DNA of 64,000 nt from Candidatus Acidiferrum sp. (lineage in GTDB: Bacteria > Chloroflexota > Dormibacteria > CF-121), in assembly GCA_035602395.1 (NCBI GenBank), contig DATNMH010000005.1:13009-77008 (forward strand), in the 5' to 3' direction. A model generated the notes under the pieces. It searched no databases, was not told where the DNA came from, and worked only from the letters and a program-made list of their open reading frames with translations. Made by a program: the position numbers and the translations under genes. Each line of letters starts with the position of its first letter. The first letter of the stretch is position 1. Below, piece after piece: positions 1 to 64,000 of this stretch.

Positions 1-73
1 TGACCTCAAACCGCTCCTTCAGCATGTCAATGCCCGGCGGCGGCAGCGGCAGCGTGACGAAGACGCGGCTCAT
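1..73 (-). CDS. D-isomer-specific 2-hydroxyacid dehydrogenase family protein, N-terminal fragment (gene runs off window start)
   Basis: Reverse complement of 1-73 starts ATG (71-73) and encodes MSRVFVTLPLPPPGIDMLKERFEV, a typical N-terminus of glycerate/hydroxypyruvate-reductase-type dehydrogenases. ATGA overlap with the holB stop. Confidence 0.45.
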   Translation of the reverse strand, partial: MSRVFVTLPLPPPGIDMLKERFEV

Positions 74-1107
74 CTGGGACGCCGGATGCGCAGGTCGAGC
101 AGCATGACTTCCATGGCGAGCCGAGGATTCACATTCTGATCGATCAGGATCTGGGTCCGCTGCGCGGCGGCCAGCGCTGCACGAACATGGTCAGCCGGGA
201 CCCGCGCGATCCACGACTCCAGCGAGGACTGCCTGGCCGGGGGCATCGGTCGCAGGAGGCCGGCGCGCAGGAGCATCGCGTCGCGTAGAAACGCGGTGAA
301 GCCGCGAAGCGCGTCCGAGGCGACCCCGCGTATCTCGGCTTGCAGTCCCTGCCCGAAGCGGGCAGCGTAGCTAAGTACCCCATCAGCATCCTCGAACGCC
401 AGCGCCGACATCTCGTCCGCCCAGCGGTCCAGTCGCAATGCCCAATCCCGATCCGTCAGCGCCCGCACGGCCCACCCCGGGCGGCCGTCCGCCAGGCCGG
501 CGAGGGCTTCAGCTTCCGCTTCGTTGTCGTGGCGCGCCTTGATGAACTCCGCGAGAGCGGGCCGGCCGACCGCTGATAACGCGATCACCTGACAGCGCGA
601 TAGGCAGGTGGAGAGCAGATGATCCGGGTAAGCAGTCGTCAACACCAGCACCGTGTTGGGGGGCGGTTCCTCGAGGGTTTTCAGGAGGCAATTCTGGGCA
701 GCCTCGGTCATTCGCTCGGCGTTGGCCAGCAGCGCGACGCGAAGCGGGGCAACGAACGGTTTCAGGCTCAAGAACTGCTGCAATGACTGGTCGTGCGCGG
801 GCGCGCCGCGTTCGGGATGAAAGCGGATCTCGTCGATGCTGATCGCCTCCGGCCGATCATCACACCAGAAGTCGGGATGCACCTCGAGGCGCGATGGCTG
901 TCCCTCGCCCAGCAGGAGCTCTTCCGCCAGAGCACGGGCTACGGCAGTTTTACCTACCCCTTCCTCACCGATGAGGCAGTACGCGTGTGCCAGCCGGCCA
1001 GCCGCCTGATGTGCCCGCAGGATCGTGATCGCCCGTTGATGACCGGCGATGGCGGCGAATCCGCGCACGATGGTGGTCGGCCCTCGACGCGTTCGTGCTG
1101 CTGGCAT
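70..1107 (-). CDS. holB: DNA polymerase III delta-prime subunit
   Basis: 345 aa. Walker A GEEGVGKT and clamp-loader box LLKTLEEPP. Confidence 0.85.
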   Translation of the reverse strand: MPAARTRRGPTTIVRGFAAIAGHQRAITILRAHQAAGRLAHAYCLIGEEGVGKTAVARALAEELLLGEGQPSRLEVHPDFWCDDRPEAISIDEIRFHPERGAPAHDQSLQQFLSLKPFVAPLRVALLANAERMTEAAQNCLLKTLEEPPPNTVLVLTTAYPDHLLSTCLSRCQVIALSAVGRPALAEFIKARHDNEAEAEALAGLADGRPGWAVRALTDRDWALRLDRWADEMSALAFEDADGVLSYAARFGQGLQAEIRGVASDALRGFTAFLRDAMLLRAGLLRPMPPARQSSLESWIARVPADHVRAALAAAQRTQILIDQNVNPRLAMEVMLLDLRIRRPR

Positions 1108-1254
1108 TGCCTAGCCACCTTAACAAGTCTTTCCTTGACCCGGGTCATAAGCCACTCCTATGCTGTGGGCGTTTCCGACAGCGAGGCTGTCAAGCTTGGA
1201 GACACCGTCGTCCGTCGTCAGTCGCGTCGAAGCTCACGTCACAGCAGCACACTG

Positions 1255-1392
1255 ATGGATGCGGAAGACACCCAGAAGCAGAACAAGATCCGGGAACTAC
1301 AGGCAGTGGTCGCGAAAGGCCTGAAAGGCATCAACGAATGCCGCTTCCAGACCGATTGCGAGTTTGCCCACGAATGTCCCGGTACCTGCTGA
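1255..1392 (+). CDS. putative small Cys-rich peptide (45 aa), speculative
   Basis: ATG..TGA ORF in the 390-bp holB/arsR intergenic region: MDAEDTQKQNKIRELQAVVAKGLKGINECRFQTDCEFAHECPGTC (C-x5-C-x5-C-x3-C). A 7-bp GC hairpin (TCGCGCG ccga CGCGCGA) follows. GC3 is lower than in neighbouring genes and there is no clear SD. Confidence 0.2.
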   Translation: MDAEDTQKQNKIRELQAVVAKGLKGINECRFQTDCEFAHECPGTC

Positions 1393-1460
1393 CCCACTAG
1401 CGCCTGCGTCGCGCGCCGACGCGCGAAGACTCATTGCTGCAGCACGCGCGCCGCCTCCAT

Positions 1461-1486
1461 TTGCAGGAATCAGGGCGTGCTATAAT
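1461..1486 (+). promoter_or_regulatory. sigma70-like promoter (TTGCAG-N14-TATAAT) about 19 nt upstream of the arsR-family gene
   Basis: Perfect TATAAT at 1481-1486 in an AT-richer spacer. The -35 spacing is short, so the element assignment is tentative. The downstream ATG at 1505 has essentially no SD, so the transcript is short-leader or leaderless. Confidence 0.35.
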
Positions 1487-1504
1487 CCATAAAGAATCCT
1501 TTAT

Positions 1505-1849
1505 ATGACCTCACCAACCCTGCTCACCAATCCCTCCCTGCGCGAGTTTCGGGCCCATTACCAGGCGCTCGCCAGCGTCACGCGCCTGCGCATCCTCCAG
1601 TTCCTGGCCGGGATCCCGGAGATCACGGTGCTCGAGCTCGCGGACGCGATTGGCATCAGCCAGCCACGACTGAGCTGGCATCTGCGGATGCTGCGCCGAG
1701 GCCAGCTGGTGCGCGCCCGCCGCGTGGGACGCGCTGTCTACTACTCACTCAACCGGGAAGGCCTGAGTGCCTTCCATCGAGAACTGACGACTCTGATCGC
1801 GCCCCGACCGCGGGTTCGGGCGCTGCAACATGAATGGAGCGAGGTGTAG
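1505..1849 (+). CDS. ArsR/SmtB family transcriptional regulator
   Basis: 114 aa with a winged-HTH signature (RLRILQFL..., ISQPRLSWHLRML). First gene of the inositol-lipid operon. Confidence 0.8.
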   Translation: MTSPTLLTNPSLREFRAHYQALASVTRLRILQFLAGIPEITVLELADAIGISQPRLSWHLRMLRRGQLVRARRVGRAVYYSLNREGLSAFHRELTTLIAPRPRVRALQHEWSEV

Positions 1850-1855
1850 TAAGCG

Positions 1856-3073
1856 ATGGCAAGCAAGAACGGTAACGGTAGTCGACACAATGGAAAGGCA
1901 GCGGCGACGACGACCCAGAAGGCCAGTTCGCGGTCCCGGCGCAAGGTGCGGGTCGCGATCCTGGGCGTGGGCAACTGCGCCTCGTCGCTGGTCCAGGGGG
2001 TTGAGTATTACAAGGATGCGAAGCCCGGCGCCTCGATTCCAGGGCTGATGCACGTCGAGCTGGGCGGCTATCACATCCGCGACATCGAGTTCTCGGCCGC
2101 CTTCGACATCGACAAGGAAAAAGTCGGCAAGGACCTGGCCGACGCCATCTTCGCCGGCCACAACAACACGGTGAAGTTCTCCGAGGTACCCCACCTGGGG
2201 GTCAAGGTCGAACGGGGCATGACCCACGACGGGTTGGGCAAATACCTGTCCGAGATCATCACCAAAGCGCCCGGTCCGACCGCCGACATCGTCGGCATCC
2301 TCAAAGCCACCAAGACCGACGTCGTGGTGAACTACCTGCCGGTGGGCAGCGAGGAAGCGGTGAAGTGGTACGCGGAGCAGGTGCTCGAGGCCGGCTGTGC
2401 CTTCGTCAACTGCATGCCGGTGTTCCTGGCGCGCGAACCGTACTGGCGCGGACGCTTCGAGAAGCGGGGCATCCCCATCATCGGCGACGACATCAAGTCG
2501 CAGGTGGGTGCGACCATCGTCCATCGCATCCTGACGCGGCTGTTCGAGGATCGAGGCGTCAAGCTGGAGCGGACGTATCAGCTGAACTTTGGCGGCAACA
2601 CCGACTTCCTCAACATGCTGGAGCGGGAACGCCTCGTCTCCAAGAAGATCTCCAAGACGAACAGCGTCAAGTCGCAAATGAAGACCGATATCGGCGCCGA
2701 CAACATCCACATCGGCCCGTCGGATTACGTGCCCTGGCTTGGCGATCGCAAGTGGGCCTACATCCGGCTGGAGGGTCGCTCCTTTGGCGATGTGCCGCTC
2801 AACGTCGAACTCAAGCTCGAGGTCTGGGACTCGCCCAACTCGGCCGGGGTGGTGATCGACGCCATCCGCTGCTGCAAGCTCGGCCTCGACCGGAAGCTGG
2901 GCGGGGCGCTCGAAGGGCCTTCGTCATACTTCATGAAGTCGCCGCCGGCGCAGTACACGGATGGAGTTGCCCATCAATTGACCGAAGCCTTCATCGCCGA
3001 CACCAGCGTCAACGGGGAAACCGCGACCGAGGTCCAGGCAGTGTCGGCGCCCGAAGGGTCCGCCCGCCGATAA
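1856..3073 (+). CDS. ino1: myo-inositol-1-phosphate synthase (inositol-3-phosphate synthase)
   Basis: 405 aa with an NAD-binding [12 protein letters not shown] motif and prokaryotic MIPS-like sequence throughout. Confidence 0.9.
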
Positions 3074-3990
3074 TGTTCCTTCCTCGCCTCTTCAGGCTGG
3101 GGAACTGGGTCATGCGGGCGCTGCCGCCGCGGGTACGGTACCCGCTGGCGGCGGTCACCGGCCGCTGCGCCTTCTACTTGATGCCGCGGCGCCGCCGGGT
3201 TGCCTTCGACAACTTTGCCCAGGTGCTGGGACTGCCCTGGAATGACCCCCTGGTAAAGCGCACCGCCCATCATGCCTTTGGCAACTACTTCAAGATGTTC
3301 GCCGATTTCATGCTGATGGACACGCTGAAGCCCGAGGAGATTCGCCGCATGGTCCGACCCCATGGTGTCGAGCAGATCGATCGGGTCCTCGCGCAAGGCA
3401 AGGGCGCCATCGTCGTGACGGCGCACGTCTCCAACTGGGACATCCTGGCCGCCGCGGCGGCGGTCTACGGGTATCCCATCAGCGCCGTGACGAGCGATCT
3501 CCCGAGCGGCGGCATCAACGAGCTGATGATCGCGTCGCGCGAGCGGATCGGAATGAAAATGATCCCCCTGGGTCCTGGTAGCCCCCGGCAGATCCTCAAG
3601 GCGCTGGCTCGCAACGAGCTAGTGGCTCTGGCGAGCGACCTGTACAGTGGTGAACGTGGCGTCCGGGTGCCCTTCTTCAACCGGCCGGCGCTCTTCCCGT
3701 CGGGGCCGGCGGCCATCGCGTTGAAGACCGGCGCGCCGATTCTGCCGGTCTGGTGCCGGCGCCAGACCGATAATGTCTACGTCGCCGAGATCGAGGCGCC
3801 CATCGAGGTCAGCCGGACGGGCGACACGCCGCGTGACATCCAGGTGACCACCGAGCGGATCGTGCAATTCTTCGAGCGCATCATCCGCCGCGAACCCGAC
3901 CAATGGCTGGTCTTCCTCCCCGTCTGGCGCCTCGAGCCAGCGCCGCAGCCCCCCGGCTCGCCCATGGAACCGGTGCTCGACCCGTCGTGA
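3073..3990 (+). CDS. HtrB/LpxL-family lysophospholipid acyltransferase (PatA-like PIM acyltransferase candidate)
   Basis: Start ATG at 3073 overlaps the ino1 TAA (TAATG). HX4D acyltransferase motif (TAHVSNWD). The longer 541-aa ORF call is an out-of-frame N-terminal extension over ino1. Confidence 0.8.
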   Translation: MFLPRLFRLGNWVMRALPPRVRYPLAAVTGRCAFYLMPRRRRVAFDNFAQVLGLPWNDPLVKRTAHHAFGNYFKMFADFMLMDTLKPEEIRRMVRPHGVEQIDRVLAQGKGAIVVTAHVSNWDILAAAAAVYGYPISAVTSDLPSGGINELMIASRERIGMKMIPLGPGSPRQILKALARNELVALASDLYSGERGVRVPFFNRPALFPSGPAAIALKTGAPILPVWCRRQTDNVYVAEIEAPIEVSRTGDTPRDIQVTTERIVQFFERIIRREPDQWLVFLPVWRLEPAPQPPGSPMEPVLDPS

Positions 3991-4907
3991 TCACCTACCT
4001 CGGCTTTCGGCTGATCGAGGGTGTGATTGCCCGGCTGCCGCGCCGGCTTGCCTACGCCATCGGAGTCATCACCAGCACGATCGCATTTCCGCTCCTCGCC
4101 CGTCAGCGGAAGGCTCTCGAATCGAATCTGCACCACGTGTTTCCAGAAATGCCCGGCCCCCAGCTTCGCAAGCTGGCCTGGCGCAACTGGCTGAACTACA
4201 CCAAGGCCTGGATCGACTTCTTCAAGATTCCCCGGATGGACCGCCGGCGGCTCGGCGGGCTTTTGACCCCATATGGGTTGGACAACCTCGACGCGGCGAT
4301 GGCGCGTGGCCTGGGCGTGATCGTGGTCGCGCCGCACATGGGATCGTGGGAGCTGGCCGCCGCCAGCTGGGCCGCCACCTTCGGCGAGATCGGGGTCATG
4401 GTCGAGCAGATCGAACCGCGCCGGCTCTTCGATCACGTCTCGCGGGTCCGCTCGAAAATGAACCTCCGGATCATCCCGCTGAGCCGGACCGGGGCTCGCG
4501 ACATCATGAGGATGCTCAAAGATCACCGGATGGTCGTGCTCGCGATGGATCGGGACATCCTGAACACCGGCCAGCGATTCAAGTTCTTCGGCCGCCTCAC
4601 GTCCTTTCCGACCGGGCCGGTCGAGATCGCGCTAAAGACCGGCGCCCCCATCCTGCCGGCCTACTGCATCCGCGACGAGAACGACGCCTACATCGCCATC
4701 GGCGACACACCCATGTTTCTCACCCCAAGTGAAGATCACGCCGCCGACGTCCGAAGTGCCATGGAACAGATCCTGGCGACGTTTGAACGGTATATAAAGA
4801 AGTATCCCGACCAGTGGCACGTCCTCGAGCCCATCTGGCCGGAGGAGCCCGTCGTCCCGGTCGTCACCATTCCGTCACCGCCGGCACAAGCCGCTGTGGG
4901 CGATTAA
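3987..4907 (+). CDS. second HtrB/LpxL-family acyltransferase, paralogue of the upstream gene
   Basis: GTG at 3987 overlaps the upstream TGA (GTGA). HX4E variant motif (APHMGSWE). Same domain architecture as 3073-3990. Confidence 0.75.
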   Translation: MITYLGFRLIEGVIARLPRRLAYAIGVITSTIAFPLLARQRKALESNLHHVFPEMPGPQLRKLAWRNWLNYTKAWIDFFKIPRMDRRRLGGLLTPYGLDNLDAAMARGLGVIVVAPHMGSWELAAASWAATFGEIGVMVEQIEPRRLFDHVSRVRSKMNLRIIPLSRTGARDIMRMLKDHRMVVLAMDRDILNTGQRFKFFGRLTSFPTGPVEIALKTGAPILPAYCIRDENDAYIAIGDTPMFLTPSEDHAADVRSAMEQILATFERYIKKYPDQWHVLEPIWPEEPVVPVVTIPSPPAQAAVGD

Positions 4908-4917
4908 GGAGGAGTTC

Positions 4918-5643
4918 GTGGGCAAAGCGGATTTCCATATGCATACGTCCCTCAACGACGGGACGGCCACCGTCCGGGAGGTGCTGAACTACGTTCGCGA
5001 TCGCACCGACCTGGACGTGATCTCTATCACCGACCATGATCGGCTCACCGGGAGCTACCAGGCGATGGAGCTGGCCAACGAGTACAAGTTCGAGATCCTC
5101 CCCGGCTGCGAGATCACAACGCTCCACGGTCACCTGCTGGGCCTGTTCATCGATAAGCCGATCCCGATGTGGCGGCCGCTCGATTGGACCATCGCCAAGA
5201 TCCACGAGCAGGGCGGGCTGGCGATTGCTGTCCATCCGTTCTCCATGCTGACCCGCAGCATCGGCTTTCGCTCCTTCGATGGCATCATGAAGAACGCATC
5301 CCCCGAGATCTACTTCGACGCGGTCGAGACCTTCAACCCCTCGGTCGCGGGACGAACCTGCGCCGCCAAGATCGACCGGCTCAACCGGACGAAGTTCCAC
5401 CTGCCGGAGGTCGGCTGCTCCGACAGCCACCACCTGGAGGGAATCGGCACCGGGTTCACCGCCTTTCCCGGTAAGACCGCGCAGGACATGCGCAAGGCCA
5501 TCCTTAGCAGCCAGACCAAGGCCTTCGGCGAGTACTGGGATTTCATCACGCATCGCCGGATCGCGCAGCTCAAGTTCCGGCGGATCGGCCGCAACTGGGC
5601 TCGCATGGGACGGTCCGCTGTTCGCGCCTTCGCCAGAGGCTGA
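4918..5643 (+). CDS. PHP-domain metal-dependent phosphoesterase (candidate phosphatidylinositol-phosphate phosphatase)
   Basis: GTG start 4 nt after SD AAGGAGGAG. FHMHTSLNDG and ISITDHD PHP motifs. 241 aa. Confidence 0.8.
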   Translation: MGKADFHMHTSLNDGTATVREVLNYVRDRTDLDVISITDHDRLTGSYQAMELANEYKFEILPGCEITTLHGHLLGLFIDKPIPMWRPLDWTIAKIHEQGGLAIAVHPFSMLTRSIGFRSFDGIMKNASPEIYFDAVETFNPSVAGRTCAAKIDRLNRTKFHLPEVGCSDSHHLEGIGTGFTAFPGKTAQDMRKAILSSQTKAFGEYWDFITHRRIAQLKFRRIGRNWARMGRSAVRAFARG

Positions 5644-5670
5644 TTCGATGAAGGGAAGCGAATCGAAGCG

Positions 5671-6828
5671 ATGAAGATCGCCCTCGTGTCCGCCTACGAC
5701 TACGCACACCCCGGTGGTGTCACCGAGCATGTCCGTCACCTGGCCGCGGGGCTGCGGCGGCGCGGGCACGATGTCACGGTGTTCGCGCCGTGCTCGGACC
5801 GTGAATTAGCGGATCGCGACAGCGACTTCATCCGGGTTGGCCGCCCCTTCCCTATCCCGATGCACGGCTCGGTCGCCCGGATCACGGTCAGCCTGCACCT
5901 CACCAACCGCATCAAGCATTACGTCCGTGACAGTGGCTTCGACGTGATCCACTACCACGAGCCGCTGATGCCGGTCCTACCGGTGACAGCCCTGCGCTAC
6001 TCCAAGACCATCAACGTCGGCACCTTCCACGCCTTCGCCCGCTCCAACGTCGGCTACTACTACGGCAAGCCGCTGCTCAAGCGATACGTGCGCCGGCTGC
6101 ATATGCGGATCGCCGTCTCGAACCCGGCGCGCGAGTTCGTCCGGCACTATTTCCCGGGCGATTACCGGGTCATTCCGAACGGCATCGACGTCAGCCGCTT
6201 CCAGAATCAGCCGCCCTACCCGGAGCTACGCGACGGCATGGTCAACCTGCTGTTCGTCGGCCGGCTCGAGTACCGCAAGGGGCTCGGCTACCTGCTGCGC
6301 GCCTTTGCCCAGCTGAAACCGCAGTATCCGAAGCTGCGGCTGATCATTGTCGGCGATGGGCCGCTGCGACGCTGGTATGGCAACTTCCTGGCGCGCAAAC
6401 AGCTGGACGACGTGGTGATGGCCGGCTACGTCTCGCCGGAAGAGCTGCCTCGGTATTACGCCAGTTGCGACATCTTCTGCAGCCCGGCGACCGGGGACGA
6501 GAGCTTTGGCATCGTCCTGCTGGAGGCGATGGCCTCCGGGAAGCCAATCGTCGCCACCAGCATCGACGGCTTCCGCGAAGTCGTCACCCACGGCCGCGAA
6601 GGCCTGCTCGTCGAACGCAAGAGCCGCCGCCAGCTGGAGTACGCGCTGCAGACTTTGATCAACAACGCCGCGCTGCGCCAGGAGATGGGGCAGGCCGGGA
6701 TCCTCACCGCCGGCCGCTACGACTGGGAACGCGTCATCGACGAGGTCACCGACGTCTACAAGCAGGCAAAAGACCAGGCGCAGCCGGCGCCCTCGGTTCG
6801 GCTCGAGCCGAGCCTGAGCCCGCGCTGA
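5671..6828 (+). CDS. GT4 family glycosyltransferase, PimA-like phosphatidylinositol mannosyltransferase
   Basis: 385 aa. N-terminus MKIALVSAYDYAHPGGVTEHVRHLA..GHDVTVFAP closely parallels mycobacterial PimA. GT-B C-terminal EAMASGKP motif. Confidence 0.85.
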   Translation: MKIALVSAYDYAHPGGVTEHVRHLAAGLRRRGHDVTVFAPCSDRELADRDSDFIRVGRPFPIPMHGSVARITVSLHLTNRIKHYVRDSGFDVIHYHEPLMPVLPVTALRYSKTINVGTFHAFARSNVGYYYGKPLLKRYVRRLHMRIAVSNPAREFVRHYFPGDYRVIPNGIDVSRFQNQPPYPELRDGMVNLLFVGRLEYRKGLGYLLRAFAQLKPQYPKLRLIIVGDGPLRRWYGNFLARKQLDDVVMAGYVSPEELPRYYASCDIFCSPATGDESFGIVLLEAMASGKPIVATSIDGFREVVTHGREGLLVERKSRRQLEYALQTLINNAALRQEMGQAGILTAGRYDWERVIDEVTDVYKQAKDQAQPAPSVRLEPSLSPR

Positions 6829-7550
6829 TGTTTACCCAGAAATTCCAGGCCTGGGTGCGCCGCTGGGCGGAGCGCGGCCTCGGCATCTTCCGCGAATCCC
6901 CGATCACGCCCAACATGCTGACGCTTTTCGGCCTGCTGATCACCGGCGTCGGCGCCGGCCTGGTCGCCGTCAACCAGCTGCTCATCGGCGGCCTGGTGTT
7001 GATGGTCGCCGGCTTCTTCGACATCTTCGACGGGGCGCTCGCCCGCGCTTCGGGCAAGGTCTACCGTTACGGGGCCTTTCTCGACTCGACGGTCGACCGC
7101 TACTCGGAGGGCGTCGTCTACCTCGGCATCCTCATCTATTTCCTCCAGCAGCACGACGGATTCAGGCCCATTCTCGTCTTGATCGCAATGGCCGGATCGT
7201 TCCTGGTGAGCTACGTGCGGGCCCGCGCCCAGAGCCTCGGCTTCACCTGCGACGTGGGCATCCTCGCGCGGCCCGAGCGGGTCGTGATCATCGTCGCCGG
7301 CCTGCTGCTCGAATCGATCGGCATCAGGGTCGGGTCCTGGTCGCCCTTGACGGTGGCGCTGCTGATCCTAGCCGTCGGCACCAACTTCACCGCCGTGCAG
7401 CGCGTCTGGGTCGTCTGGCAGCAAAACCGGGCCGAGCTGCGGACCCTGCGCGGCGAGGATGCGGTCGCCAGCAGCCTCGACCATCCGGGCGAGCCCCAAC
7501 CGGTTCGGGCGGCGATGCGGCGCTTTTTCGAAAACCTCGGCAAGACCTAG
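6828..7550 (+). CDS. CDP-alcohol phosphatidyltransferase (phosphatidylinositol-phosphate synthase-like)
   Basis: ATG at 6828 overlaps the pimA-like TGA (ATGA). D-G-x2-A-R-x8-G-x3-D-x3-D motif (DIFDGALARASGKVYRYGAFLDSTVDRYSE). Multi-TM protein. Confidence 0.85.
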   Translation: MFTQKFQAWVRRWAERGLGIFRESPITPNMLTLFGLLITGVGAGLVAVNQLLIGGLVLMVAGFFDIFDGALARASGKVYRYGAFLDSTVDRYSEGVVYLGILIYFLQQHDGFRPILVLIAMAGSFLVSYVRARAQSLGFTCDVGILARPERVVIIVAGLLLESIGIRVGSWSPLTVALLILAVGTNFTAVQRVWVVWQQNRAELRTLRGEDAVASSLDHPGEPQPVRAAMRRFFENLGKT

Positions 7551-7590
7551 CCGCTCAAACGTCGATGTCTAGGGTTGCGGGATTTCCCGC

Positions 7591-7989
7591 ATGTATCATG
7601 TGGGCGTGCAGGTCGCCATCTACGCCGACAACGATCCGGGCGGCAAGAAGTTCATCGCCACCCTGAAGCGGCGCCTGAAGAATGAAGAGATCCGCGCCTG
7701 GCAGATCCAGAAGTTAGCGCCCTTCACCCTGATCCATGCCGGCGATCGCTACACCAAGATCAAAGTGACGTTCGTCCCGGCCGGCACCCCGAGCTTCACC
7801 CGTGCCGCCCGCGCCGGCCTGCTCGGCGCCTTCAAGACTCCCGAGCCGACGCTGCTCGCCACCATCTCGGACGGCCCGTCGGCCGATCGCGTGCTCGGCT
7901 TCGTGGTCGGCATGCTCACGCGCCACGCCGAGCCGCTGGGTGTGGCCGGCGTCGGCATCCCATTGACCGGGTCCGCCTCGCGCCGCTAA
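7591..7989 (+). CDS. hypothetical protein, possible small Toprim-like domain
   Basis: 132-aa ORF with coding-like codon usage. AIYADNDPGGKKF resembles a Toprim DxD/G motif, but this is weak. Confidence 0.4.
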   Translation: MYHVGVQVAIYADNDPGGKKFIATLKRRLKNEEIRAWQIQKLAPFTLIHAGDRYTKIKVTFVPAGTPSFTRAARAGLLGAFKTPEPTLLATISDGPSADRVLGFVVGMLTRHAEPLGVAGVGIPLTGSASRR

Positions 7990-8522
7990 CTCGTTTCGGT
8001 TTCCGTGGCGATCCCGCCGCGGAGGCCAAAGAGGTGCTTCTGCCAGGCGAGGTAGATCACAATCGCCACGTTGATCAACAGGATGCTGATGCGGACCGGC
8101 GTCTGGCGGTTGAGCACTTCGGAGACTTCGAACGGGATACCGATGCACCCGGCGATCACCGTGAGGTACTCGGCCCATCGCCGGCGGCGTGCCAGTCCGA
8201 TCGCTTCCGTCAGTTCCAGCATTCCGAAGAGCAGCGCGCCGATCCCGATCAGCACGACGGTTCGCGTTGAAAATTGGCCGACGGGGCGAAGCACCGTGCC
8301 CAGGATCCGTGGAATCAGCCGGCGCTCGGGGTTGACGTCGAGCTCGGCTACCCACTGGCGGACCAGCGACACCACACTGCGGCTCCGCGTCAGCAAGGCG
8401 ACGCCGAGAATGAACACCAGGCTGCCACGGATGGCGCGCTCCAGGATGATCAAGCGCACGATCGTGTCGACCGGTTGGGTTTCTCGGCCGAGCTCGCGCT
8501 TGACCTTTTGCCAGCGGGTCAC
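7986..8522 (-). CDS. DUF2127-like integral membrane protein
   Basis: 178 aa with 4 predicted TM segments. 4-nt overlap with the upstream gene. Confidence 0.55.
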   Translation of the reverse strand: MTRWQKVKRELGRETQPVDTIVRLIILERAIRGSLVFILGVALLTRSRSVVSLVRQWVAELDVNPERRLIPRILGTVLRPVGQFSTRTVVLIGIGALLFGMLELTEAIGLARRRRWAEYLTVIAGCIGIPFEVSEVLNRQTPVRISILLINVAIVIYLAWQKHLFGLRGGIATETETS

Positions 8523-9649
8523 TGCGGCAGTGCCTCGAGGAGGCGGTCGAGGTCCTCGTCGCTGTTGTAGTAATGGGGCGAGGCCCGCAAGAAGTCACTG
8601 CGCAGTGAGATGATGACGCCCGCCTCGCGCAGGCGGGTATGCAATTCGGCCGGCACCATCCGTGGATGACGAAAGGACACGATGCCGGAACGTTCGGATG
8701 GCACCGTGGGTTTCGCTACCAGCTCGTAGCCGCGACTGGGCAGCTCGTCACGCAGCCGGTCGGCGAGTCGCAGCACGACGTCTTCGACCACGGGCGCTCC
8801 GCACCGCAGCAGGAGATTGACGGCGGCTCCCATGCCCAGGATGCCCGGATAATTCGGCGCGGCCTCCTCGAAGCGGCGGGCGCCGGGCTTGAACGTGAGA
8901 TCGTAATCGACGTATTCCCGCTCGCGGACCACGCTCTCCGGTCCGATGGTCACCGGGTTCAGTCGGTCGAGCATCCGCGGTCCGACGTAGGCAAAGCCCG
9001 CACCCATGGGACCGAGCAACCACTTGTGCGCGCCGGCCGCCAGGAAATCGACGGGTGTCCGCGACAGGTCCAGCTGGAGGCCGCCGACCGCTTGCACCGC
9101 GTCGACCACGAGCATGGTGTCGCGCCCTCGAAGCGCCGTCCCCAGGGCGCCAAGGTCGGTTCGAAACCCGCTCCAGAACTGGACGGCGCTGATCGCCAGC
9201 ACGCGCGTGCGCCGATCGCAGAGCCGGACCACGGCCTTGACATCGATCCGACCTTGTTCTGGCTGGTAGAGCCGGAGCTCGACGCCCTTTCGCTTGAGTC
9301 CCATCCATGGATAGATGTTGGAGGGGAACTCGCGATGGACGCCGACGATATTGTCGCCGGCCTCCCAATCGAGGCCGGCGGCGACCAGGCCCAGACCCGC
9401 CGTTGTGTTCTTGGTAAAGGTGATCGATTCCGGACCAACGGATAGCAACTCCGCGATGCGCGTGCGCACCTGGCTGCGCAGCCGTTCCCAGTGCGCCAGG
9501 TCGAACGGCTCCTCCGTCATGCGGGCGAGGTAGACCTCCATCGTGGAGCGCACCGGCGTCGCCAGTGGTGCATTCGCCGCGTGATCGAGGTAGGCATACC
9601 GCGTGGCGATCGGATACAGCGCTCGCATCTCCTGCGGCGTGAGCGGCAT
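8519..9649 (-). CDS. class V aminotransferase (cysteine desulfurase/selenocysteine lyase-like PLP enzyme)
   Basis: 376 aa, AAT-V fold, with a PLP-lysine region (AAGAHKWLLGPMGAGFAYV). Confidence 0.8.
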   Translation of the reverse strand: MPLTPQEMRALYPIATRYAYLDHAANAPLATPVRSTMEVYLARMTEEPFDLAHWERLRSQVRTRIAELLSVGPESITFTKNTTAGLGLVAAGLDWEAGDNIVGVHREFPSNIYPWMGLKRKGVELRLYQPEQGRIDVKAVVRLCDRRTRVLAISAVQFWSGFRTDLGALGTALRGRDTMLVVDAVQAVGGLQLDLSRTPVDFLAAGAHKWLLGPMGAGFAYVGPRMLDRLNPVTIGPESVVREREYVDYDLTFKPGARRFEEAAPNYPGILGMGAAVNLLLRCGAPVVEDVVLRLADRLRDELPSRGYELVAKPTVPSERSGIVSFRHPRMVPAELHTRLREAGVIISLRSDFLRASPHYYNSDEDLDRLLEALPQ

Positions 9650-9673
9650 ACGTTGGGCACACTACACTAGGCA

Positions 9674-10021
9674 ATGTTGGGCGAGGCAGCCACCATTGAC
9701 CTCTCGGACTTCGAGCGCGTCGACATGCGCGTCGGCCGTGTCCTCGAAGCCGAACCTTTTCCCGAAGCCCGTAAGCCCGCCTACAAGCTGCGCATCGATT
9801 TCGGACCGCTTGGAATCCGCCGCTCGAGCGCGCAGCTGACGGTTCATTACCGCCCCGACGAGTTGCGCGGGCGGCTGGTGATCGCGGTGTTCAACTTTCC
9901 ACCACGGCAAATCGGTCCGGTGCGCTCGGAGGTGCTGGTCCTGGGCGTCCCCGATCCCGACGGCGCCGTCGTGCTGCTCGAGCCAAGCGTCGAGGTGCCA
10001 TTGGGAGGTCGGGTCTTTTGA
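9674..10021 (+). CDS. tRNA-binding protein (CsaA/Trbp111-like EMAP domain)
   Basis: 115 aa. IDLSDFERVDMRVGRVLEAEP...LVIAVFNFPPRQIG matches the MetG C-terminal-like tRNA-binding fold. Confidence 0.75.
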   Translation: MLGEAATIDLSDFERVDMRVGRVLEAEPFPEARKPAYKLRIDFGPLGIRRSSAQLTVHYRPDELRGRLVIAVFNFPPRQIGPVRSEVLVLGVPDPDGAVVLLEPSVEVPLGGRVF

Positions 10022-11163
10022 CCTCGGCGCGGAACGCGCCCTATCTCGTCAGCGACTGGCACGACCCGGAAACGGGCGCCCGCGGATGGTTCGTCATCGA
10101 TCGGCTGATCGGCGGCATGTGCTCGGGCGGCATTCGCATGCGTCCCGGGGTCACCGTGGATGAGGTCACCGACCTAGCCCGCACCATGTCGCACAAGATG
10201 GCCGTCCTCGACATCCCCTATGGGGGCGCGAAATCAGGGATCGACTTCGACTCATCCTCGCCGCAAGCGCCGGCGGTGCTGCGCGGCTTCATCGAGGCCA
10301 TTCGCCCCTTCATCGCCGAGCGCTACGCCACCGGGGCCGACCTCGGCACCCGCGAGGACGACATCATCGCCGCCTGCCAGCTGGTCGGCTTGACCCATCC
10401 GCTGCAGGCGGGCTTCAAGACGGAGGGCGGCGCCGGCCTCAACCGGGTCCGGCAGGCGCTCGCGCTGACCACCGAGGGGATCCCCATCACCGAGCTGATC
10501 GCCGGCTATGGCGTGGCGGAATGCACGGTCGAAGCCGCCGGCGTGCTCGGCTTGCCGTTGCGCGGTGCCACCGTCGCGCTGCAGGGATTCGGCAATGTCG
10601 GTGGCGCGGCCGCGCGCTACCTCGATCGAGAGGGCGTCCGGTTGGTGGCGGTCGCGGACATCGAGGGCGCGATCGTCGACGAGAACGGGCTCGATGTTCC
10701 ATACCTCCTCTCCATCCGCGATCGCTACGGCCGCATCGATCGGTCCCGCCTGCCGGCGCGCGCCCGCCGCGAGCCGGAGCCGGCGTGGCTGGAACAATCG
10801 GTGGACATCCTGATCCCCGCCGCCATCGGCCATGCCATCCGGTCGGACAACCAGGGGAGCATCCGGTGCCGCCTGCTGGTCGAGGCGGCCAACAACCCGC
10901 TGACTCGGGACGCGGAGATGGAACTCGAGCGGCGCGGCACGACGATCCTGCCGGACTTCGTCGCCAACGCGGCGGCGGCCTTTCTTTTCTGCGGCCTCTT
11001 GGAGAAACGGCTTGAGCCTACCCTCGACTCCATCTTCGGCGTCACCAGCCGGCAGCTCCGAACCACCACGCGAGAGCTGCTCGACCGAGCCCGCCGCGAA
11101 CGGGTCTCGAACCGTCGCGCCGCCGAGGAGATCGCCGAGCACCGTTTGCGCGAGCGGGCCTAG
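10018..11163 (+). CDS. Glu/Leu/Phe/Val dehydrogenase family protein (glutamate dehydrogenase-like)
   Basis: TTG start. Catalytic Lys/Gly-rich region GGIRMRP...PYGGAKSGI and NAD-binding GFGNVGG. Confidence 0.75.
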   Translation: MTSARNAPYLVSDWHDPETGARGWFVIDRLIGGMCSGGIRMRPGVTVDEVTDLARTMSHKMAVLDIPYGGAKSGIDFDSSSPQAPAVLRGFIEAIRPFIAERYATGADLGTREDDIIAACQLVGLTHPLQAGFKTEGGAGLNRVRQALALTTEGIPITELIAGYGVAECTVEAAGVLGLPLRGATVALQGFGNVGGAAARYLDREGVRLVAVADIEGAIVDENGLDVPYLLSIRDRYGRIDRSRLPARARREPEPAWLEQSVDILIPAAIGHAIRSDNQGSIRCRLLVEAANNPLTRDAEMELERRGTTILPDFVANAAAAFLFCGLLEKRLEPTLDSIFGVTSRQLRTTTRELLDRARRERVSNRRAAEEIAEHRLRERA

Positions 11164-11567
11164 AACCCGCCGGCGTGGCGGCGCATCATGCAGTCGTCCA
11201 TGACGACGTCGAGTCCGGCCGTCCTCGCGCGCTCGGCCGCCGCTTCATCCACGACGCCATCCTGGAGCCAGACCGCGGCAGCCCCGATGGCGATCGCCTC
11301 GTCGACGATGGCACCCGCGAACTCGGACCGGCGAAAGACTTCGACGACGTCGACCGGTCCTGGTAACTCCGATAACGAGGCGTAGGCTCGCTCCCCGAGA
11401 ACCTCTGAGACGTTGGGGTTCACCGGAATGATGCGGTAGCCGGCGCGTTGCAGGTAGCGCGCGACACCATAACTCGGCCGGCGCGGGTTGGCACTCAGGC
11501 CCACGACCGCGATCGTCCGCGCCGACCTCAGGATCTTGTCAGCCGGATCGGCTGTCTGTTCACGCAT
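11160..11567 (-). CDS. CoA-binding domain protein (YccU/YneT-like)
   Basis: Start at the second Met (MREQTADPADKILRSARTIAVVGLS). Rossmann CoA-binding signature. Confidence 0.65.
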   Translation of the reverse strand: MREQTADPADKILRSARTIAVVGLSANPRRPSYGVARYLQRAGYRIIPVNPNVSEVLGERAYASLSELPGPVDVVEVFRRSEFAGAIVDEAIAIGAAAVWLQDGVVDEAAAERARTAGLDVVMDDCMMRRHAGGF

Positions 11568-11590
11568 ATCCCCAAATCTACAATGGCCCG

Positions 11591-12037
11591 GTGACACCAT
11601 CGACCCGGCTATCTCCAATTCCTGCCGAAATCGTCGATGCCTTTCGCGCGGTCGCGCCCGCCATCGAAGCCTTTGCCCAGGAGCAAGGCCTGCTGATCGA
11701 GCGATACCGTCGCGGCAAGCCCGCCTGGGAACTGCGCTTCGCGCGGCGGCTCGGCGGTGAGGCCGTGATTGCCATCAGCTATCGGGAGCGGACCGGCCAC
11801 GTGCTCGACGTCAGCGCGGTCTGGTGGGTGGACGACCCGGCGACGCAGACGCGGCGCTTACGATCGGAGAAGATCGCGGTCTACGACCGCCGAGCGGTGC
11901 CGGCGGCGCTGGCGCAGCAGCTCGAGGAGGCGCTCACCATGGTGGATCGATGGACGCTCGACGACCTGGGCCCGCCACACGGCCCGTTCAAGCCTGCGCC
12001 CGAAGAGGCGGCCGGCCGCGAGTTGAGGCAGCGATGA
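11591..12037 (+). CDS. hypothetical protein
   Basis: 148-aa GTG-start ORF with high GC3. No recognised motif. Confidence 0.4.
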   Translation: MTPSTRLSPIPAEIVDAFRAVAPAIEAFAQEQGLLIERYRRGKPAWELRFARRLGGEAVIAISYRERTGHVLDVSAVWWVDDPATQTRRLRSEKIAVYDRRAVPAALAQQLEEALTMVDRWTLDDLGPPHGPFKPAPEEAAGRELRQR

Positions 12038-12195
12038 GCGGGAACCCCGGGCCTGCGTCGGACGAGGATGAGCTGCGGCTGGCGTTCGGCCGGGCTATCG
12101 GATTTACAGTGGCCGCGGTTGCGCTGCTACTGGGCGGCGGCGTGGTCGTGATCCTGGTGGCGGCGATCTTCTTCCGCTTTATGTTCGGCGGCTAG
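12035..12195 (+). CDS. possible small membrane protein (53 aa)
   Basis: ATGA overlap with the upstream stop. A single strong hydrophobic helix (AIGFTVAAVALLLGGGVVVILVAAIFF). Confidence 0.2.
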
Positions 12196-13079
12196 CGAAG
12201 GCGTCGAGCGGCGGTCGACGGTGGCGAGTCGATCACCGAGGGATGGAGGATGCCGGCGAGGATCTCGACGCTGTCCACCAGCCGCGGTCCCGGCCGACTG
12301 AAGAAGGCGTTGCCATCGACCACCCAGGTCTCGCCGGCGAGCCCGCTTGATTGGCTCAGCGTCGCGTCAGCCTCGGCCAGGCTGCGCTCGAGGGAGAGCC
12401 CGCAGGCGGAGACGACGAGCACGGCGGGGTGCGCATCGATCACGGCTTTCCATTCGATGGGGTGCGCTGGTCGACCTGCGATCCCGAGCAGGTCGCGGCC
12501 GCCCGCTATCTGGACCAGCCCCGGCGTCCAGTGGCCAGCGTTGAACGGCGGATCGATCCACTCCAGGATCACAACCGGCCGCACCGGCTCCTTGCGGACA
12601 CGTTCGTGCACCTCGCGAATCCGGTCTTCGAGCGCGGCAACCACCAGCTCCGCCTCCGCTTGACAGTCCGCGAGGCGGCCAACCAGCCGGATGTGCTCGA
12701 AGACATCAGAAAGCTGCTGGGGCTCGAGCGAGACCAGCTGCATCGGGGTCGAGCTGCGCCGGGCAGCCTGCTCCACGACGGGATAGGACACGGCGCACAC
12801 TTCGCAGAGCTCCTGGGTGAGGATGACATCGGGGTGCAGCGTTGCCAGGCGGTCGGCATCCAGCGTGTAGATGCTGCTTCCCTGGTGGACCAGCTCGCGG
12901 ATGTGCCGGTCGATGTGCCCGCTGTTGCCCTTCCCATCGAGCACGCTGTGGGTAACGACGGGCTTGGTCCTGACCGACTCCGGGAAATCGCACTCGTGTG
13001 TGACGGCCACCAGGCTCTCCTCGAGTCCCAAGGCGCAGACGATCTCCGTCGCGCTGGGCAAGAGCGACGCGATCCTCAC
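12192..13079 (-). CDS. class III periplasmic-binding-protein fold protein (BtuF/FepB-like, cobalamin/siderophore-binding type) without signal peptide
   Basis: 295 aa with a PBP type 8 fold (LLPSATEIVCALGL...). No N-terminal signal, so it may be cytoplasmic. Confidence 0.6.
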   Translation of the reverse strand: MRIASLLPSATEIVCALGLEESLVAVTHECDFPESVRTKPVVTHSVLDGKGNSGHIDRHIRELVHQGSSIYTLDADRLATLHPDVILTQELCEVCAVSYPVVEQAARRSSTPMQLVSLEPQQLSDVFEHIRLVGRLADCQAEAELVVAALEDRIREVHERVRKEPVRPVVILEWIDPPFNAGHWTPGLVQIAGGRDLLGIAGRPAHPIEWKAVIDAHPAVLVVSACGLSLERSLAEADATLSQSSGLAGETWVVDGNAFFSRPGPRLVDSVEILAGILHPSVIDSPPSTAARRLR

Positions 13080-13081
13080 CG

Positions 13082-13738
13082 TCAGGCGCCCGGAACGAAC
13101 GGGTTGAGCAGCTTCTCCTCCTCGATCGTGGTGGCGGGCCCGTGGCCCGGGTACACCACGGTCTTAGGCGGTAAGGCGTAGAGCACGTTTTGGATCGAGA
13201 AGACGATCTTGCGCGTGTCACCACCCGGAAGATCGGTCCGGCCGATGCCGCGCTGGAACAGGGTGTCCCCCGCAAAGCAGTCGAGGCCAAAGAGAAAGCA
13301 GACGGACCCCTGCGTATGCCCGGGCGTGTGGAGGACGCGCAGGCTGAGGTCCTGGAAGGCGAGTGTCGTCCCGTGGGTCAGCGTCGTGTCGATCGAGAAC
13401 GCCGTAAAGCCCCGCGGCACGAACGGGTACTGCGCAATCGTCTCCCAGTCGAGGATGGCGAGGTCGTCGGTGTGCATCGCGATCGGGGCACCGGTCTGCG
13501 CGTGCAGCGCCGGGACGCCGGCGACGTGATCGATATGGCCATGCGTCACGAGGATGTACTCGAGGGTCAGCCCTTCCGACTCGATGTGCTGCCACACCTG
13601 ATCCAGCTGCAGTCCCGGATCGACGGCGAGTGCGGCCACCGTGTCGCGCCGCCGGATCACGTAGCAGTTCTCGCCGAACAGGTCGTCCTCGAAAACGGAG
13701 ACTTCGAGCTTTTCGCGCAACGCCTCAGCGGGCGTCAT
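13082..13738 (-). CDS. MBL-fold metallo-hydrolase (hydroxyacylglutathione hydrolase-like)
   Basis: HxHxDH motif (THGHIDHVAG) plus the downstream His/Asp ligands. Confidence 0.8.
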   Translation of the reverse strand: MTPAEALREKLEVSVFEDDLFGENCYVIRRRDTVAALAVDPGLQLDQVWQHIESEGLTLEYILVTHGHIDHVAGVPALHAQTGAPIAMHTDDLAILDWETIAQYPFVPRGFTAFSIDTTLTHGTTLAFQDLSLRVLHTPGHTQGSVCFLFGLDCFAGDTLFQRGIGRTDLPGGDTRKIVFSIQNVLYALPPKTVVYPGHGPATTIEEEKLLNPFVPGA

Positions 13739-14820
13739 TCGATGCCGATCTCATAAGAGGCCGACGTCAGGACCTCAGGCGCCGTCTCGGTGATCAGCAC
13801 CATTTCCTCCAGACGAACGCCACCCCAGCCCGGGATGTAGATGCCAGGCTCGTTGGTGATGACCATGCCGGCCCGCAGCGCGGTGTGGTCGGTGGGTGAC
13901 AGGAAGGGCCGCTCGTGCACCTGCAACCCGATCCCGTGCCCCAGGCCGTGGCCGAAGGCGTGTTCCTCGCCGGCGAGCGCCTCGCGCGCCCGCCGGTCGA
14001 TTTCGTCCGCGGTCACTCCAGGTTTCATCAGCGCAATCGAAGTCAGCTGCGCCTGGCGCACCGCCTCGATCACGCGGGCCTGCTCCGGGGTCGGCTCACC
14101 AATCACGATCGTTCGGGTGGCATCGCTGTGGTAGCCGGCGGCGATGGCGCCGAAGTCAACCACCACCATGTCCCCCCGCAACAGGACCCGATCGGACGCG
14201 CGGCCGTGCGGCAGGGCACCTCGCTCCCCGGCGGCCACGATGGTTTCGAAGGCTGGACCGTCGGCTCCGAGCTCGCGGAAGGTCTGCTCCAGTAGGAAGG
14301 CGACATCGCGCTCGCGGAGCCCCGGCCGGATGGCGGAACGGACGCGATCGAAGGCGCGACCGGCGATTGAGGCCACCGCGCGCAGCAGCTCGACCTCCTC
14401 GGCTTCCTTCACGATTCGCAGCTCCTCGACCAGACCTGAGGTAGCTACCAGGGTTGGCTCGGGTGGAAGAGCGGCGGAGAGTCGCTGGTGCTGATCGAAC
14501 GTCAGGTGAAAAGATTCGAAGCCGACCCGCCGCAGCCCCAGGGCTTTGAGCCGCTCCGCGATCAGCGCCCAGAGGCCGTGCGACGGCCCCGAGGGCATCA
14601 GCCTGAAGGCCGGTGCCTCGGCTTCCATCTGGAGCCAGTAGCGGCTGTCCCCCAGGATTTCGGCGGCGTCCTTGCCGATGATCAAGTAACCGAGACTGCC
14701 GGTGAATCCGGAAAGGTAGCGGATGTTCTCAGGTGAGGTCACGACCAGGGCGTCGAGCTCGAGATCGAGCAGCCGCTGGCGCAGCGCCGCCAGACGACGC
14801 CTCGATTGTTCAGCGCGCAT
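13735..14820 (-). CDS. Xaa-Pro aminopeptidase / M24 family metallopeptidase
   Basis: 361 aa. Creatinase N-domain plus pita-bread fold with the metal ligands HGLGHGIGLQVHE. Confidence 0.85.
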   Translation of the reverse strand: MRAEQSRRRLAALRQRLLDLELDALVVTSPENIRYLSGFTGSLGYLIIGKDAAEILGDSRYWLQMEAEAPAFRLMPSGPSHGLWALIAERLKALGLRRVGFESFHLTFDQHQRLSAALPPEPTLVATSGLVEELRIVKEAEEVELLRAVASIAGRAFDRVRSAIRPGLRERDVAFLLEQTFRELGADGPAFETIVAAGERGALPHGRASDRVLLRGDMVVVDFGAIAAGYHSDATRTIVIGEPTPEQARVIEAVRQAQLTSIALMKPGVTADEIDRRAREALAGEEHAFGHGLGHGIGLQVHERPFLSPTDHTALRAGMVITNEPGIYIPGWGGVRLEEMVLITETAPEVLTSASYEIGIE

Positions 14821-14857
14821 TCGCGCTCATGATACGGACGCCCGGGACGAAAGCCGG

Positions 14858-15319
14858 TTATACGATGCCTTCAGGACGGCTGGATCCCATCGAGCTAAGG
14901 GGTTCAGTCGCCAGCTCGGCAAGCTCGCCGAGCAGGTCGATCGACCCCAACACTGGATCCGCGCGATAGACCGCGACCGCCCCCCAGATGGTGCCGCGTT
15001 GGGCCATTGGCGTGGCGGCAACCGCGCCGGCCGGCGGCTCCGCCCCCTGGAGGAGGTGCCGGGCCCAACGACTGCGCTGAAGGTCGTCGATGGCCGCGGG
15101 TTTCTCAGAGTAGAGGGTCCATTCGAGGAGGGCTTCGAGCACCGGCGCCAGCTCTTCCAGCCGGTCGGGCCGCCCGGCCAGGGTGAACGCGTCTTTTTGC
15201 CACCGCCCCTCGGCATCCCAGAAGACGACCATGCCGCCCGCGGCGTCGAGTGCCTGCAGCGCCCGCCCCAACAGCAGGTTGGCCGCCATCTCGCGGACAT
15301 GGGTCGTTTGAGCTGTCAA
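14858..15319 (-). CDS. GAF domain-containing protein
   Basis: 153 aa with a GAF-like pattern. Operonic with lspA. Confidence 0.5.
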   Translation of the reverse strand: MTAQTTHVREMAANLLLGRALQALDAAGGMVVFWDAEGRWQKDAFTLAGRPDRLEELAPVLEALLEWTLYSEKPAAIDDLQRSRWARHLLQGAEPPAGAVAATPMAQRGTIWGAVAVYRADPVLGSIDLLGELAELATEPLSSMGSSRPEGIV

Positions 15320-15825
15320 CGCTCCCTCCCTGCGCCAACACTAACGCGGCGAGGCCGGCGGGTCCAGTCCAGCAGCAGGGCGAGCAAGAAAAGCACGACC
15401 CCGAGGCGGATCGCCGCGTCGGCGAGGTTGAAGTCGGTTGGCCAGTAACGAACCTCGATGAAGTCGGTCACGCCGCCCAGCCGGGCTCGGTCGACCAGGT
15501 TGCCGACGGCCCCACCGGCGATCGCGCCGAGCGCCGCGAGCCCGAGGACGCCGCCGACGTTCCCGCGCAGCGCGAGCACCACGATCGCCACGACGATGAT
15601 CAACGCCAGCGCCGCGAACAGCTCATTGTGGCCGCTGCCCAGCCCCAGCGTGGCGCCCGTGTTGCTGGCGAGCCGGAACCAGAGCCATCCGGCGAAGACG
15701 GTAACCTGGCGTCCCGGCGTCAATCCGCCGCGGGCCCAAGCCTTGGTGGCCTGGTCGAGGACCAGGACCAGGAGGGCGATTGCCGTAACGATCACGAGGG
15801 CTCGAAGGCGCGGCATCCCGGCCAT
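15316..15825 (-). CDS. lspA: lipoprotein signal peptidase (signal peptidase II)
   Basis: 169 aa, 4 TM segments, conserved NLVDR and FNLADAAI motifs. Confidence 0.85.
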   Translation of the reverse strand: MAGMPRLRALVIVTAIALLVLVLDQATKAWARGGLTPGRQVTVFAGWLWFRLASNTGATLGLGSGHNELFAALALIIVVAIVVLALRGNVGGVLGLAALGAIAGGAVGNLVDRARLGGVTDFIEVRYWPTDFNLADAAIRLGVVLFLLALLLDWTRRPRRVSVGAGRER

Positions 15826-15854
15826 GCTACCGGGGCGAGTCGAGCGGGTTGCGG

Positions 15855-16553
15855 CTAGTGCTTCGGTGTCGGGTGGGGCGAGTTGCTCGGGCCCTTACCG
15901 TTGCCGGGGGAGGCGCTCGGTTTGCCGCTGGATGTCTGCAGGGCTTGGGCGGCGCGGTCCCGGGCCTGCGTGATCGCAGCGACGGCCGTCGGGTTGGTCA
16001 CCTGGCCCTGCAGGCCGGCGAGCTGCTGGTCGTGCGTGGCAATCGCCTGGACGAGGCGGTTCTCCAGGCTGGCCGCCAGTGCGGGATCGCTCTGCTGTTC
16101 CGACTGGACCACGAGTGCGGCTTCGTTGAGCTGGTCATTCATGCCGCTCAGCGCCTGCCCGGCGAGGTCGAGGCGGTGACGGGCGATCATGGCCTCCGCC
16201 TCGGTGAGGCGGGTCCGCGCGAGGTCGAGATGGTAGGCGAGCTTGTCCGAGGGGCTGAAGGCGAGCGCTCCGCGCACGTTCTCCACCACGCCCTTCAGCG
16301 GATAGAGCGCCGAGTCCGGGAGGCTGTCGGCCGACGCGGCGACGGCGCCGGCCACCAGCAGCACCGCGGCGGCCACGGCCGCGAGCACCAGCCGGCGGAC
16401 CGGATGGGTACGCTTGCGGGCGGTCGCCGATTGCTCGACCGCGGCGAGCACCAGGTTCCAACCGCGAATCTTGGCGCCGGGCGATGGCATCACCGGGTCA
16501 ACCGCGCGTAGCCGCTCGGCCAGTCGCTCCAGCCGCTCCATTTCAGACATCAA
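15855..16553 (-). CDS. anti-sigma factor, DUF5667-type (single-pass membrane)
   Basis: ATGA-coupled to the upstream ECF sigma. Cytoplasmic N-terminus, one TM helix, then a DSALYPLKGVVENVR DUF5667 motif. Confidence 0.6.
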   Translation of the reverse strand: MMSEMERLERLAERLRAVDPVMPSPGAKIRGWNLVLAAVEQSATARKRTHPVRRLVLAAVAAAVLLVAGAVAASADSLPDSALYPLKGVVENVRGALAFSPSDKLAYHLDLARTRLTEAEAMIARHRLDLAGQALSGMNDQLNEAALVVQSEQQSDPALAASLENRLVQAIATHDQQLAGLQGQVTNPTAVAAITQARDRAAQALQTSSGKPSASPGNGKGPSNSPHPTPKH

Positions 16554-17116
16554 TTGGTTGTCCTCCCGTGCAGGGCGCGCTCGAGCGAGCCCAGCGCCCG
16601 GTGCTGCAGTGCCTGCACCGCACCTACGGATTTCCCCATGATCTGGGCCGCTTGGGCTGCCGTCAGGTCCTGGAAGAACCGGAGAATCAGCACCTGCTGT
16701 TGCTCGTCGGTCAACGCCCGCAAGGCTTCGTGCAGGTCCTCGTTGGACAGCTGCTCGACGGCAAGCTCGGACGGGTCCGCCGACACCGGCATCGTCGCGG
16801 ACTCCAGCGGGACCAGCGTGGCCTTGCCCTGGCGGCGGTAATGGTCGATGGTCGCGTTGTGCGCGATCCGGTAGACCCAGGAGGAGAAGGCAACGCCCTG
16901 GTCCTGGAAGAGATCCAGCCGGGTGAGGCTGCGGGTCATGGTATCGATGGCGAGATCCTCCGCGTCCTCCGCCCTCCCGAGGCGAGCGTAGACATAGTTG
17001 TAGATCCGGTCGAAATAGCGTTCGAAGAGGATTCGGGCCGCGTCCTGGTCGCCTCGGCGAACCCGCTCGATGAGAGGGCGGTCGTCGTCGGACGCCGCCT
17101 TACCGAGTGGCTGCAC
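16550..17116 (-). CDS. RNA polymerase ECF-type sigma-70 factor
   Basis: Sigma70 region 2 (ILFERYFDRIYNYVYARL) and region 4 (LTAAQAAQIMGKSVGAVQALQHRA). Confidence 0.85.
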   Translation of the reverse strand: MQPLGKAASDDDRPLIERVRRGDQDAARILFERYFDRIYNYVYARLGRAEDAEDLAIDTMTRSLTRLDLFQDQGVAFSSWVYRIAHNATIDHYRRQGKATLVPLESATMPVSADPSELAVEQLSNEDLHEALRALTDEQQQVLILRFFQDLTAAQAAQIMGKSVGAVQALQHRALGSLERALHGRTTN

Positions 17117-17264
17117 AGGGTGACATTATGGGGGCTCCCAAAGACAGGCGCGGACATATTCAGCTTCTAATACGTACGATCGGGGCCCGAGCGTATGTTG
17201 CCCTGAACCTGACGTTGCATGGCCGCGGCAACTCGTTGCGGTATCGTCACCGGCCGCAGCGGCC

Positions 17265-18314
17265 TCAGACGACCATGATCGAGCCCGCGTCCCCCTCCGT
17301 CAGCTGGCCGACGACGGCGCCGGTCACCCTTTTCCGCGTCAGCGCACTAAGCAAGCGCTCCACCTCGGTCTCAGGGACTGCCAGCAGCAGCCCGCCGGAG
17401 GTCTGGGCATCGCAGAGCAGGGTCTGGCGCGCCGCCGACAGGTGCGCCGGCCAGCGGACCCGCGAGGCCAGAAAGCGCTCGTTCGATCGGGTGCCGCCCG
17501 GGACTTCCCCGGCCTCTGCCAGCATCTCGGCGCCCGGAAGGAGTGGGACCGAGGCCGCCTCGATGAGCGCCGCGACCCCCGAGGCGCGCGCCATGGAATG
17601 GAGGTGCCCCAGCAGGCCGAAGCCGGTGACGTCGGTGGCGGCGTGCACGTCGACCGTCGCCATCGCGTCGGCGGCGTCGCGGTTGAGCCGGAGCATGCCC
17701 TCGATGGCCGCCGCGGCCGATTCCGGCGGCGCCACCTGATGCTTGATGGCAGTGGTGATGACGCCAGTGCCCAGCGGCTTGGTCAGCACCAGCCGGTCGC
17801 CCGGCCGGCCGCCGCGATTGCGACGCACCCGGTCGGGGTGAACGGTGCCGGTCACGGCAAGCCCGTATTTCGGTTCGTGATCGTCGATGCTGTGGCCGCC
17901 CAGGATATCGATGCCCGCCTCGCGGACCTTGTCCAGGCCGCCGCGCAGAATGTCGGCCAGCAGCGCCGGCCCCAGCTCTTTGATGGGGAAGGCGACGAGG
18001 TTGACCGCCAGCAACGGCTGCGCACCCATCGCGTAGATGTCGCTCAGCGCGTTGGCGGCCGCGATCGCCCCGAAGGTGTAGGCGTCGTCGACGATGGGCG
18101 TGAAGAAGTCGGTGGTCACGACCAGGGCAAGGTCCGGCCGCAGCCGGTAGACGGCGGCATCGTCGCCCGTCTCCTGCCCGACCAGGACGTCGGGGTTGTC
18201 AAGCCGATTCGGCAAGTGGCTCAAGACCTGAGCCAGGTCCTCAGGACCGATCTTGCAGGCTCAACCCGCTCCGTGCGACCAACTCGTCAGTCGCACTTTC
18301 TCCACCGCGCTCAT
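17265..18314 (-). CDS. selD: selenide, water dikinase (selenophosphate synthetase), selenocysteine-containing
   Basis: The ORF track calls a TTG start at 18224. The same frame continues upstream through an in-frame TGA (18261-18263) to ATG at 18312-18314, giving [56 protein letters not shown]. This matches the SelD glycine-rich loop in which E. coli Cys17 is Sec in many species. The rest of the protein is canonical SelD. Confidence 0.85.
18221..18254 (-). promoter_or_regulatory. SECIS-like stem-loop immediately 3' of the selD UGA
   Basis: mRNA nt +7 to +40 after the UGA: CAAGAU CGGUCCUGAGGACCUGGCUCAG GUCUUG. An outer 6-bp stem encloses a GGUCC-UGA-GGACC hairpin. The position is as expected for a bacterial SECIS. 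Confidence 0.4.
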
Positions 18315-18352
18315 GATTTGCACTGTACTCGACATTTGTTACCGTCACGTCA

Positions 18353-19081
18353 GTGGAGGTCACCTTCCTTGGGACCGGTTCGGCCTTCTCCCCCCACGCG
18401 TACAACGCCAGCATCCTGCTCGACCGGACCATCCTGCTGGATGCCGGTGCCCCGCTGACCGTCCACCTACCAAAGGCCGGCGTCTCGCTCGATGAGCCGA
18501 AGGCGGTAGTGCTGAGCCACTTTCATGCCGACCATACCTTCGGGCTCGCCTGGCTGATCCTGGGCCGCGTGCTGCTCCACAACCCATCATCGCCACTCAC
18601 CATCTTCGGTCCCGTCGGGACCACCGCCTACATCGAGCAGCTGCTCGACTTTGCCTGGGGCGAAAAGATGCGCCGTCTGAGCTGGGAGCGGCTGCAGCTG
18701 ACCGTGCACGAACTCGCCGGTGGGGACGCCTTCGAGGTCGACGGAAGCCGCGCCCGTGCGTTTCGCATGCAGCACGTCGATGAGCTCAATTGCCTGGGCT
18801 TCACTATCGAGCGCGACGGCGTGCGCCTCGGGTACAGCGGGGACGCAGAAATGTCAGCGGAGCTCGAGGCGCTGGTCGCGGCCTCCGATCATGTGATCGC
18901 CGAGATGACCTACCCCGACGACGAGGGTGGCGAGCTCCACCTCGGACGCAAGGAAGTCGAGGACCTGATGGAGCGGCACCCATCGACCCGCTTCATCATC
19001 ACCCACTTGAGCGCGGACGGGTCGGTCAACGGCGCCGTGATGGCTCGGGATTTTCTGACGCTGCACCTTCCTCTGCGCTGA
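18353..19081 (+). CDS. MBL-fold metallo-hydrolase (RNase Z/ElaC-like)
   Basis: GTG start. HFHADH motif (VLSHFHADHTFG). 242 aa. 3' end overlaps the convergent transglutaminase gene by 56 nt. Confidence 0.7.
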   Translation: MEVTFLGTGSAFSPHAYNASILLDRTILLDAGAPLTVHLPKAGVSLDEPKAVVLSHFHADHTFGLAWLILGRVLLHNPSSPLTIFGPVGTTAYIEQLLDFAWGEKMRRLSWERLQLTVHELAGGDAFEVDGSRARAFRMQHVDELNCLGFTIERDGVRLGYSGDAEMSAELEALVAASDHVIAEMTYPDDEGGELHLGRKEVEDLMERHPSTRFIITHLSADGSVNGAVMARDFLTLHLPLR

Positions 19082-21578
19082 CCACCCGGCCGCGACGCAG
19101 CGCGTCACGCCAGGCGCCGACCACCAGGCCGGTATAGCTGCCGCGGATGCGGTGCCACGCGTGGCGCGCTTCAGCGAGCTCATCCGCTGAAAGGCCCTCG
19201 CGGCGGAAGCTGGCCCGGGTGTAGAGGTTGGCAAGGCGCCGCACGTCTTCGTCGAGCGGTGGCACGTAGGTCGCCAGCCGACCGGCGAATTCCTGCGGGG
19301 TATCGCCGCGGTGGCGCGGGACTTTGAGCCGGTCGCCCAGGAAGAGCAGGCGGCGCCAGATGCGAGGGACGTCTTTGACCGCCAACAGCCAGCGCGCCGC
19401 CAGCAGGATGCCAATGATCAGGAGAACAAGGACCGCGGCTCCGACTAGCAGTGCCTGGCGCCAGATATTGGGGAAGGCACCGTTCGATGTCGATCCACCA
19501 GTGTCCACCACCGGCTCCGTTGGGATCGGCCGCGGACGGGCGGTCGCCTCGGTCGACGGCGGGCTCGGGGCATTGAGCAACGCACGGGTCAAAGGCCGGC
19601 TGATCGGAGCATTGACGTTGTCGGGAGTCGGCTCGAACGGGATCCAGCCGTAGCCAGGGAAGAAAACCTCGACCCAACTGTGGGCGTCGACCGCGTTGAC
19701 GATGTACTGGTGGCTCTTGTCATCGAGGATCCCCTGCCCGAAGCCGCTCATCTGGCGGCTGGGGATCCCGAGGGTGCGCAGCATGACGTTCATGGCCGTC
19801 GAGAAGTCCTGGCAGAAGCCCTTCTGGCTGGTGAAGAGGAAGTAGTCGAGCGGCCGCACGCCGGTCGGCGCCTGCGGCGTGAGCAATGTATAGGTGAAGC
19901 GTCCCTTTTCCTGGAACCAGGACTCGATCGCCCTGGCCTGGTCGTAGGGGGTGGTCGCCTTCGCAGCGTGCACGATCGATTGGGCCAGGGCGGCGATGTC
20001 CGCATCGCGACCGGTGGAGTACCCTTTGGCGCTCACGCCGCCCGCATACAGGCTGATGTATGGGGCGGTCCAGGCCGGATAGTCTGTGCCCGCGCTCTGG
20101 AGCTCGTCCACCGCCGCGTTCGGAACAGCTTCCGTGACGCTGAAGGTGTATGGCGCGCGCACCCGATTAGCGAAGTGGATCTGGTCGACGGTATCGAAGG
20201 TACTGGGGTTGACGTTGTCGCCGGTGACATTGACCAGCGCGGGAACGGAGCCTGGAAGCCCCGCTTCCGACGTCATGATGCCGCGCACTTTGCTGGGTTG
20301 GTTGACGGAAATGATCTCGCCGCTACTGAAAACGGTGGCGAGCGTCTGCTCCGGCGGAACGATCACCTGGAACGTGTCGTGCTGGATCTGGATGCGTTGC
20401 GGGTCCGACGGCAGGTCATCCCGAGGGATCGGTGCCCCGGCGGCAACCAGCGGTTGCTGGCGCACCGGAACTTCCGGGGTACTGGGAAGCGAGTACCACT
20501 GGATCCCATCCCAGCCAGCCAGGGCAATGCCGCGCCAGTACGGGTAGTAGGTCGGGGCGTCGCCGCTGACCCGCATCACGGTCTGCGGCTTCGCTTTCAG
20601 CTGCGTACCCGGCCGAACCGTTTCGCTGTAGCCGACCGATCCGATGCCCCCTCCCGGACCTGACCCGCTTCCGATGCCGAAGGGATGAAATGGATCGGCG
20701 TGCACCACACCGGGGATGAGCGCGCCACTGATGTCGCTACTGCTGAGCGGCGGCAGGATGAGGAAGGCGATGGCAAGAATGCCCACGGTCGCCTCGACGC
20801 CAACCTCGCCGAAGGTCCAGCCAGTATCGGCTGCGTGCGGCAGGCGTCGCGACCGCCAGTTTTCTTTGAGGGCGACGAAATTTAGCCGAAGCAGGACGGA
20901 AGCCGCCGCCGCCAGCCAGACGACGACAAAGAAACCCAGGCCGGGACTGGTGTCGTTGATGATCTCGACTGCCAGGATGGTGCCAGTCGGCAGGAGGGCG
21001 ACCAGCCCGTTGTGGCGGCGGAAGATCCACCAGCTCGTCCAAACGCCGGCAAGGGTGAACATCAAGATCAGACCCATCAACAGCAGGAGGTTGGTTTGCG
21101 CAGGCAGGTCGAGCGACCATTTGCGCAATGCCGGGACCGACAGCCCGGCGGTCGTTAGCGGCGAAGGCGTCAACAGCGCGAGCGACACCAGCGCCGCCAC
21201 CATCGAGGCGATGACGTAGGCGAGGCGACGAAGGCCAGCACAGACGAAGAACCAGCCGAGTACGCTCGTCAGTGCCAGCGCCGGAACCAGCCGGCCGTCG
21301 GTATCGAAGCCCGGCACCCACGCCGACCGCTCGACCGCGGCCGCGACCGCCCAACCCATCAGCAGCGCGAGCGCGAGCAACAGCCAGGTGTCGCGCACAT
21401 TGAGTGTGAGAACCACCCGACCCGCCCGAGTGACCCGCAGGGTGGCGCGGCCCTCCTCGTAATGCCCCCGAACCAAGCCGGCTGCCCAGGCAGCGCCGAG
21501 GAACGCCACGACGAGCAGCGTGATGGTTGCGGGGTTAACTTGCGGCAAGCGGTCGCTCCCCCGTGGTGTCGAGGTCAT
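19026..21578 (-). CDS. transglutaminase-like multi-pass membrane protein (TgpA-like: DUF3488 N-terminal domain plus transglutaminase core)
   Basis: 850 aa. N-terminal multi-TM region. Cys-His-Asp core (GFCQDFSTAMNVMLRTLGIPSRQMSGF..VDAHSWVEVFFPGYGWIPFEPTPD). C-terminal TM helix plus cytoplasmic tail. Confidence 0.8.
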   Translation of the reverse strand: MTSTPRGSDRLPQVNPATITLLVVAFLGAAWAAGLVRGHYEEGRATLRVTRAGRVVLTLNVRDTWLLLALALLMGWAVAAAVERSAWVPGFDTDGRLVPALALTSVLGWFFVCAGLRRLAYVIASMVAALVSLALLTPSPLTTAGLSVPALRKWSLDLPAQTNLLLLMGLILMFTLAGVWTSWWIFRRHNGLVALLPTGTILAVEIINDTSPGLGFFVVVWLAAAASVLLRLNFVALKENWRSRRLPHAADTGWTFGEVGVEATVGILAIAFLILPPLSSSDISGALIPGVVHADPFHPFGIGSGSGPGGGIGSVGYSETVRPGTQLKAKPQTVMRVSGDAPTYYPYWRGIALAGWDGIQWYSLPSTPEVPVRQQPLVAAGAPIPRDDLPSDPQRIQIQHDTFQVIVPPEQTLATVFSSGEIISVNQPSKVRGIMTSEAGLPGSVPALVNVTGDNVNPSTFDTVDQIHFANRVRAPYTFSVTEAVPNAAVDELQSAGTDYPAWTAPYISLYAGGVSAKGYSTGRDADIAALAQSIVHAAKATTPYDQARAIESWFQEKGRFTYTLLTPQAPTGVRPLDYFLFTSQKGFCQDFSTAMNVMLRTLGIPSRQMSGFGQGILDDKSHQYIVNAVDAHSWVEVFFPGYGWIPFEPTPDNVNAPISRPLTRALLNAPSPPSTEATARPRPIPTEPVVDTGGSTSNGAFPNIWRQALLVGAAVLVLLIIGILLAARWLLAVKDVPRIWRRLLFLGDRLKVPRHRGDTPQEFAGRLATYVPPLDEDVRRLANLYTRASFRREGLSADELAEARHAWHRIRGSYTGLVVGAWRDALRRGRVVSAEEGAASENPEPSRRR

Positions 21579-22734
21579 CGGCGCCGCGGACGATCCACCA
21601 GTTCAACGCCTGGCGCCAGCGGCCGGCGCTCGCCAGCGCCGGCTGGGTCCCGCCGAACCCGCGCGGATCGATATAGACGATCAGGCTCCGCTGGCCTCGC
21701 ACGCCCAGGTCCAGCAGCGCGGCCGGCCACCGTTCGTCTGCCGAGGGGGTGATCACGATCAGGCCCCCGCGGTGCCGCCATTGGTGCCGCTGCGACGTCA
21801 GTAAGGTGGCGAGCGGCACCGTGCCGTCGGCCTGGGCGAGCGTGAAGTGTTCGAAGAGCTTGTTGCGCTGCTGGTCGCCGCGCGCGGCCTCGATCACACT
21901 GAGGCGGCTGTCATTGCTCACCAGACCGATGGCGCCACCGCGCCGAAGCCCGGCGTCCGCAATCGACGCGGCCAGGCTCATCGCATATTCGAGCGTGGAC
22001 TCGGGCGCCTCCCCGGCGTGGACCGAGGCCTGCAGGTCGAGGACGATCCAGGCGTCTCCCCCCTCGCGTGTCTCGAAGCTGCGGCTCATCAGCCGGCCGA
22101 GTCGGGCGGACGACGCCCAGTGGATCCGCTTGACGCTGTCGGTCGGGACGTACTCGCGAATGGTGGTGGCATTCGGCGGAATGTCGAGCACGCGACCGCG
22201 CAGCTGCTCGTTGCCGGCCGTGCTGGGGGCCAGCGCATCGAGCGCGCCGACCGGGCGCACCACGGGGTAGACGACCACCGACCGGCTGCCGGCGACGCGC
22301 AGGGTCCGCGCGAAAAGCCCGAACGGATCGCCATAGCGCAGCTCGACCGGGCCAAAGGTAAACAGGCCCCGCTGTTTGAATTGACCCCGCGACGTCCACC
22401 GGCGCGTTCGACGCCCCTTGAGGCTGAACACCCGCCCCGGGTTGTAGCCGGGCAGGTTGGAGAAATCCGTCAGCTCGATGAGCGGCACCGGGATCCAGGA
22501 GCGGTTCTCGATCGTGAAGTGCTCTTCGAAGTGGTCACCCACCTGGTACTGCCCCTCGGGGCTGGTCCGTTCCACCAGCAGGTTATCGGCGGCCAGCCGG
22601 CTCCACAGGTAGCTCACGAGAAAAAGAAGAATGAGCGCGTAGAGCAGGCTGTAGGCGAGCCGGATCCCGGTGATGTACGCGAAAAAGAAGAGAAGGGCCA
22701 GCGCCGTAATCAGGGGAAGACGCGGCAGCCGCAT
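21535..22734 (-). CDS. DUF58 domain protein (VWA-like)
   Basis: 399 aa with N-terminal TM helices. Second member of the classical MoxR-DUF58-TGase triad. The DUF58 3' end (21535) overlaps the upstream part of the TGase ORF by 44 nt, so the TGase start at 21578 is uncertain. Confidence 0.8.
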   Translation of the reverse strand: MRLPRLPLITALALLFFFAYITGIRLAYSLLYALILLFLVSYLWSRLAADNLLVERTSPEGQYQVGDHFEEHFTIENRSWIPVPLIELTDFSNLPGYNPGRVFSLKGRRTRRWTSRGQFKQRGLFTFGPVELRYGDPFGLFARTLRVAGSRSVVVYPVVRPVGALDALAPSTAGNEQLRGRVLDIPPNATTIREYVPTDSVKRIHWASSARLGRLMSRSFETREGGDAWIVLDLQASVHAGEAPESTLEYAMSLAASIADAGLRRGGAIGLVSNDSRLSVIEAARGDQQRNKLFEHFTLAQADGTVPLATLLTSQRHQWRHRGGLIVITPSADERWPAALLDLGVRGQRSLIVYIDPRGFGGTQPALASAGRWRQALNWWIVRGADDLDTTGERPLAAS

Positions 22735-22746
22735 CCGCTTGCCCGG

Positions 22747-23733
22747 CTAGCTCGCCACCCGGCGCCCGAAGCGCGAGACCACGCTCGGCGGCGGTACCGG
22801 CTCCGTTTCCAGAATCTGGGCCAGGACTTTCGCCGACGTGAGGCCACGCAGCTCTGCGTTGGCTTTGAGGATCAGACGGTGGGCGAGCACCGGTTGCACC
22901 AGCGCCTTCACGTCATCCGGGGTGACGAAGTCACGACCCTCGAGGGCTGCCCGCGCCTGCGCCCCGCGGAAGAGGCCTAGCGACCCGCGCGAGCTGGCGC
23001 CCAGGCCGATGTCGGCGTGCGACCGGGTGCGATGCGTCACGCGAGCGATGTACTCCTTCAGCTGGTCGTCGACGTAGATCTCCTGGACCGCGCTCTGCCC
23101 ACCGAGCACCTCGTCCGCCGAAGCCACCGCCTCCAGCTGCTCGATCGGCGACCCCCGCTGAAAACGGTCGAGCACCTGCACCTCGTGCGCCACGTCGAGG
23201 TAGCCGAGATTGACGCGCATCAAGAAGCGGTCGACCTGCGCCTCGGGGAGCGGGAAGGTGCCCGCGAACTCGACCGGGTTTTGCGTTGCCAGCACCATGA
23301 AGGGCAGCGGCAGCGGGTAGGTGGTCCCGTCGACCGTCACCTGCTTCTCCTCCATCGCCTCCAGCAGCGCCGACTGCGTCTTGGGCGTGGCCCGGTTGAT
23401 CTCGTCGGCGAGCAGCACCTGGGTGAAGATCGGACCCTGGCGGAATTCGAACTGCTGCGTCGAGGGACTGTAGATGTTGACGCCGGTGACGTCGGAGGGA
23501 AGCAGGTCCGGCGTGAACTGAAGGCGCTCGAAGGAGCACCCAAGGGAGCGCGCCAGCGACTTGGCCAGCATGGTTTTTCCGACGCCGGGCACGTCTTCGA
23601 TCAGGATGTGGCCACGGCTCAGCAGCGCAATGGCGCAGAGCTCGATCTCCGCACTCTTGCCGACGAGCACCCGACCGACGTTCTCGACGATCCGGGCACC
23701 GAGGGCTTCGACCGATCCGTTCTCCATCTGCAT
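22747..23733 (-). CDS. MoxR-family AAA+ ATPase
   Basis: Walker A (EDVPGVGKT) and Walker B (LLADEINRATPKTQSALLEAMEE), typical MoxR. Confidence 0.9.
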   Translation of the reverse strand: MQMENGSVEALGARIVENVGRVLVGKSAEIELCAIALLSRGHILIEDVPGVGKTMLAKSLARSLGCSFERLQFTPDLLPSDVTGVNIYSPSTQQFEFRQGPIFTQVLLADEINRATPKTQSALLEAMEEKQVTVDGTTYPLPLPFMVLATQNPVEFAGTFPLPEAQVDRFLMRVNLGYLDVAHEVQVLDRFQRGSPIEQLEAVASADEVLGGQSAVQEIYVDDQLKEYIARVTHRTRSHADIGLGASSRGSLGLFRGAQARAALEGRDFVTPDDVKALVQPVLAHRLILKANAELRGLTSAKVLAQILETEPVPPPSVVSRFGRRVAS

Positions 23734-23788
23734 CCTTCTTACTTCCTTTTCAGTGATCCGGTTCCCGTTCCGGCTGACGTCAATGTGC

Positions 23789-24220
23789 TTATCGAACGCG
23801 ATGACTCGGCGAATCGTTACCCGACCCGGTGCGCTCGCGCCGAGCGACGCTGGCGATGACGCCGCCGATTGTGCCGCCGCTCAAGACCAGGACGTCGTCG
23901 ACGACGAGCCCGAGCGTGTCCAGGCCCGCCGAACCAATCGGGCCGATGGGGCCAACGGCGCCCGCCAGCTCTTCCACGATGATGAAGCCGACCGCGACGA
24001 TGACCCCGTTCCAGACGGCGCCGCCGGCCGGCCCGATGAAGCCGGCGAGCGTTCCCCCAGCCAGCAGCGCCGCGAACGTGAGCAAGCCCTGCGAGACGAG
24101 CTGACCCCGATGACTGCCAAAGAGCAGGGTGCCCCCGACCAGTTGAATGACCACCGCGAGCACCATGCCAAGCCCGGCGGCGAACCAATCGACCCTCCGC
24201 CCAGCCTGAGACCTCGCCAT
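23789..24220 (-). CDS. hypothetical small multi-pass membrane protein
   Basis: ATG at 24220 (MARSQAGRRVDWF...). About 4 hydrophobic helices, Gly/Ala/Val-rich. Trails the MoxR operon. The longer 239-aa ORF call overlaps the Kelch gene and was trimmed. Confidence 0.4.
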   Translation of the reverse strand: MARSQAGRRVDWFAAGLGMVLAVVIQLVGGTLLFGSHRGQLVSQGLLTFAALLAGGTLAGFIGPAGGAVWNGVIVAVGFIIVEELAGAVGPIGPIGSAGLDTLGLVVDDVLVLSGGTIGGVIASVARRERTGSGNDSPSHRVR

Positions 24221-24263
24221 GGGACTCGCCTTAGTTTGCCAGATGTGAGGCAAGGCAAGGGCC

Positions 24264-25700
24264 TCAGTCAATCCATATCTCGCCGCCGCGCCACTGCCGG
24301 ACCAGGCGGCCACGGCGGAGCCACAGAGCGCCGACCAGCGCCAGGGTAGCGACGACGAGGATGATCGCCGCTCCCGCAATTGGCGCCGTCGCCGACCGGG
24401 TCGATAGGACACCAGCCGCAGATATGCCGTGCGGATCATAGAGTTCCGCGCTCGCCCATGGTATTGATCGGTTGCCGAACCCTCCGGCCACGAGAACCTG
24501 ACCGTCATCGAGTACGGTTGCGGTGGCGCTTGCCCGAATCGTCGTCAGGGCACCGGCGCTTGACCACCCATTCCGACGCCAGTCGAACACCTGGGCGTTC
24601 GTTTGGCCGATTCCGCCGGCGACCAGAACGGTCCCGTCCCGAAGCTCGACCGCGATATGCTCGGCACGGCCGACGGCTGGATCGGGAATCGGCAGCCACT
24701 GGCCGCTTATAGGATCGAAGATTTCGGCTGTGCGCTCATTGACGCCGTCATCTCCGACGACGAGGACACGGCCGTCCGGGAGCGGCGTGCTGGTCGCGTT
24801 GATGCGCGCGTAGCTCATGCTGGCCGCCGGCGACCAGGACTGCGTAGCAGGATCGTAGAGTTCCGCCGTCCGGAAGTAACCGGAGAATGCGAAATAATCG
24901 GCGTTTGTGCCACCAATGACGAGCACACGGTGGTCGGCGAGCAGGATCGCAGTATGTTTCGCCCGGGCCACCGACATTGGCATCCCTACCGTCCAAGAAT
25001 TCGCGACAGGGTCATACAGCTCCGTACTCGCGAGCACTCTTCCTGTGACATCATTAGTAGCCTCGATTCCACCGACAACCAGTACGCGGCCGTCGGTCAG
25101 CAGCGTCGCGGTGTGGTACGAGCGCGGAGTGTGCATGCTCGCCGCCAGGGCCCAGCTGTTGGTCTGGGGGTCGTAGAGTTCGGCCGTCGCGAGGGACCCA
25201 AGATACATCGGCTGTATCGGTGAGCCGCCAACGACCAGCACCTTTCCGCTGTTGAGCAACGTGGCGGTATGGAGCGACCGAGCCATCCTCAGTGTGCCTG
25301 CCGGACTCCACGTCCGGGTCCGGGGATCGTAGAGTTCCGCACTCGCAAGGATGTGGTTCGACTGGCTTCCGGCGACGACAAGAACTTTGCCGTTCGGAAG
25401 CAAGGTCGCCGTATGGTAGCCGCGCCCGAAACCCATGGCCGGGACAGACGACCAGGTTCCGATCACCTGCCCAGCTGGGGACTGCGCGGTGCGGATCCAG
25501 GCGACCCCGACGCCGAGGAGGAGCATCGCGGCGACCGCCGCCGCAACCCGCAAGAAGGCGAACCGGTGACGGCCAGGAGAAGGCCGACTGACCTCGACCG
25601 CATGGAGAATTCGAGATGCGATCACCGGAGGCACAGGAATCTGTGACCGCTCGGCCTCGACGTAGCCTCGGACGCGCTCTTCAATCGTTGCCGGTCTCAT
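24264..25700 (-). CDS. anti-sigma factor with extracytoplasmic Kelch-repeat beta-propeller
   Basis: ATGA-coupled to the ECF sigma. Short cytoplasmic N-terminus, TM helix, about 6 Kelch repeats (YHTATLL..GKVLVVGG...AELYDP), C-terminal TM anchor. Confidence 0.7.
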   Translation of the reverse strand: MRPATIEERVRGYVEAERSQIPVPPVIASRILHAVEVSRPSPGRHRFAFLRVAAAVAAMLLLGVGVAWIRTAQSPAGQVIGTWSSVPAMGFGRGYHTATLLPNGKVLVVAGSQSNHILASAELYDPRTRTWSPAGTLRMARSLHTATLLNSGKVLVVGGSPIQPMYLGSLATAELYDPQTNSWALAASMHTPRSYHTATLLTDGRVLVVGGIEATNDVTGRVLASTELYDPVANSWTVGMPMSVARAKHTAILLADHRVLVIGGTNADYFAFSGYFRTAELYDPATQSWSPAASMSYARINATSTPLPDGRVLVVGDDGVNERTAEIFDPISGQWLPIPDPAVGRAEHIAVELRDGTVLVAGGIGQTNAQVFDWRRNGWSSAGALTTIRASATATVLDDGQVLVAGGFGNRSIPWASAELYDPHGISAAGVLSTRSATAPIAGAAIILVVATLALVGALWLRRGRLVRQWRGGEIWID

Positions 25701-26215
25701 GATTCAGTCACTCCATTTCCGGAAGATGGATCGAGCTGGCGCCGCAGCTTGGCCAGCGCCCGATGGACAAGGACCCGCGCCGTGCCGGTTCGCACGCCGA
25801 TGATCCGTCCCACCTCGTCGAAAGGGGCGTCCTCGAAAAAGCGGATGTACACGGCCTCCTGCTCGCGCCGGCTCAGGCCCCGAATGGCGCTTCCCAGCAC
25901 AGCATCCGCCTCGCGGCCCTCCGCCACATCCATCGGGTCCGCGGATGCCGCCCGGCCGAAACGAAGACGGGCCCACCGGCTCTGCTGGCGCTGATGATCG
26001 TGGGCCAGGTTGACCACCGTCTTGTAAAGCCAGGGGCGAAACGCGTTGATTTCGCGCGGTGTTCGAGGGGAGAGCCAGACGCGCACAAACGCCTCCTGAA
26101 CGATATCTTGAGCCACGGTGTAATCACGGACGAGCAAGGTCGCCAGTTGAATCGTGGGGCGGTACAGGGCAAGCACCAACGGCTCGATCCATGACGACTC
26201 CGCCGGCTGTAGCAC
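25697..26215 (-). CDS. RNA polymerase ECF-type sigma-70 factor
   Basis: Regions 2 and 4 recognisable (DIVQEAFVRVW..., RFFEDAPFDEVGRIIGVRTGTARVLVHRA). Confidence 0.8.
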   Translation of the reverse strand: MLQPAESSWIEPLVLALYRPTIQLATLLVRDYTVAQDIVQEAFVRVWLSPRTPREINAFRPWLYKTVVNLAHDHQRQQSRWARLRFGRAASADPMDVAEGREADAVLGSAIRGLSRREQEAVYIRFFEDAPFDEVGRIIGVRTGTARVLVHRALAKLRRQLDPSSGNGVTES

Positions 26216-26297
26216 GAATCCCTCTCCCCAATAACTGCTACGCGCGAGTCAAGCCGATGTTACATCGCGCGCAAAAGAGGTCCTCCAGGCGATGGTC

Positions 26298-27008
26298 TCA
26301 GGAGAGGAGCCCGAAGGCGTGCAGGATGCCGGCGAGGAGCGGCGCCACCACCAGCGCCGGGAGGAAGTTTGCGACCTTGATCACCTTCAACTCCAGCAGG
26401 CCCAGCGCAATGGCGAGGACGGTGATGCCGCCGGTGGCGGTCAGTTCTGCGGTCTGCAAGTCGGAGAGTCGGGCGTGCACCAGAAAGGCTATCAAGGTCA
26501 GGCTGCCCTGCACCACCAGCACACTGACCGCCGAGAGCAGCACGCCCCAGCCGAGCGTGGCGGCAAAGACGATGGAGCTGACGCCGTCCAGGGTGGACTT
26601 GACCGCCAGCGTCGTGATGTCGCCCCTGGTGCCGTCGAGGAAGCTGCCGAGGATGGTGAGCGGTCCTACGCAAAACAACAAACTGGTGGTAACGAACGCC
26701 AGGCTGACGCGGCCCGGCTCTCCACCGCGATGGGTGCGGCGCTCGGCCCAGCGACCGATGGCCTGGACGTGGTCGTCGAGCCGCAGCGTCTCGCCGATCA
26801 CCACGCCGACCAGCACGCTGATCAACAGGATCAGCGGGTTGTGCGTCTTGAGGGTCAGCTGGATCCCGTAGACCGCGACGAAAAGGGCGATGGCGATACG
26901 GATGGTCTGCTGCAGGCCTGCGGGAATGACCCGTCCCAGCGTGAGGCCGATCGTGGCGCCGACGAGGACGGTGCCGGTGTTGAGGGCGGTCCCGAGCCCC
27001 GGGATCAC
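26298..27008 (-). CDS. DUF554 (YqgA-like) membrane protein
   Basis: 236 aa, multi-TM. N-terminus MIPGLGTALNTGTVLVGATIGLTLG is typical of DUF554. Confidence 0.65.
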   Translation of the reverse strand: MIPGLGTALNTGTVLVGATIGLTLGRVIPAGLQQTIRIAIALFVAVYGIQLTLKTHNPLILLISVLVGVVIGETLRLDDHVQAIGRWAERRTHRGGEPGRVSLAFVTTSLLFCVGPLTILGSFLDGTRGDITTLAVKSTLDGVSSIVFAATLGWGVLLSAVSVLVVQGSLTLIAFLVHARLSDLQTAELTATGGITVLAIALGLLELKVIKVANFLPALVVAPLLAGILHAFGLLS

Positions 27009-28696
27009 GTCTTCAGACCGACGAGGTTGAAGGCGGTCACGGCCCGGCTAAAGCCTTTTAGCGTCAGCTCGCGGAGCGGCTGGACCTCGACCAGCTCTTC
27101 AACCGCCGCGTGGAGCCGCTGACTGATCAGGATCTCGCCGCCTTTGGCTTCCCCGCTCAGCCGTGACGCAAGGTTGACGACGCTGCCGATGGCGTTGTAC
27201 TGGTAGTGGCCCTCATAGCCAACGCGGCCCAAGGTGGCATAACCGAGCGCTGCCCCAATCCCCAAGTCGAGCTGGTAACCGCGGCGGCGCCAGCCTTGAG
27301 CCAGCTGTCCAAAGCGACCGCGCATCGCGAGCGCGCAGCGAACGGTCTGGATTTCGAATCCAGGCCTGGGAATCGGATCGTTGAAGAAGACCATGATGCC
27401 GTCGCCGGCCAGGTGCTCTAGCGTGCCGCCATATTCGGCGATTAGCTGACCCATTCCTGCCTGATAGTCGCGAAGCACGCTGAAAACCTCTTCGGGCTCC
27501 GCCGTCTCTGAGAAGGCGCTAAACCCGCGCAGGTCGCAGAACATGGCGGCGATCAAGCGCCGATGGCCAGCAAGGAGCTGCTCCCCTTCCTCGCTGGAAA
27601 GCAAGGAGGCCACCTGCGGGGTGACGTATCGCGAGAGCTCCTCGGTCTGGCGTTGCAGTGCCCGCACCAACCTGACGTTCTCGATCGCCACCACGGCCTG
27701 CTCGGCGAAGCCTGTAAGGATGCGTATCTCGCGGGCCGAGAATGCGCGCAGCTCGCGTCGCCAAACGGAAATGACGCCGATTGGAAACCCGTCGCGCAAA
27801 AGCGGAACGCCCAGGATGGAGCGGAAGCCGGCGGCACGTTGCGATTCGAGAAACCTGTACTCAGGATCCGCCAGGACGTCGTCGATTTGAACCGGAGCTC
27901 GCTCGAGGAGGGTCCGCTCGACCAGCGTATGCCGGCTCGGTTTGTAAACATGCTGTTTGATGATTTGCTTGTATTCTTCGCTGCCCAGTCCGTAATGGGC
28001 CGTCTCGAGATACTCCAACGTCTGCGGATCGAATCGGATGATGTCGCCGTGGTCGGCACCGCAGAGTTTGACGGCGCGTGTGATGAGTGGCAGGAAAACC
28101 GCTTCCAGGTCTGACGGCGACTGGTTGATAATGCGCAGTACCTCGCCGGCCGCCGTTTGCTGCTCGAGCGCATCGGCGAGCTCATGGGCACGGCGCGCCT
28201 GGTCGATGGCGATGGTCGCCTGGTCGGCAAAGAGGGTCACGAGCTCGATGTCCCCGTTGGTGAACGGCTCGACCCGTGTGCGCCACAGAGTAAGGACGCC
28301 CAGCAGCACGTCCCCTCGCACCAGTGGCACGCCGAGAATGGTGCGGAACTGGCCAAGCCGCTGGGCTTCCCAGTAGTTGTAGTCCGGGTCGGCCAGCACG
28401 TCGGGAATCTGGATGGTCCTCCGCTCCATCCCGACGCGGGCTGTCAGCGTCCCGCGATTCCCCACGGTGATCGGATGAGACTCGGTGAACGCGCGAAATT
28501 CGTCGGTAACGTTGAGCGCGACGTCCATGCGATAGCGGTCGCTATCGAGGCGGTAGATGAAGCCCGACTGCGCACGACACAGCCGCTTGGCGCGCTCGAC
28601 GACCGCCTCCAGGACGGACTGCAGCTCGAATGAGGTGCTGGTCATGATCTGCAGCACCTCAGCCATCGCACTGAGCCGGGCTTGCGGCTCTTCCAT
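27005..28696 (-). CDS. adenylate/guanylate cyclase with two N-terminal GAF domains
   Basis: 563 aa. Two GAF domains followed by a class III cyclase catalytic domain (FCDLRGFSAFSE...GDGIMVFFNDP...). Confidence 0.8.
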   Translation of the reverse strand: MEEPQARLSAMAEVLQIMTSTSFELQSVLEAVVERAKRLCRAQSGFIYRLDSDRYRMDVALNVTDEFRAFTESHPITVGNRGTLTARVGMERRTIQIPDVLADPDYNYWEAQRLGQFRTILGVPLVRGDVLLGVLTLWRTRVEPFTNGDIELVTLFADQATIAIDQARRAHELADALEQQTAAGEVLRIINQSPSDLEAVFLPLITRAVKLCGADHGDIIRFDPQTLEYLETAHYGLGSEEYKQIIKQHVYKPSRHTLVERTLLERAPVQIDDVLADPEYRFLESQRAAGFRSILGVPLLRDGFPIGVISVWRRELRAFSAREIRILTGFAEQAVVAIENVRLVRALQRQTEELSRYVTPQVASLLSSEEGEQLLAGHRRLIAAMFCDLRGFSAFSETAEPEEVFSVLRDYQAGMGQLIAEYGGTLEHLAGDGIMVFFNDPIPRPGFEIQTVRCALAMRGRFGQLAQGWRRRGYQLDLGIGAALGYATLGRVGYEGHYQYNAIGSVVNLASRLSGEAKGGEILISQRLHAAVEELVEVQPLRELTLKGFSRAVTAFNLVGLKT

Positions 28697-28714
28697 CAGA
28701 TCCCTGACCGGCGT

Positions 28715-29044
28715 CTACAACTTCTCGAAGCGATCCACGTTCATGATGAAGACGGTCGCGCCGCCGACCTGCACCTCGACCGGATAAGGCACGAAGAAGT
28801 CACCGGGCTCGACCAGCGGCGGCATGGGGTTCATGAACTCACTGCGGGTTCGGCAGTTCTCCTTGATCAGGCCGAGGACCTCCTCGACTCGATCGTCGTC
28901 GATGCCAGACATGAGCGTCACGTTCTTGTGCTGCAGGAAGCCGCCGGAGCTGACAAACCGGGTCACGGAGATCCCCCGGTCGTTGAGCGCGTCCATGGTC
29001 GCGGAGGCGTCTTCGCTGTGCACGACTGCGATCACCAACTTCAT
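28715..29044 (-). CDS. darA: cyclic-di-AMP receptor protein DarA (PII-like, DUF970/YaaQ)
   Basis: 109 aa. MKLVIAVVHSEDASATMDALNDRGISVTRFVSSGGFLQHKNVTLMSGI...VPYPVEVQVGGATVFIMNV aligns end to end with B. subtilis YaaQ/DarA. ATGA overlap with tmk. Confidence 0.75.
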   Translation of the reverse strand: MKLVIAVVHSEDASATMDALNDRGISVTRFVSSGGFLQHKNVTLMSGIDDDRVEEVLGLIKENCRTRSEFMNPMPPLVEPGDFFVPYPVEVQVGGATVFIMNVDRFEKL

Positions 29045-29712
29045 GCGGATCGCCGCTCCGCCGGGCGGACGCCGGCCGTGCGCAGCGCCTCGACCGCCAG
29101 CTCCAGGATGCGTGACGCCACCTCGTCGGGATCGCGCGAGGCGTCGACCTGGCGCCAGCGATCCGGCTCCCGGGCCGCCATCTCGCGGTACCCGGCGTAC
29201 ACCCGCTCGTGGAAGGCGATCGTTTCACGGTCCAGCCTATCCTTCGCGTTGCGCGGAATGCGGGCCAATCCGGCCTCGACCGGGAGATCGAGCAGGAGCG
29301 TGAGGTCTGGGGACAGCCCGCCGGTCGCCTTCGACTGGAGCCGCCGCAAGGTCTCGAGATCGATGCCGCGGCCATACCCCTGGTAGGCGAGGGTCGAATC
29401 ACTGTATCGGTCGCAGAGCACGAGCTCGCCACGATGCAGGCGCGGTCGGATCACCTCTTCCGCCAGCTGGGCACGGGCGGCGGTAAAGAGCAAAGCCTCC
29501 GACCAGGGCGAAAGCGGGCCTGCCTTCGGGCCGAGGAGGATGGGCCGGATCGTCTCGCCGGCGCGCGTACCGCCCGGCTCACGTGTGGTCCAGACGGCGT
29601 GGCCCTGCTCGGCAAGAGCCTCGGCGAGGCGATGGATCTGCGTCGACTTCCCGCTTCCCTCGGGCCCCTCGAAACTGATGAAGAACCCGCCTCGTTTCCC
29701 CGCGGTTTCCAC
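29041..29712 (-). CDS. tmk: thymidylate kinase
   Basis: P-loop FISFEGPEGSGKST, DRY motif and TMPK lid. Confidence 0.9.
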   Translation of the reverse strand: METAGKRGGFFISFEGPEGSGKSTQIHRLAEALAEQGHAVWTTREPGGTRAGETIRPILLGPKAGPLSPWSEALLFTAARAQLAEEVIRPRLHRGELVLCDRYSDSTLAYQGYGRGIDLETLRRLQSKATGGLSPDLTLLLDLPVEAGLARIPRNAKDRLDRETIAFHERVYAGYREMAAREPDRWRQVDASRDPDEVASRILELAVEALRTAGVRPAERRSA

Positions 29713-29733
29713 TCCGCGCTGAACTATACGAGG

Positions 29734-31302
29734 TCAGTCCGCACTGGTGTAGATGCGTAACCGGCGGTTCGGCTCTTTGCCGGTGCTGCGCGCCGTCAGC
29801 TCGTGACGCTCCACCAATTGGTGCTGCAGCCGGCGGACGTAGGCGTTCTGCGGCGAGAGTTCCACCATTGAGTTCGTCGACTTCGCGCGGCTGATGCCCT
29901 CGAGCGTTTCCTGCAGCGCGGACTCCGTCGGATCGGGCGTGTCCAGCTGGTACACCCGGCTCAGCGCGTTCTTGATCTGCGTGATCGTGTTGCTCTTCAG
30001 CACCTGGATCGGAATGCCGTCCGCCTCCGCCTCCTTCAGGGGTGAGTCCTTGCGGCGGTAGTAGTTCTTGAGGGTCACGATCAGGTCCGCTTCCTCGATA
30101 TGGTTCTGGACCCGGATCGGGACCTTGAGCTCGGTGATCGCCTGTTCCAGGTAGTTGCGGCTGACGCCATAGGGAAACACCGACACGGTCTCATGCAGGC
30201 CACGCGACCGCGGGGCCTCGAGCGGCTCACGGACGGCAGCCGTCCGCATCGGCGCCGTCTCCGCGATCCGGGCGACGATGGCGCCGTCGGACCCTCGAAT
30301 CCGCATCTGCGGCGGCTTGAGGGTGCCGCGAAGCGCGGCGTCGACCACCTCGGCCAACGGCTGGTGGATGGCGAGCCGATCCCGGTCGTGAATCTCGACC
30401 AGCACGTCGAAGGTCGGCGGCGACTTGCGCTCGAGCACCGACTTCTGCGTGCCGCGCCGGCGCGCCTCCTCGTCGGACAGCGTGACCGTCTGGATGCCGC
30501 CCAGCAGGTCGTTGAGCGTGGGATTGACGAGCAGGTTTTCCAGCGAGTTGCCATGCGCGGTCGCCACCAGCTGCACGCCGCGCTCGGCGATGGTGCGCGC
30601 AGCGCCCGCCTCCAGCTCGGTGCCGATCTCGTCGATGACGATCACCTGGGGCATGTGGTTCTCGACCGCCTCGATCATCACGGCGTGCTGCAGGGCGGGT
30701 GTGCGGACCTGCATCCGGCGCGAGCGACCGATCCCCGGATGCGGGATGTCGCCGTCACCACCAATCTCGTTCGAGGTGTCGACGATGATCACTCGCTTCT
30801 TCATTTCGTCGGCCAGCACCCGGGCACACTCGCGCAGCATCGTCGTCTTGCCGATGCCCGGGCGGCCCAGGAGCAGGATGCTTTTCCCGCCGATGACCAT
30901 GTCCTTGATGATGTCGATGGTCCCCGTGATCGCGCGGCCGACACGGCAGGTGACGCCGACGATCTGCCCGCCGCGATTGCGGATCACCGAGATGCGGTGC
31001 AGCGTGCGCTCGATGCCCGCCCGGTTGTCGTCGCCGAATAACCCGACCCGGCTGGAGACGAACTCGAGGTCTTCCGAGGTGACCGGGGTCTCGTCGAGGA
31101 TCACCTCGTGGTCAGGGAAGCGTGCCTCGGGCTCGCGGCCCAGGTCGAGCACGACCTCGAGCAGCAAGCCCTGGTGATCGAGGCGCTTGACCGCTCGGTT
31201 GATGTGCGGGGGCAGCGCCTGGAAGAGCAGGTCGAGCTCAGCCGGGTCGGCATCGGTCAGGCCGTTGTGCGATCGCTTTAGTTCTTGCATTGCTTTAGCC
31301 AT
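29734..31302 (-). CDS. AAA-family ATPase with C-terminal R3H domain (Ycf45/SpoIIIAA-like)
   Basis: Walker A LLGRPGIGKTT, Walker B VIVIDEIGT. C-terminal R3H motif (YVRRLQHQLVERHEL...RRLRIY). Confidence 0.7.
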   Translation of the reverse strand: MAKAMQELKRSHNGLTDADPAELDLLFQALPPHINRAVKRLDHQGLLLEVVLDLGREPEARFPDHEVILDETPVTSEDLEFVSSRVGLFGDDNRAGIERTLHRISVIRNRGGQIVGVTCRVGRAITGTIDIIKDMVIGGKSILLLGRPGIGKTTMLRECARVLADEMKKRVIIVDTSNEIGGDGDIPHPGIGRSRRMQVRTPALQHAVMIEAVENHMPQVIVIDEIGTELEAGAARTIAERGVQLVATAHGNSLENLLVNPTLNDLLGGIQTVTLSDEEARRRGTQKSVLERKSPPTFDVLVEIHDRDRLAIHQPLAEVVDAALRGTLKPPQMRIRGSDGAIVARIAETAPMRTAAVREPLEAPRSRGLHETVSVFPYGVSRNYLEQAITELKVPIRVQNHIEEADLIVTLKNYYRRKDSPLKEAEADGIPIQVLKSNTITQIKNALSRVYQLDTPDPTESALQETLEGISRAKSTNSMVELSPQNAYVRRLQHQLVERHELTARSTGKEPNRRLRIYTSAD

Positions 31303-32302
31303 ACTGGGGTACCAGCCGCTTGTCCTTGATTCTTACCCGCATTCGGGCTCGAACTTTCAAGGGCAGCTCACGGACCATCAACGCCTGTGAGGCGATGACT
31401 TCGAAGCCTTCGCGCTGGAGCAGCTGGATGCCGACCTCATCGTAGTGCCGGAGGCTGCACCAGACGGGCCCTGGCTGGTGCTGCGCGACGTAGGCCAGCG
31501 ATCGCTGGACCAGGCTGGGCCACAGCTCCGCCGGCTGGGCCGCCGCCATCAGGCCGAGCGAATGGGGCCGGCCGCCGCCACCTGGCACCAGGCTCATCCA
31601 TCCCACCACCTGCATCCGCTCGATGACAAAGCGGGGCTGTCCCGCGCGGCGCGGGATCCGGGCGCTCCAGGAGCCGGGCTGGAAGCTCCGGCGCCACTCG
31701 GCGAAATTCGACGCCTCGACCGCCGCCACGCTCTTGGGCGTGGTCGCGACATATAGAAGGTAGAGGCCGAGCTCATCGTCGCGCCGCATCGGCCGCCATC
31801 CCGCGACCGCCGGAGCCGGTCGCGCGGCCACCGACTCCGTCAGCAGCGCATGTTCGGTGGCGTAGGCCGTGAAGCCACGGGCGCGAAACAGATCGACGAC
31901 GGGGTCGTCGACTGGAACCCGGACGATGAATTTCGTCACGCCGTGGTTCAAGCCCTCGTTGAAGAGGTGGTCGAGCAGCGCGGTGCCGTCCTGGACCCGA
32001 TCGAGATCGGGACTCAGGCACAGATTGAGAATCTGCCAGACGCCCGGTCCGAGCGCGGCCGTTTCAGCCTGCACAAAGCCGTCGATCCTGCGCCGCTTGG
32101 CGTCTTCCATCACGTAGACATGGTCGGCCGCCGACGTGATGGGGATGATGCTGGCGAAGGCGCTGTTGAGCAAGAACCACAGCCGGGTCGACGCGAACTG
32201 CCGTTTGAGCGGCGAACTCTCGGCCTCCCGGACCTGTTGCCGGTAGAGCGCCTCGATCGCCCCGAGGTCTTTGAGCTGGGCGGGCCGGACCTGGAGCGTC
32301 AT
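31295..32302 (-). CDS. GNAT-family N-acetyltransferase (tandem GNAT-like)
   Basis: 335 aa. Overlaps neighbours by 4-8 nt within the pdxST-downstream operon. The motifs are weak. Confidence 0.5.
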   Translation of the reverse strand: MTLQVRPAQLKDLGAIEALYRQQVREAESSPLKRQFASTRLWFLLNSAFASIIPITSAADHVYVMEDAKRRRIDGFVQAETAALGPGVWQILNLCLSPDLDRVQDGTALLDHLFNEGLNHGVTKFIVRVPVDDPVVDLFRARGFTAYATEHALLTESVAARPAPAVAGWRPMRRDDELGLYLLYVATTPKSVAAVEASNFAEWRRSFQPGSWSARIPRRAGQPRFVIERMQVVGWMSLVPGGGGRPHSLGLMAAAQPAELWPSLVQRSLAYVAQHQPGPVWCSLRHYDEVGIQLLQREGFEVIASQALMVRELPLKVRARMRVRIKDKRLVPQYG

Positions 32303-32886
32303 CGCGCCTCACCATCGAGCGAGAGAAAGTACTGGTGCCATCGCCGGTCGGGCGTCAGCTCGGGATGGAAGGCGAGCGCCAGCCGGTTGCCTTGTTTGAC
32401 CGCCACCGCTTGATCGCCGTGACGGGCCAGCTCCTCCACTCCCGGGCCGCGCTCAGTCAGTTGCGGGGCGCGGATGAAGACCGCGGGCCCCGCGCCGCCG
32501 ATGGCCGCCGAGTCCACCTCGGCCTCGAAGCTGTCGATCTGCCGGCCGTAAGCGTTGCGCCGGACCCCGATGTCCATTAGTTTCAGCGGCTCCTGGTCCA
32601 CGCGGCCGTCCTGGACGTCGCGCGCCATCAGGATCATCCCGGCGCAGGTCCCGAGCACCGGCATGCCGGCAGCGGCCCGCCGCTGGATCGAGTCGCGCAA
32701 CGCCGGCTCCATCAACCGCGCCATGGTCGTACTTTCGCCCCCCGGCAAGATCAGCGCGTCGACGTTGTCGAGATCGGTGGCGAGCCGAACCGGCACGCCC
32801 TCAACCTCGCAGGCACGAAGCGCCGCCAGGTGTTCTCGAAAATCCCCCTGCAGCGCGAGGACGCCGACGCGGCGTCGCGTACTCAC
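32299..32886 (-). CDS. pdxT: pyridoxal 5'-phosphate synthase glutaminase subunit
   Basis: Class I GATase: GVLALQGDF, catalytic GTCAG, C-terminal His/Glu. Confidence 0.9.
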
Positions 32887-33791
32887 CAGCCTCTGCCGGC
32901 GAGCAGCTCCTCCTGCGGAATCGTCCCGATCTCCAGCCCGCGCATCGCTTTGCCGAGGCTCTTGGATGCGTCGGCCAGGATGTCCGGCCGGTCGAAGTAC
33001 GTGGTCGCCGCCACGATGGCCTTGGCGCGGGCGGAAGGATTCTCGGCCTTGAAGATGCCCGAGCCGACAAAAATCCCGTCACACCCGAGCTGCATCATCA
33101 GCGCCGCGTCGGCGGGCGTCGCGATCCCACCGGCGGCGAAGTTGACGACCGGCAGCCGGCCCAGGCGGGCCGTCTCCTCGAGCAGGTCGGAAGGCGCGCC
33201 GATGCGCTTGGCTTCCACGACAAGCTCTTCGGGCCCCATGCCGTACAGGGCGCGGATGCCACCGGTCACGGCGCGCATATGGCGCACGGCCTCGACCACG
33301 TTGCCGGTGCCGGCCTCACCCTTGGTGCGGATCATGGCCGCCCCTTCGGTGATCCGGCGCAGCGCTTCGCCAAGGTCGCGGCAGCCGCAGACGAATGGGA
33401 CCTTGAAGGGATGCTTATTGATGTGGTGCTCTTCATCGGCGGGGGTCAGCACCTCGCTCTCGTCGATGTAGTCCACGCCGAGCGACTCAAGGATCTGGGC
33501 CTCGACAAAGTGCCCGATCCGGCACTTGGCCATCACCGGGATGGTGACGGCCTCGATGATGGCGGTGATCAACCCCGGGTCGCTCATCCTGGCCACGCCG
33601 CCTTCCCGTCGGATGTCAGCCGGCACGCGCTCGAGCGCCATCACGGCCACCGCGCCGGCGTCCTCGGCGATCTTGGCCTGCTCGGCGGTGACGACGTCCA
33701 TAATGACGCCGCCTTTGAGCATCTCGGCCAGCCCGGCTTTGACCTGCCAGGTGCCGCGCCGGTCGTTCAACTGGGGTGATCCCTCGGCCAC
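32883..33791 (-). CDS. pdxS: pyridoxal 5'-phosphate synthase lyase subunit
   Basis: Highly conserved PdxS sequence (GGVIMDVV..., [30 protein letters not shown]). Confidence 0.92.
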
Positions 33792-33894
33792 GAACTCATT
33801 TTACTGCGCCTTCCAGGCAATTCGGTCCCAATTCGTGGACGGCCTGTCGCGAACCCGTCCCGACTGCCCGTCGACAGCCCGGCCCGCCGATAGA

Positions 33895-34638
33895 ATGCAT
33901 CCCGCAATGCGGGCCCCCCGGCGCACCCGACGGCAGTCGGTGGTGGCCGTGGTCGTCGCGGTCGCGCTGGGCCTGCCGGCCCTACTCGGAATTGCCGTCG
34001 CCGTCGGTTTCGTCATCACGCCCTCGGTCGACGATATGCCCCGCCGGGTCGATGCCATTCTCGCTAACCATGGCGGCACGCGGGTGGCCCTCAACGACGT
34101 CCCCGACGTGTTGAGCGAGGCCTTGATCTCGATCGAAGACGAGCGCTTCTATCAGCATCGCGGCATCGACACACAAGGACTGGTCCGCGCGGTGCTCACC
34201 GACCTCTACCACCACCGGGCGCTGGAAGGCGGCAGCACCCTATCGCAGCAGCTGATCAAGGTGCTGTACATGAACAACAACGACGACGGGTGGCGCAAGC
34301 CGGAGAACCTGGTGCTCGCCCTGAAGATGGAATCAAAGTTCGACAAGCACACCATCCTGGAGAACTATTTGAACGCCGTCTACTACGGGCACGGCGCCTA
34401 TGGCATCGGGCAGGCGTCGGCGACTTATTTCCACCGGACACCGGCTCAGCTCGACCTGGCGCGCGCCTCGATGCTGGCGGGCCTGCCCCAGTCGCCCTCC
34501 TACTACGACCTCTACCGCAACCCCTGTTCCGCCCGGGCCCGCCAGTTCAACGTCCTGGCCCAAATGGTTCACGTGGGGTACATCAGGGAGGAGCAGGCCG
34601 CCACCGCCTACTCGGAGCCGATCGGCTTCCCCTGCTGA
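33895..34638 (+). CDS. monofunctional biosynthetic peptidoglycan transglycosylase (GT51, MtgA-like)
   Basis: N-terminal TM anchor, then GT51 motifs (EDERFYQHRGID, GGSTLSQQL, RKPEN..LAL.MES). An alternative leaderless start at ATG 33907 lies just downstream of a TAGAAT box. Confidence 0.75.
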   Translation: MHPAMRAPRRTRRQSVVAVVVAVALGLPALLGIAVAVGFVITPSVDDMPRRVDAILANHGGTRVALNDVPDVLSEALISIEDERFYQHRGIDTQGLVRAVLTDLYHHRALEGGSTLSQQLIKVLYMNNNDDGWRKPENLVLALKMESKFDKHTILENYLNAVYYGHGAYGIGQASATYFHRTPAQLDLARASMLAGLPQSPSYYDLYRNPCSARARQFNVLAQMVHVGYIREEQAATAYSEPIGFPC

Positions 34639-34671
34639 TCCCCTGACGGCGCCGGGGCGCATCATGAAGCC

Positions 34672-35322
34672 GTGGGGTTGGATCTCGTCCTGCTCGGGCC
34701 GCCCGGATCCGGAAAGGGTACACAGGCGGCCATGCTCTCGCAGAAGTACCGGATCCCGGCCATCTCGACCGGCGACGTCCTGCGGGCGCAGGTGGAGGCG
34801 GGACTGGGGCAGCGGGTCAAGGCCTACCTCGACCGCGGCGAGCTGGTGCCCGACAGCCTGGTGGTCGATCTCATCCGGCACCGCCTCTCGGATCCTGACA
34901 CGCAACAGGGCTTCATCCTCGACGGCTTCCCCCGGACCGTTCCCCAGGCACAGGCGCTCGACAGCATGCTGGCCGCGCTCGACCGGCCGCTGGATGCCGT
35001 CCTCTATTTGCAGGTGGGCCCGCAGGCCGTTCGGGAGCGCCTGGGCCAGCGCCACCGCGGCGACGACCAGCAGGGGGTCATCGACCACCGCCTCGACGTC
35101 TTCCTGCAGCAGACGGCGCCCCTGATCAGCTACTACCAGGCTCAAGGCAAGCTCAAGCTGATCGATGGCGCCCAGCCGCCGGAGGTGGTGGCGGCCAGCA
35201 TCGATCAGGCCATCCGGCCGCTCGCCGTGCCCTCGTTTGGCGAGGCCAGTTTTGGGCATAAACCTAACGTCTCGCAGGTTGTCCCTGACGAGAACACTAA
35301 GGAGAATGGAAGCAATGCCTGA
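34672..35322 (+). CDS. adk: adenylate kinase (short-lid type)
   Basis: GTG start. P-loop GPPGSGKGTQ. Short LID (RHRGDD) without the Zn cysteines. Confidence 0.9.
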   Translation: MGLDLVLLGPPGSGKGTQAAMLSQKYRIPAISTGDVLRAQVEAGLGQRVKAYLDRGELVPDSLVVDLIRHRLSDPDTQQGFILDGFPRTVPQAQALDSMLAALDRPLDAVLYLQVGPQAVRERLGQRHRGDDQQGVIDHRLDVFLQQTAPLISYYQAQGKLKLIDGAQPPEVVAASIDQAIRPLAVPSFGEASFGHKPNVSQVVPDENTKENGSNA

Positions 35323-37651
35323 ACTTAAAACTGAATTTATCCCGCTGCTGCCGCTGAACAACGCGGTGGTGCTGCCCGGCATGATCGTCACCATCCCGGT
35401 CGAGCGCGAGGAGGCCGGGGCCGCCATCGCCGCTGCGCGCGAGGGCGATCGTCTCGTCTTGCTCGTCCCACGCGTCGAAGGTAAGTACGCCAGCATCGGA
35501 ACCGTCGCCAAAATCGAGGATTCCCGGAAACTGCCGAACGGCGTCGACGTCGCCATTCTGCAGGGCCTGCATCGTGCCTCTGTCGGGAGCGCAGCCGCGG
35601 GCACCGGCCCGGCGCTGCGGGTGTTTGCCCAGCACGCCGAGGACGTCAACCCGCTAACGGAGACCGCGCACGTCCTCGCCCGCGAGTACAAGGCGCTGAT
35701 CGAAAACCTGCTGGAGCTGCGCGACCAGAGCGAGGTGTTCCAGATGGTCCGGAACATCGACCGCCCGGCGCAGCTATCTGACCTGGCGGGCTACTCGCCC
35801 GATCTCTCCCTCGAGAAGAAGGTGGAGATCCTCGAAACCCTCGACGTCGAGCAGCGTCTCAAGAAGCTGATCGCCTGGACGCGCGATACGCTCGCCGACG
35901 CATCGTTGAAGAACAAGATTCGCAGCGATGTCGCGGAGGGGATGGAGAAGCGCCAGCGCGAGTTCCTCCTGCGTCAGCAGATGGATGCGATCAAGAAGGA
36001 GCTCGGCGAGGGCGATTCGGACATCGCCGCCGACTACCGGAAGAAGATCGAGGAGGCCGGCATGCCGGAGGCCGTCCGCAAAGAGGTCGAGCGCGAGCTC
36101 GGACGCCTGGAGCGGACCAGCGACCAGAACCCGGAGGCCGGATGGATCCGGAACTACCTGGACTGGATGCTCGACATGCCCTGGAACAAGCGCACCCCCG
36201 ACCAGTTCGACGTCGCCGAGGCACGGCGCGTCCTCGATGAGGACCACACCGGGCTGGATGACGTCAAGGATCGCATCATCGAGTTCCTCGCCGTTCGCAA
36301 GCGGCGTGATTCCCGCGGGCTGGCGCTCGCCGGCGGACGCGGCTCGGGCGCGATCATCACCCTGGTGGGACCGCCCGGCGTCGGCAAGACCTCGCTCGGC
36401 GAGTCGGTCGCACGGGCCCTGGGTCGGAAGTTCACCCGCATCTCGCTCGGCGGCATCCACGACGAGGCCGAGATCCGCGGACATCGCCGCACCTATGTCG
36501 GCGCGCTGCCCGGACGGATCGCCCGCGCCCTGAAAGAGGCGGGCACGAAAAACCCGGTGATCATGCTCGACGAGATCGACAAGGTCGGCAGCGACTATCG
36601 AGGCGACCCCTCGTCGGCGCTGCTCGAGGTGCTCGACCCGGCGCAGAACCACTCGTTCCGCGACCACTACCTCGAGGTCGACCTCGACCTTTCTGAAGTG
36701 TTGTTCATCCCGACGGCCAACGTCGCGGACACCATCCCCGGGCCGCTGCTCGACCGGATGGAAATCATCCGGCTCGACGGCTACACGGAAGAGGAGAAGC
36801 TCGCCATCGGGCGCGACCACCTGCTCAAGCGCCAGCTGGAACGCAATGGGCTCACCGCCGAAGAAGTGGTGGTGAATGACGACGCCATCCGGCGGATCAT
36901 CGTCGACCACACGCGGGAGGCGGGCGTCCGCAACCTGGAGCGCGAGCTCGGACGGTTGCTCCGCAAAGTCGCGACCCAGATCGAGGCGGGCAAGGCGCAA
37001 GCCCCGATCCAGGTGACCGGGGACGACGTCAAGACCTACCTCGGTCGGGCGAAGTTCCACGAGGAAGTCGCCGAGCGGACCTCCGTTCCAGGCGTTGCAA
37101 CCGGCCTGGCCGTGACTGGCATCGGTGGCGAAGTGCTGTTCATCGAAGCCGCCGCCATGGATGGCCAGAAGGGGCTCACCCTGACCGGCCAGCTGGGCGA
37201 TGTTATGAAGGAGTCGGCGCAGATCGGACTGTCGTACGTGCGCTCGCACGCGACCGAGCTCGGCATCGCGGCCGGCTTTGAAGAGAAGGCGATCCACGTC
37301 CACGTGCCGGCCGGCGCCGTGCCGAAGGACGGGCCGTCCGCGGGCGTCACTATGGTGACGGCGCTGGTCAGCCTGTTCAGCGGGCGACCGGTGCGACCGA
37401 CGGTGGGCATGACCGGCGAGGTCACGCTGCAGGGCAAGGTGCTGCCGATTGGCGGCGTCAAGCAGAAGCTGCTGGCCGCGCACCGCGCCGGGCTGACCGA
37501 AGTCATCCTGCCGTACCGCAACGAGGCGGACCTCGACGATCTGCCACAGAGCGTGCGGGACGCCATGACGATCCACCTCGCGAAGGATGTACGCCAGGTG
37601 CTCGACTGGGCCCTGGAGCCGAAGAGCGAGACGCTGACGCAGGCCGCATAA
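35315..37651 (+). CDS. lon: ATP-dependent Lon protease
   Basis: Start ATG at 35315 (MPELKTEFIPLLPL...), 8 nt overlap with adk. Walker A GPPGVGKTS. Ser-Lys dyad region (DGPSAGVTMVTALVS...KQK). Confidence 0.92.
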   Translation: MPELKTEFIPLLPLNNAVVLPGMIVTIPVEREEAGAAIAAAREGDRLVLLVPRVEGKYASIGTVAKIEDSRKLPNGVDVAILQGLHRASVGSAAAGTGPALRVFAQHAEDVNPLTETAHVLAREYKALIENLLELRDQSEVFQMVRNIDRPAQLSDLAGYSPDLSLEKKVEILETLDVEQRLKKLIAWTRDTLADASLKNKIRSDVAEGMEKRQREFLLRQQMDAIKKELGEGDSDIAADYRKKIEEAGMPEAVRKEVERELGRLERTSDQNPEAGWIRNYLDWMLDMPWNKRTPDQFDVAEARRVLDEDHTGLDDVKDRIIEFLAVRKRRDSRGLALAGGRGSGAIITLVGPPGVGKTSLGESVARALGRKFTRISLGGIHDEAEIRGHRRTYVGALPGRIARALKEAGTKNPVIMLDEIDKVGSDYRGDPSSALLEVLDPAQNHSFRDHYLEVDLDLSEVLFIPTANVADTIPGPLLDRMEIIRLDGYTEEEKLAIGRDHLLKRQLERNGLTAEEVVVNDDAIRRIIVDHTREAGVRNLERELGRLLRKVATQIEAGKAQAPIQVTGDDVKTYLGRAKFHEEVAERTSVPGVATGLAVTGIGGEVLFIEAAAMDGQKGLTLTGQLGDVMKESAQIGLSYVRSHATELGIAAGFEEKAIHVHVPAGAVPKDGPSAGVTMVTALVSLFSGRPVRPTVGMTGEVTLQGKVLPIGGVKQKLLAAHRAGLTEVILPYRNEADLDDLPQSVRDAMTIHLAKDVRQVLDWALEPKSETLTQAA

Positions 37652-37661
37652 CGAGGCTCGC

Positions 37662-38051
37662 ATGAGCCGGGCTTTTGTCAAAGAAGGCGATTCGACGACG
37701 AGCGGATCCCTGGTAGATCGGTTCTACCAGGGATTACTCGATCTCAGTGATCCGGCCAGGGCCCTGGTCGGCAAACGCCAGGAGCAGGCCTGGCTCACGT
37801 CGCAGCCCAAGGTTGAGGCAGCCCGCCGCCAGGCACTCGATGCGCTCGGCGCTGATTCCTATCGCGAGATCTTCGATGCCGCCGCGGAGCGCGCCGGGGA
37901 TCCGCCACAAACTCCGACCTGGTGGGCCGCCGGCGATGCGGCCACGGGCCTCGCCGCCCGCCGGCATCTCGACCCGGACGAGTTTGCACTCCTGGTCGGG
38001 CCGCTCGGGGTCGCCCTGCCCTGGTTGAAGGACGCCGCGAACCAGTCCTGA
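37662..38051 (+). CDS. hypothetical protein
   Basis: 129-aa ORF directly after lon. No recognised motif. Confidence 0.4.
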   Translation: MSRAFVKEGDSTTSGSLVDRFYQGLLDLSDPARALVGKRQEQAWLTSQPKVEAARRQALDALGADSYREIFDAAAERAGDPPQTPTWWAAGDAATGLAARRHLDPDEFALLVGPLGVALPWLKDAANQS

Positions 38052-38066
38052 ATCGGACCCAGCCAC

Positions 38067-38294
38067 TCAGCCGGCACACATGATGAGCTGACCGCCGCAG
38101 CTCGGGCATAGTTCCATATCGCACCCGAAATGATGAACCCCGCCTTGTTTGACGCCACACTCTTCGCAGCGCTCCAACGCGTCAGCAGAATGTCGAACGC
38201 GGTCGAACCGTTTGTCTCCGACTGTCACGACAAAGGTCGTCACGCAGCTGGGCGCCAGGCGCATTTCGCGGTGACAATCCGGGCAGGCGGCCAT
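38067..38294 (-). CDS. small zinc-ribbon protein (multiple CxxC pairs)
   Basis: 75 aa with CPDC, CEEC and CPSC pairs. Transcribed divergently from the DUF222-HNH gene. Confidence 0.35.
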   Translation of the reverse strand: MAACPDCHREMRLAPSCVTTFVVTVGDKRFDRVRHSADALERCEECGVKQGGVHHFGCDMELCPSCGGQLIMCAG

Positions 38295-38315
38295 GTGATC
38301 GACGCTAGCAGCCCC

Positions 38316-38430
38316 TTTTGACAGCTGTCTGTCGCGTGCGGCAGAGCTGCCGCCTCGGCATTCGGCACCGATTTGGCCCGTGACTGAGCGCGAAGCGAGT
38401 ACATCTTTGGGTTATTGACACGCAGCTGTC
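38316..38430. repeat. inverted copies of the 10-mer TTGACAGCTG (38316-38325 and, reverse-complemented, 38421-38430), plus palindrome GCGGCAGAGCTGCCGC (38337-38352)
   Basis: Direct inspection of the divergent promoter region between the zinc-ribbon gene and the DUF222-HNH gene. Confidence 0.45.
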
Positions 38431-38454
38431 AAAGCCGGGCTTCATCATCGACGC

Positions 38455-39681
38455 ATGGCCGCATCAGGCAGCGTCATCGCGCTGAGGCAAAGCGAAGCGA
38501 AGGCCGCGGGCGAGCAGCTGAAGGCTGCCGTGAAACGAGTGTCGGCTACGGCTCAGGAAGCCGATGGCGCTGAGCTCGGCGAGCTGCTCATCTTGATCCG
38601 CGAGGCTGGAATCGACCCGCTGGAAGCGGCCTTCGCAACCGGCGTGCGACGGTTCGACAAATCGGGTGAATACGCCGCCGATGGCGCGTTGAACGTCACC
38701 GCCTGGCTGAAGTGGAAGTGCAAGCTGTCGGGAGGCGCCGCCGCGGAGCGGGTTGAAATCGGCAAGCAGCTGGAACGTCTGCCAAAGACGGAAGAGGCCT
38801 TCGCTCGTGGACAGCTCGGCTACCAGCATGTCGCGCTGATGGCGCGAACCGCTGAGAGCGTTGGCGCGGCCGCGGTGCGCGGCGAAGAAGGCAACCTGCT
38901 GAAATCCGCGCAGGCAATGGACCCGGGACAGTTCCTGACCGTGGTCAAGAACTTTGAACACCGTGTCGATTCCGCGGCCGCTCTCGCCGAGACGAACCGT
39001 GCCTATCAGCGCCGCTATCTCCACATAGGCGAGCCGGTAGCCGGCGCCGTACGCATCGACGGGTTGCTTGATGCCGAAGGCGGAGCAACGGTGCGGGCGG
39101 CGCTGGCCGGACTGATGAAGCCGACCAACGATGACCAGCGGAGCCACGGGCAGCGCTGTGCCGATGCCCTGGTGGAGTTCTGCCGTCGGGGACCCGGCAG
39201 CCAGCGCAAGAGCTCGGGCCCGCGACCCCAGATGATCATCCGTGCCAGCCTTGAAACCCTGGCGGGTATCGCCGGCGCTCCTGCCGGCGAGCTAGAAGGC
39301 GGTGGCACGGTGCCTGCGGAAACCGTGCAGCGTTACGCGTGCGATTCGGCGATTGTCCGGATGACCGGACGTACCGAGCTCGAGCATGAGCTCAACCACG
39401 CGACCCGCACGTTGCCGGCATCGACCCGGCGCTCGCTCGAGGCACGAGACCGCCGTTGCGTCTGGCCCGGATGCGGCCGGCCCGCAGACTGGTGCGATGG
39501 ACATCACCTGGTCTGGTGGACAAGAGGGGGTGAAACGGCACTACCGAATCTCGCCCTCATTTGCCGACCCCATCACCGACTGGTTCACGAGGGAGGCTGG
39601 TCCCTCCAACGGAAGGCGAATGTGTGGCATGCTGCGCCGCCGGACAAGATCCCGGCCAGACGCTTTGCTCGCCGCGAATGA
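38455..39681 (+). CDS. DUF222 domain-containing HNH endonuclease (REP13E12-like family)
   Basis: 408 aa. N-terminal DUF222 region. C-terminal HNH motifs (CVWPGCGRPADWCDGHHLVWW...CRPHHRLVHEGGW). Confidence 0.8.
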   Translation: MAASGSVIALRQSEAKAAGEQLKAAVKRVSATAQEADGAELGELLILIREAGIDPLEAAFATGVRRFDKSGEYAADGALNVTAWLKWKCKLSGGAAAERVEIGKQLERLPKTEEAFARGQLGYQHVALMARTAESVGAAAVRGEEGNLLKSAQAMDPGQFLTVVKNFEHRVDSAAALAETNRAYQRRYLHIGEPVAGAVRIDGLLDAEGGATVRAALAGLMKPTNDDQRSHGQRCADALVEFCRRGPGSQRKSSGPRPQMIIRASLETLAGIAGAPAGELEGGGTVPAETVQRYACDSAIVRMTGRTELEHELNHATRTLPASTRRSLEARDRRCVWPGCGRPADWCDGHHLVWWTRGGETALPNLALICRPHHRLVHEGGWSLQRKANVWHAAPPDKIPARRFARRE

Positions 39682-39692
39682 GCCAGGTTAGC

Positions 39693-40427
39693 TCAGGTCG
39701 TGCTCTGAGCCGCTCTGGCGAAGCCCTGGAACAGACGACGCACCCATGGAATTTCATCGATCTCTTCGGGGTGCCACTGGACCGCGATCAGAAACCGGCG
39801 ATCCGCTGATTCGAGCGCTTCGATCACGCCGTCATCGGCAGTCCCGGTGACCCGCAGCGGCTTGGCGACCGTCTTCACTGCCTGGTGATGCATACTGTTG
39901 ACCTCGATGCTGGTCTCGTCGATCAGCTGCGCCAGCCGCGACCCGGGATCGAGGCGTACCCGATGAAGCAGGGCGTTCCGCGCCCGGCCATCCGCGTCCG
40001 AATGATCGATGGTCGTGACTCCCTGGTATCGAAGATCCTGGTAGAGGCTGCCTCCTAACGCCACGTTGAGCACTTGCTGACCGCGGCAGATGCCTAGCGT
40101 GGGCAGGTCGTCGGCAAACGCCCAGCGCGCAAGGCGTAACTCCATCCGGTCGCGATCTGCCTGCACGACTACATTCGCGCCGTCGATTAGCTCCTCGCCA
40201 AATTCCTTGGGTGCCACATCGGCACCACCAGGAAAGACAATCCCATCCAAACGCTCGTAGATCGATCTCAAACGATCGTCGTCTGCGAGAAGGGGAATCA
40301 ATATGGGCGCGCATCCGGCGGCACTTAGTGCTCTTACGTAGCTCTGATTTATCCCGAAGCGCGGGGGCGGCTTCCGGTCTCCCGATATAGCCAGTGTGGG
40401 TAAGCCAACCAGCGGGAAGCGGCTCAA
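39693..40427 (-). CDS. gamma-glutamyl-GABA hydrolase-like class I glutamine amidotransferase (peptidase C26, PuuD family)
   Basis: Catalytic triad context (LGICRGQQVLNVALGG, ...WHPEE). Confidence 0.8.
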   Translation of the reverse strand: MSRFPLVGLPTLAISGDRKPPPRFGINQSYVRALSAAGCAPILIPLLADDDRLRSIYERLDGIVFPGGADVAPKEFGEELIDGANVVVQADRDRMELRLARWAFADDLPTLGICRGQQVLNVALGGSLYQDLRYQGVTTIDHSDADGRARNALLHRVRLDPGSRLAQLIDETSIEVNSMHHQAVKTVAKPLRVTGTADDGVIEALESADRRFLIAVQWHPEEIDEIPWVRRLFQGFARAAQSTT

Positions 40428-41758
40428 CTCGTGAACGTAAAAGCCTTCAGGTGAACGGCCGGCACCCGGGAGGCGCCAATGAACTCGCCGATCTGCAGCT
40501 TGGTCGTCTTGCCGACCGCCAGCGTTCCATCGAGCGCTTCCAACATGCTCTGCGTGAAGCGGAGATCTTTTACCGGGCGCGTGACCTTGCCGTTTTCGAT
40601 GAGGAACGTGCCGTCGCGGGTCATGCCGGTGATGATCGACAGCTTGGGATGGACGATCCGCACGTACCAGAACCGGGTGACCCAGATGCCGCGCTTGATG
40701 CCCGAGATGAGATCCGGCTTGGCGACCGATCCCGGCTGCATGAAGAGGTTGACGGCGTACGGGCCTTCGGTGTTCGGTGCAGGCAGGCCGTGGCCCGTCG
40801 ACTGGCGGCCTTCCTGGGTCGCCGTCATCATGTCGTAGACCACACCGCTCGCGACCCCTTTCTTGATCAAGTCGACACGTTGCTTGGGCACGCCTTCGAA
40901 ATCGAAGGGCGCTGGAAGGCCTGAGGCGTCGAGACCATCGTCCCAGATGGTGATCGCATCCCCGGTGATGCGCTCGCCCAACCGCATGAAGCTGCGATCT
41001 TCCTCGACCGCGAGGGCGCTGAACCCGGTGTAGCTCATGAACTCGAGCATCTCTGCCACGGCGTACTCTTCGAGTACGACCTCATAGACACCGGGCTCGA
41101 TGGGCTGCGCATTCTGGTTTCGCTGCGCCTTGTCGATCACGTCGTCGGCCACCTCGTTCTTGTCGAGGTCCTGCACGTTAATCGCCCCGCGATCGGCATA
41201 GCCCGAGCCTGCCTCGCCCATGACAACGGAATTTATCGTCGCCTCGGTCGAGCGATGGTGGTGATAGACACCGAGCGAGTTGGCGATGGCGAACTGCTCG
41301 GATCCGGTACTGAACGCGCCGAAGGCCTTGAGTCCGGCGCGCCTCGCCCTGGCGCAGATTGCCTCGACGAAGTCCGCGCGCTCTTCGGGCGTCGCCGCCG
41401 CGGTCGCGTCCGACCATGCCTCGACTGGCTGGCTCTTCGCCGGCCCAGGCATGGGCACCACCTCGCCCTTTGATTGCAGATCGGCAATGGCGATGGCTCG
41501 CTTGAGGACGTCGACGGCGGCCGACTCGTTTATCTGGTTGATCGAGGCCACCCCCGTCTTGCCGTCCTTGACCACGCGGACGCGTACGCTCACGTCGCGT
41601 TCGGCGACGTTCTGATGGATGCCGTTGTTGGCGAACCGGGTAAGCGCACTGTCCCACTCGGTGACCATGACCTCGGTTTGGGCCGCCGGCGAAGCCTGCA
41701 GCAGCTTGTCGATGAAGCGCTTGACCTCACCCCGGTCGGTGAGCCGCGCGGCTTCCAT
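40424..41758 (-). CDS. pmbA: metalloprotease PmbA/TldE
   Basis: Start at the internal Met (MEAARLTDRGEV) immediately after the tldD stop. TldD/PmbA family fold. The 485-aa ORF call overlaps tldD. Confidence 0.8.
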   Translation of the reverse strand: MEAARLTDRGEVKRFIDKLLQASPAAQTEVMVTEWDSALTRFANNGIHQNVAERDVSVRVRVVKDGKTGVASINQINESAAVDVLKRAIAIADLQSKGEVVPMPGPAKSQPVEAWSDATAAATPEERADFVEAICARARRAGLKAFGAFSTGSEQFAIANSLGVYHHHRSTEATINSVVMGEAGSGYADRGAINVQDLDKNEVADDVIDKAQRNQNAQPIEPGVYEVVLEEYAVAEMLEFMSYTGFSALAVEEDRSFMRLGERITGDAITIWDDGLDASGLPAPFDFEGVPKQRVDLIKKGVASGVVYDMMTATQEGRQSTGHGLPAPNTEGPYAVNLFMQPGSVAKPDLISGIKRGIWVTRFWYVRIVHPKLSIITGMTRDGTFLIENGKVTRPVKDLRFTQSMLEALDGTLAVGKTTKLQIGEFIGASRVPAVHLKAFTFTS

Positions 41759-41763
41759 GCTTT

Positions 41764-43206
41764 TCACTTGAGGATGCCGACCTTGACGTGCTGGAAGCGT
41801 GCCGGCGCGGCACCGTGCGCGACATGGGCCGTCTGCGGCGGCTGGCCTTTGCCGCAGTTGGCCAGCCCCCAGACGGACCATTCATTGCGACCGGCGACTG
41901 CGTCGCAGGAGTTCCAGAACTCGGGAGTGATGCCAGCGTAGGTCGCGTTCTTCAGCAGACGCCCCCGCTTACCGTTGACGATCTCGTAAGCGAGCTGCGT
42001 GCCGAACTGGAAGTTGAGCCGCTTGTCGTCGATGCTCCAACTCCTGTTTGTCTCCATATACACGCCATCTTTGGTTTCGGCGATCATCTGATCGAGCGAG
42101 GAGTCGCCCGGCTGCAGGTTGACGTTCGTCATCCGGATCAATGGAATGCGGTTCCAGCCATCCGCCCGCATGGTGCCGTTGCTCGGCTGGCCGAGGACAC
42201 TCGCGGTCTCCCGTGAAGTCAGGTAGCCGACGAAGAGGCCCTCTTTGATCAGGAACGATTGCTGGGCAGGCACGCCCTCATCGTCCCAGCCGAAGGTGCC
42301 GAGGCCGCTCGGGGTCAGGGCATCGGCAGTGATCGTCACCTGCGGCGAGCCGTACTGGAGGTGGTTCAGTTTCTCGGGCGTCATGAAACTTGTGCCTGCG
42401 TAGGCCGCCTCCATGCCAAACACTCGGTCCAGTTCCGTCGGATGGCCGCAGGACTCGTGGATCTGCAGTGCCGTCTGGCTGGCGTCGAGGATCAACGTCT
42501 TGACCCCGCTCGGGCATTGTGGCGCGGTCAGCAGCGCGACCGCCTCCTCACCGATACGCTGGCCGTGTCGATCGAGCTGCATCGCGGTGATGTACTCGTA
42601 GCCTCCGGAGCCCTGGTGCCTCCCGAAGGAATTCGGGTAGGAGCGGTTCTGCACCTCGTCCGGTGAGGTGGCGGTCGCCTCGATGCCCGCGCCGCTTTCG
42701 TACAGCTCCTGTTCGGTGAACGCGCCTTCGGTCGAGGCGAACACCTTCCGCTGGCGGAGGAACTCCATCGAGCCCTCGCGGATGCTGACGCCCTTGACCG
42801 CGCCCATCGCCGCATCGGCGCGCAGCAGCAGGTCGACCTTTTCGCTGAGTGGCACGCTAAACGGGTCACGTTCGAGCGGCGTCCGGTAGCGACCCCGCGA
42901 CGTGACCGCCGGCCCCAGATCGACCGGGGCGGAACGGACGCGCGCACTAGCCCGAGCGATCCGAATGGCGCGATCGACGACCTCCTCGACCTCCGCCCGC
43001 TCGAGCCGGGCGCTGCCAGCGAAGCCCCAGGCGCCGTCGACGAGGACGCGAACGCCAAACCCCTCGCTGGCATCGTCGGACACAGCGGCCAGCTGCCCGT
43101 TCTTGACGATGATGTCCTGCTGAACGTGTTCGTCGAGGCGGACGTCGGCATAGCCGGCGCCTTTCACCTGGGCCGCGTTGAGCGCGGCTTCAGCCAGATC
43201 TTTCAT
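41764..43206 (-). CDS. tldD: metalloprotease TldD
   Basis: 480 aa with an HExxxH-like motif (IHESCGHPTELD) and a conserved TldD C-terminus. Confidence 0.9.
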   Translation of the reverse strand: MKDLAEAALNAAQVKGAGYADVRLDEHVQQDIIVKNGQLAAVSDDASEGFGVRVLVDGAWGFAGSARLERAEVEEVVDRAIRIARASARVRSAPVDLGPAVTSRGRYRTPLERDPFSVPLSEKVDLLLRADAAMGAVKGVSIREGSMEFLRQRKVFASTEGAFTEQELYESGAGIEATATSPDEVQNRSYPNSFGRHQGSGGYEYITAMQLDRHGQRIGEEAVALLTAPQCPSGVKTLILDASQTALQIHESCGHPTELDRVFGMEAAYAGTSFMTPEKLNHLQYGSPQVTITADALTPSGLGTFGWDDEGVPAQQSFLIKEGLFVGYLTSRETASVLGQPSNGTMRADGWNRIPLIRMTNVNLQPGDSSLDQMIAETKDGVYMETNRSWSIDDKRLNFQFGTQLAYEIVNGKRGRLLKNATYAGITPEFWNSCDAVAGRNEWSVWGLANCGKGQPPQTAHVAHGAAPARFQHVKVGILK

Positions 43207-43229
43207 TGGACAAGACTAGCGATTGGAAT

Positions 43230-43316
43230 AGTTACACGGTGACTTGAGCGCGCCGGTTGCGCCGTCCAGCGCCGGCGCGTTAGGCGCGAAAGCGCGGCTC
43301 GCCCTGCGGGCTCGCT
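43230..43316. repeat. structured GC-rich intergenic repeat, copy A (short form)
   Basis: AGTTACACGGTGACTT-N3-CGCGCCGG-TTGCGCCGTCCAGC-GCCGGCGCG-TTAGGCGCGAAAGCGCGGCTCGCCCTGCGGGCTCGCT. The same modules recur at 52657-52805. A CGCGCCGG/CCGGCGCG stem and a GCGC-GAAA-GCGC tetraloop hairpin are present. Confidence 0.6.
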
Positions 43317-43328
43317 CAAGGGGACTCG

Positions 43329-45137
43329 TTACTGGCTGACGTACCAATCGGCGGATTGGTTCATCCACCAGAATTCGTTGCCCTTGTAGCCGCCCAGCTT
43401 CTTGGTGTAGGCCTCGACGTCGACCGCCTGGTAGAGCGGAATCTCGGGGACGACGTCGGCCAGCCGCTTCTGGGCCACGATGTACTTGTCCTTCCGGTCC
43501 GACAGCCTGACCGACAGCCGGGCCTGGTCGAGCGCCTGGTCGAGCTGCGGGTCGCTGATAAAGGTCGTGTTCTGCCCGGCGCACCCGTTGGCGTCGGTTG
43601 GGATCTGGGAGCTGTGGTAGGCGGTGTACGCCAGTGAATCGGGCTCCGCCGGGTAGCTGTAGTTGTTGGTGTACATCGCGAGATCGAAGTTGTGGCTGTA
43701 GATGATCCCGCCGCTGGTGCAAGAGCCGAACATCCGGCTCGCCGGGACGTTGGCGAACGGCTTGATGATCTGGATCCCGATCCCCGCGAGATCGGAGGCG
43801 ATCACGACCTCCTGCTCCTCGCGCAGCGGCAAGGTGGTCGTGATCAGGTGCAGCTGCACGCAACGTCCCTGCGGATCGGTGCGAAATCCCTTGCAGGGTC
43901 CGGAGGTCTGGAGCGTGTATCCCGCGTTGTTCAACAGGTCGTTGGCCGCCTTCTGATCGGTCGGCGTGTGTTTGGCGTTCGGATCCAGGCACCAGGCGCC
44001 GGTCTGGATGCACATCCAGGCGTCCGGAGGCACCACCGTCCGGCCGAGCAGCAACGTGTCCACGATCCGCTGCCGGTCGATCGCCATCAGGATCGCCTTT
44101 CGCAGGGCGACGTCCTTGAGGAAGGTGTTGTGCAGGTTGATGTCGAGGTGCTCAGCGGCACTGTCCAGGATCGTCACCGTGGTGACATCGCTCTGCCTGG
44201 AGAGCGATGGCAGCAACGACGGCCGCAGGTCCAGCGCCATGTCCACGGTGTTGGTGCGCAGATCGTTGAGCTCCGTGTTCGCGTCGGCATCGAATTTCAC
44301 CCGGATCTCGTTGAGGTAGGGGCGACCACCACCACCCCACCAGTGGGGATTTCTCACCAGCGTCAGGTGGTCCCCGGTCACCCACTCCTTGAACATGAAG
44401 GGACCCGTGCCGACCATGACCTTGTCGAGCGTGTCCGAGCCGCTGTAGCCACCTGGAATGCTGACCGTGACCTTATCGTGCGTGATATCCCCCGTCTGGG
44501 CCCAGACCTGCTGCAGCAAGTGCTCGGGGAGGACGCCGTACGGCCCGGTTCCCAGCGTCAGGTAGGCGGCGTAGACGATGTTGAAATGGATGATGGCGGT
44601 GAAGTCGTCCGGCAGATCGACGCTACCCACCTGGTCCCAGCCGCTGGTCGATATCAGTGGCGTCGGGTTCTTGTCGCGGTACTTGAGCCACCAGAAGTCG
44701 AAGGTCGCCTTGACATCCTTGGAGGTGAAGGCCACGCCGTCGTGCCACTTGACCCCGTGTCGCAATTTCCAGGTCACGTCCATCTTGTTGCCGCTGACTT
44801 TCACGTCTCCGTTTTCCAGCGTGGGGACCTCCGTGGCCAGTTCCGGAACCCAGTAATCGGACAGCTTCGGATTGGTGGGTAGCGGGTCCTGGTTGGCCTT
44901 GACGGTCAGCAGCCCTTCCATCGCCGGGTTGATGTAGGCACACGCGTGCGATGCGGCGGCTGTGATGTTGCAGGCTAGCAAGCTGTCCTGCTCCTGCCAC
45001 GAGGCAACGGTGAGCTTCCCACCCGCCTTGGGCGACGATGTTGTCGTGCTGGTCGTCGGCGCGCACGCACCCAGGACCACCGTGCCCGCGGCTGCGACCA
45101 CAAGCAGGCGCAACCAGCGCGGGCAGGTTCCTGTCAT
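43329..45137 (-). CDS. ABC transporter substrate-binding protein, family 5 (peptide/nickel type), lipoprotein
   Basis: Signal peptide with lipobox (VVLGACAPT). SBP_bac_5 fold over 602 aa. Confidence 0.85.
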   Translation of the reverse strand: MTGTCPRWLRLLVVAAAGTVVLGACAPTTSTTTSSPKAGGKLTVASWQEQDSLLACNITAAASHACAYINPAMEGLLTVKANQDPLPTNPKLSDYWVPELATEVPTLENGDVKVSGNKMDVTWKLRHGVKWHDGVAFTSKDVKATFDFWWLKYRDKNPTPLISTSGWDQVGSVDLPDDFTAIIHFNIVYAAYLTLGTGPYGVLPEHLLQQVWAQTGDITHDKVTVSIPGGYSGSDTLDKVMVGTGPFMFKEWVTGDHLTLVRNPHWWGGGGRPYLNEIRVKFDADANTELNDLRTNTVDMALDLRPSLLPSLSRQSDVTTVTILDSAAEHLDINLHNTFLKDVALRKAILMAIDRQRIVDTLLLGRTVVPPDAWMCIQTGAWCLDPNAKHTPTDQKAANDLLNNAGYTLQTSGPCKGFRTDPQGRCVQLHLITTTLPLREEQEVVIASDLAGIGIQIIKPFANVPASRMFGSCTSGGIIYSHNFDLAMYTNNYSYPAEPDSLAYTAYHSSQIPTDANGCAGQNTTFISDPQLDQALDQARLSVRLSDRKDKYIVAQKRLADVVPEIPLYQAVDVEAYTKKLGGYKGNEFWWMNQSADWYVSQ

Positions 45138-45158
45138 AGACCCTCCGATATTGGGCGC

Positions 45159-45188
45159 ATTCTACGGGCGCCCTCCCGACAGGGTCAA
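45159..45188 (-). promoter_or_regulatory. sigma70-like promoter for the family-5 SBP gene (TTGACC-N18-TAGAAT)
   Basis: On the minus strand: TTGACC (45188-45183) and TAGAAT (45164-45159), with SD GGAGGG 4 nt before ATG 45137. Lies in a lower-GC spacer. Confidence 0.45.
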
Positions 45189-45227
45189 CGAAACTCCCGC
45201 TTTTCTAAGGTTCCCTAACAAAACGGA

Positions 45228-46811
45228 TCAGTCCATCCACCAGTCGGCCGCGTTCCAAAGCGTGGTATCCGGCGCGGGGTTAGGCAACAGATTGTGCACA
45301 TGTGGGCTCGCGACCACGACGAGCACCCGCTCGAAGAGCGGCAGCTCATAGCCAAGCTGCGCATAGGCGCGTTCGAAGGCCGCGTAGGCTTTGGCCCGGT
45401 CGATCATCACGAGCGTGCCGCGACCGCGATCGAGGTAACGATCGAGATCGGGATTGCTGAAGCGGCCGAAGTTCGAGCCCGACCCCTGGTTCTGATCGGT
45501 TGGGATCTGCGATGAATGTTCGAGCGGATAAACGCCGTCAGGGTCGGGACCGATGCTCCAGGTCCACAACCCGGCCTCGAACTGGCCGCGCTCCAGCAGC
45601 CCACCCTCCGCATAGCCACTGAATAGATCGCTGGGGTGAGCGTCGGTTGGGATCACCTCGGCTCCGAGTTTGCGCCAGTCGGCGATCATCTGATCGCGGA
45701 TGGCGTTGCGAAGAGGGCTGCCGAGCGCTGTCACCAGGTGAAAACTCAGACGCCGTCCCGCTTTGCTGCGAATGCCATCCGGACCGACCGCCCACCCATC
45801 GCCGTCGAGCAGTCGGGTGGCGGCGCCCAGGTCAAAGACGATCGAGACATTGGGATCGTGAAACGACGTCAGCGCGCTGGGGATCGGCGATTCGGCGAGC
45901 TGCGCCTGACCGCGGAAGAAATTCTTGAGCATGGCGGGCCGGTCGACCGCCATGCGCAGCGCCTGGAGCAGCGCCGGATCGCCCTTCCAGGGCGGCGGCT
46001 GGCCGGTCACCGGATTCGGATCGGCCTGGTTGAAGGTGACCTGCTCGTAGGCGAGCTGCGATCGATGCTGCGTCGTCGCCGAACCGGTGTTGGTCAACGT
46101 CGCTAACTGGTCGTCAGGGATTTCCAGTGCCACCGAAACCTGACCCGCATGCGCCGCCGCGATCAGCTGACCGGATTCCGGGTAGAGCTTGTACACGATG
46201 CTGTCGAGGTGTGGCCGCCGTCCCGATCGACCCTGCGACCAGGCATCGTTGCGAATCAGCATGATGTGGTCGTCCGGAACCATCTCCGAGATCTTGAACG
46301 GACCGCTGACGACATCCGGTCGGGCCCAGAAGGCATCGCCAGCCAGCGCCTCGGGGGCAATTCCACCTAATCGATGCTTCGGCAGAATGGCCGGGAAGAG
46401 GTTGAGAAACTTCGGATAGACACGATCGAAGACCAGTGTGAAGCGTTGCGCGTCGTGGATGTCGACTCGCAAGATCGACCGGTAGCCGTCCGGTGAAAGA
46501 ACGCCCTGCACTTTCGGGTTGACGATCAGTCCCCAGGTGAACGCCACGTCGTCCGCGGTTAATGGCTGACCATCGGACCAGCGCAATCCAGACCGCAGCC
46601 GGTAGGACACCTCCATCGTGCCGGCGGCTCGATTCCAATTCACGTCCCCGTTTTGCAGCGTGGGGACGCGCTCGACGAGATCGGCGATCGGCTGCAGGTT
46701 GTTATCGAGCTTCACCAGACCGGTGTAGAGCAGCGCGTCAACCTGCGCGGCCGGCACTTCTTCGTTAAAGAGCGGCGAAAAGTTCGTCGGGCTCTCCCAG
46801 TCCCCCACCAC
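45228..46811 (-). CDS. ABC transporter substrate-binding protein, family 5. The true N-terminus probably extends upstream (see findings)
   Basis: 527 aa SBP_bac_5 from the GTG at 46811. The in-frame upstream sequence encodes a lipoprotein signal (RASLVALALLPLLGGCSS) but has no ATG/GTG/TTG before the stop at 47055-47057. Confidence 0.75.
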   Translation of the reverse strand: MVGDWESPTNFSPLFNEEVPAAQVDALLYTGLVKLDNNLQPIADLVERVPTLQNGDVNWNRAAGTMEVSYRLRSGLRWSDGQPLTADDVAFTWGLIVNPKVQGVLSPDGYRSILRVDIHDAQRFTLVFDRVYPKFLNLFPAILPKHRLGGIAPEALAGDAFWARPDVVSGPFKISEMVPDDHIMLIRNDAWSQGRSGRRPHLDSIVYKLYPESGQLIAAAHAGQVSVALEIPDDQLATLTNTGSATTQHRSQLAYEQVTFNQADPNPVTGQPPPWKGDPALLQALRMAVDRPAMLKNFFRGQAQLAESPIPSALTSFHDPNVSIVFDLGAATRLLDGDGWAVGPDGIRSKAGRRLSFHLVTALGSPLRNAIRDQMIADWRKLGAEVIPTDAHPSDLFSGYAEGGLLERGQFEAGLWTWSIGPDPDGVYPLEHSSQIPTDQNQGSGSNFGRFSNPDLDRYLDRGRGTLVMIDRAKAYAAFERAYAQLGYELPLFERVLVVVASPHVHNLLPNPAPDTTLWNAADWWMD

Positions 46812-46956
46812 CAGGGTTCCGCCCTCGTGGCGCGCGGGCTCCGGTTGGTACTGCGACCCAGGCGGGCTGGCGGTGCCCAGGGAAATCCCAGGAACCGAGG
46901 GCAGCGAGCTGCAGCCGCCAAGCAGGGGCAGCAGCGCCAGGGCAACGAGCGAAGCT

Positions 46957-47571
46957 CTAGATGTTATCGAGGATCTTGCGGCGCTTCCGTTGGAATTCGC
47001 CCTCGGTGATGGCGCCCCGCTTGCGGAGCTTTTCCAGCTGACCCATGTTGGAGATCAGGTCCACGAGAGGCGAGGAAAGGCGCTTGCTCACATGCCGATC
47101 TTTCGTGCCGTCGAACTCCATCGGCCTGGTGTCCCAGGTCTTCAAGTAGAAGAGTGCCTTCAGGGCGGTATAAGGAATGCCCAGGGTTTCGATCCGATCC
47201 TTTTCCACGGTCATCAGCCGCATGGTCACCCCGTGACTGGCGTGGCGAAGCTCGCCGTCGAGGTAGCCCCGCAACACTTCACCGTCTTGAAAGCGGATAG
47301 CGACCTTCTTGCCGGCACGGGCTTGCTCGTCAGCAGTCGGCTGCCCGGCGGTGAGGGTGATGCGCTTGATCGACGGTAACGGGATGAGGGCACGCTCGTT
47401 GTTGCTCCCCTCGTCCGGCATCTCGAGCTCGATGTTCGGTTGGTCCAGATCGATCCCGCCGACCCGGCCCTCCATGATCTCGTCGTCCAGGAAGCGGACT
47501 GTTACGGTGGTGGCTTTTCCAGCCTGGGGACTGCCCATGTGTGGCCCTCGTGGTGGTGACGTCAGCGGCAT
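46957..47571 (-). CDS. hypothetical protein with C-terminal SHOCT domain
   Basis: C-terminus MGQLEKLRKRGAITEGEFQRKRRKIL matches the SHOCT motif. Two similar upstream beta-rich repeats. The start may be the internal Met (MGSPQAGK, 47538). Confidence 0.55.
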   Translation of the reverse strand: MPLTSPPRGPHMGSPQAGKATTVTVRFLDDEIMEGRVGGIDLDQPNIELEMPDEGSNNERALIPLPSIKRITLTAGQPTADEQARAGKKVAIRFQDGEVLRGYLDGELRHASHGVTMRLMTVEKDRIETLGIPYTALKALFYLKTWDTRPMEFDGTKDRHVSKRLSSPLVDLISNMGQLEKLRKRGAITEGEFQRKRRKILDNI

Positions 47572-47747
47572 TATAACGAGCCAATCGCGGAACTCCTGCG
47601 AAAAGATCGCGGCCCTGTGACAAAGTTGGAAATTGCGTCGCTGAGTCGTGCAATCGGCGCAAGACTGGGTGCTATGATTCGCCAGCGACTCGGCGGGAGA
47701 AACCTCTCGTCGAACGATTTTGCCGAGTCCGGGGTGGGAGACAAGTA

Positions 47748-48614
47748 GTGACGCGAGTTGCCAAAGGGCCCTCGGATCTCGATCTCATACGCGATTACCT
47801 CGGCGGCGACGTGGCCGCCTTCGACACTCTGTTCCGGCGGTACCACAAGGCGATCTACGGCCTGACCTTTCGGCTCTTGCGCGATCGCCAGCTCGCCGAG
47901 GACCTGACTCAGGAGACCTTCTTCCAGATCCTCCGCACCATCCACCGCATCAACGACAGCTTCAATTTCTCGGCCTGGATCCACCGCATCGCGACCAACC
48001 TCTGCTACGACGAGCTCCGTCGCCGTAAGAAGTTCCCCGAAGCGCAGGAGATCGACGACGAAGAAAGCGAAGACTCCGTCCTCCAGGTGCCCGATGGCGA
48101 CGCTCGCAAGAGCCCCGAAGTCGCCCTCGAAATCAGCGAACTGCGCGACGCCGTCTGGTCGGTGGCGCGCCGCTTACCAGAAAAATACCGGCTGGTCCTG
48201 ACCCTCCGCGAGCTGCAGGGTCTCAGTTACGCCAACATCGCCCGCAAGATGAAGGTCTCCGAGAGCGCGGTGGAGACCTTGCTGCACCGAGCTCGCCGCC
48301 GCTTCAAGGAGGAATTTCTCTTCATGGAGGGGAAGGCCCAGACCGAGGAGACGCGTTGCCCGACGATCGCTTACCTGCTCGACAACTTCCCGCCCGGAAC
48401 GCTCCGGCGGGAGCAACGGAAGATGGTGGCGCAGCACCTCGAGTCCTGCCCGGCCTGCACCGAGCGGTATCCAAACCCGCCCCATCTGCAGCGCAACGAC
48501 GTCATCGTCCAGCTGAATACCGGTGTGGTCACGCGGCGCCTTACGTCGAGGGTGCGCCACCCCAAGATCTCCTTCATGGACGGGCGCGTCCAGGGCGGTT
48601 ACCGCAAGCACTAA
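47748..48614 (+). CDS. ECF sigma-70 factor with fused C-terminal ZAS-type zinc-finger extension
   Basis: GTG start after SD GGGAG. Region 2 (DLTQETFFQILRT) and region 4 (LQGLSYANIARKMKVSESAVETLLHRAR). About 90-aa extension with an HxxxCxxC motif (HLESCPAC). Confidence 0.8.
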   Translation: MTRVAKGPSDLDLIRDYLGGDVAAFDTLFRRYHKAIYGLTFRLLRDRQLAEDLTQETFFQILRTIHRINDSFNFSAWIHRIATNLCYDELRRRKKFPEAQEIDDEESEDSVLQVPDGDARKSPEVALEISELRDAVWSVARRLPEKYRLVLTLRELQGLSYANIARKMKVSESAVETLLHRARRRFKEEFLFMEGKAQTEETRCPTIAYLLDNFPPGTLRREQRKMVAQHLESCPACTERYPNPPHLQRNDVIVQLNTGVVTRRLTSRVRHPKISFMDGRVQGGYRKH

Positions 48615-48958
48615 TCCGGACGGCGTTTCGGCGGCTCGATCGTGACCTCGATCTCCGTGATTTCCACCCCGTGCCAGTGGCGATCGCGTTCTTCGTGCTC
48701 GATCTCCCCGAGCTGGTGACGGTGTCGCGGATCCTCTGAGGGATGGTCGTGCTCGAAAGGCGACTCCAGCCGATGACGGTGCTGCGGCTCTTTGCCGGTG
48801 CGCTGGGCCGGCGCAGTCATGATGATGTGTGTGTGGTCGTGGCGATCGTCGCCATGAGCACCGTGCGAATGCTCGATGACCTCGATGAGGCGGTGCCGGT
48901 GGGGCGCCGCATCGAAGCCGTGACGGTGGAGGTACTCGTCATCGTGGCGGTGAGGCAT
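48611..48958 (-). CDS. histidine-rich protein (about 22 % His)
   Basis: 115-aa ORF with high GC3 and about 25 His in HxH/HRH clusters. 29 nt downstream of, and co-directional with, the glycerate kinase gene. Confidence 0.4.
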   Translation of the reverse strand: MPHRHDDEYLHRHGFDAAPHRHRLIEVIEHSHGAHGDDRHDHTHIIMTAPAQRTGKEPQHRHRLESPFEHDHPSEDPRHRHQLGEIEHEERDRHWHGVEITEIEVTIEPPKRRPD

Positions 48959-48987
48959 GCTGCGATCTTAGGCGGTCGGGCTGGCAC

Positions 48988-50127
48988 TCACCGCAGGCGA
49001 CGGCCGGTCAACACCAGCCACATCAGACGGGTCGCCGCCCGCACCAGAAGGGGCCGCGCCTGGGCGATGGCGTCTTCGAGCGAGCCTGGTTCGACCACGG
49101 TCGCCTCGAGTGCGTCGAACAGCAGCCGCAGCTCGGTCTCGTCGGCGACGCTCCCGCCGATGGCGACCACCGGGATGCCCGCGTTCTTCGCATGGCGCGC
49201 CACCGCGGCGGGGCCCTTCCCGAAACGTGCGGTTTGGGAATCGATGCGGCCCTCGCCGGTGATCACGAGGTTTGCCCCGGTTAGGCGCTCGTCCAGGTGC
49301 AGCGCCTCCATCACCATCTCGGCGCCCGGCCGCAGCCGCGCCCCGGTAAAAGCCACGAGCCCGGCGCCCAGGCCGCCTGCGGCACCGGCACCCGGCAATC
49401 GCTCGACGTCCACCCCGAGGTCGCGGCGGATGATCTCGGCGAAGTGATGGAGCGCATCATCCAGTTCCGCCACCATCTCGGGTGTGGCGCCCTTCTGCGG
49501 GCCGTAGACGGCGGTCGCCCCACTTGGTCCTGTCAGGGGATTGGTCACGTCGGAGGCAACGTCGACCTCGGCTTGCTTCCAGTTGGCGTGCACCCCGCCC
49601 ACGTGGATCCGCGCCAGACGCTGCAGTGCGAGTCCCCCGGGTGGCAGTTCGCGGCCGGTTTCATCGAGCAGGTGGTAGCCGAGCGCCTGCGCCAGGCCGG
49701 CGCCGCCGTCGTTGGTCGCGCTGCCGCCGATGCCGACGACGAAGTGGCGCGCGCCCTCGTCGTACGCGTGTTGCATGAGCTCGCCGACGCCGTACGTGGT
49801 CGTGGCCCGTGGGTCCCGTTTTTCCTTTGGCACGAGCGCCAGCCCGGCCGCCTTAGCCATTTCGATCACCGCGGTCGAGCCTGCATCGATCAGCCCGTAA
49901 TCAGCATCGACGGGATCACCCAGCGGCCCCCGAACCCGGCCCGTGCGTCGCTGGCCCTCCGTCGCTGACACCAGCGCGTCGACCGTTCCGTCACCACCGT
50001 CAGCGATCGGGACCAACACCAGGTCCGCATCCGGTGCGGCGATGCGGATGCCCTCGGCAATCGCGGTCGCCGCCTCGAGCGCGGACAGCGACCCTTTGAA
50101 GGCATTGGGCGCGATGACGATACGCAT
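48988..50127 (-). CDS. glycerate kinase
   Basis: 379 aa with a GlxK/GarK family N-terminus (MRIVIAPNAFKGSLSALEAATAI..). Confidence 0.85.
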   Translation of the reverse strand: MRIVIAPNAFKGSLSALEAATAIAEGIRIAAPDADLVLVPIADGGDGTVDALVSATEGQRRTGRVRGPLGDPVDADYGLIDAGSTAVIEMAKAAGLALVPKEKRDPRATTTYGVGELMQHAYDEGARHFVVGIGGSATNDGGAGLAQALGYHLLDETGRELPPGGLALQRLARIHVGGVHANWKQAEVDVASDVTNPLTGPSGATAVYGPQKGATPEMVAELDDALHHFAEIIRRDLGVDVERLPGAGAAGGLGAGLVAFTGARLRPGAEMVMEALHLDERLTGANLVITGEGRIDSQTARFGKGPAAVARHAKNAGIPVVAIGGSVADETELRLLFDALEATVVEPGSLEDAIAQARPLLVRAATRLMWLVLTGRRLR

Positions 50128-50158
50128 CAGCGCGCCGCCAGTAGACCTACGGCCGCCG

Positions 50159-51130
50159 TCAGTAGACCGGTGTCAACCAGTTGCGGTACTTGGCGCTGTT
50201 TCCCCTGACGATGTCGAAGTAGAGCTTCTGGAGCTTGGTCACCACCGGCCCGACCTGGCCATCGCCGATCGGCCGGCGATCGACATCGATCACGGGTGAG
50301 ATCTGGGCGCCGGTTCCGCAGAGGAAGATCTCATCGGCGATATACAGCTCGGAGCGATCGATGGAGCGCTCCACGACCTCCATGTCGAGCTCCTTGCGCA
50401 GCAGCTCCATCATCGCGAGCCGGGTCAAGCCCTCGAGGATGTTGTCGGAGGTGGGTGGCGTAAAGACCTTGCCGTCTCGGAGCAGGAAGATATTCTCCGC
50501 GCTGCCCTCGCAGACGTGGCCGTCCTGGGTCAGCATGATCGCCTCGTCGAAGCCGTTTTCCATCGCCTCGGTCTTGGCGAGTGCGGAGTTGACGTAGATG
50601 CCGGTGATCTTGGCGCGAGCCGGTGCGACGTTATCGTCGATCCGCCGCCAGCTCGACACCATGCAGCGGATCCCGCCGTCGACCTCGACGTAATTGCCAA
50701 AAGGCGTCACGTAAATGGCGAACGAATCCTTGAGGTTGTGAAGACGGACGCCGATCTCTTCGGAACTCTTGAAAGCGAACGGCCGGATGTAAACGTCCTG
50801 CCGGAAGTTGTTGCGCCGAATGAGCTCGATGCTAGTTTCGCAGAGCTCGTCCAGGTTCATTGGGATCTTCAGCTTCAACACTTTCACGGAGTTCTGCATC
50901 CGGCGGTAATGCTCCCGCAGCTTGAGCAGGAAGAGCTGCTCGTGCTCGGGGCTCCAGTAGCCACGAATGCCCTCGAAGACCCCGGTCCCGTATTGCAACG
51001 CGTGCGTCATCAACCCGACCTTGGCGTCGGCGTAACGCTTGACCTCCCCGTCGAGGTACACCCAGTACTGACCCTGCTCCTTCCGCCGCCCTTCGGATGC
51101 GCGGGTAACGCCTTCTGCCTTGATCGCCAT
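50159..51130 (-). CDS. ilvE: branched-chain amino acid aminotransferase
   Basis: Start at the internal ATG 51130 (MAIKAEG...) with upstream GGAGG. Class IV aminotransferase motifs (EGIRGY, TGAQISPV). Confidence 0.9.
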   Translation of the reverse strand: MAIKAEGVTRASEGRRKEQGQYWVYLDGEVKRYADAKVGLMTHALQYGTGVFEGIRGYWSPEHEQLFLLKLREHYRRMQNSVKVLKLKIPMNLDELCETSIELIRRNNFRQDVYIRPFAFKSSEEIGVRLHNLKDSFAIYVTPFGNYVEVDGGIRCMVSSWRRIDDNVAPARAKITGIYVNSALAKTEAMENGFDEAIMLTQDGHVCEGSAENIFLLRDGKVFTPPTSDNILEGLTRLAMMELLRKELDMEVVERSIDRSELYIADEIFLCGTGAQISPVIDVDRRPIGDGQVGPVVTKLQKLYFDIVRGNSAKYRNWLTPVY

Positions 51131-51306
51131 CAGCCGACGACCTCCTTTTTGCCTTATCCAGAGGCGGCGTGAACTGGGCTCAGATGCCTTCCGAGACCCT
51201 GGGCCGATTATATGCCCGCCTCCTGGGGCCCGAATAGGATCCAATGGACGTAACGAAATCGGCGTGAAATGAGTTCAAAAAATGCTGTGCTAAGCTTGGG
51301 GCGCCG

Positions 51307-52638
51307 GTGGCCCCCTTACGGATGAACCCCCGGGTGGTGCGCTGGTTCACCCCCGGCCTCCACGTCAAGCGTTGGCTCGTCCTCCTGATGGTCGGGATGG
51401 TCCTGATCAGCCTCGGGATTGGCTACGCCCTGGCCAACGTCTACCGGTCGGGGATCCGGCTGCCCCCCATCTTCTACTACCTGACCTTGCAATTCATGCA
51501 CCGCTACGTCAGAGGCGCGCTCTTCGCCGCCCTCGGTCTGAGCATCATCCTGTACGCGCTGTACAAGCTCACCCAGTCGGTGCTTGGGCCCTTTCTGCCT
51601 GGCCGGGACCGAGCCCTCTCCGAGATCATCTACAACTACCGCTTCCTGCAAAAAGGCCCGCGGGTGGTCGCGTTGGGTGGCGGCACCGGACTTTCGACCC
51701 TGCTCCGCGGGCTGAAGAAGTACACCGGCAACCTGACCGCCATCGTCACGGTGGCGGACGACGGCGGGAGCTCGGGACGCCTTCGTAAGGAGTACCGGAT
51801 CCTGCCGCCCGGCGACTTCCGGCAGTGCATAACGGCGCTGGCCGACGTCGAGCCCTTGATGACGACCCTCTTCCAGCACCGCTTCAAGGAGGGCAGCCTG
51901 AACGGGCACTCCTTCGGCAACCTGTTCATCATGGCGATGGCCGAGATCACCGGCGACTTCGAGCACGCCATCCGGGAGTCCGGACGGGTTCTCGCCGTCC
52001 GCGGGCAGATCGTGCCGTCGACGCTGCGCGACGTGACGCTGATCGCCGAGATGGCCGATGGCGAGACCCGGGTCGGCGAGTCGAGCATCCCGCATGCGAA
52101 CGGGAATGGTGATGGCCACGGTGACGGTAACGGCGCAGTCGCCACCGCCACCGCCATCAAGCGGGTCTTCCTGCAACCCGAGTCGACCATCAACCCGGAA
52201 GCCGAAGAGGCGATCCTCAATGCCGAGATGATCACGGTCGGCCCGGGCAGCCTCTACACCAGCATCCTGCCCAACCTGGTCGTCGACGGAATGGCAGAGG
52301 CACTCAAAGCCTCCCCCGCGATCAAGGTCTTCATCTGCAACGTCGCCACCCAGCCGGGCGAGACCGACTTCTTCCGCGTGAGCGACCACCTGAAGGCGAT
52401 CGAGAACCACCTGGGGACGAACATCTTCGACTTCGTGGTCGTCAACAGCAACAACAACTTCCCGCTACCAACGTCAGCGCAGACCGCCGGCATCAAGCGG
52501 GTGGTGTACGACCCGGCGACGGTCAACCAGCGCAGCATCCACGCCGTCCTGGTGGACGTCGTCAACCCGCGCATCTCGACCCACCACGACCCCGACAAGC
52601 TCGCCCGCGCCATCATGAAGAAAATCTGGCGTAGCTAG
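51307..52638 (+). CDS. YvcK/CofD-family gluconeogenesis-factor-like protein with N-terminal membrane anchor
   Basis: GGGTGLSTLLRGLK motif. About 100-aa N-terminal extension with 2 TM helices. In-frame GNGDGHGDGNG low-complexity insert. Confidence 0.85.
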   Translation: MAPLRMNPRVVRWFTPGLHVKRWLVLLMVGMVLISLGIGYALANVYRSGIRLPPIFYYLTLQFMHRYVRGALFAALGLSIILYALYKLTQSVLGPFLPGRDRALSEIIYNYRFLQKGPRVVALGGGTGLSTLLRGLKKYTGNLTAIVTVADDGGSSGRLRKEYRILPPGDFRQCITALADVEPLMTTLFQHRFKEGSLNGHSFGNLFIMAMAEITGDFEHAIRESGRVLAVRGQIVPSTLRDVTLIAEMADGETRVGESSIPHANGNGDGHGDGNGAVATATAIKRVFLQPESTINPEAEEAILNAEMITVGPGSLYTSILPNLVVDGMAEALKASPAIKVFICNVATQPGETDFFRVSDHLKAIENHLGTNIFDFVVVNSNNNFPLPTSAQTAGIKRVVYDPATVNQRSIHAVLVDVVNPRISTHHDPDKLARAIMKKIWRS

Positions 52639-52656
52639 TTCCCGCTTCGCGTTCGC

Positions 52657-52805
52657 AGTTACACGGTGACTTACACGCGCCGATTGCGCCGTCCAGCCGC
52701 CCGCGGCGCACTCGCGCTGAAGAACGTGCGCTCGTGTGCTCGCGCGGGCGGCATGCGGCGCCGGCGCGTTACGCGCGAAAGCGCGGCTCGCCCTGCGGGC
52801 TCGCT
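52657..52805. repeat. structured GC-rich intergenic repeat, copy B (long form with 64-nt hairpin insertion)
   Basis: Same 5' and 3' modules as copy A, separated by the palindromic insert GCCGCCCGCG...CGCGGGCGGC. Its TTA (52769-52771) is used as the stop codon of the minus-strand PAP2 gene. Confidence 0.6.
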
Positions 52806-53713
52806 GTTCTGCTAACGGGGGTGGTGCGCGTGTGCCACCAGCTCGTGAAGGCGTCTTCGCCGAAGAAGACCGCCAGGGCGAAGACCATGCCGCCGATGAT
52901 GTCGACGATGTAGTGCTCGCCCAGGTAGACGATGCTGAGCCAGACACAGGCCGTATAGGCGAGCGTCGGCCACGCGCGGCGGCCCCAGAGGCGCAAGGCG
53001 AAGATCGCGCCGAGAAACGGATAGGCGGCATGGAGCGACGGCATGGCAGCGTACTGGTTGGGCGTGAGCCAGTGGTAGATGGTGGCCGGCACCGGTAGCC
53101 CGGGAATGTCCGTAAAGCTCGGCAGGGTGTGATCGATGATCTTGACCACTCCCGGCACAGCCTTCCAGGGCGGGGCGACCGGCAGCAGCAGGTAGAAGAC
53201 GAAGGCCGCGAATGACATCGCGATCAGCGCCCGCGAGAACCGCAAGAAACTCCGGCGGTCAATGATCCAGAAGAGGTACCCGAGTCCAAGCGGAAAGGCA
53301 AAGTGCAGGAAATAAAACATCGTGCCCGCGATGTCATACCAGTTCACCTGACCCGGGTGGTAGAACGCGTGCTGTAGGAGCAGGGTGGGAATCTGGCCGA
53401 AACTAATCAGCCGTTCGAGCGAGGTCACGTCGTGAATCGGCATCCCGAGCCTGCCGCCGAGTCCACGCAGGTACTCGTAGGACAGAAAGAGGACGAGAAA
53501 AGGGATCCAATCCGCGAGGAACAGCTTGGCCCGCCCGAGGATCAGGGCCGCGATCAGCATCAGGAGCAGGAAACGCTCGGGCGAAACCGACAGGTGGAGG
53601 ACGAAAACCATGAACAGGGTCACGACCACCAGGTAGCCGCCGACCAGCGATGGCAGGAGCCACGAGCGCCGGCGGGTCACGGTTGGACGCTGTGGCACGT
53701 CAGCCGGCTGCAC
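52769..53713 (-). CDS. PAP2-superfamily membrane protein (phosphatidic acid phosphatase type 2-like)
   Basis: Multi-TM protein with PAP2 motifs (PSLHAAYPF, ...). The last 13 codons and the stop come from the repeat element. Confidence 0.7.
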   Translation of the reverse strand: MQPADVPQRPTVTRRRSWLLPSLVGGYLVVVTLFMVFVLHLSVSPERFLLLMLIAALILGRAKLFLADWIPFLVLFLSYEYLRGLGGRLGMPIHDVTSLERLISFGQIPTLLLQHAFYHPGQVNWYDIAGTMFYFLHFAFPLGLGYLFWIIDRRSFLRFSRALIAMSFAAFVFYLLLPVAPPWKAVPGVVKIIDHTLPSFTDIPGLPVPATIYHWLTPNQYAAMPSLHAAYPFLGAIFALRLWGRRAWPTLAYTACVWLSIVYLGEHYIVDIIGGMVFALAVFFGEDAFTSWWHTRTTPVSRTASPQGEPRFRA

Positions 53714-53820
53714 CGGGACAGCTTACTCAAGCACGGCGAAAACAGCCTTCCTTAAACCGCGCTGAGAAGCGCGTCAGAAGATGGGATTTCGCCAAATCCG
53801 CCGTTATATTGAGACTCGCC

Positions 53821-54522
53821 ATGGCAGAGACGGCTCCCGAGGTGACGGCCTCCCGCAGCCCGCGGGTGCTCGTCGTCGACGACGAGCGCAGCATCGTGGA
53901 CTTCATCCGGCTGGGGCTGCAGTACGAAGGCTTCCAGGTGCAGACCGCACCGGATGGGCAGGCCGCGCTGCGCCTGATCAGCGAGTTCAAGCCGCACGTG
54001 GTGGTGCTGGACGTGATGATGCCCAAGCTTGACGGCCTGGCAGTCGCGGAGGCGATTCGCGGCAACAAGGACACCGGCGTCATCATCCTGTCGGCCCGCG
54101 ACGAGGTCGCCGACCGGATCAAGGGCCTCGAGGTCGGCGCCGACGATTACCTGGTCAAGCCGTTTGATTTCGGCGAGCTGCTGGCGCGGATCCGGGCTGT
54201 GATGCGCCGCCGAAATCCCAGCGCCGGCCCGCATCTCCAGGTGCAGGACCTCTCCATGGATGAAACGACGCGCGAGGTGCGCCGCGACGGCCGCAGCATC
54301 GAACTCTCGGCTCGGGAGTTCGACCTGCTCCGCCTGCTCATGATGCATCCCAACCAGGTGCTGGCCCGCGACCGCATTCTCGACCAGGTGTGGGGCTACA
54401 ACTTCTTCGGCGACGCCAACAACGTCGAGGTCTACATCCGGTACCTTCGCCAGAAGCTCGGTGACGAGCAGCACAAGTTGATCCAGACCGTCAGGGGCGT
54501 CGGCTACCGCATCAAGGCATGA
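53821..54522 (+). CDS. OmpR-family two-component response regulator
   Basis: Receiver (VLVVDDE...LDVMMPKLDG) plus winged-helix output domain (YIRYLRQKL, GVGYRI). Confidence 0.9.
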   Translation: MAETAPEVTASRSPRVLVVDDERSIVDFIRLGLQYEGFQVQTAPDGQAALRLISEFKPHVVVLDVMMPKLDGLAVAEAIRGNKDTGVIILSARDEVADRIKGLEVGADDYLVKPFDFGELLARIRAVMRRRNPSAGPHLQVQDLSMDETTREVRRDGRSIELSAREFDLLRLLMMHPNQVLARDRILDQVWGYNFFGDANNVEVYIRYLRQKLGDEQHKLIQTVRGVGYRIKA

Positions 54523-54556
54523 GCCGCCAGTCGCGCCGCGGCGGGCGCGGCTAGCC

Positions 54557-55999
54557 ATGGCCCGCTTCCGATCCTTGCGCTGGCGCCTGACGCTTCTGTA
54601 CCTCGGTTTGCTGGCGGTCCTGCTGCTCGTCGGAGGCGTCGCGCAGTACTTCGCCGCGCGCGAGGTCCTCTTTCGAAGCAACGCCGACGTGCTGGTCAGC
54701 GAGTACAACGCCGTGTTCACGGCCTTCAAGAAACAGAACGCCACTCGGCCCTCCACCGTCGTACGCGCCCTCATCCTGTCGCAAACGTTCAGCGACGAGC
54801 TTCGCTCTCGACGGACCTCGGCGGCCATCATCGGACCGAATGGCGGGTTGATCGCGTCCACGCCGGCGACCCTTGCCACCAGTCCTGACCTGCCGTCGCT
54901 AACGATCGAGGAGTACCGGACCGCCGCGCTGAGCAAGCCCAAGGCCTACTACATGGCAACCGCTGCCGACGGCTCGACCTCGCTCATCGTGCTCAACGTC
55001 ATCCGCAACGGCACCAAGGCGATCGCCCTGGCCCAGCTCTCGATCCCAACCGATGACATCGACCGCACCCTGAGCCTCGACCGCCAGGTCGCCGTCATCG
55101 GGTCGCTTTCGGTCTTGCTGGCGGCCCTGCTGTTGAGCCCACTAATCGTCGGCCGCGCGCTCCGTCCCCTCCAGCAGATGTCGGATACCGCGGGGAGGCT
55201 GGCAGCAGGTGATTACAAGCAGCGGGTCGCCGTGCCAAAGTCCAGCGATGAGATTGGCACGCTGGCCGTCGCCTTTAACCAGATGGCCGCGGGCATCGAC
55301 CAGGCCTTCGAGGTCCGGCGCCAGTCGGAGGAGCAGATGCGGCACTTTGTCGCGGACGCTTCGCACGAGTTACGCACGCCCCTGACGTCGATCGCCGGTT
55401 ATATCGATGTGCTGGGGCGTCGGGAGGTTGTCGACCCCGAAACGCTCCAGACTTCTCTCGCCGCCATGCAGCAGGAGAGCGCGCGGATGGCCCGGCTGGT
55501 GAACGACTTGCTGACGCTGACCCGCTTCGAATCGGGCCGGGCGCCCAACCGCCAGCCGGTTATGCTCGACCAGTTCGTCTCGCAGGCGCTCGACGAGCTG
55601 AGTCTGCGCGACAAGGGGGCGGTGGAATCGCGTGACTTGCGGCCCGGCGTCACGGTGCAGGCAGACCCCGAGGCGCTCAAGCAGGTGGTGACCAACCTGG
55701 CCCAGAACGCCTTGAAGTACGCGCCCGGCGCGGAGCAGCACTGGAGCGTGTTCCAGGCGGACGGGCGAGCCGCCATCCGGCTGCAGGACACCGGGCCTGG
55801 GATCTCTCGGCAGGACCTCCCACACATCTTCGAGCGCTTCTACCGCGGGGAGAAGGCACGCGACCGGTCGACCGGTGGATCGGGGCTGGGCCTGGCCATC
55901 GCTAAGTCGATCGTCGAGGCGCACCAGGGCTCGATCGAGGCGTCCAGCGAGCCGGGCCAGGGAGCCACCTTCACGGCGTGGCTGCCGCTGGCCGCTTAG
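54557..55999 (+). CDS. sensor histidine kinase (TM-HAMP-HisKA-HATPase_c)
   Basis: H-box ASHELRTPL and N/G-box GGSGLGLAI. Confidence 0.85.
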   Translation: MARFRSLRWRLTLLYLGLLAVLLLVGGVAQYFAAREVLFRSNADVLVSEYNAVFTAFKKQNATRPSTVVRALILSQTFSDELRSRRTSAAIIGPNGGLIASTPATLATSPDLPSLTIEEYRTAALSKPKAYYMATAADGSTSLIVLNVIRNGTKAIALAQLSIPTDDIDRTLSLDRQVAVIGSLSVLLAALLLSPLIVGRALRPLQQMSDTAGRLAAGDYKQRVAVPKSSDEIGTLAVAFNQMAAGIDQAFEVRRQSEEQMRHFVADASHELRTPLTSIAGYIDVLGRREVVDPETLQTSLAAMQQESARMARLVNDLLTLTRFESGRAPNRQPVMLDQFVSQALDELSLRDKGAVESRDLRPGVTVQADPEALKQVVTNLAQNALKYAPGAEQHWSVFQADGRAAIRLQDTGPGISRQDLPHIFERFYRGEKARDRSTGGSGLGLAIAKSIVEAHQGSIEASSEPGQGATFTAWLPLAA

Positions 56000-56463
56000 G
56001 GCTTCAGGCGGATGATCGCCGAGATCTCGACCGGGACGCCGAGCGGCAACTCGCTGGTTCCCAGCGCTTGCCGTGTGTGCCGCCCCCGTTCTCCAAACAC
56101 CTTGTAGATCAGGTCGGAGGCGCCGTTGAGGACCTTCGGCTGCTCTTCGAAGCCGGCGGCGGAGCGCACGAACCCGCTGAGCTGGATGAACTGCTCGACC
56201 CGGTCGAGCGACCCGGCATGCTGGCGAATCAGCGCCATGATGTTCAGGGCGCAGATCTCGGCGGCGCGCACCGCATCCTTGATGCTGACATCGGCCCCCA
56301 CGACGCCGCGGAACTGGACATCGCCGTTCCAGCTGGGGATGACGCCCGAGGTGTAAAGGAGCTCGCCAACCTGCTGAACGGGCACATAGGAGGCGAGCGC
56401 CTTGGGCGGCGCCGGCAATTCCAGCGCCAGCGTCTTCAGCGTCGCCTCGGCGGAGTCCATCAT
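55996..56463 (-). CDS. RidA/YjgF family reactive-intermediate deaminase
   Basis: Start at MMDSAEA (56463). YjgF fold with a conserved C-terminal PVEISAIIRL-like motif. Confidence 0.8.
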   Translation of the reverse strand: MMDSAEATLKTLALELPAPPKALASYVPVQQVGELLYTSGVIPSWNGDVQFRGVVGADVSIKDAVRAAEICALNIMALIRQHAGSLDRVEQFIQLSGFVRSAAGFEEQPKVLNGASDLIYKVFGERGRHTRQALGTSELPLGVPVEISAIIRLKP

Positions 56464-56620
56464 CGGGACTCGCCTCGACCGTGTCGTGAGCACGCGGGAT
56501 CGACCTCCTGAGCCCGCCTTCGACGGGCCGTAGACATGAGGGTAGCGGCGCACGTCGCCCACCGCCAGCCTGAACCGGTGAAGAGATGGTTAACGGGGAA
56601 GGCCCGCTTGTGACGCTGAG

Positions 56621-57904
56621 TCACGGCCGGTAAATGCGCTGGTCCTCGCGCCGCATCCGCCAGCGCCGGGCCAGGATCACGGCGCCGAGGGCGACCAGCA
56701 CGGCCAGGGCGACGGCATAGGTCGCGTAGGCCGGCGAGGCGGTGGAGCGACGAACTGGCGCCGGGGCCGGGGCGCTGGTGCGTGGCGTGGCGGAGGCCCT
56801 GCCGCTGGCGGAGGGCGCGGCCGTCGGTGTCACCCCGGCGACCGTGGCGGCGGGGTCCTCGATGCGAAATGCCGCGGCCGAGCCGTCGGTCGGGTTCCAG
56901 GTGGCCGCGACCACCTGGGCCGGGTTGAGCGGTTGGAGCGCCAGCGCCGTTACGCGCGGCTTCGCCGGGAGACCGGCGCCGAAGGTGCTCCAGCTGGCGC
57001 CGCGATCGAGTGACCGGAAAACGCCGCCATTGCCCTGGTCGCCGTCGCTGCCGACGTAGATCTGGTCAGGGTTGGCCGGATTGAAGAGGGCGATGTTGAA
57101 GTCCGTCGACGGCAGGCCCGCCAATGCATTCCAGGTCACGCCGCGATCGTCGCTTCGGAAGAGACCCTGCGAGGTGCCGGCGAGGACCGGCGGATCGGTG
57201 CCGCCTGACGGGGCCGACGCGATCGCCAGCGAGGGGACGACCGCGTCAGCGGGAAAGCTGCCTTTGACGACCGCCCAGCTGCCGGCCAGGCCCTCGCTTT
57301 TCAGCAAGAAGGCCGCGCCGACCGGGCCGTTGTCCACGCCGGCAAAGAGCGTAAAGCCGTTGGCGCTTGGGAGCACGCCGACAGCGGCGACCGACTCGGT
57401 GTCGAGCCCGAGGGCATGCCAGGAGCCGGCGCCGTCGCTGGAGTAATAGACACCCTGGGCAGTCCCGGCGACGACCAGGCCGGTGCCGAACGCGATCGAC
57501 CGCACGTCCATATTGTTGAGTCCCTGGCTCTGCGCCGTCCAGGTCTTCCCTTCGTCGAGAGACTTGTACAGACCGGCGGTCTGCGTGCCCGCGTACGCCG
57601 TGGCCGGCTGCTGCGGGTCGAAGCGCACCACCCACGCTCCATCGACGCCCGCGATCGCTGCTGTCCAGGTTGCGCCGGAGTCCATGCTACGCAGGACGCC
57701 GCGGCCCTGGGTTGCAGCAAGCAACACCGCGGGATGGGTCGGTGATGCGGCGATCGACCAGACGGGTCGATCCGGCGACCCGGACTGCTGGGCGCCGGTC
57801 GAAGTCCAACGCGCGTCCGCCGCGGAAACCGCGACAACGGTGGCGAGCAACCCGGCGGCCAGCGTGAAGGGCGTAAGCAGCAGAATGCGGCGCGACAATG
57901 TCAC
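56621..57904 (-). CDS. secreted BNR/Asp-box repeat beta-propeller protein (Ycf48-like) with C-terminal membrane anchor
   Basis: Signal peptide. At least 4 SxDxGxTW Asp-boxes (YKSLDEGKTW, FRSDDRGVTW, ...). Pro/Ala/Ser linker, then a TM helix. Confidence 0.7.
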   Translation of the reverse strand: MTLSRRILLLTPFTLAAGLLATVVAVSAADARWTSTGAQQSGSPDRPVWSIAASPTHPAVLLAATQGRGVLRSMDSGATWTAAIAGVDGAWVVRFDPQQPATAYAGTQTAGLYKSLDEGKTWTAQSQGLNNMDVRSIAFGTGLVVAGTAQGVYYSSDGAGSWHALGLDTESVAAVGVLPSANGFTLFAGVDNGPVGAAFLLKSEGLAGSWAVVKGSFPADAVVPSLAIASAPSGGTDPPVLAGTSQGLFRSDDRGVTWNALAGLPSTDFNIALFNPANPDQIYVGSDGDQGNGGVFRSLDRGASWSTFGAGLPAKPRVTALALQPLNPAQVVAATWNPTDGSAAAFRIEDPAATVAGVTPTAAPSASGRASATPRTSAPAPAPVRRSTASPAYATYAVALAVLVALGAVILARRWRMRREDQRIYRP

Positions 57905-58017
57905 GTGGGTGCCCGGAAAAACGGAGTAAGGATAGCAGACGTTCTTGGCAGGATCTTCAGCGCGACTTTGGACGCAGCGTCCAAGTCTGAGCCAAATTCG
58001 CCCGGAGCTCGACTACA

Positions 58018-63328
<5,311 letters not shown>

Positions 63329-63332
<4 letters not shown>

Positions 63333-63775
63333 GCGGAGGCGACCATCAACGGGATACGGGCCGTGACGTCACGGTGCAGTTTGACGTGCGCGGTGCCCGG
63401 CCCCATCGCCTTGACCGGCTGCTCGAACTCGATCTTGCGCCGGTCGAGGGTGATCCCATGTTGCTGCTTCAGCGCCGACGCAACGTCCGCGTTGGTCACG
63501 GCGCCGAACAGCTTCCCGTCCTTGCCACTTCGGAGTTTCAACACGACCTGCGCGGCTTCGAGCCGCACCGCTAACGCCCGCGCATCGGCCAACTCGCGCT
63601 CCTCGCGCTTGGTTTCGGTGGCCTTCTGGCGATCGACCTGTTCCTGGGCGCCGCGGGTCGCCTGCTGGGCCAGCTTTTGCGGGAGCAGGAAGTTGCGCGC
63701 ATAGCCGTCGGCGACGTCTTTCGTCTCGCCGGCTTTCCCGGTGCCTTTCACGTCCTGGAGTAAGACAACCTTCAT
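63329..63775 (-). CDS. rplI: 50S ribosomal protein L9
   Basis: [32 protein letters not shown] is the L9 N-domain signature. ATGA overlap with dnaB. Confidence 0.9.
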
Positions 63776-64000
63776 ATGGCATTCCTCCGGGCGCGGGCGA
63801 CCACGAGACGTCCACGCCCACGCAGATCGTTCAGTCGCGCCCGCAGGCCCTCGCGCCCGTTGCGCAGGTCCTGGTCGAAAACGCTCGTCCCGAGTGCAAT
63901 CTGTTCCTGGTGTTCGGCCACCACATCTTTCGGCGCCTTCTCGACGAACACCCGGATCGCCAGCACCGTCAGGGCCACCGCATCCATCTCGCCGAAGATC
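63772..64000 (-). CDS. hypothetical protein, C-terminal fragment (gene continues past window end)
   Basis: Open frame overlapping the rplI start by 4 nt. No recognisable motif in the 71 visible residues. Confidence 0.2.

Follow-up and report, generated by a model that had tools for sequence, protein, structure and literature searches.

Organization of the selD locus

The window (the whole 64-kb stretch of DNA analysed) contains a selD reading frame on the minus strand, which runs from ATG 18314-18312 through an in-frame TGA at 18263-18261 to the stop codon at 17267-17265. The features of this locus, in the 5' to 3' direction of the gene, are the following:

18322..18327, minus strand: TACAGT, a -10-like hexamer 7 nt before the ATG
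17265..18314, minus strand: full-length selD coding sequence, 349 codons including the predicted Sec18, plus the TGA stop codon at 17267-17265
18312..18314, minus strand: start codon ATG
18261..18263, minus strand: predicted Sec-encoding UGA, codon 18, conserved and aligned with Cys17 of E. coli SelD
18211..18260, minus strand: suppressed synonymous change at residues 19-35, corresponding to the putative SECIS region as a whole
18252..18256, minus strand: GCAAG, 5' side of a possible lower stem, present in the fold of lowest energy
18236..18248, minus strand: hairpin 1, GGUCC-UGA-GGACC, starting 12 nt after the UGA
18217..18235, minus strand: hairpin 2, UGGCUCA-GGUCU-UGAGCCA, with the apical loop at 18228-18224
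18222..18224, minus strand: TTG (Leu31), within hairpin 2, falsely called as the start codon in the ORF list
18212..18216, minus strand: CUUGC, 3' side of that possible lower stem, present in the same fold

The full-length SelD shows scores above the curated equivalog cutoffs of two families: TIGR00476 (407.6 bits, cutoff 125; protein residues 8-316 aligned to profile positions 1-309) and NF002098 (393.6 bits, cutoff 299; residues 5-348). The TIGR00476 alignment was the check proposed beforehand by the sequence-only reading, which had placed the true N-terminus upstream of the in-frame TGA, and the match from residue 8 agrees with that placement. The ATG, TGA and TTG given there are present in the sequence at the positions claimed. 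E. coli SelD (PDB 3u0o) aligns to residues 6-347 with E=3.6e-87, structure alignments span the whole length of the protein, and the AIR-synthase-like N- and C-terminal domains, PF00586 and PF02769, are precomputed for each of the best 120 close homologues listed (up to 98% identical).

Conservation of the in-frame UGA

In the alignment with 3u0o, residues U18, C20 and K21 correspond to Cys17, Cys19 and Lys20 of E. coli SelD, SHGAG-U-ACK of the window protein being opposite SHGAG-C-GCK. The E. coli N-terminal motif given in the sequence-only reading is an exact match to 3u0o, with the TGA at Cys17. U18 is also opposite the corresponding Cys of the Aquifex SelD chain (2yye/2zod). All 33 Dormibacterota-type loci covering codon 18, which come from independent assemblies, contain TGA at this position, as do 23 more distant loci (56 of 79 overall), and the remaining 23 of the 79 loci contain TGT or TGC. 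The proposal that this SelD is a selenoprotein is supported by a TGA which aligns to the catalytic Cys17 and is kept throughout the lineage, other homologues having Cys codons in its place. Termination is the usual role of UGA here: TGA ends 22 of the 37 window genes, selD among them, more than either other stop codon does.

Coding and RNA-level constraint

Residues 4-17, upstream of the TGA, show a non-synonymous fraction of 0.05 and a synonymous heterozygosity of 0.28. This substitution pattern is that of protein-coding DNA, as had been claimed for the N-terminal extension, and there is purifying selection on both sides of the TGA. Downstream, synonymous codon heterozygosity is 0.123 at residues 19-35 versus 0.399 at residues 36-138, and the 86 other 17-codon windows all lie at 0.339 or higher. 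At third positions, the minor-allele count is 1.4 in 18211-18260 versus 6.5 upstream and 12.1 downstream, with synonymous sites frozen over about 50 nt 3' of the TGA.

RNA structure downstream of the UGA

Two tandem hairpins lie within the constrained region. Hairpin 1 has an energy of -5.8 kcal/mol alone and shows 86.3% of its cells paired, with pair 16-28 found as GC in 30 sequences, AU in four and GU in one; five cells are changed on both sides, a number reached by 1 of 500 shuffles, and 14 of 38 sequences cannot form its fifth pair. Hairpin 2 contains 7 bp and a 5-nt loop beginning with GGU, lies 32 nt from the UGA and has an energy of -9.7 kcal/mol. It is 92.1% paired versus 83.1% in shuffles, with 0 of 500 shuffles reaching it on three measures, the shuffles making no correction for relatedness among the sequences. 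Pair 33-43 of hairpin 2 is found as four Watson-Crick types (UA in 15 sequences, GC in 14, CG in three and AU in one), the G37-U38 motif of its loop is invariant, and RNAalifold selects the helix of hairpin 2 alone. Much of the covariation of hairpin 2 divides two clades and overlaps a Ser/Arg amino-acid change, so it may reflect few independent events. Locus L050 keeps hairpin 1 and does not keep hairpin 2.

Published criteria for a bacterial SECIS (bSECIS) are an apical loop of 3-9 nt with G in its first two positions, an upper stem of 4-16 bp, a distance of 16-37 nt from the UGA and a minimum free energy of -7.5 kcal/mol or lower (PMC13188914). Hairpin 2 agrees with all four, and hairpin 1 alone fails on energy (-5.8 versus -7.5 kcal/mol). 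Hairpin 2 is the best candidate for the SelB-binding SECIS, and hairpin 1 is probably an accessory or spacer hairpin. The possible lower stem GCAAG/CUUGC is 85.5% paired, with covariation no better than in shuffles; the minimum-energy fold of the window sequence, which is Y-shaped and includes this stem, has -21.4 kcal/mol, and the tandem fold has -17.6 kcal/mol.

The Cys-type selD genes were used as a control: they show a folding z of -0.06 versus -2.02 for the Sec-type, no better than shuffles, and keep only 1.7 of four pairs of hairpin 1 and 3.0 of seven pairs of hairpin 2. Across these genes, conserved RNA structure goes with TGA and not with TGT or TGC. At the gathering threshold, Rfam gives nothing in the window, and in a permissive search of 18100-18400 the matches are to unrelated families and at chance level (E above 3); since each bacterial SECIS is specific to its gene, a missing Rfam match is no argument against a SECIS.

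A different pairing had been put forward in the sequence-only reading, in which AAGAUC at 18254-18249 pairs with GGUCUU at 18228-18223 in one long stem-loop (18254-18221). The interval named for the SECIS stands and the pairing is not supported: this stem can form in the window sequence (-11.6 kcal/mol), it is not the minimum-energy fold, and it lacks comparative support. In alignment A1 (columns 9-15 with 36-42, extended by one pair) it shows no compensatory changes, 77.3% pairing versus 76.9% in shuffles (171 of 500), and pair 11-40 broken in 24 of 29 sequences. A central hairpin, GGACCUG-GCU-CAGGUCU (columns 24-30 with 34-40), was also rejected. Its support in the Dormibacterota-type clade is weak: 87.2% paired versus 85.9% in shuffles, and three compensatory cells, a number reached by 91 of 500 shuffles. 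In the window it has -9.0 kcal/mol versus -17.6 kcal/mol for the tandem fold. The same central hairpin is the favoured fold in the selD genes of Dehalococcoidia and Nitrospirae.

Start codon and transcription

All relatives have ATG or GTG at the start position or two codons 3' of it. The ATG at 18335-18333 was discarded as a start: it is unconserved, and stop codons intervene in the three loci L012, L013 and L024. Nearly all Dormibacterota-type loci contain TACAGT or TAGAGT 6-7 nt before the start codon, and a scan with the promoter consensus gave no complete -35/-10 site. This conserved -10-like hexamer suggests that the selD transcript may be leaderless.

Annotation of selD in the window and in databases

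The ORF list begins SelD at TTG 18224, which gives 319 aa, and places unrelated ORFs at 18241-18432 (minus strand) and 18253-18495 (plus strand) over the 5' region of selD. The 120 nearest database SelD proteins (the best 120 listed) were all called at 314-319 aa, a length of 319 aa corresponding to a start at TTG Leu31 and one of 316 aa to a start at TTG Leu34. All 120 are short by 30-35 residues and do not contain the catalytic loop, as expected by the sequence-only reading for automated annotation of this gene. Bacterial SelD containing Sec is routinely misannotated as truncated (PMC4561486, PMC13326102, PMC13188914). The present reading corrects a systematic annotation error in the SelD of the Dormibacterota lineage, and functional or structural inference from the shortened entries would be wrong.

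Sec machinery and other selenoproteins

Neither the 64-kb window, where ARAGORN found no tRNA, nor any of the 57 related loci scanned gave a tRNA-Sec. NCBIfam or Pfam scans found no selA or selB among 40 of the likely window genes, and six-frame tblastn with E. coli queries found no SelA or SelB in the window or in 80 related loci with 3-kb flanks on each side. Two scans for read-through TGA codons found no second selenoprotein in the window and gave only adjacent genes sharing a frame, with filters which also missed selD itself and are insensitive to short N-terminal extensions. In the available part of the marker table of PMC4561486, SelA and tRNA-Sec are present in 11 of 11 genomes with Sec-type SelD. 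The genes selA, selB and selC may lie elsewhere in the genome, as the sequence-only reading predicted.

Alternative explanations

Family membership, the position and conservation of the UGA, coding-type evolution 5' of it, and the constraint and covariation at RNA level are observed, and they lead to a gene encoding a full-length SelD whose N-terminal glycine-rich loop is predicted, with a probability of about 0.9, to have Sec, encoded by UGA codon 18, as its catalytic residue. An assembly or sequencing error in which TGC or TGT was read as TGA, or a pseudogene, has a negligible probability. It is favoured by the prior only, in-frame stops in metagenome-derived sequence being often errors. A conversion of TGC or TGT to TGA had been named beforehand as one objection that could overturn the claim, and the comparative data contradict it: the TGA recurs in the 33 Dormibacterota-type and 23 distant loci of independent assemblies and studies, with TGT or TGC in the 23 others, which excludes error and pseudogene alike; purifying selection acts on both sides of the codon, and the conserved RNA structure goes with TGA. 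It is barely credible that the TGA is a true stop, preceded by a 17-residue peptide or by nothing, with a SelD of 319 aa starting at TTG 18224. The calls of the best 120 database entries listed and the frequency of TGA as a stop codon in the window agree with it, but the shortened SelD would be without the loop bearing the equivalents of Cys17 and Lys20. Both residues are essential for the activity of E. coli SelD, as known from mutagenesis. The SelD profile also starts upstream of the TGA, at residue 8, the upstream codons are conserved as amino acids with synonymous variation, homologues with Cys codons read straight through the same region, and the TTG sits within a conserved hairpin. Read-through of the UGA without SelB or Sec, for example by a near-cognate tRNA inserting Cys or Trp with the aid of the downstream structure, is very unlikely, and no bacterial precedent for it is known. 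Such read-through would fit the lack of Sec machinery genes among the hits in the window and the flanks of related loci, and a structure-stimulated non-Sec read-through of SPS genes exists in Hymenoptera (PMC4561486); against it, the apical loop of hairpin 2 (GGU-type) and its distance from the UGA follow the bacterial SECIS consensus, and the 11 Sec-SelD genomes in the available table part all have SelA and tRNA-Sec.

Within the selenoprotein reading, the element bound by SelB may be a different one. That SelB binds hairpin 1 (18248-18236), with hairpin 2 as a helper or in another role, is possible and rather unlikely. The UGA is followed by hairpin 1 after 12 nt and by its loop after 17 nt; the E. 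coli fdhF hairpin is in the same position, with a similar spacing of the loop from the UGA. The SECIS sequence of the example Sec-SelD of BSepDB (Acetomicrobium) includes an equivalent hairpin, L050 retains this hairpin and not the other, and some covariation is found in it. Its energy above the -7.5 kcal/mol limit, the fifth pair broken in more than a third of the sequences (14/38), and the invariant loop motif and far stronger covariation of hairpin 2 argue against hairpin 1 as the binding site. A single long stem-loop around hairpin 1, pairing 18254-18249 with 18228-18223, is highly improbable as the SECIS: it can form in the window sequence, but its pairing is at the level of shuffles, as described above, it excludes hairpin 2, and it is less stable than either the tandem or the Y-shaped fold. 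Hairpin 2 is retained as the most likely site.

Comparison with known systems

SelD is the second most widespread selenoprotein family of prokaryotes (PMC13188914), and 19% of the SelD genes of reference genomes have Sec at the equivalent position (PMC4561486). The window SelD belongs to the same family, TIGR00476, as the Sec-SelD of Haemophilus influenzae, Clostridium, Geobacter and Aquifex aeolicus and, like those, shows a predicted Sec at the same position of the glycine-rich loop and an in-frame UGA followed by a putative SECIS inside the coding sequence. Unlike those, the window selD lies apart from any selA/selB cluster. E. coli SelD (3u0o) is of the Cys-type, with Cys (TGC/TGT) and no SECIS. 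According to Supplement S6 of Mariotti et al. (2015), stem 2 of the Clostridiales Sec-SelD element comes after stem 1 and agrees by itself with the bSECIS model. As far as that supplement describes them, these elements are like the window's, with stem 2 following stem 1 in tandem rather than nested; compared by description, they differ in that a short lower stem may close the window hairpins into a three-way junction. Like the E. coli fdhF SECIS, the window element is a stem-loop in the coding sequence 3' of the UGA with a G-U motif in the apical loop. The fdhF apical loop carries GGUC and lies about 18 nt from the UGA; that of hairpin 2 is GGUCU and lies at 32 nt. Unlike fdhF, hairpin 2 is without a bulged U, and an extra hairpin fills the intervening space. 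The predicted Sec-SelD of the Dormibacterota lineage is a further case of a well-known arrangement. A search of the literature in one searchable library found no paper linking Dormibacterota with selenoproteins.

Proposed mechanism and significance

Translation would start at ATG 18314 of an mRNA which is probably leaderless. At UGA 18263-18261, an RNA element in the next ~50 nt of the coding sequence would recruit SelB with GTP and Sec-tRNA(Sec), and Sec would be inserted in place of termination. The recruiting element would consist of the two hairpins in tandem, and a short lower stem may close them: SelB would most likely bind the distal hairpin (18235-18217, loop GGUCU), and the proximal hairpin (18248-18236) is probably a spacer or helper. 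We infer both the dependence on SelB and the choice of the hairpin bound. The SelD so made would produce selenophosphate from selenide and ATP for Sec synthesis, that of its own Sec included, and possibly for other uses of selenium. A more speculative and rather doubtful proposal is that the signal is a three-helix junction of the lower stem, the spacer hairpin 1 and the GGU-loop hairpin 2, in which the folding of hairpin 1 would shorten the 32 nt between the UGA and the SelB site to a spacing that suits the ribosome; a related suggestion, equally tentative, is that the Sec trait of this aerobic soil lineage is sustained mainly or solely by SelD.

Dormibacterota are an uncultured lineage of soil and desert, known only from metagenomes. 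Knowledge of how selenoproteins are made is unchanged by their selD, which provides a well-sampled case of a putative tandem-hairpin SECIS with a matched Cys-type negative control. For the lineage itself, the gene predicts that Dormibacterota decode UGA as Sec and depend on selenium; selD may serve as a marker of Sec use in this uncultured group, and it points to selA, selB and selC, and to further selenoproteins, in the same genomes.

Reading frame and start codon of selD

The ORF list of the window shows SelD as an ORF starting at a TTG, and also two overlapping ORFs unrelated to SelD. Translation of the minus strand upstream of this TTG shows the SelD frame open to an ATG and interrupted by only one TGA, at codon 18 (U18). 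All these elements, described previously in a sequence-only reading, were found at the positions it gave:

17265-18224, minus strand: SelD ORF as listed, TTG start, 319 aa
18314-18312, minus strand: ATG start codon of the full-length selD
18263-18261, minus strand: in-frame TGA
18241-18432, minus strand: ORF unrelated to SelD
18253-18495, plus strand: ORF unrelated to SelD

The 349-residue SelD, scored with Cys in place of the TGA, matches TIGR00476 (selD equivalog), the family model by which the sequence-only reading proposed to check the extended protein, with 407.6 bits (cutoff 125), and NF002098 with 393.6 bits (cutoff 299). Since profile position 1 of TIGR00476 falls on residue 8, and NF002098 covers residues 5-348, residues upstream of the TGA are expected by the family profile. 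The best match among solved structures is E. coli SelD 3u0o (E=3.6e-87, residues 6-347), whose motif is as given in the sequence-only reading: SHGAG-U-ACK aligns to SHGAG-C-GCK, so that U18, C20 and K21 correspond to Cys17, Cys19 and Lys20 of E. coli SelD. The Aquifex aeolicus SelD chain 2yye/2zod gives the same alignment.

In all relatives, the codon aligned with 18314-18312, or the second codon after it, is ATG or GTG. Another in-frame ATG, seven codons upstream (18335-18333), was rejected as the start: it is unconserved, and three related loci (L012, L013 and L024) have intervening stop codons. A hexamer, TACAGT or TAGAGT, is conserved 6-7 nt upstream of the selD start codon (18327-18322 in the window). 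This spacing, which is that between a -10 box and the transcription start, suggests that the selD mRNA may be leaderless, which we only infer because a consensus promoter scan gave no complete site. The intergenic gap between selD and a divergent MBL-fold hydrolase gene (GTG at 18353, plus strand) is only 38 bp (18315-18352), and in it a pair of conserved -10-like hexamers is arranged back to back, TACAGT for selD and TACCGT, on the other strand, for the hydrolase, each 7 nt from the start codon of its own gene; this arrangement suggests leaderless mRNAs for both genes.

The TGA codon in related loci

With each species represented by one genome, the scan gave 80 selD loci. The nearest 34 (Dormibacterota-type, 73-95% identity) all come from metagenome-assembled genomes, labelled mostly Candidatus Dormibacterota, or Chloroflexi in older records. 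The 33 of them with the codon all show TGA and none TGT/TGC, and the 46 more distant loci with the codon, belonging to Chloroflexota, Bacillota, Nitrospirota, Armatimonadota and others, show TGA in 23 and TGT/TGC in 23. A sequencing or assembly error, or a pseudogene, is ruled out by this distribution (33/33 and 23/46). For residues 4-17, which precede the TGA, the Dormibacterota sequences give a non-synonymous fraction of 0.05 and a synonymous codon heterozygosity of 0.28; this stretch evolves as translated sequence. Genome-wide reassignment of UGA is also excluded: TGA terminates 22 of the 37 family-supported genes in the window, selD among them, and is therefore an ordinary stop, which requires site-specific recoding at codon 18. 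The proposal that SelD is a selenoprotein with its N-terminus upstream of the TGA is thus supported, with a corrected SECIS pairing, and we give a Sec-decoded SelD a probability of about 0.9. The predicted truncation by automated annotation proved lineage-wide, the best 120 protein-database matches listed all being called at 314-319 aa, with 89-91% of the query covered.

Two loci carry unexpected labels. L008 (DATNNA010000092.1, Candidatus Binatus sp.; 87% identity) has a Dormibacterota-type selD with the same TGA, hairpins and upstream sequence, and L018 (CAZRMD010000011.1, uncultured Actinomycetes; 77% identity) one with the same TGA and hairpins; both contigs are probably mis-binned or mislabelled. 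In L032 (VBEQ01000043.1), SelD identity is about 50% over residues 4-138 in one frame and 83% in the best tblastn segment, probably through a frameshift or assembly error in the record.

Conserved RNA structure downstream of the TGA

From immediately past the TGA to about +50, the Dormibacterota sequences are nearly frozen at their synonymous sites. The third-position minor-allele count is 6.5 at nt -12 to -1, 1.4 at +3 to +50 and 12.1 at +51 to +74, and synonymous heterozygosity is 0.281 for residues 4-17, 0.123 for residues 19-35 and 0.399 for residues 36-138; none of the other 86 17-codon windows is below 0.339.

Table. Candidate structures in distinct Sec-type (TGA) selD sequences, alignments A1 (29) and A2 (38), 500 shuffles. 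Minus strand; cells paired (shuffle mean); shuffles that reach the observed percentage paired; cells changed on both sides.
Previously proposed stem plus one pair, 18255-18249 with 18228-18222: 77.3% (76.9%); 171/500; 0
Hairpin 1, 18248-18236, GGUCC-UGA-GGACC: 86.3% (83.9%); 2/500; 5
Hairpin 2, 18235-18217, UGGCUCA-GGUCU-UGAGCCA: 92.1% (83.1%); 0/500; 21 (shuffles 8.1)
Central alternative, 18240-18224, GGACCUG-GCU-CAGGUCU: 87.2% (85.9%); 12/500; 3

The previously proposed SECIS stem is unsupported, with one pair broken in 24 of 29 sequences, pairing close to that of the shuffles and no both-side changes, and another pairing was found in its place. One pair of hairpin 2 appears as U-A (15), G-C (14), C-G (3) and A-U (1), its helix alone is recovered by RNAalifold, and the last two nucleotides of its loop are the only free variation inside the frozen region. 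Hairpin 1 is moderately backed by the comparative data (pair 16-28: GC 30, AU 4, GU 1). The central alternative, a competitor of both hairpins, is much less stable in the window (-9.0 vs. -17.6 kcal/mol) and is the favoured fold of Dehalococcoidia and Nitrospirae selD genes. A lower stem, GCAAG/CUUGC, encloses both hairpins in the minimum-energy fold of the window (-21.4 kcal/mol), with covariation indistinguishable from that of the shuffles. As a negative control, the same 54 nt of Cys-type (TGT/TGC) selD (24 rows, one a spurious motif match) fold no better than shuffled sequences (mean z -0.06, vs. -2.02 for Sec-type) and keep 1.7/4 and 3.0/7 hairpin pairs, vs. 3.8/4 and 6.8/7.

The Cys-type SelD (TGC) of L072 (JANPEZ010000166.1, Actinomycetes, about 3031) shows the N-terminal motif characteristic of Sec-type genes, SFSHGAG-C-ACKLGP, and has lost both hairpins (2/4 and 3/7 pairs), as if Sec had been converted to Cys and the SECIS had then decayed. 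The Sec-type selD of L053 and L067 (Dehalococcoidia) and L054 (Nitrospirae) show no tandem hairpins in the 60 nt past the TGA and have instead a single, longer central hairpin with loop G-U or G-G, GAGGACCUC-GUC-GAGGUCCU in L053/L067 and GGACC-UGGUCCA-GGUCC in L054. Judged from these predicted folds, the SECIS is remodelled within the selD family, the peptide staying similar.

Predicted SelB site

Hairpin 1 is placed like the hairpin of E. coli fdhF and could itself be the SelB site; the SECIS sequence listed for the BSepDB example Sec-SelD also includes its equivalent. The bacterial SECIS consensus has an apical loop of 3-9 nt, an upper stem of 4-16 bp, G in loop positions 1-2, 16-37 nt from UGA to loop and an MFE of -7.5 kcal/mol or lower (PMC13188914). 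Hairpin 1 agrees in loop (3 nt, UGA), stem (5 bp), G (position 2 only) and distance (17 nt), but its MFE of -5.8 kcal/mol falls short, and in most Chloroflexota relatives neither loop position 1 nor loop position 2 of this hairpin is G. Hairpin 2 agrees throughout: a 5-nt loop (GGUCU), 7 bp, G at positions 1 and 2, 32 nt and -9.7 kcal/mol. Clostridiales Sec-SelD, as described by Mariotti et al. 2015 (PMC4561486, Suppl. S6), show the same arrangement as the window selD, stem 2 being downstream of stem 1 and alone fitting the model. Hairpin 2 is favoured as the predicted SelB site, a preference that the fdhF-like position and the BSepDB example for hairpin 1 keep to roughly two to one.

Sec machinery and neighbouring genes

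The 64-kb window shows no tRNA gene, and NCBIfam or Pfam scans found neither selA nor selB among 40 of its likely genes. E. coli SelA and SelB, as six-frame tblastn queries, gave no match in the window or any related locus, and a scan of 57 related loci found no tRNA-Sec in the sequence flanking selD. In the available portion of the marker table of Mariotti et al. (PMC4561486), all 11 genomes with Sec-type SelD also contain SelA and tRNA-Sec; the Sec machinery would lie elsewhere in the source genome.

Crude filters gave no second selenoprotein candidate in the window. A monofunctional peptidoglycan glycosyltransferase ORF (33472-34638, plus strand) has GFPC-TGA as its end, and adenylate kinase (34639-35322) comes next in the same frame. 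The Cys-TGA junction at 34636 resembled a possible C-U motif; since the adk profile begins 15 codons downstream, the simplest reading is that two separate genes lie side by side. A class-V aminotransferase gene (8519-9661, minus strand; PF00266, 177.5 bits) lies 8.6 kb from selD; cysteine desulfurases and selenocysteine lyases belong to the same superfamily, and the enzyme might supply SelD with selenium. The DnaB replicative helicase (60675-63368, minus strand; about 885-897 aa; NF005852, 1211 bits) bears an intein, with N-terminal splicing-region and intein-containing-protein matches at about residues 403-842. The MBL-fold gene beside selD adjoins a minus-strand cluster (19026-23880):

22747-23880, minus strand: MoxR-like AAA ATPase
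21535-22746, minus strand: DUF58 protein
19026-21578, minus strand: membrane transglutaminase with DUF4129, 850 aa

Significance

Sec-containing SelD is textbook knowledge. SelD is the second most widespread selenoprotein family of prokaryotes (PMC13188914), with Sec at the same position in 19% of SelD genes of reference prokaryotic genomes (PMC4561486), and PMC13326102 explicitly remarks that Sec-SelD is often mis-annotated. The literature searched gave no link between Dormibacterota and selenocysteine, selenoproteins or selenium metabolism. The selD result corrects the annotation in a sound and useful way but is mechanistically not new, and selD with a Sec codon is a marker of selenocysteine use in an uncultured soil lineage.

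Follow-up and report, generated by a model that had tools for sequence, protein, structure and literature searches.

The intergenic region between tldD and the gene of a family-5 solute-binding protein (SBP) holds an 87-nt GC-rich stretch (43230-43316), which raises the question of whether it belongs to a dispersed repeat, encodes a structured RNA or results from a local duplication. The whole stretch of DNA that was analyzed, 64,000 nt long, is called the window herein. A sequence-only reading of the window had divided the 87 nt into a 5′ module and a 3′ module, both recurring in the same order at 52657-52805, and had taken the element to be REP/MITE-like or small-RNA-like. The sequence is exactly as described there, the neighboring genes are those named, and the second copy has the orientation of the first as well.

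The short copy (87 nt) and the long copy (149 nt) lie 9.4 kb apart and match exactly over a 16-nt 5′ box and a 33-nt 3′ tail. The 16-mer AGTTACACGGTGACTT (5′ box) gives two matches in the window even with up to three mismatches allowed (0.07 in shuffled sequences, 0/100 of which reach two), and the 33-mer GCGCGAAAGCGCGGCTCGCCCTGCGGGCTCGCT (3′ tail) gives two matches against 0.00 expected. On alignment, the copies differ by a few bases and by one block of ~62 nt that is found in the long copy only. In the predicted fold, this block forms the upper part of a central hairpin, the base of which is the pairing of CGCGCCGG with CCGGCGCG. A third copy was not found in the 64-kb window by the repeat finder, nhmmer or the covariance model R1; the count is two copies in 70.7 kb of contiguous sequence. 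The parts of both copies and the flanking genes are as follows:

41764..43206, minus strand: tldD (PF01523/PF19290/PF19289), with its start codon 24 nt from the 5′ box of the short copy.
43230..43316, plus strand: short copy, 87 nt, consisting of 5′ box, remnant of the central-hairpin base, GAAA hairpin and terminal hairpin; R1 score 50.3 bits, E = 2.5e-8.
43230..43245, plus strand: 5′ hairpin box of the short copy, AGTTAC-ACG-GTGACT(T), helix 1.
43249..43279, plus strand: central-hairpin remnant of the short copy, CGCGCCGG ... CCGGCGCG around TTGCGCCGTCCAG; helices 2 and 3, which covary in long copies; the apical hairpin of ~62 nt is absent relative to the long copy.
43284..43295, plus strand: GAAA-loop hairpin of the short copy, GCGC-GAAA-GCGC, with invariant loop and covarying stem.
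43296..43316, plus strand: terminal hairpin of the short copy, GGCTCG-CCC-TGC-GGG-CTCGCT, which is the 3′ boundary of the element.
43329..45137, minus strand: family-5 solute-binding protein gene (SBP_bac_5, PF00496), reading into the tail of the short copy, with its stop codon 12 nt from it.
51307..52638, plus strand: cofD (PF01933), with its stop codon 18 nt upstream of the long copy.
52657..52805, plus strand: long copy, 149 nt; R1 score 145.7 bits, predicted fold of -90.9 kcal/mol (z = -3.39).
52657-52672, plus strand: 5′ box of the long copy, identical to that of the short copy.
About 52675-52769, plus strand: full central hairpin of the long copy.
52769..53713, minus strand: PAP2 phosphatase ORF, with its last ~12 codons and stop codon being the reverse complement of the long-copy tail.
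52772-52785, plus strand: GAAA hairpin of the long copy.
52785-52805, plus strand: terminal hairpin of the long copy.
52806..52817, plus strand: 3′ extension of the long copy, GTTCTGCTAACG, which moves with the element in both orientations at the cofD-PAP2 site.

Full copies of the element measure 150-190 nt, and all forms together range from 53 to 190 nt. The order of the modules is fixed—5′ box, central hairpin, GAAA hairpin, and one to three tail hairpins—and modules can drop out. The 5′ hairpin box of full copies reads (GCAC)AGTTAC-ACG-GTGACTT. The central hairpin is a long imperfect palindrome whose internal loops, GUCCAGC among them, are conserved, and one of its subtypes carries the apical loop UUAAGAACGU, which is kept in four copies from different sites. 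The GAAA hairpin is of the C-GAAA-G type, and its loop is invariant across copies. (The GAAA loop and a CUUAAG apical loop bear a loose resemblance to a tetraloop-receptor pair; this idea was dropped.) CUAAGC often comes after the one to three GC hairpins of the tail, and the final hairpin has the consensus GGCTCGSCC-TGC-GGSCTCGCT (RNA: GGCUCGSCC-UGC-GGSCUCGCU). Counterparts of the 3′ extension are TTTCTGCTAACG in L023 and CCTGCTTAGC in L029 and L048 (L numbers denote related loci).

The 149-nt copy folds better than shuffled sequence, whereas the 87-nt copy alone does not (z = -0.61), so that the evidence for structure is covariation and not folding energy. RNAalifold of four long copies yields 43 pairs, and 10 of these show double changes that compensate each other. 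Across seven long copies, 91.9% of the helix cells are standard pairs, compared with 82.9 ± 1.1% in shuffles; 13 pairs (22 cells) are changed on both sides, and 0/500 shuffles reach any of the observed measures. When the 3′ partners are slid by 1-3 columns as a control, pairing falls to 27-51%. The stem of the GAAA hairpin occurs as CGCGC, CGCCC and CGGCC, each always with the matching 3′ strand, and the terminal hairpin reads GCCC/GGGC in seven and GGCC/GGCC in seven of 14 copies, with no mixed form. The comparison of copies thus demonstrates that the predicted hairpins are maintained by compensatory changes. All three pairings proposed by the sequence-only reading are borne out: the enclosing pairing of CGCGCCGG with CCGGCGCG is helix 2 and has compensatory changes in related copies, the stem of the GCGC-GAAA-GCGC GNRA-tetraloop hairpin varies on both strands together, and GCCC-TGC-GGGC alternates with GGCC-TGC-GGCC. 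The helix cells hold 22 G.U (in 10 columns) versus two A.C, which assigns the fold to the strand reading from 5′ box to tail, the structure itself having been predicted on that same strand. The U.G wobble in the 5′ box of the short copy pairs on the plus strand only, and the change of its A1 to G in the orthologous copies of L023 and L048 retains a G.U pair.

In related metagenomic genomes (83-90% DNA identity), labeled Chloroflexota or Dormibacterota, relatives of the element sit at no fewer than seven separate intergenic sites; the two element-bearing genome matches are MAGs labeled Chloroflexi and Candidatus Dormiibacterota. Proteins of the window are found identical on soil-metagenome contigs of ENA and JGI, and soil metagenomes contain a great many homologues of its glycerate kinase at 87-100% identity. 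The NCBI names on these homologues are inconsistent, being Chloroflexota as well as 'Acidoferrum' and 'Angelobacter' TPA bins. Scanning with the exact 5′-box pattern gave two real matches out of six in GTDB genomes (L006 and L009) and about 8-9 real ones out of 15 match loci, at six distinct sites, in JGI metagenomes, counts that do not convert to copy numbers since the JGI scan missed the element-bearing JGI contigs L003 and L004; its remaining matches are chance or coding. Synteny walks and scans added the copies in L029, L032, L048 and L050. The copies recovered by scanning take these forms:

L006: minimal copy, in which the GAAA hairpin and the terminal hairpin come straight after the 5′ box.
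L009: 5′ box plus CGCGCCG, then different hairpins; upstream of smc.
L012 (= L014 = L019) and L023: long form.
L016: long form, its tail having three hairpins.
L011: long form, truncated by the contig end.
L018: only the 5′ box.

The genes beside the dispersed copies are unrelated housekeeping genes: GH57 and a response regulator; DUF5658; an amidohydrolase and an MFS transporter; an ABC ATPase and smc. On viral contigs (IMG/VR), the 5′ box and the apical-loop motif gave chance or coding matches only and the tail none, so that these scans hold no sign of a phage link. Searches with nhmmer and the covariance model found no more diverged copies in the window, with ~350 kb of related loci being searched as well. 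The whole window has no match in Rfam at gathering thresholds, and in E-value mode the long copy and L016 gave chance-level miRNA, IRES and sRNA matches only (E about 1 or worse, far below threshold); an Rfam RNA family is thus rejected as an identity. A literature search for the 5′-box string and for repeats in Dormibacterota returned nothing relevant, and Rfam together with this limited search held no description of such a repeat in soil lineages labeled Dormibacterota or Chloroflexota. The sequence-only reading had conceded that two copies without compensatory substitutions could simply be a local duplication. Because copies exist at at least seven sites and 13 pairs carry compensatory changes, the comparison supports assigning the 87-nt stretch to a previously uncatalogued, structured and dispersed repeat family rather than to a local duplication.

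How the element behaves over time can be appreciated from orthologous sites. The same 20-kb region was obtained from six relatives via glycerate-kinase homologues (L026, L029, L032, L048, L050 and L051; 83-90% DNA identity), and L023, from the metagenome scan, was added for comparison. Three sites within 10 kb are compared: SBP-tldD (site 1), cofD-PAP2 (site 2) and aminotransferase-glycerate kinase (site 3).

Window: site 1, 87-nt copy; site 2, long copy, plus orientation; site 3, empty.
L023: site 1, 59-nt copy; site 2, long copy, plus orientation; site 3, minimal copy (tail only).
L048: site 1, 59-nt copy; site 2, inverted copy; site 3, minimal copy (tail only).
L032: site 1, degenerate copy; site 2, plus orientation, without 5′ box; site 3, long copy without canonical 5′ box.
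L029: site 1, none; site 2, inverted copy; site 3, empty.
L050: site 1, none, operon intact; site 2, plus orientation, variant 5′ box; site 3, empty.
L026: site 1, none, operon intact; site 2, empty, the two genes overlapping; site 3, empty.
L051: site 1, none, operon intact; site 2, empty, the two genes overlapping; site 3, empty.

Among these relatives, the element is present, absent, inverted or cut to its ends at the three sites. A fourth site (amidohydrolase-MFS) holds the long form in L011, the minimal form in L006 and the 5′ box alone, in opposite orientation, in L018. A given intergenic site thus carries the element in either orientation, carries it trimmed to the two ends, or is empty, among genomes that are ~10-17% diverged. 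Presence and absence at a site could partly reflect loss instead of gain, and it bears on this that all three sites are filled in L032, the most distant relative.

For site 1, the order of events can be read from the flanks. In L026, L050 and L051, the SBP gene and tldD are still separated by four ABC-transporter genes. These four were lost from L029, which also lacks the element; as a remnant, its first permease codons are fused to the ATPase stop (…GCCAATCGCTAG…), and it retains an SBP-proximal hairpin, CCCTCCCCC-AGA-GGGGGAGGG. In the window, L023 and L048, the element replaces ~68 nt, including a G/C hairpin. The post-deletion junction CCAATCGCTAG is common to these three and to the element-free L029, from which it follows that the site-1 element arrived after the four-gene deletion. 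The copies also exchange segments, since their central hairpins are mosaic. Subtypes defined by the apex (UUAAGAACGU, GAAAUSACGAY, AAAAUUCCAUU and others) track neither site nor orientation; L029 and L048 have near-identical ends and different central hairpins at the same inverted site, and the central hairpin of L048 matches the plus-oriented copy of L032. Deleted forms keep both ends, and the tail (GAAA and terminal hairpins) is the only part common to every copy. In copies found by synteny the tail is always there, and the 5′ box is often degenerate or missing (degenerate, missing or variant at three sites in L032, at site 3 in L023 and L048, and in L029, L048 and L050).

In five of eight contexts (sites 1, 3 and 4, and site 2 in both orientations), a gene reads into the tail, which ends 0-20 nt from the stop codon of that gene; in the remaining three (L012, L016 and L009), the 5′ box begins 4-49 nt past the stop codon of the upstream gene. 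Copies sit just past stop codons, in slots usually held by terminator hairpins. The orientation varies: both flanking genes run antisense to the foldable strand at SBP-tldD (the site of the short copy), aminotransferase-glycerate kinase and amidohydrolase-MFS; three further sites carry this strand in sense, and cofD-PAP2 carries it in either orientation. There, the long copy lies between two convergent genes, and the reverse complement of its tail supplies the C-terminal residues of PAP2 (...ASPQGEPRFRA*), a protein that varies from 277 to 316 residues among relatives. By Pfam annotation of the loci examined, no transposase lies near the copies and all neighbors are housekeeping genes; no RAYT gene was found in the ~190 kb examined, and no IS200/IS605 tnpA or tnpB partner was seen in the loci examined. 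Consensus scans of both strands around either copy found neither a sigma-70-like promoter nor an intrinsic terminator with U-tract, and the copies share no conserved upstream sequence.

Taken together, the 87-nt stretch is probably a copy, with an internal deletion, of a composite small interspersed repeat that measures 150-190 nt and would be carried by an abundant, uncultured soil lineage with MAGs labeled Chloroflexota or Dormibacterota. The element would be non-autonomous, largely selfish and REP/BIME-, BOX- or ERIC-like in kind, not a host RNA gene. The word 'probably' applies to these three parts jointly, that is, to the deleted copy, the repeat of a soil lineage and the non-autonomous, largely selfish nature. 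The copy number may be low (two in 70.7 kb), which counts against this reading. When co-transcribed, its hairpins would probably act only incidentally as 3′-UTR stabilizers or attenuators, and at one site they supply the C terminus and stop codon of a neighboring ORF.

As to how such a repeat moves, we tentatively propose movement as folded single-stranded DNA by a trans-acting HUH/Y1-type enzyme, which is the likeliest mechanism though no more than a possible one. It is suggested by the asymmetric ends without inverted repeats, the folding of one strand, the survival of the termini in deleted copies and the stable d(C-GAAA-G) hairpin; according to Hirao and colleagues, d(C-GAAA-G) is reportedly an exceptionally stable DNA mini-hairpin. 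GCAC or CCAC stands directly 5′ of the box in about half of the copies (L006/L011, L016, L018, L023 site 2, L029 and L050) and not in window copy 1, window copy 2 (where it is mutated), L012 or L009. The end hairpins are unlike each other, which counts against single-stranded movement of the IS200/IS605 type, and the loci examined hold no mobilizing enzyme, full-length parent element or clean target-site signature. A functional RNA would likewise be expected to have an invariant GAAA loop, bases conserved in an internal loop (GUCCAGC) and a G.U asymmetry. It is unlikely, in our estimate, that the element instead acts in cis, folded as single-stranded DNA or as RNA, as the substrate of an undescribed mobilization or processing system in Dormibacterota/Chloroflexota-like soil bacteria, or is a lineage-specific class of multicopy structured noncoding RNA; as such a substrate, it would offer the C-GAAA-G hairpin, the GUCCAGC internal loop and the 5′ box as recognition elements.

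The main rival of the selfish repeat is a set of host-beneficial structured RNAs, either paralogous sRNAs or cis-acting UTR elements transcribed from 5′ box to tail, in which the GAAA tetraloop and the conserved internal loops would make RNA tertiary contacts or bind protein. Strong covariation, a GAAA loop that stays invariant while its stem covaries, the apical loop UUAAGAACGU kept in four copies from different sites, the one-strand fold (G.U 22 versus A.C 2) and the persistence of copies at syntenic sites across 10-17% divergence all fit such RNAs. We nevertheless hold them to be rather unlikely: the orientation varies (antisense at three sites, sense at three, both at cofD-PAP2), neither a conserved upstream sequence nor a sigma-70-like promoter or intrinsic terminator accompanies the copies, several syntenic copies miss the whole central domain, close relatives without the element exist at each site (L026 and L051), and no Rfam family matches. 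Of the two identities offered by the sequence-only reading, the small-RNA-like one is therefore not favored, given the variable orientation, the promoter and terminator scans and the dispensable central domain; on the REP/MITE-like side, the structured repeat family stands and the strict MITE falls, there being no terminal inverted repeats and no evident target-site duplication. The position of the copies brings in a further explanation, that they are host transcription terminators or mRNA 3′-end stabilizers, GC hairpins without U-tract that resemble each other through recombination or gene conversion and not through transposition. GC hairpins without a U-tract have been proposed as terminators in high-GC bacteria. 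The tail ending 0-20 nt from the stop of a gene reading in (5/8 insertion contexts), the replacement of another post-stop hairpin, CCCTCCCCC-AGA-GGGGGAGGG, by the site-1 element, and the mosaic swapping of central hairpins, suggestive of gene conversion, agree with it. An intrinsic (Rho-independent) terminator is rejected because neither copy has, on either strand, a U-tract directly after a GC hairpin; for terminators at large, which we regard as improbable, the lack of a U-tract is joined by the fact that the mRNA at tail-after-stop sites would carry the worse-pairing strand, with A.C for G.U. In addition, the 5′ box and the long central hairpin exceed what a terminator needs, the same sites lack the element in L026 and L051, and at three sites a sense element lies between co-directional genes of apparent operons.

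A protein-binding DNA site, with the 5′ box AGTTAC-N3-GTGACT serving as operator of a dimeric regulator or as recombinase site and the GC hairpins being incidental, would account for the 6+6 near-palindrome of the box and for its positions: in the window it precedes the tldD start codon by 24 nt, in L018 it stands alone 33 nt before the MFS start, and in L009 it lies ~130 nt upstream of smc. It is highly improbable: synteny-found copies always have the tail and often a degenerate box or none, the convergent cofD and PAP2 genes leave no promoter to regulate, and the lone palindrome mismatch is a U.G whose A-to-G variant keeps G.U, which a single-strand hairpin fits better than duplex symmetry. 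Local duplication, or chance similarity of two nearby GC-rich intergenic regions, could draw on the 9.4-kb spacing and on the lack of a third copy in the 64-kb window; we give it next to no probability, as homologous copies lie beside unrelated genes on other contigs (L006/L011, L012, L016 and L009) and the chance expectation for the shared modules is ~0, and the copies elsewhere together with the covariation refute it. An attC-like integron site was likewise rejected (no R-box consensus, housekeeping neighbors), as was a CRISPR, tRNA or tmRNA relic, for which there are no supporting features.

The element is a familiar kind of bacterial repeat in an unfamiliar, poorly studied host; for proteobacteria, pneumococci and neisseriae, good descriptions of small interspersed repeats exist. 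The family is tractable: its modules are clear, its covariation is real, and public metagenomes offer natural alleles of three kinds (filled, empty and inverted). It could serve as a strain-typing marker. It is also an annotation hazard because ORF callers read into the element, as exemplified by the C terminus of PAP2. If a mobilizing enzyme or an RNA function proved to be new, the significance of the family would rise.

Compared with known repeat classes, the element departs from a strict MITE. Its ends, AGTTACACGG... and ...GGGCTCGCT, are not terminal inverted repeats (5/10 positions match the reverse complement), the sole large inverted repeat being internal, in the central hairpin; between filled and empty sites, the flanks are diverged or replaced and no consistent direct repeat is visible. 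With IS200/IS605-derived PATEs, as they are generally known, the element shares the lack of terminal inverted repeats and of an evident target-site duplication, subterminal hairpins at both ends, strand-specific folding, the retention of both ends in deleted derivatives and possibly a fixed 5′ flank, GCAC, as target motif. However, both IS200/IS605 ends are recognized by the same TnpA, whereas the left and right hairpins of the element are unlike: the 5′ hairpin AGTTAC-ACG-GTGACT and the 3′ hairpin GCCC-TGC-GGGC (inside GGCTCG...CTCGC) have no similarity, which sets the element apart from PATEs and argues against a simple IS200/IS605-type derivative.

ERIC (127 bp) shares with the element a single long imperfect palindrome in transcribed intergenic regions, in either orientation. 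It is confined to Enterobacteriaceae and Vibrionaceae. Hulton in 1991 and Wilson & Sharp in 2006 are said to have described it in shorter forms with internal deletions and longer forms with internal insertions at defined positions; the element likewise has shorter and longer internal length forms. The sequences are unrelated, and the element differs from ERIC by its asymmetric ends and accessory 3′ hairpins. REPs and REPINs, which are mobilized by RAYT (HUH Y1) transposases, share with it extragenic GC-rich imperfect palindromes, vertical persistence, the lack of inverted terminal repeats and of evident target-site duplications, and one-strand folding; REPINs are described as long hairpins with vertical persistence, their movement depending on an HUH transposase encoded by a single-copy gene (PMC3116915, PMC3337134). 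A possible resemblance to REPINs lies in the central hairpin of ~90 nt, both arms of which are partly palindromic; in the element this hairpin is dispensable and the nonpalindromic ends persist. A REP unit is an imperfect palindrome of 20-40 nt with a conserved GTAG-like head, and a REPIN joins two inverted REPs in one long hairpin; by eye, the GTAG/CTAC tetranucleotide of the REP head is seen in neither the long nor the short window copy. Furthermore, the element adds nonpalindromic end modules (5′ box, GAAA hairpin and terminal hairpin), and REP copies typically number hundreds per genome, whereas the element looks far less frequent (two in 70.7 kb).

BOX of Streptococcus pneumoniae (boxA-boxB(n)-boxC) is, like the element, <200 bp, intergenic, modular and heavily base-paired. 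BOX and other composite repeats share with it conserved end modules around a variable or absent middle, low-rate presence and absence between related genomes, and neighboring ORFs that are extended or altered. BOX differs in having terminal inverted repeats like those of ISSpn2, of which the element has none, and in its variable part, a tandem boxB array in place of one long hairpin plus variable 3′ hairpins; the host phylum differs as well, and no sequence relationship is claimed. Composite small interspersed repeats, with BOX, BIME and NIME as examples, are described as <200 bp, modular, highly base-paired, parasitic and rarely transposing sequences that alter neighboring ORFs, and the ERIC family is named in the same article (PMC3049150). 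The element agrees with the definition given there: it is <~200 bp long, it occupies dispersed intergenic sites, and its subsequences keep a fixed order while varying in presence and number.

Between the family-5 solute-binding protein (SBP) gene and tldD, four ABC-transporter genes (two permeases and two ATPases) are found in L026, L050, and L051, loci from related metagenomic genomes. The window lineage has lost these four genes, and they are likewise missing from the related loci L023, L029, L032, and L048. Herein, first permease codons joined to the ATPase stop form a remnant, CCAATCGCTAG, that is kept just upstream of tldD in the window lineage. The SBP-tldD intervals compared are the following:

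Window 43207-43329, interval without the four genes
L026 16856-20785, interval with the four genes
L050 16911-20891, interval with the four genes
L051 16923-20900, interval with the four genes

Where relatives have no copy of the element at this site, the SBP gene is followed by a different post-stop hairpin, CCCTCCCCC-N3-6-GGGGGAGGG, located after the SBP stop codon at these positions:

L026 16807-16855
L029 16834-16921
L051 16868-16922

This hairpin may be the native terminator that was displaced by the element.

At the cofD-PAP2 site, the repeat is entered by the PAP2 phosphatase ORF (region at window 52769-52870, minus strand): the element's tail, read as its reverse complement, supplies the last ~12 codons (ASPQGEPRFRA) of the ORF and also the stop codon. 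The length of PAP2 spans 277 to 316 aa among relatives and varies with the occupant of the site.

Partial 5'-end remnants of the element lie directly upstream of full copies in L050 and in a further related locus, L016:

L050 ~7445-7495, minus strand, two units of GCACACAACTAG
L016 3877-3914, plus strand, TTGACTTAACCGGGCAGTTGCGGCGC, similar to the center of the L032 copy at the SBP-tldD site

They are a hint that the 5' end has repeatedly undergone insertion or recombination.

Elsewhere in the window, periodic direct repeats with a spacing of 156-159 nt (24264-25700, minus strand; repeat finder families D1 and D2) are located within a Kelch/β-propeller repeat protein gene; they represent protein-domain repeats rather than noncoding ones. 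The gene of the replicative helicase DnaB (60675-63332, minus strand), whose called start differs from that of the longest ORF, contains an intein that includes a homing-endonuclease domain of the LAGLIDADG type, according to the Pfam domains annotated at the ENA locus that matches it. Adding 13,573 to positions on ENA contig k141_1024419 gives the window coordinates, and the window reaches beyond that 64,959-bp contig; it therefore comes from a longer assembly of this genome, the 176-kb scaffold in ERZ28654883 being one candidate. One more gene lies 3.5 kb from the short copy of the element:

Window 38455-39681, plus strand, DUF222 protein of 408 aa

No link was found between this gene and the repeat; the gene may be an independent mobile one. 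DUF222 is the family to which the HNH endonucleases of mycobacterial REP13E12 repeats belong.
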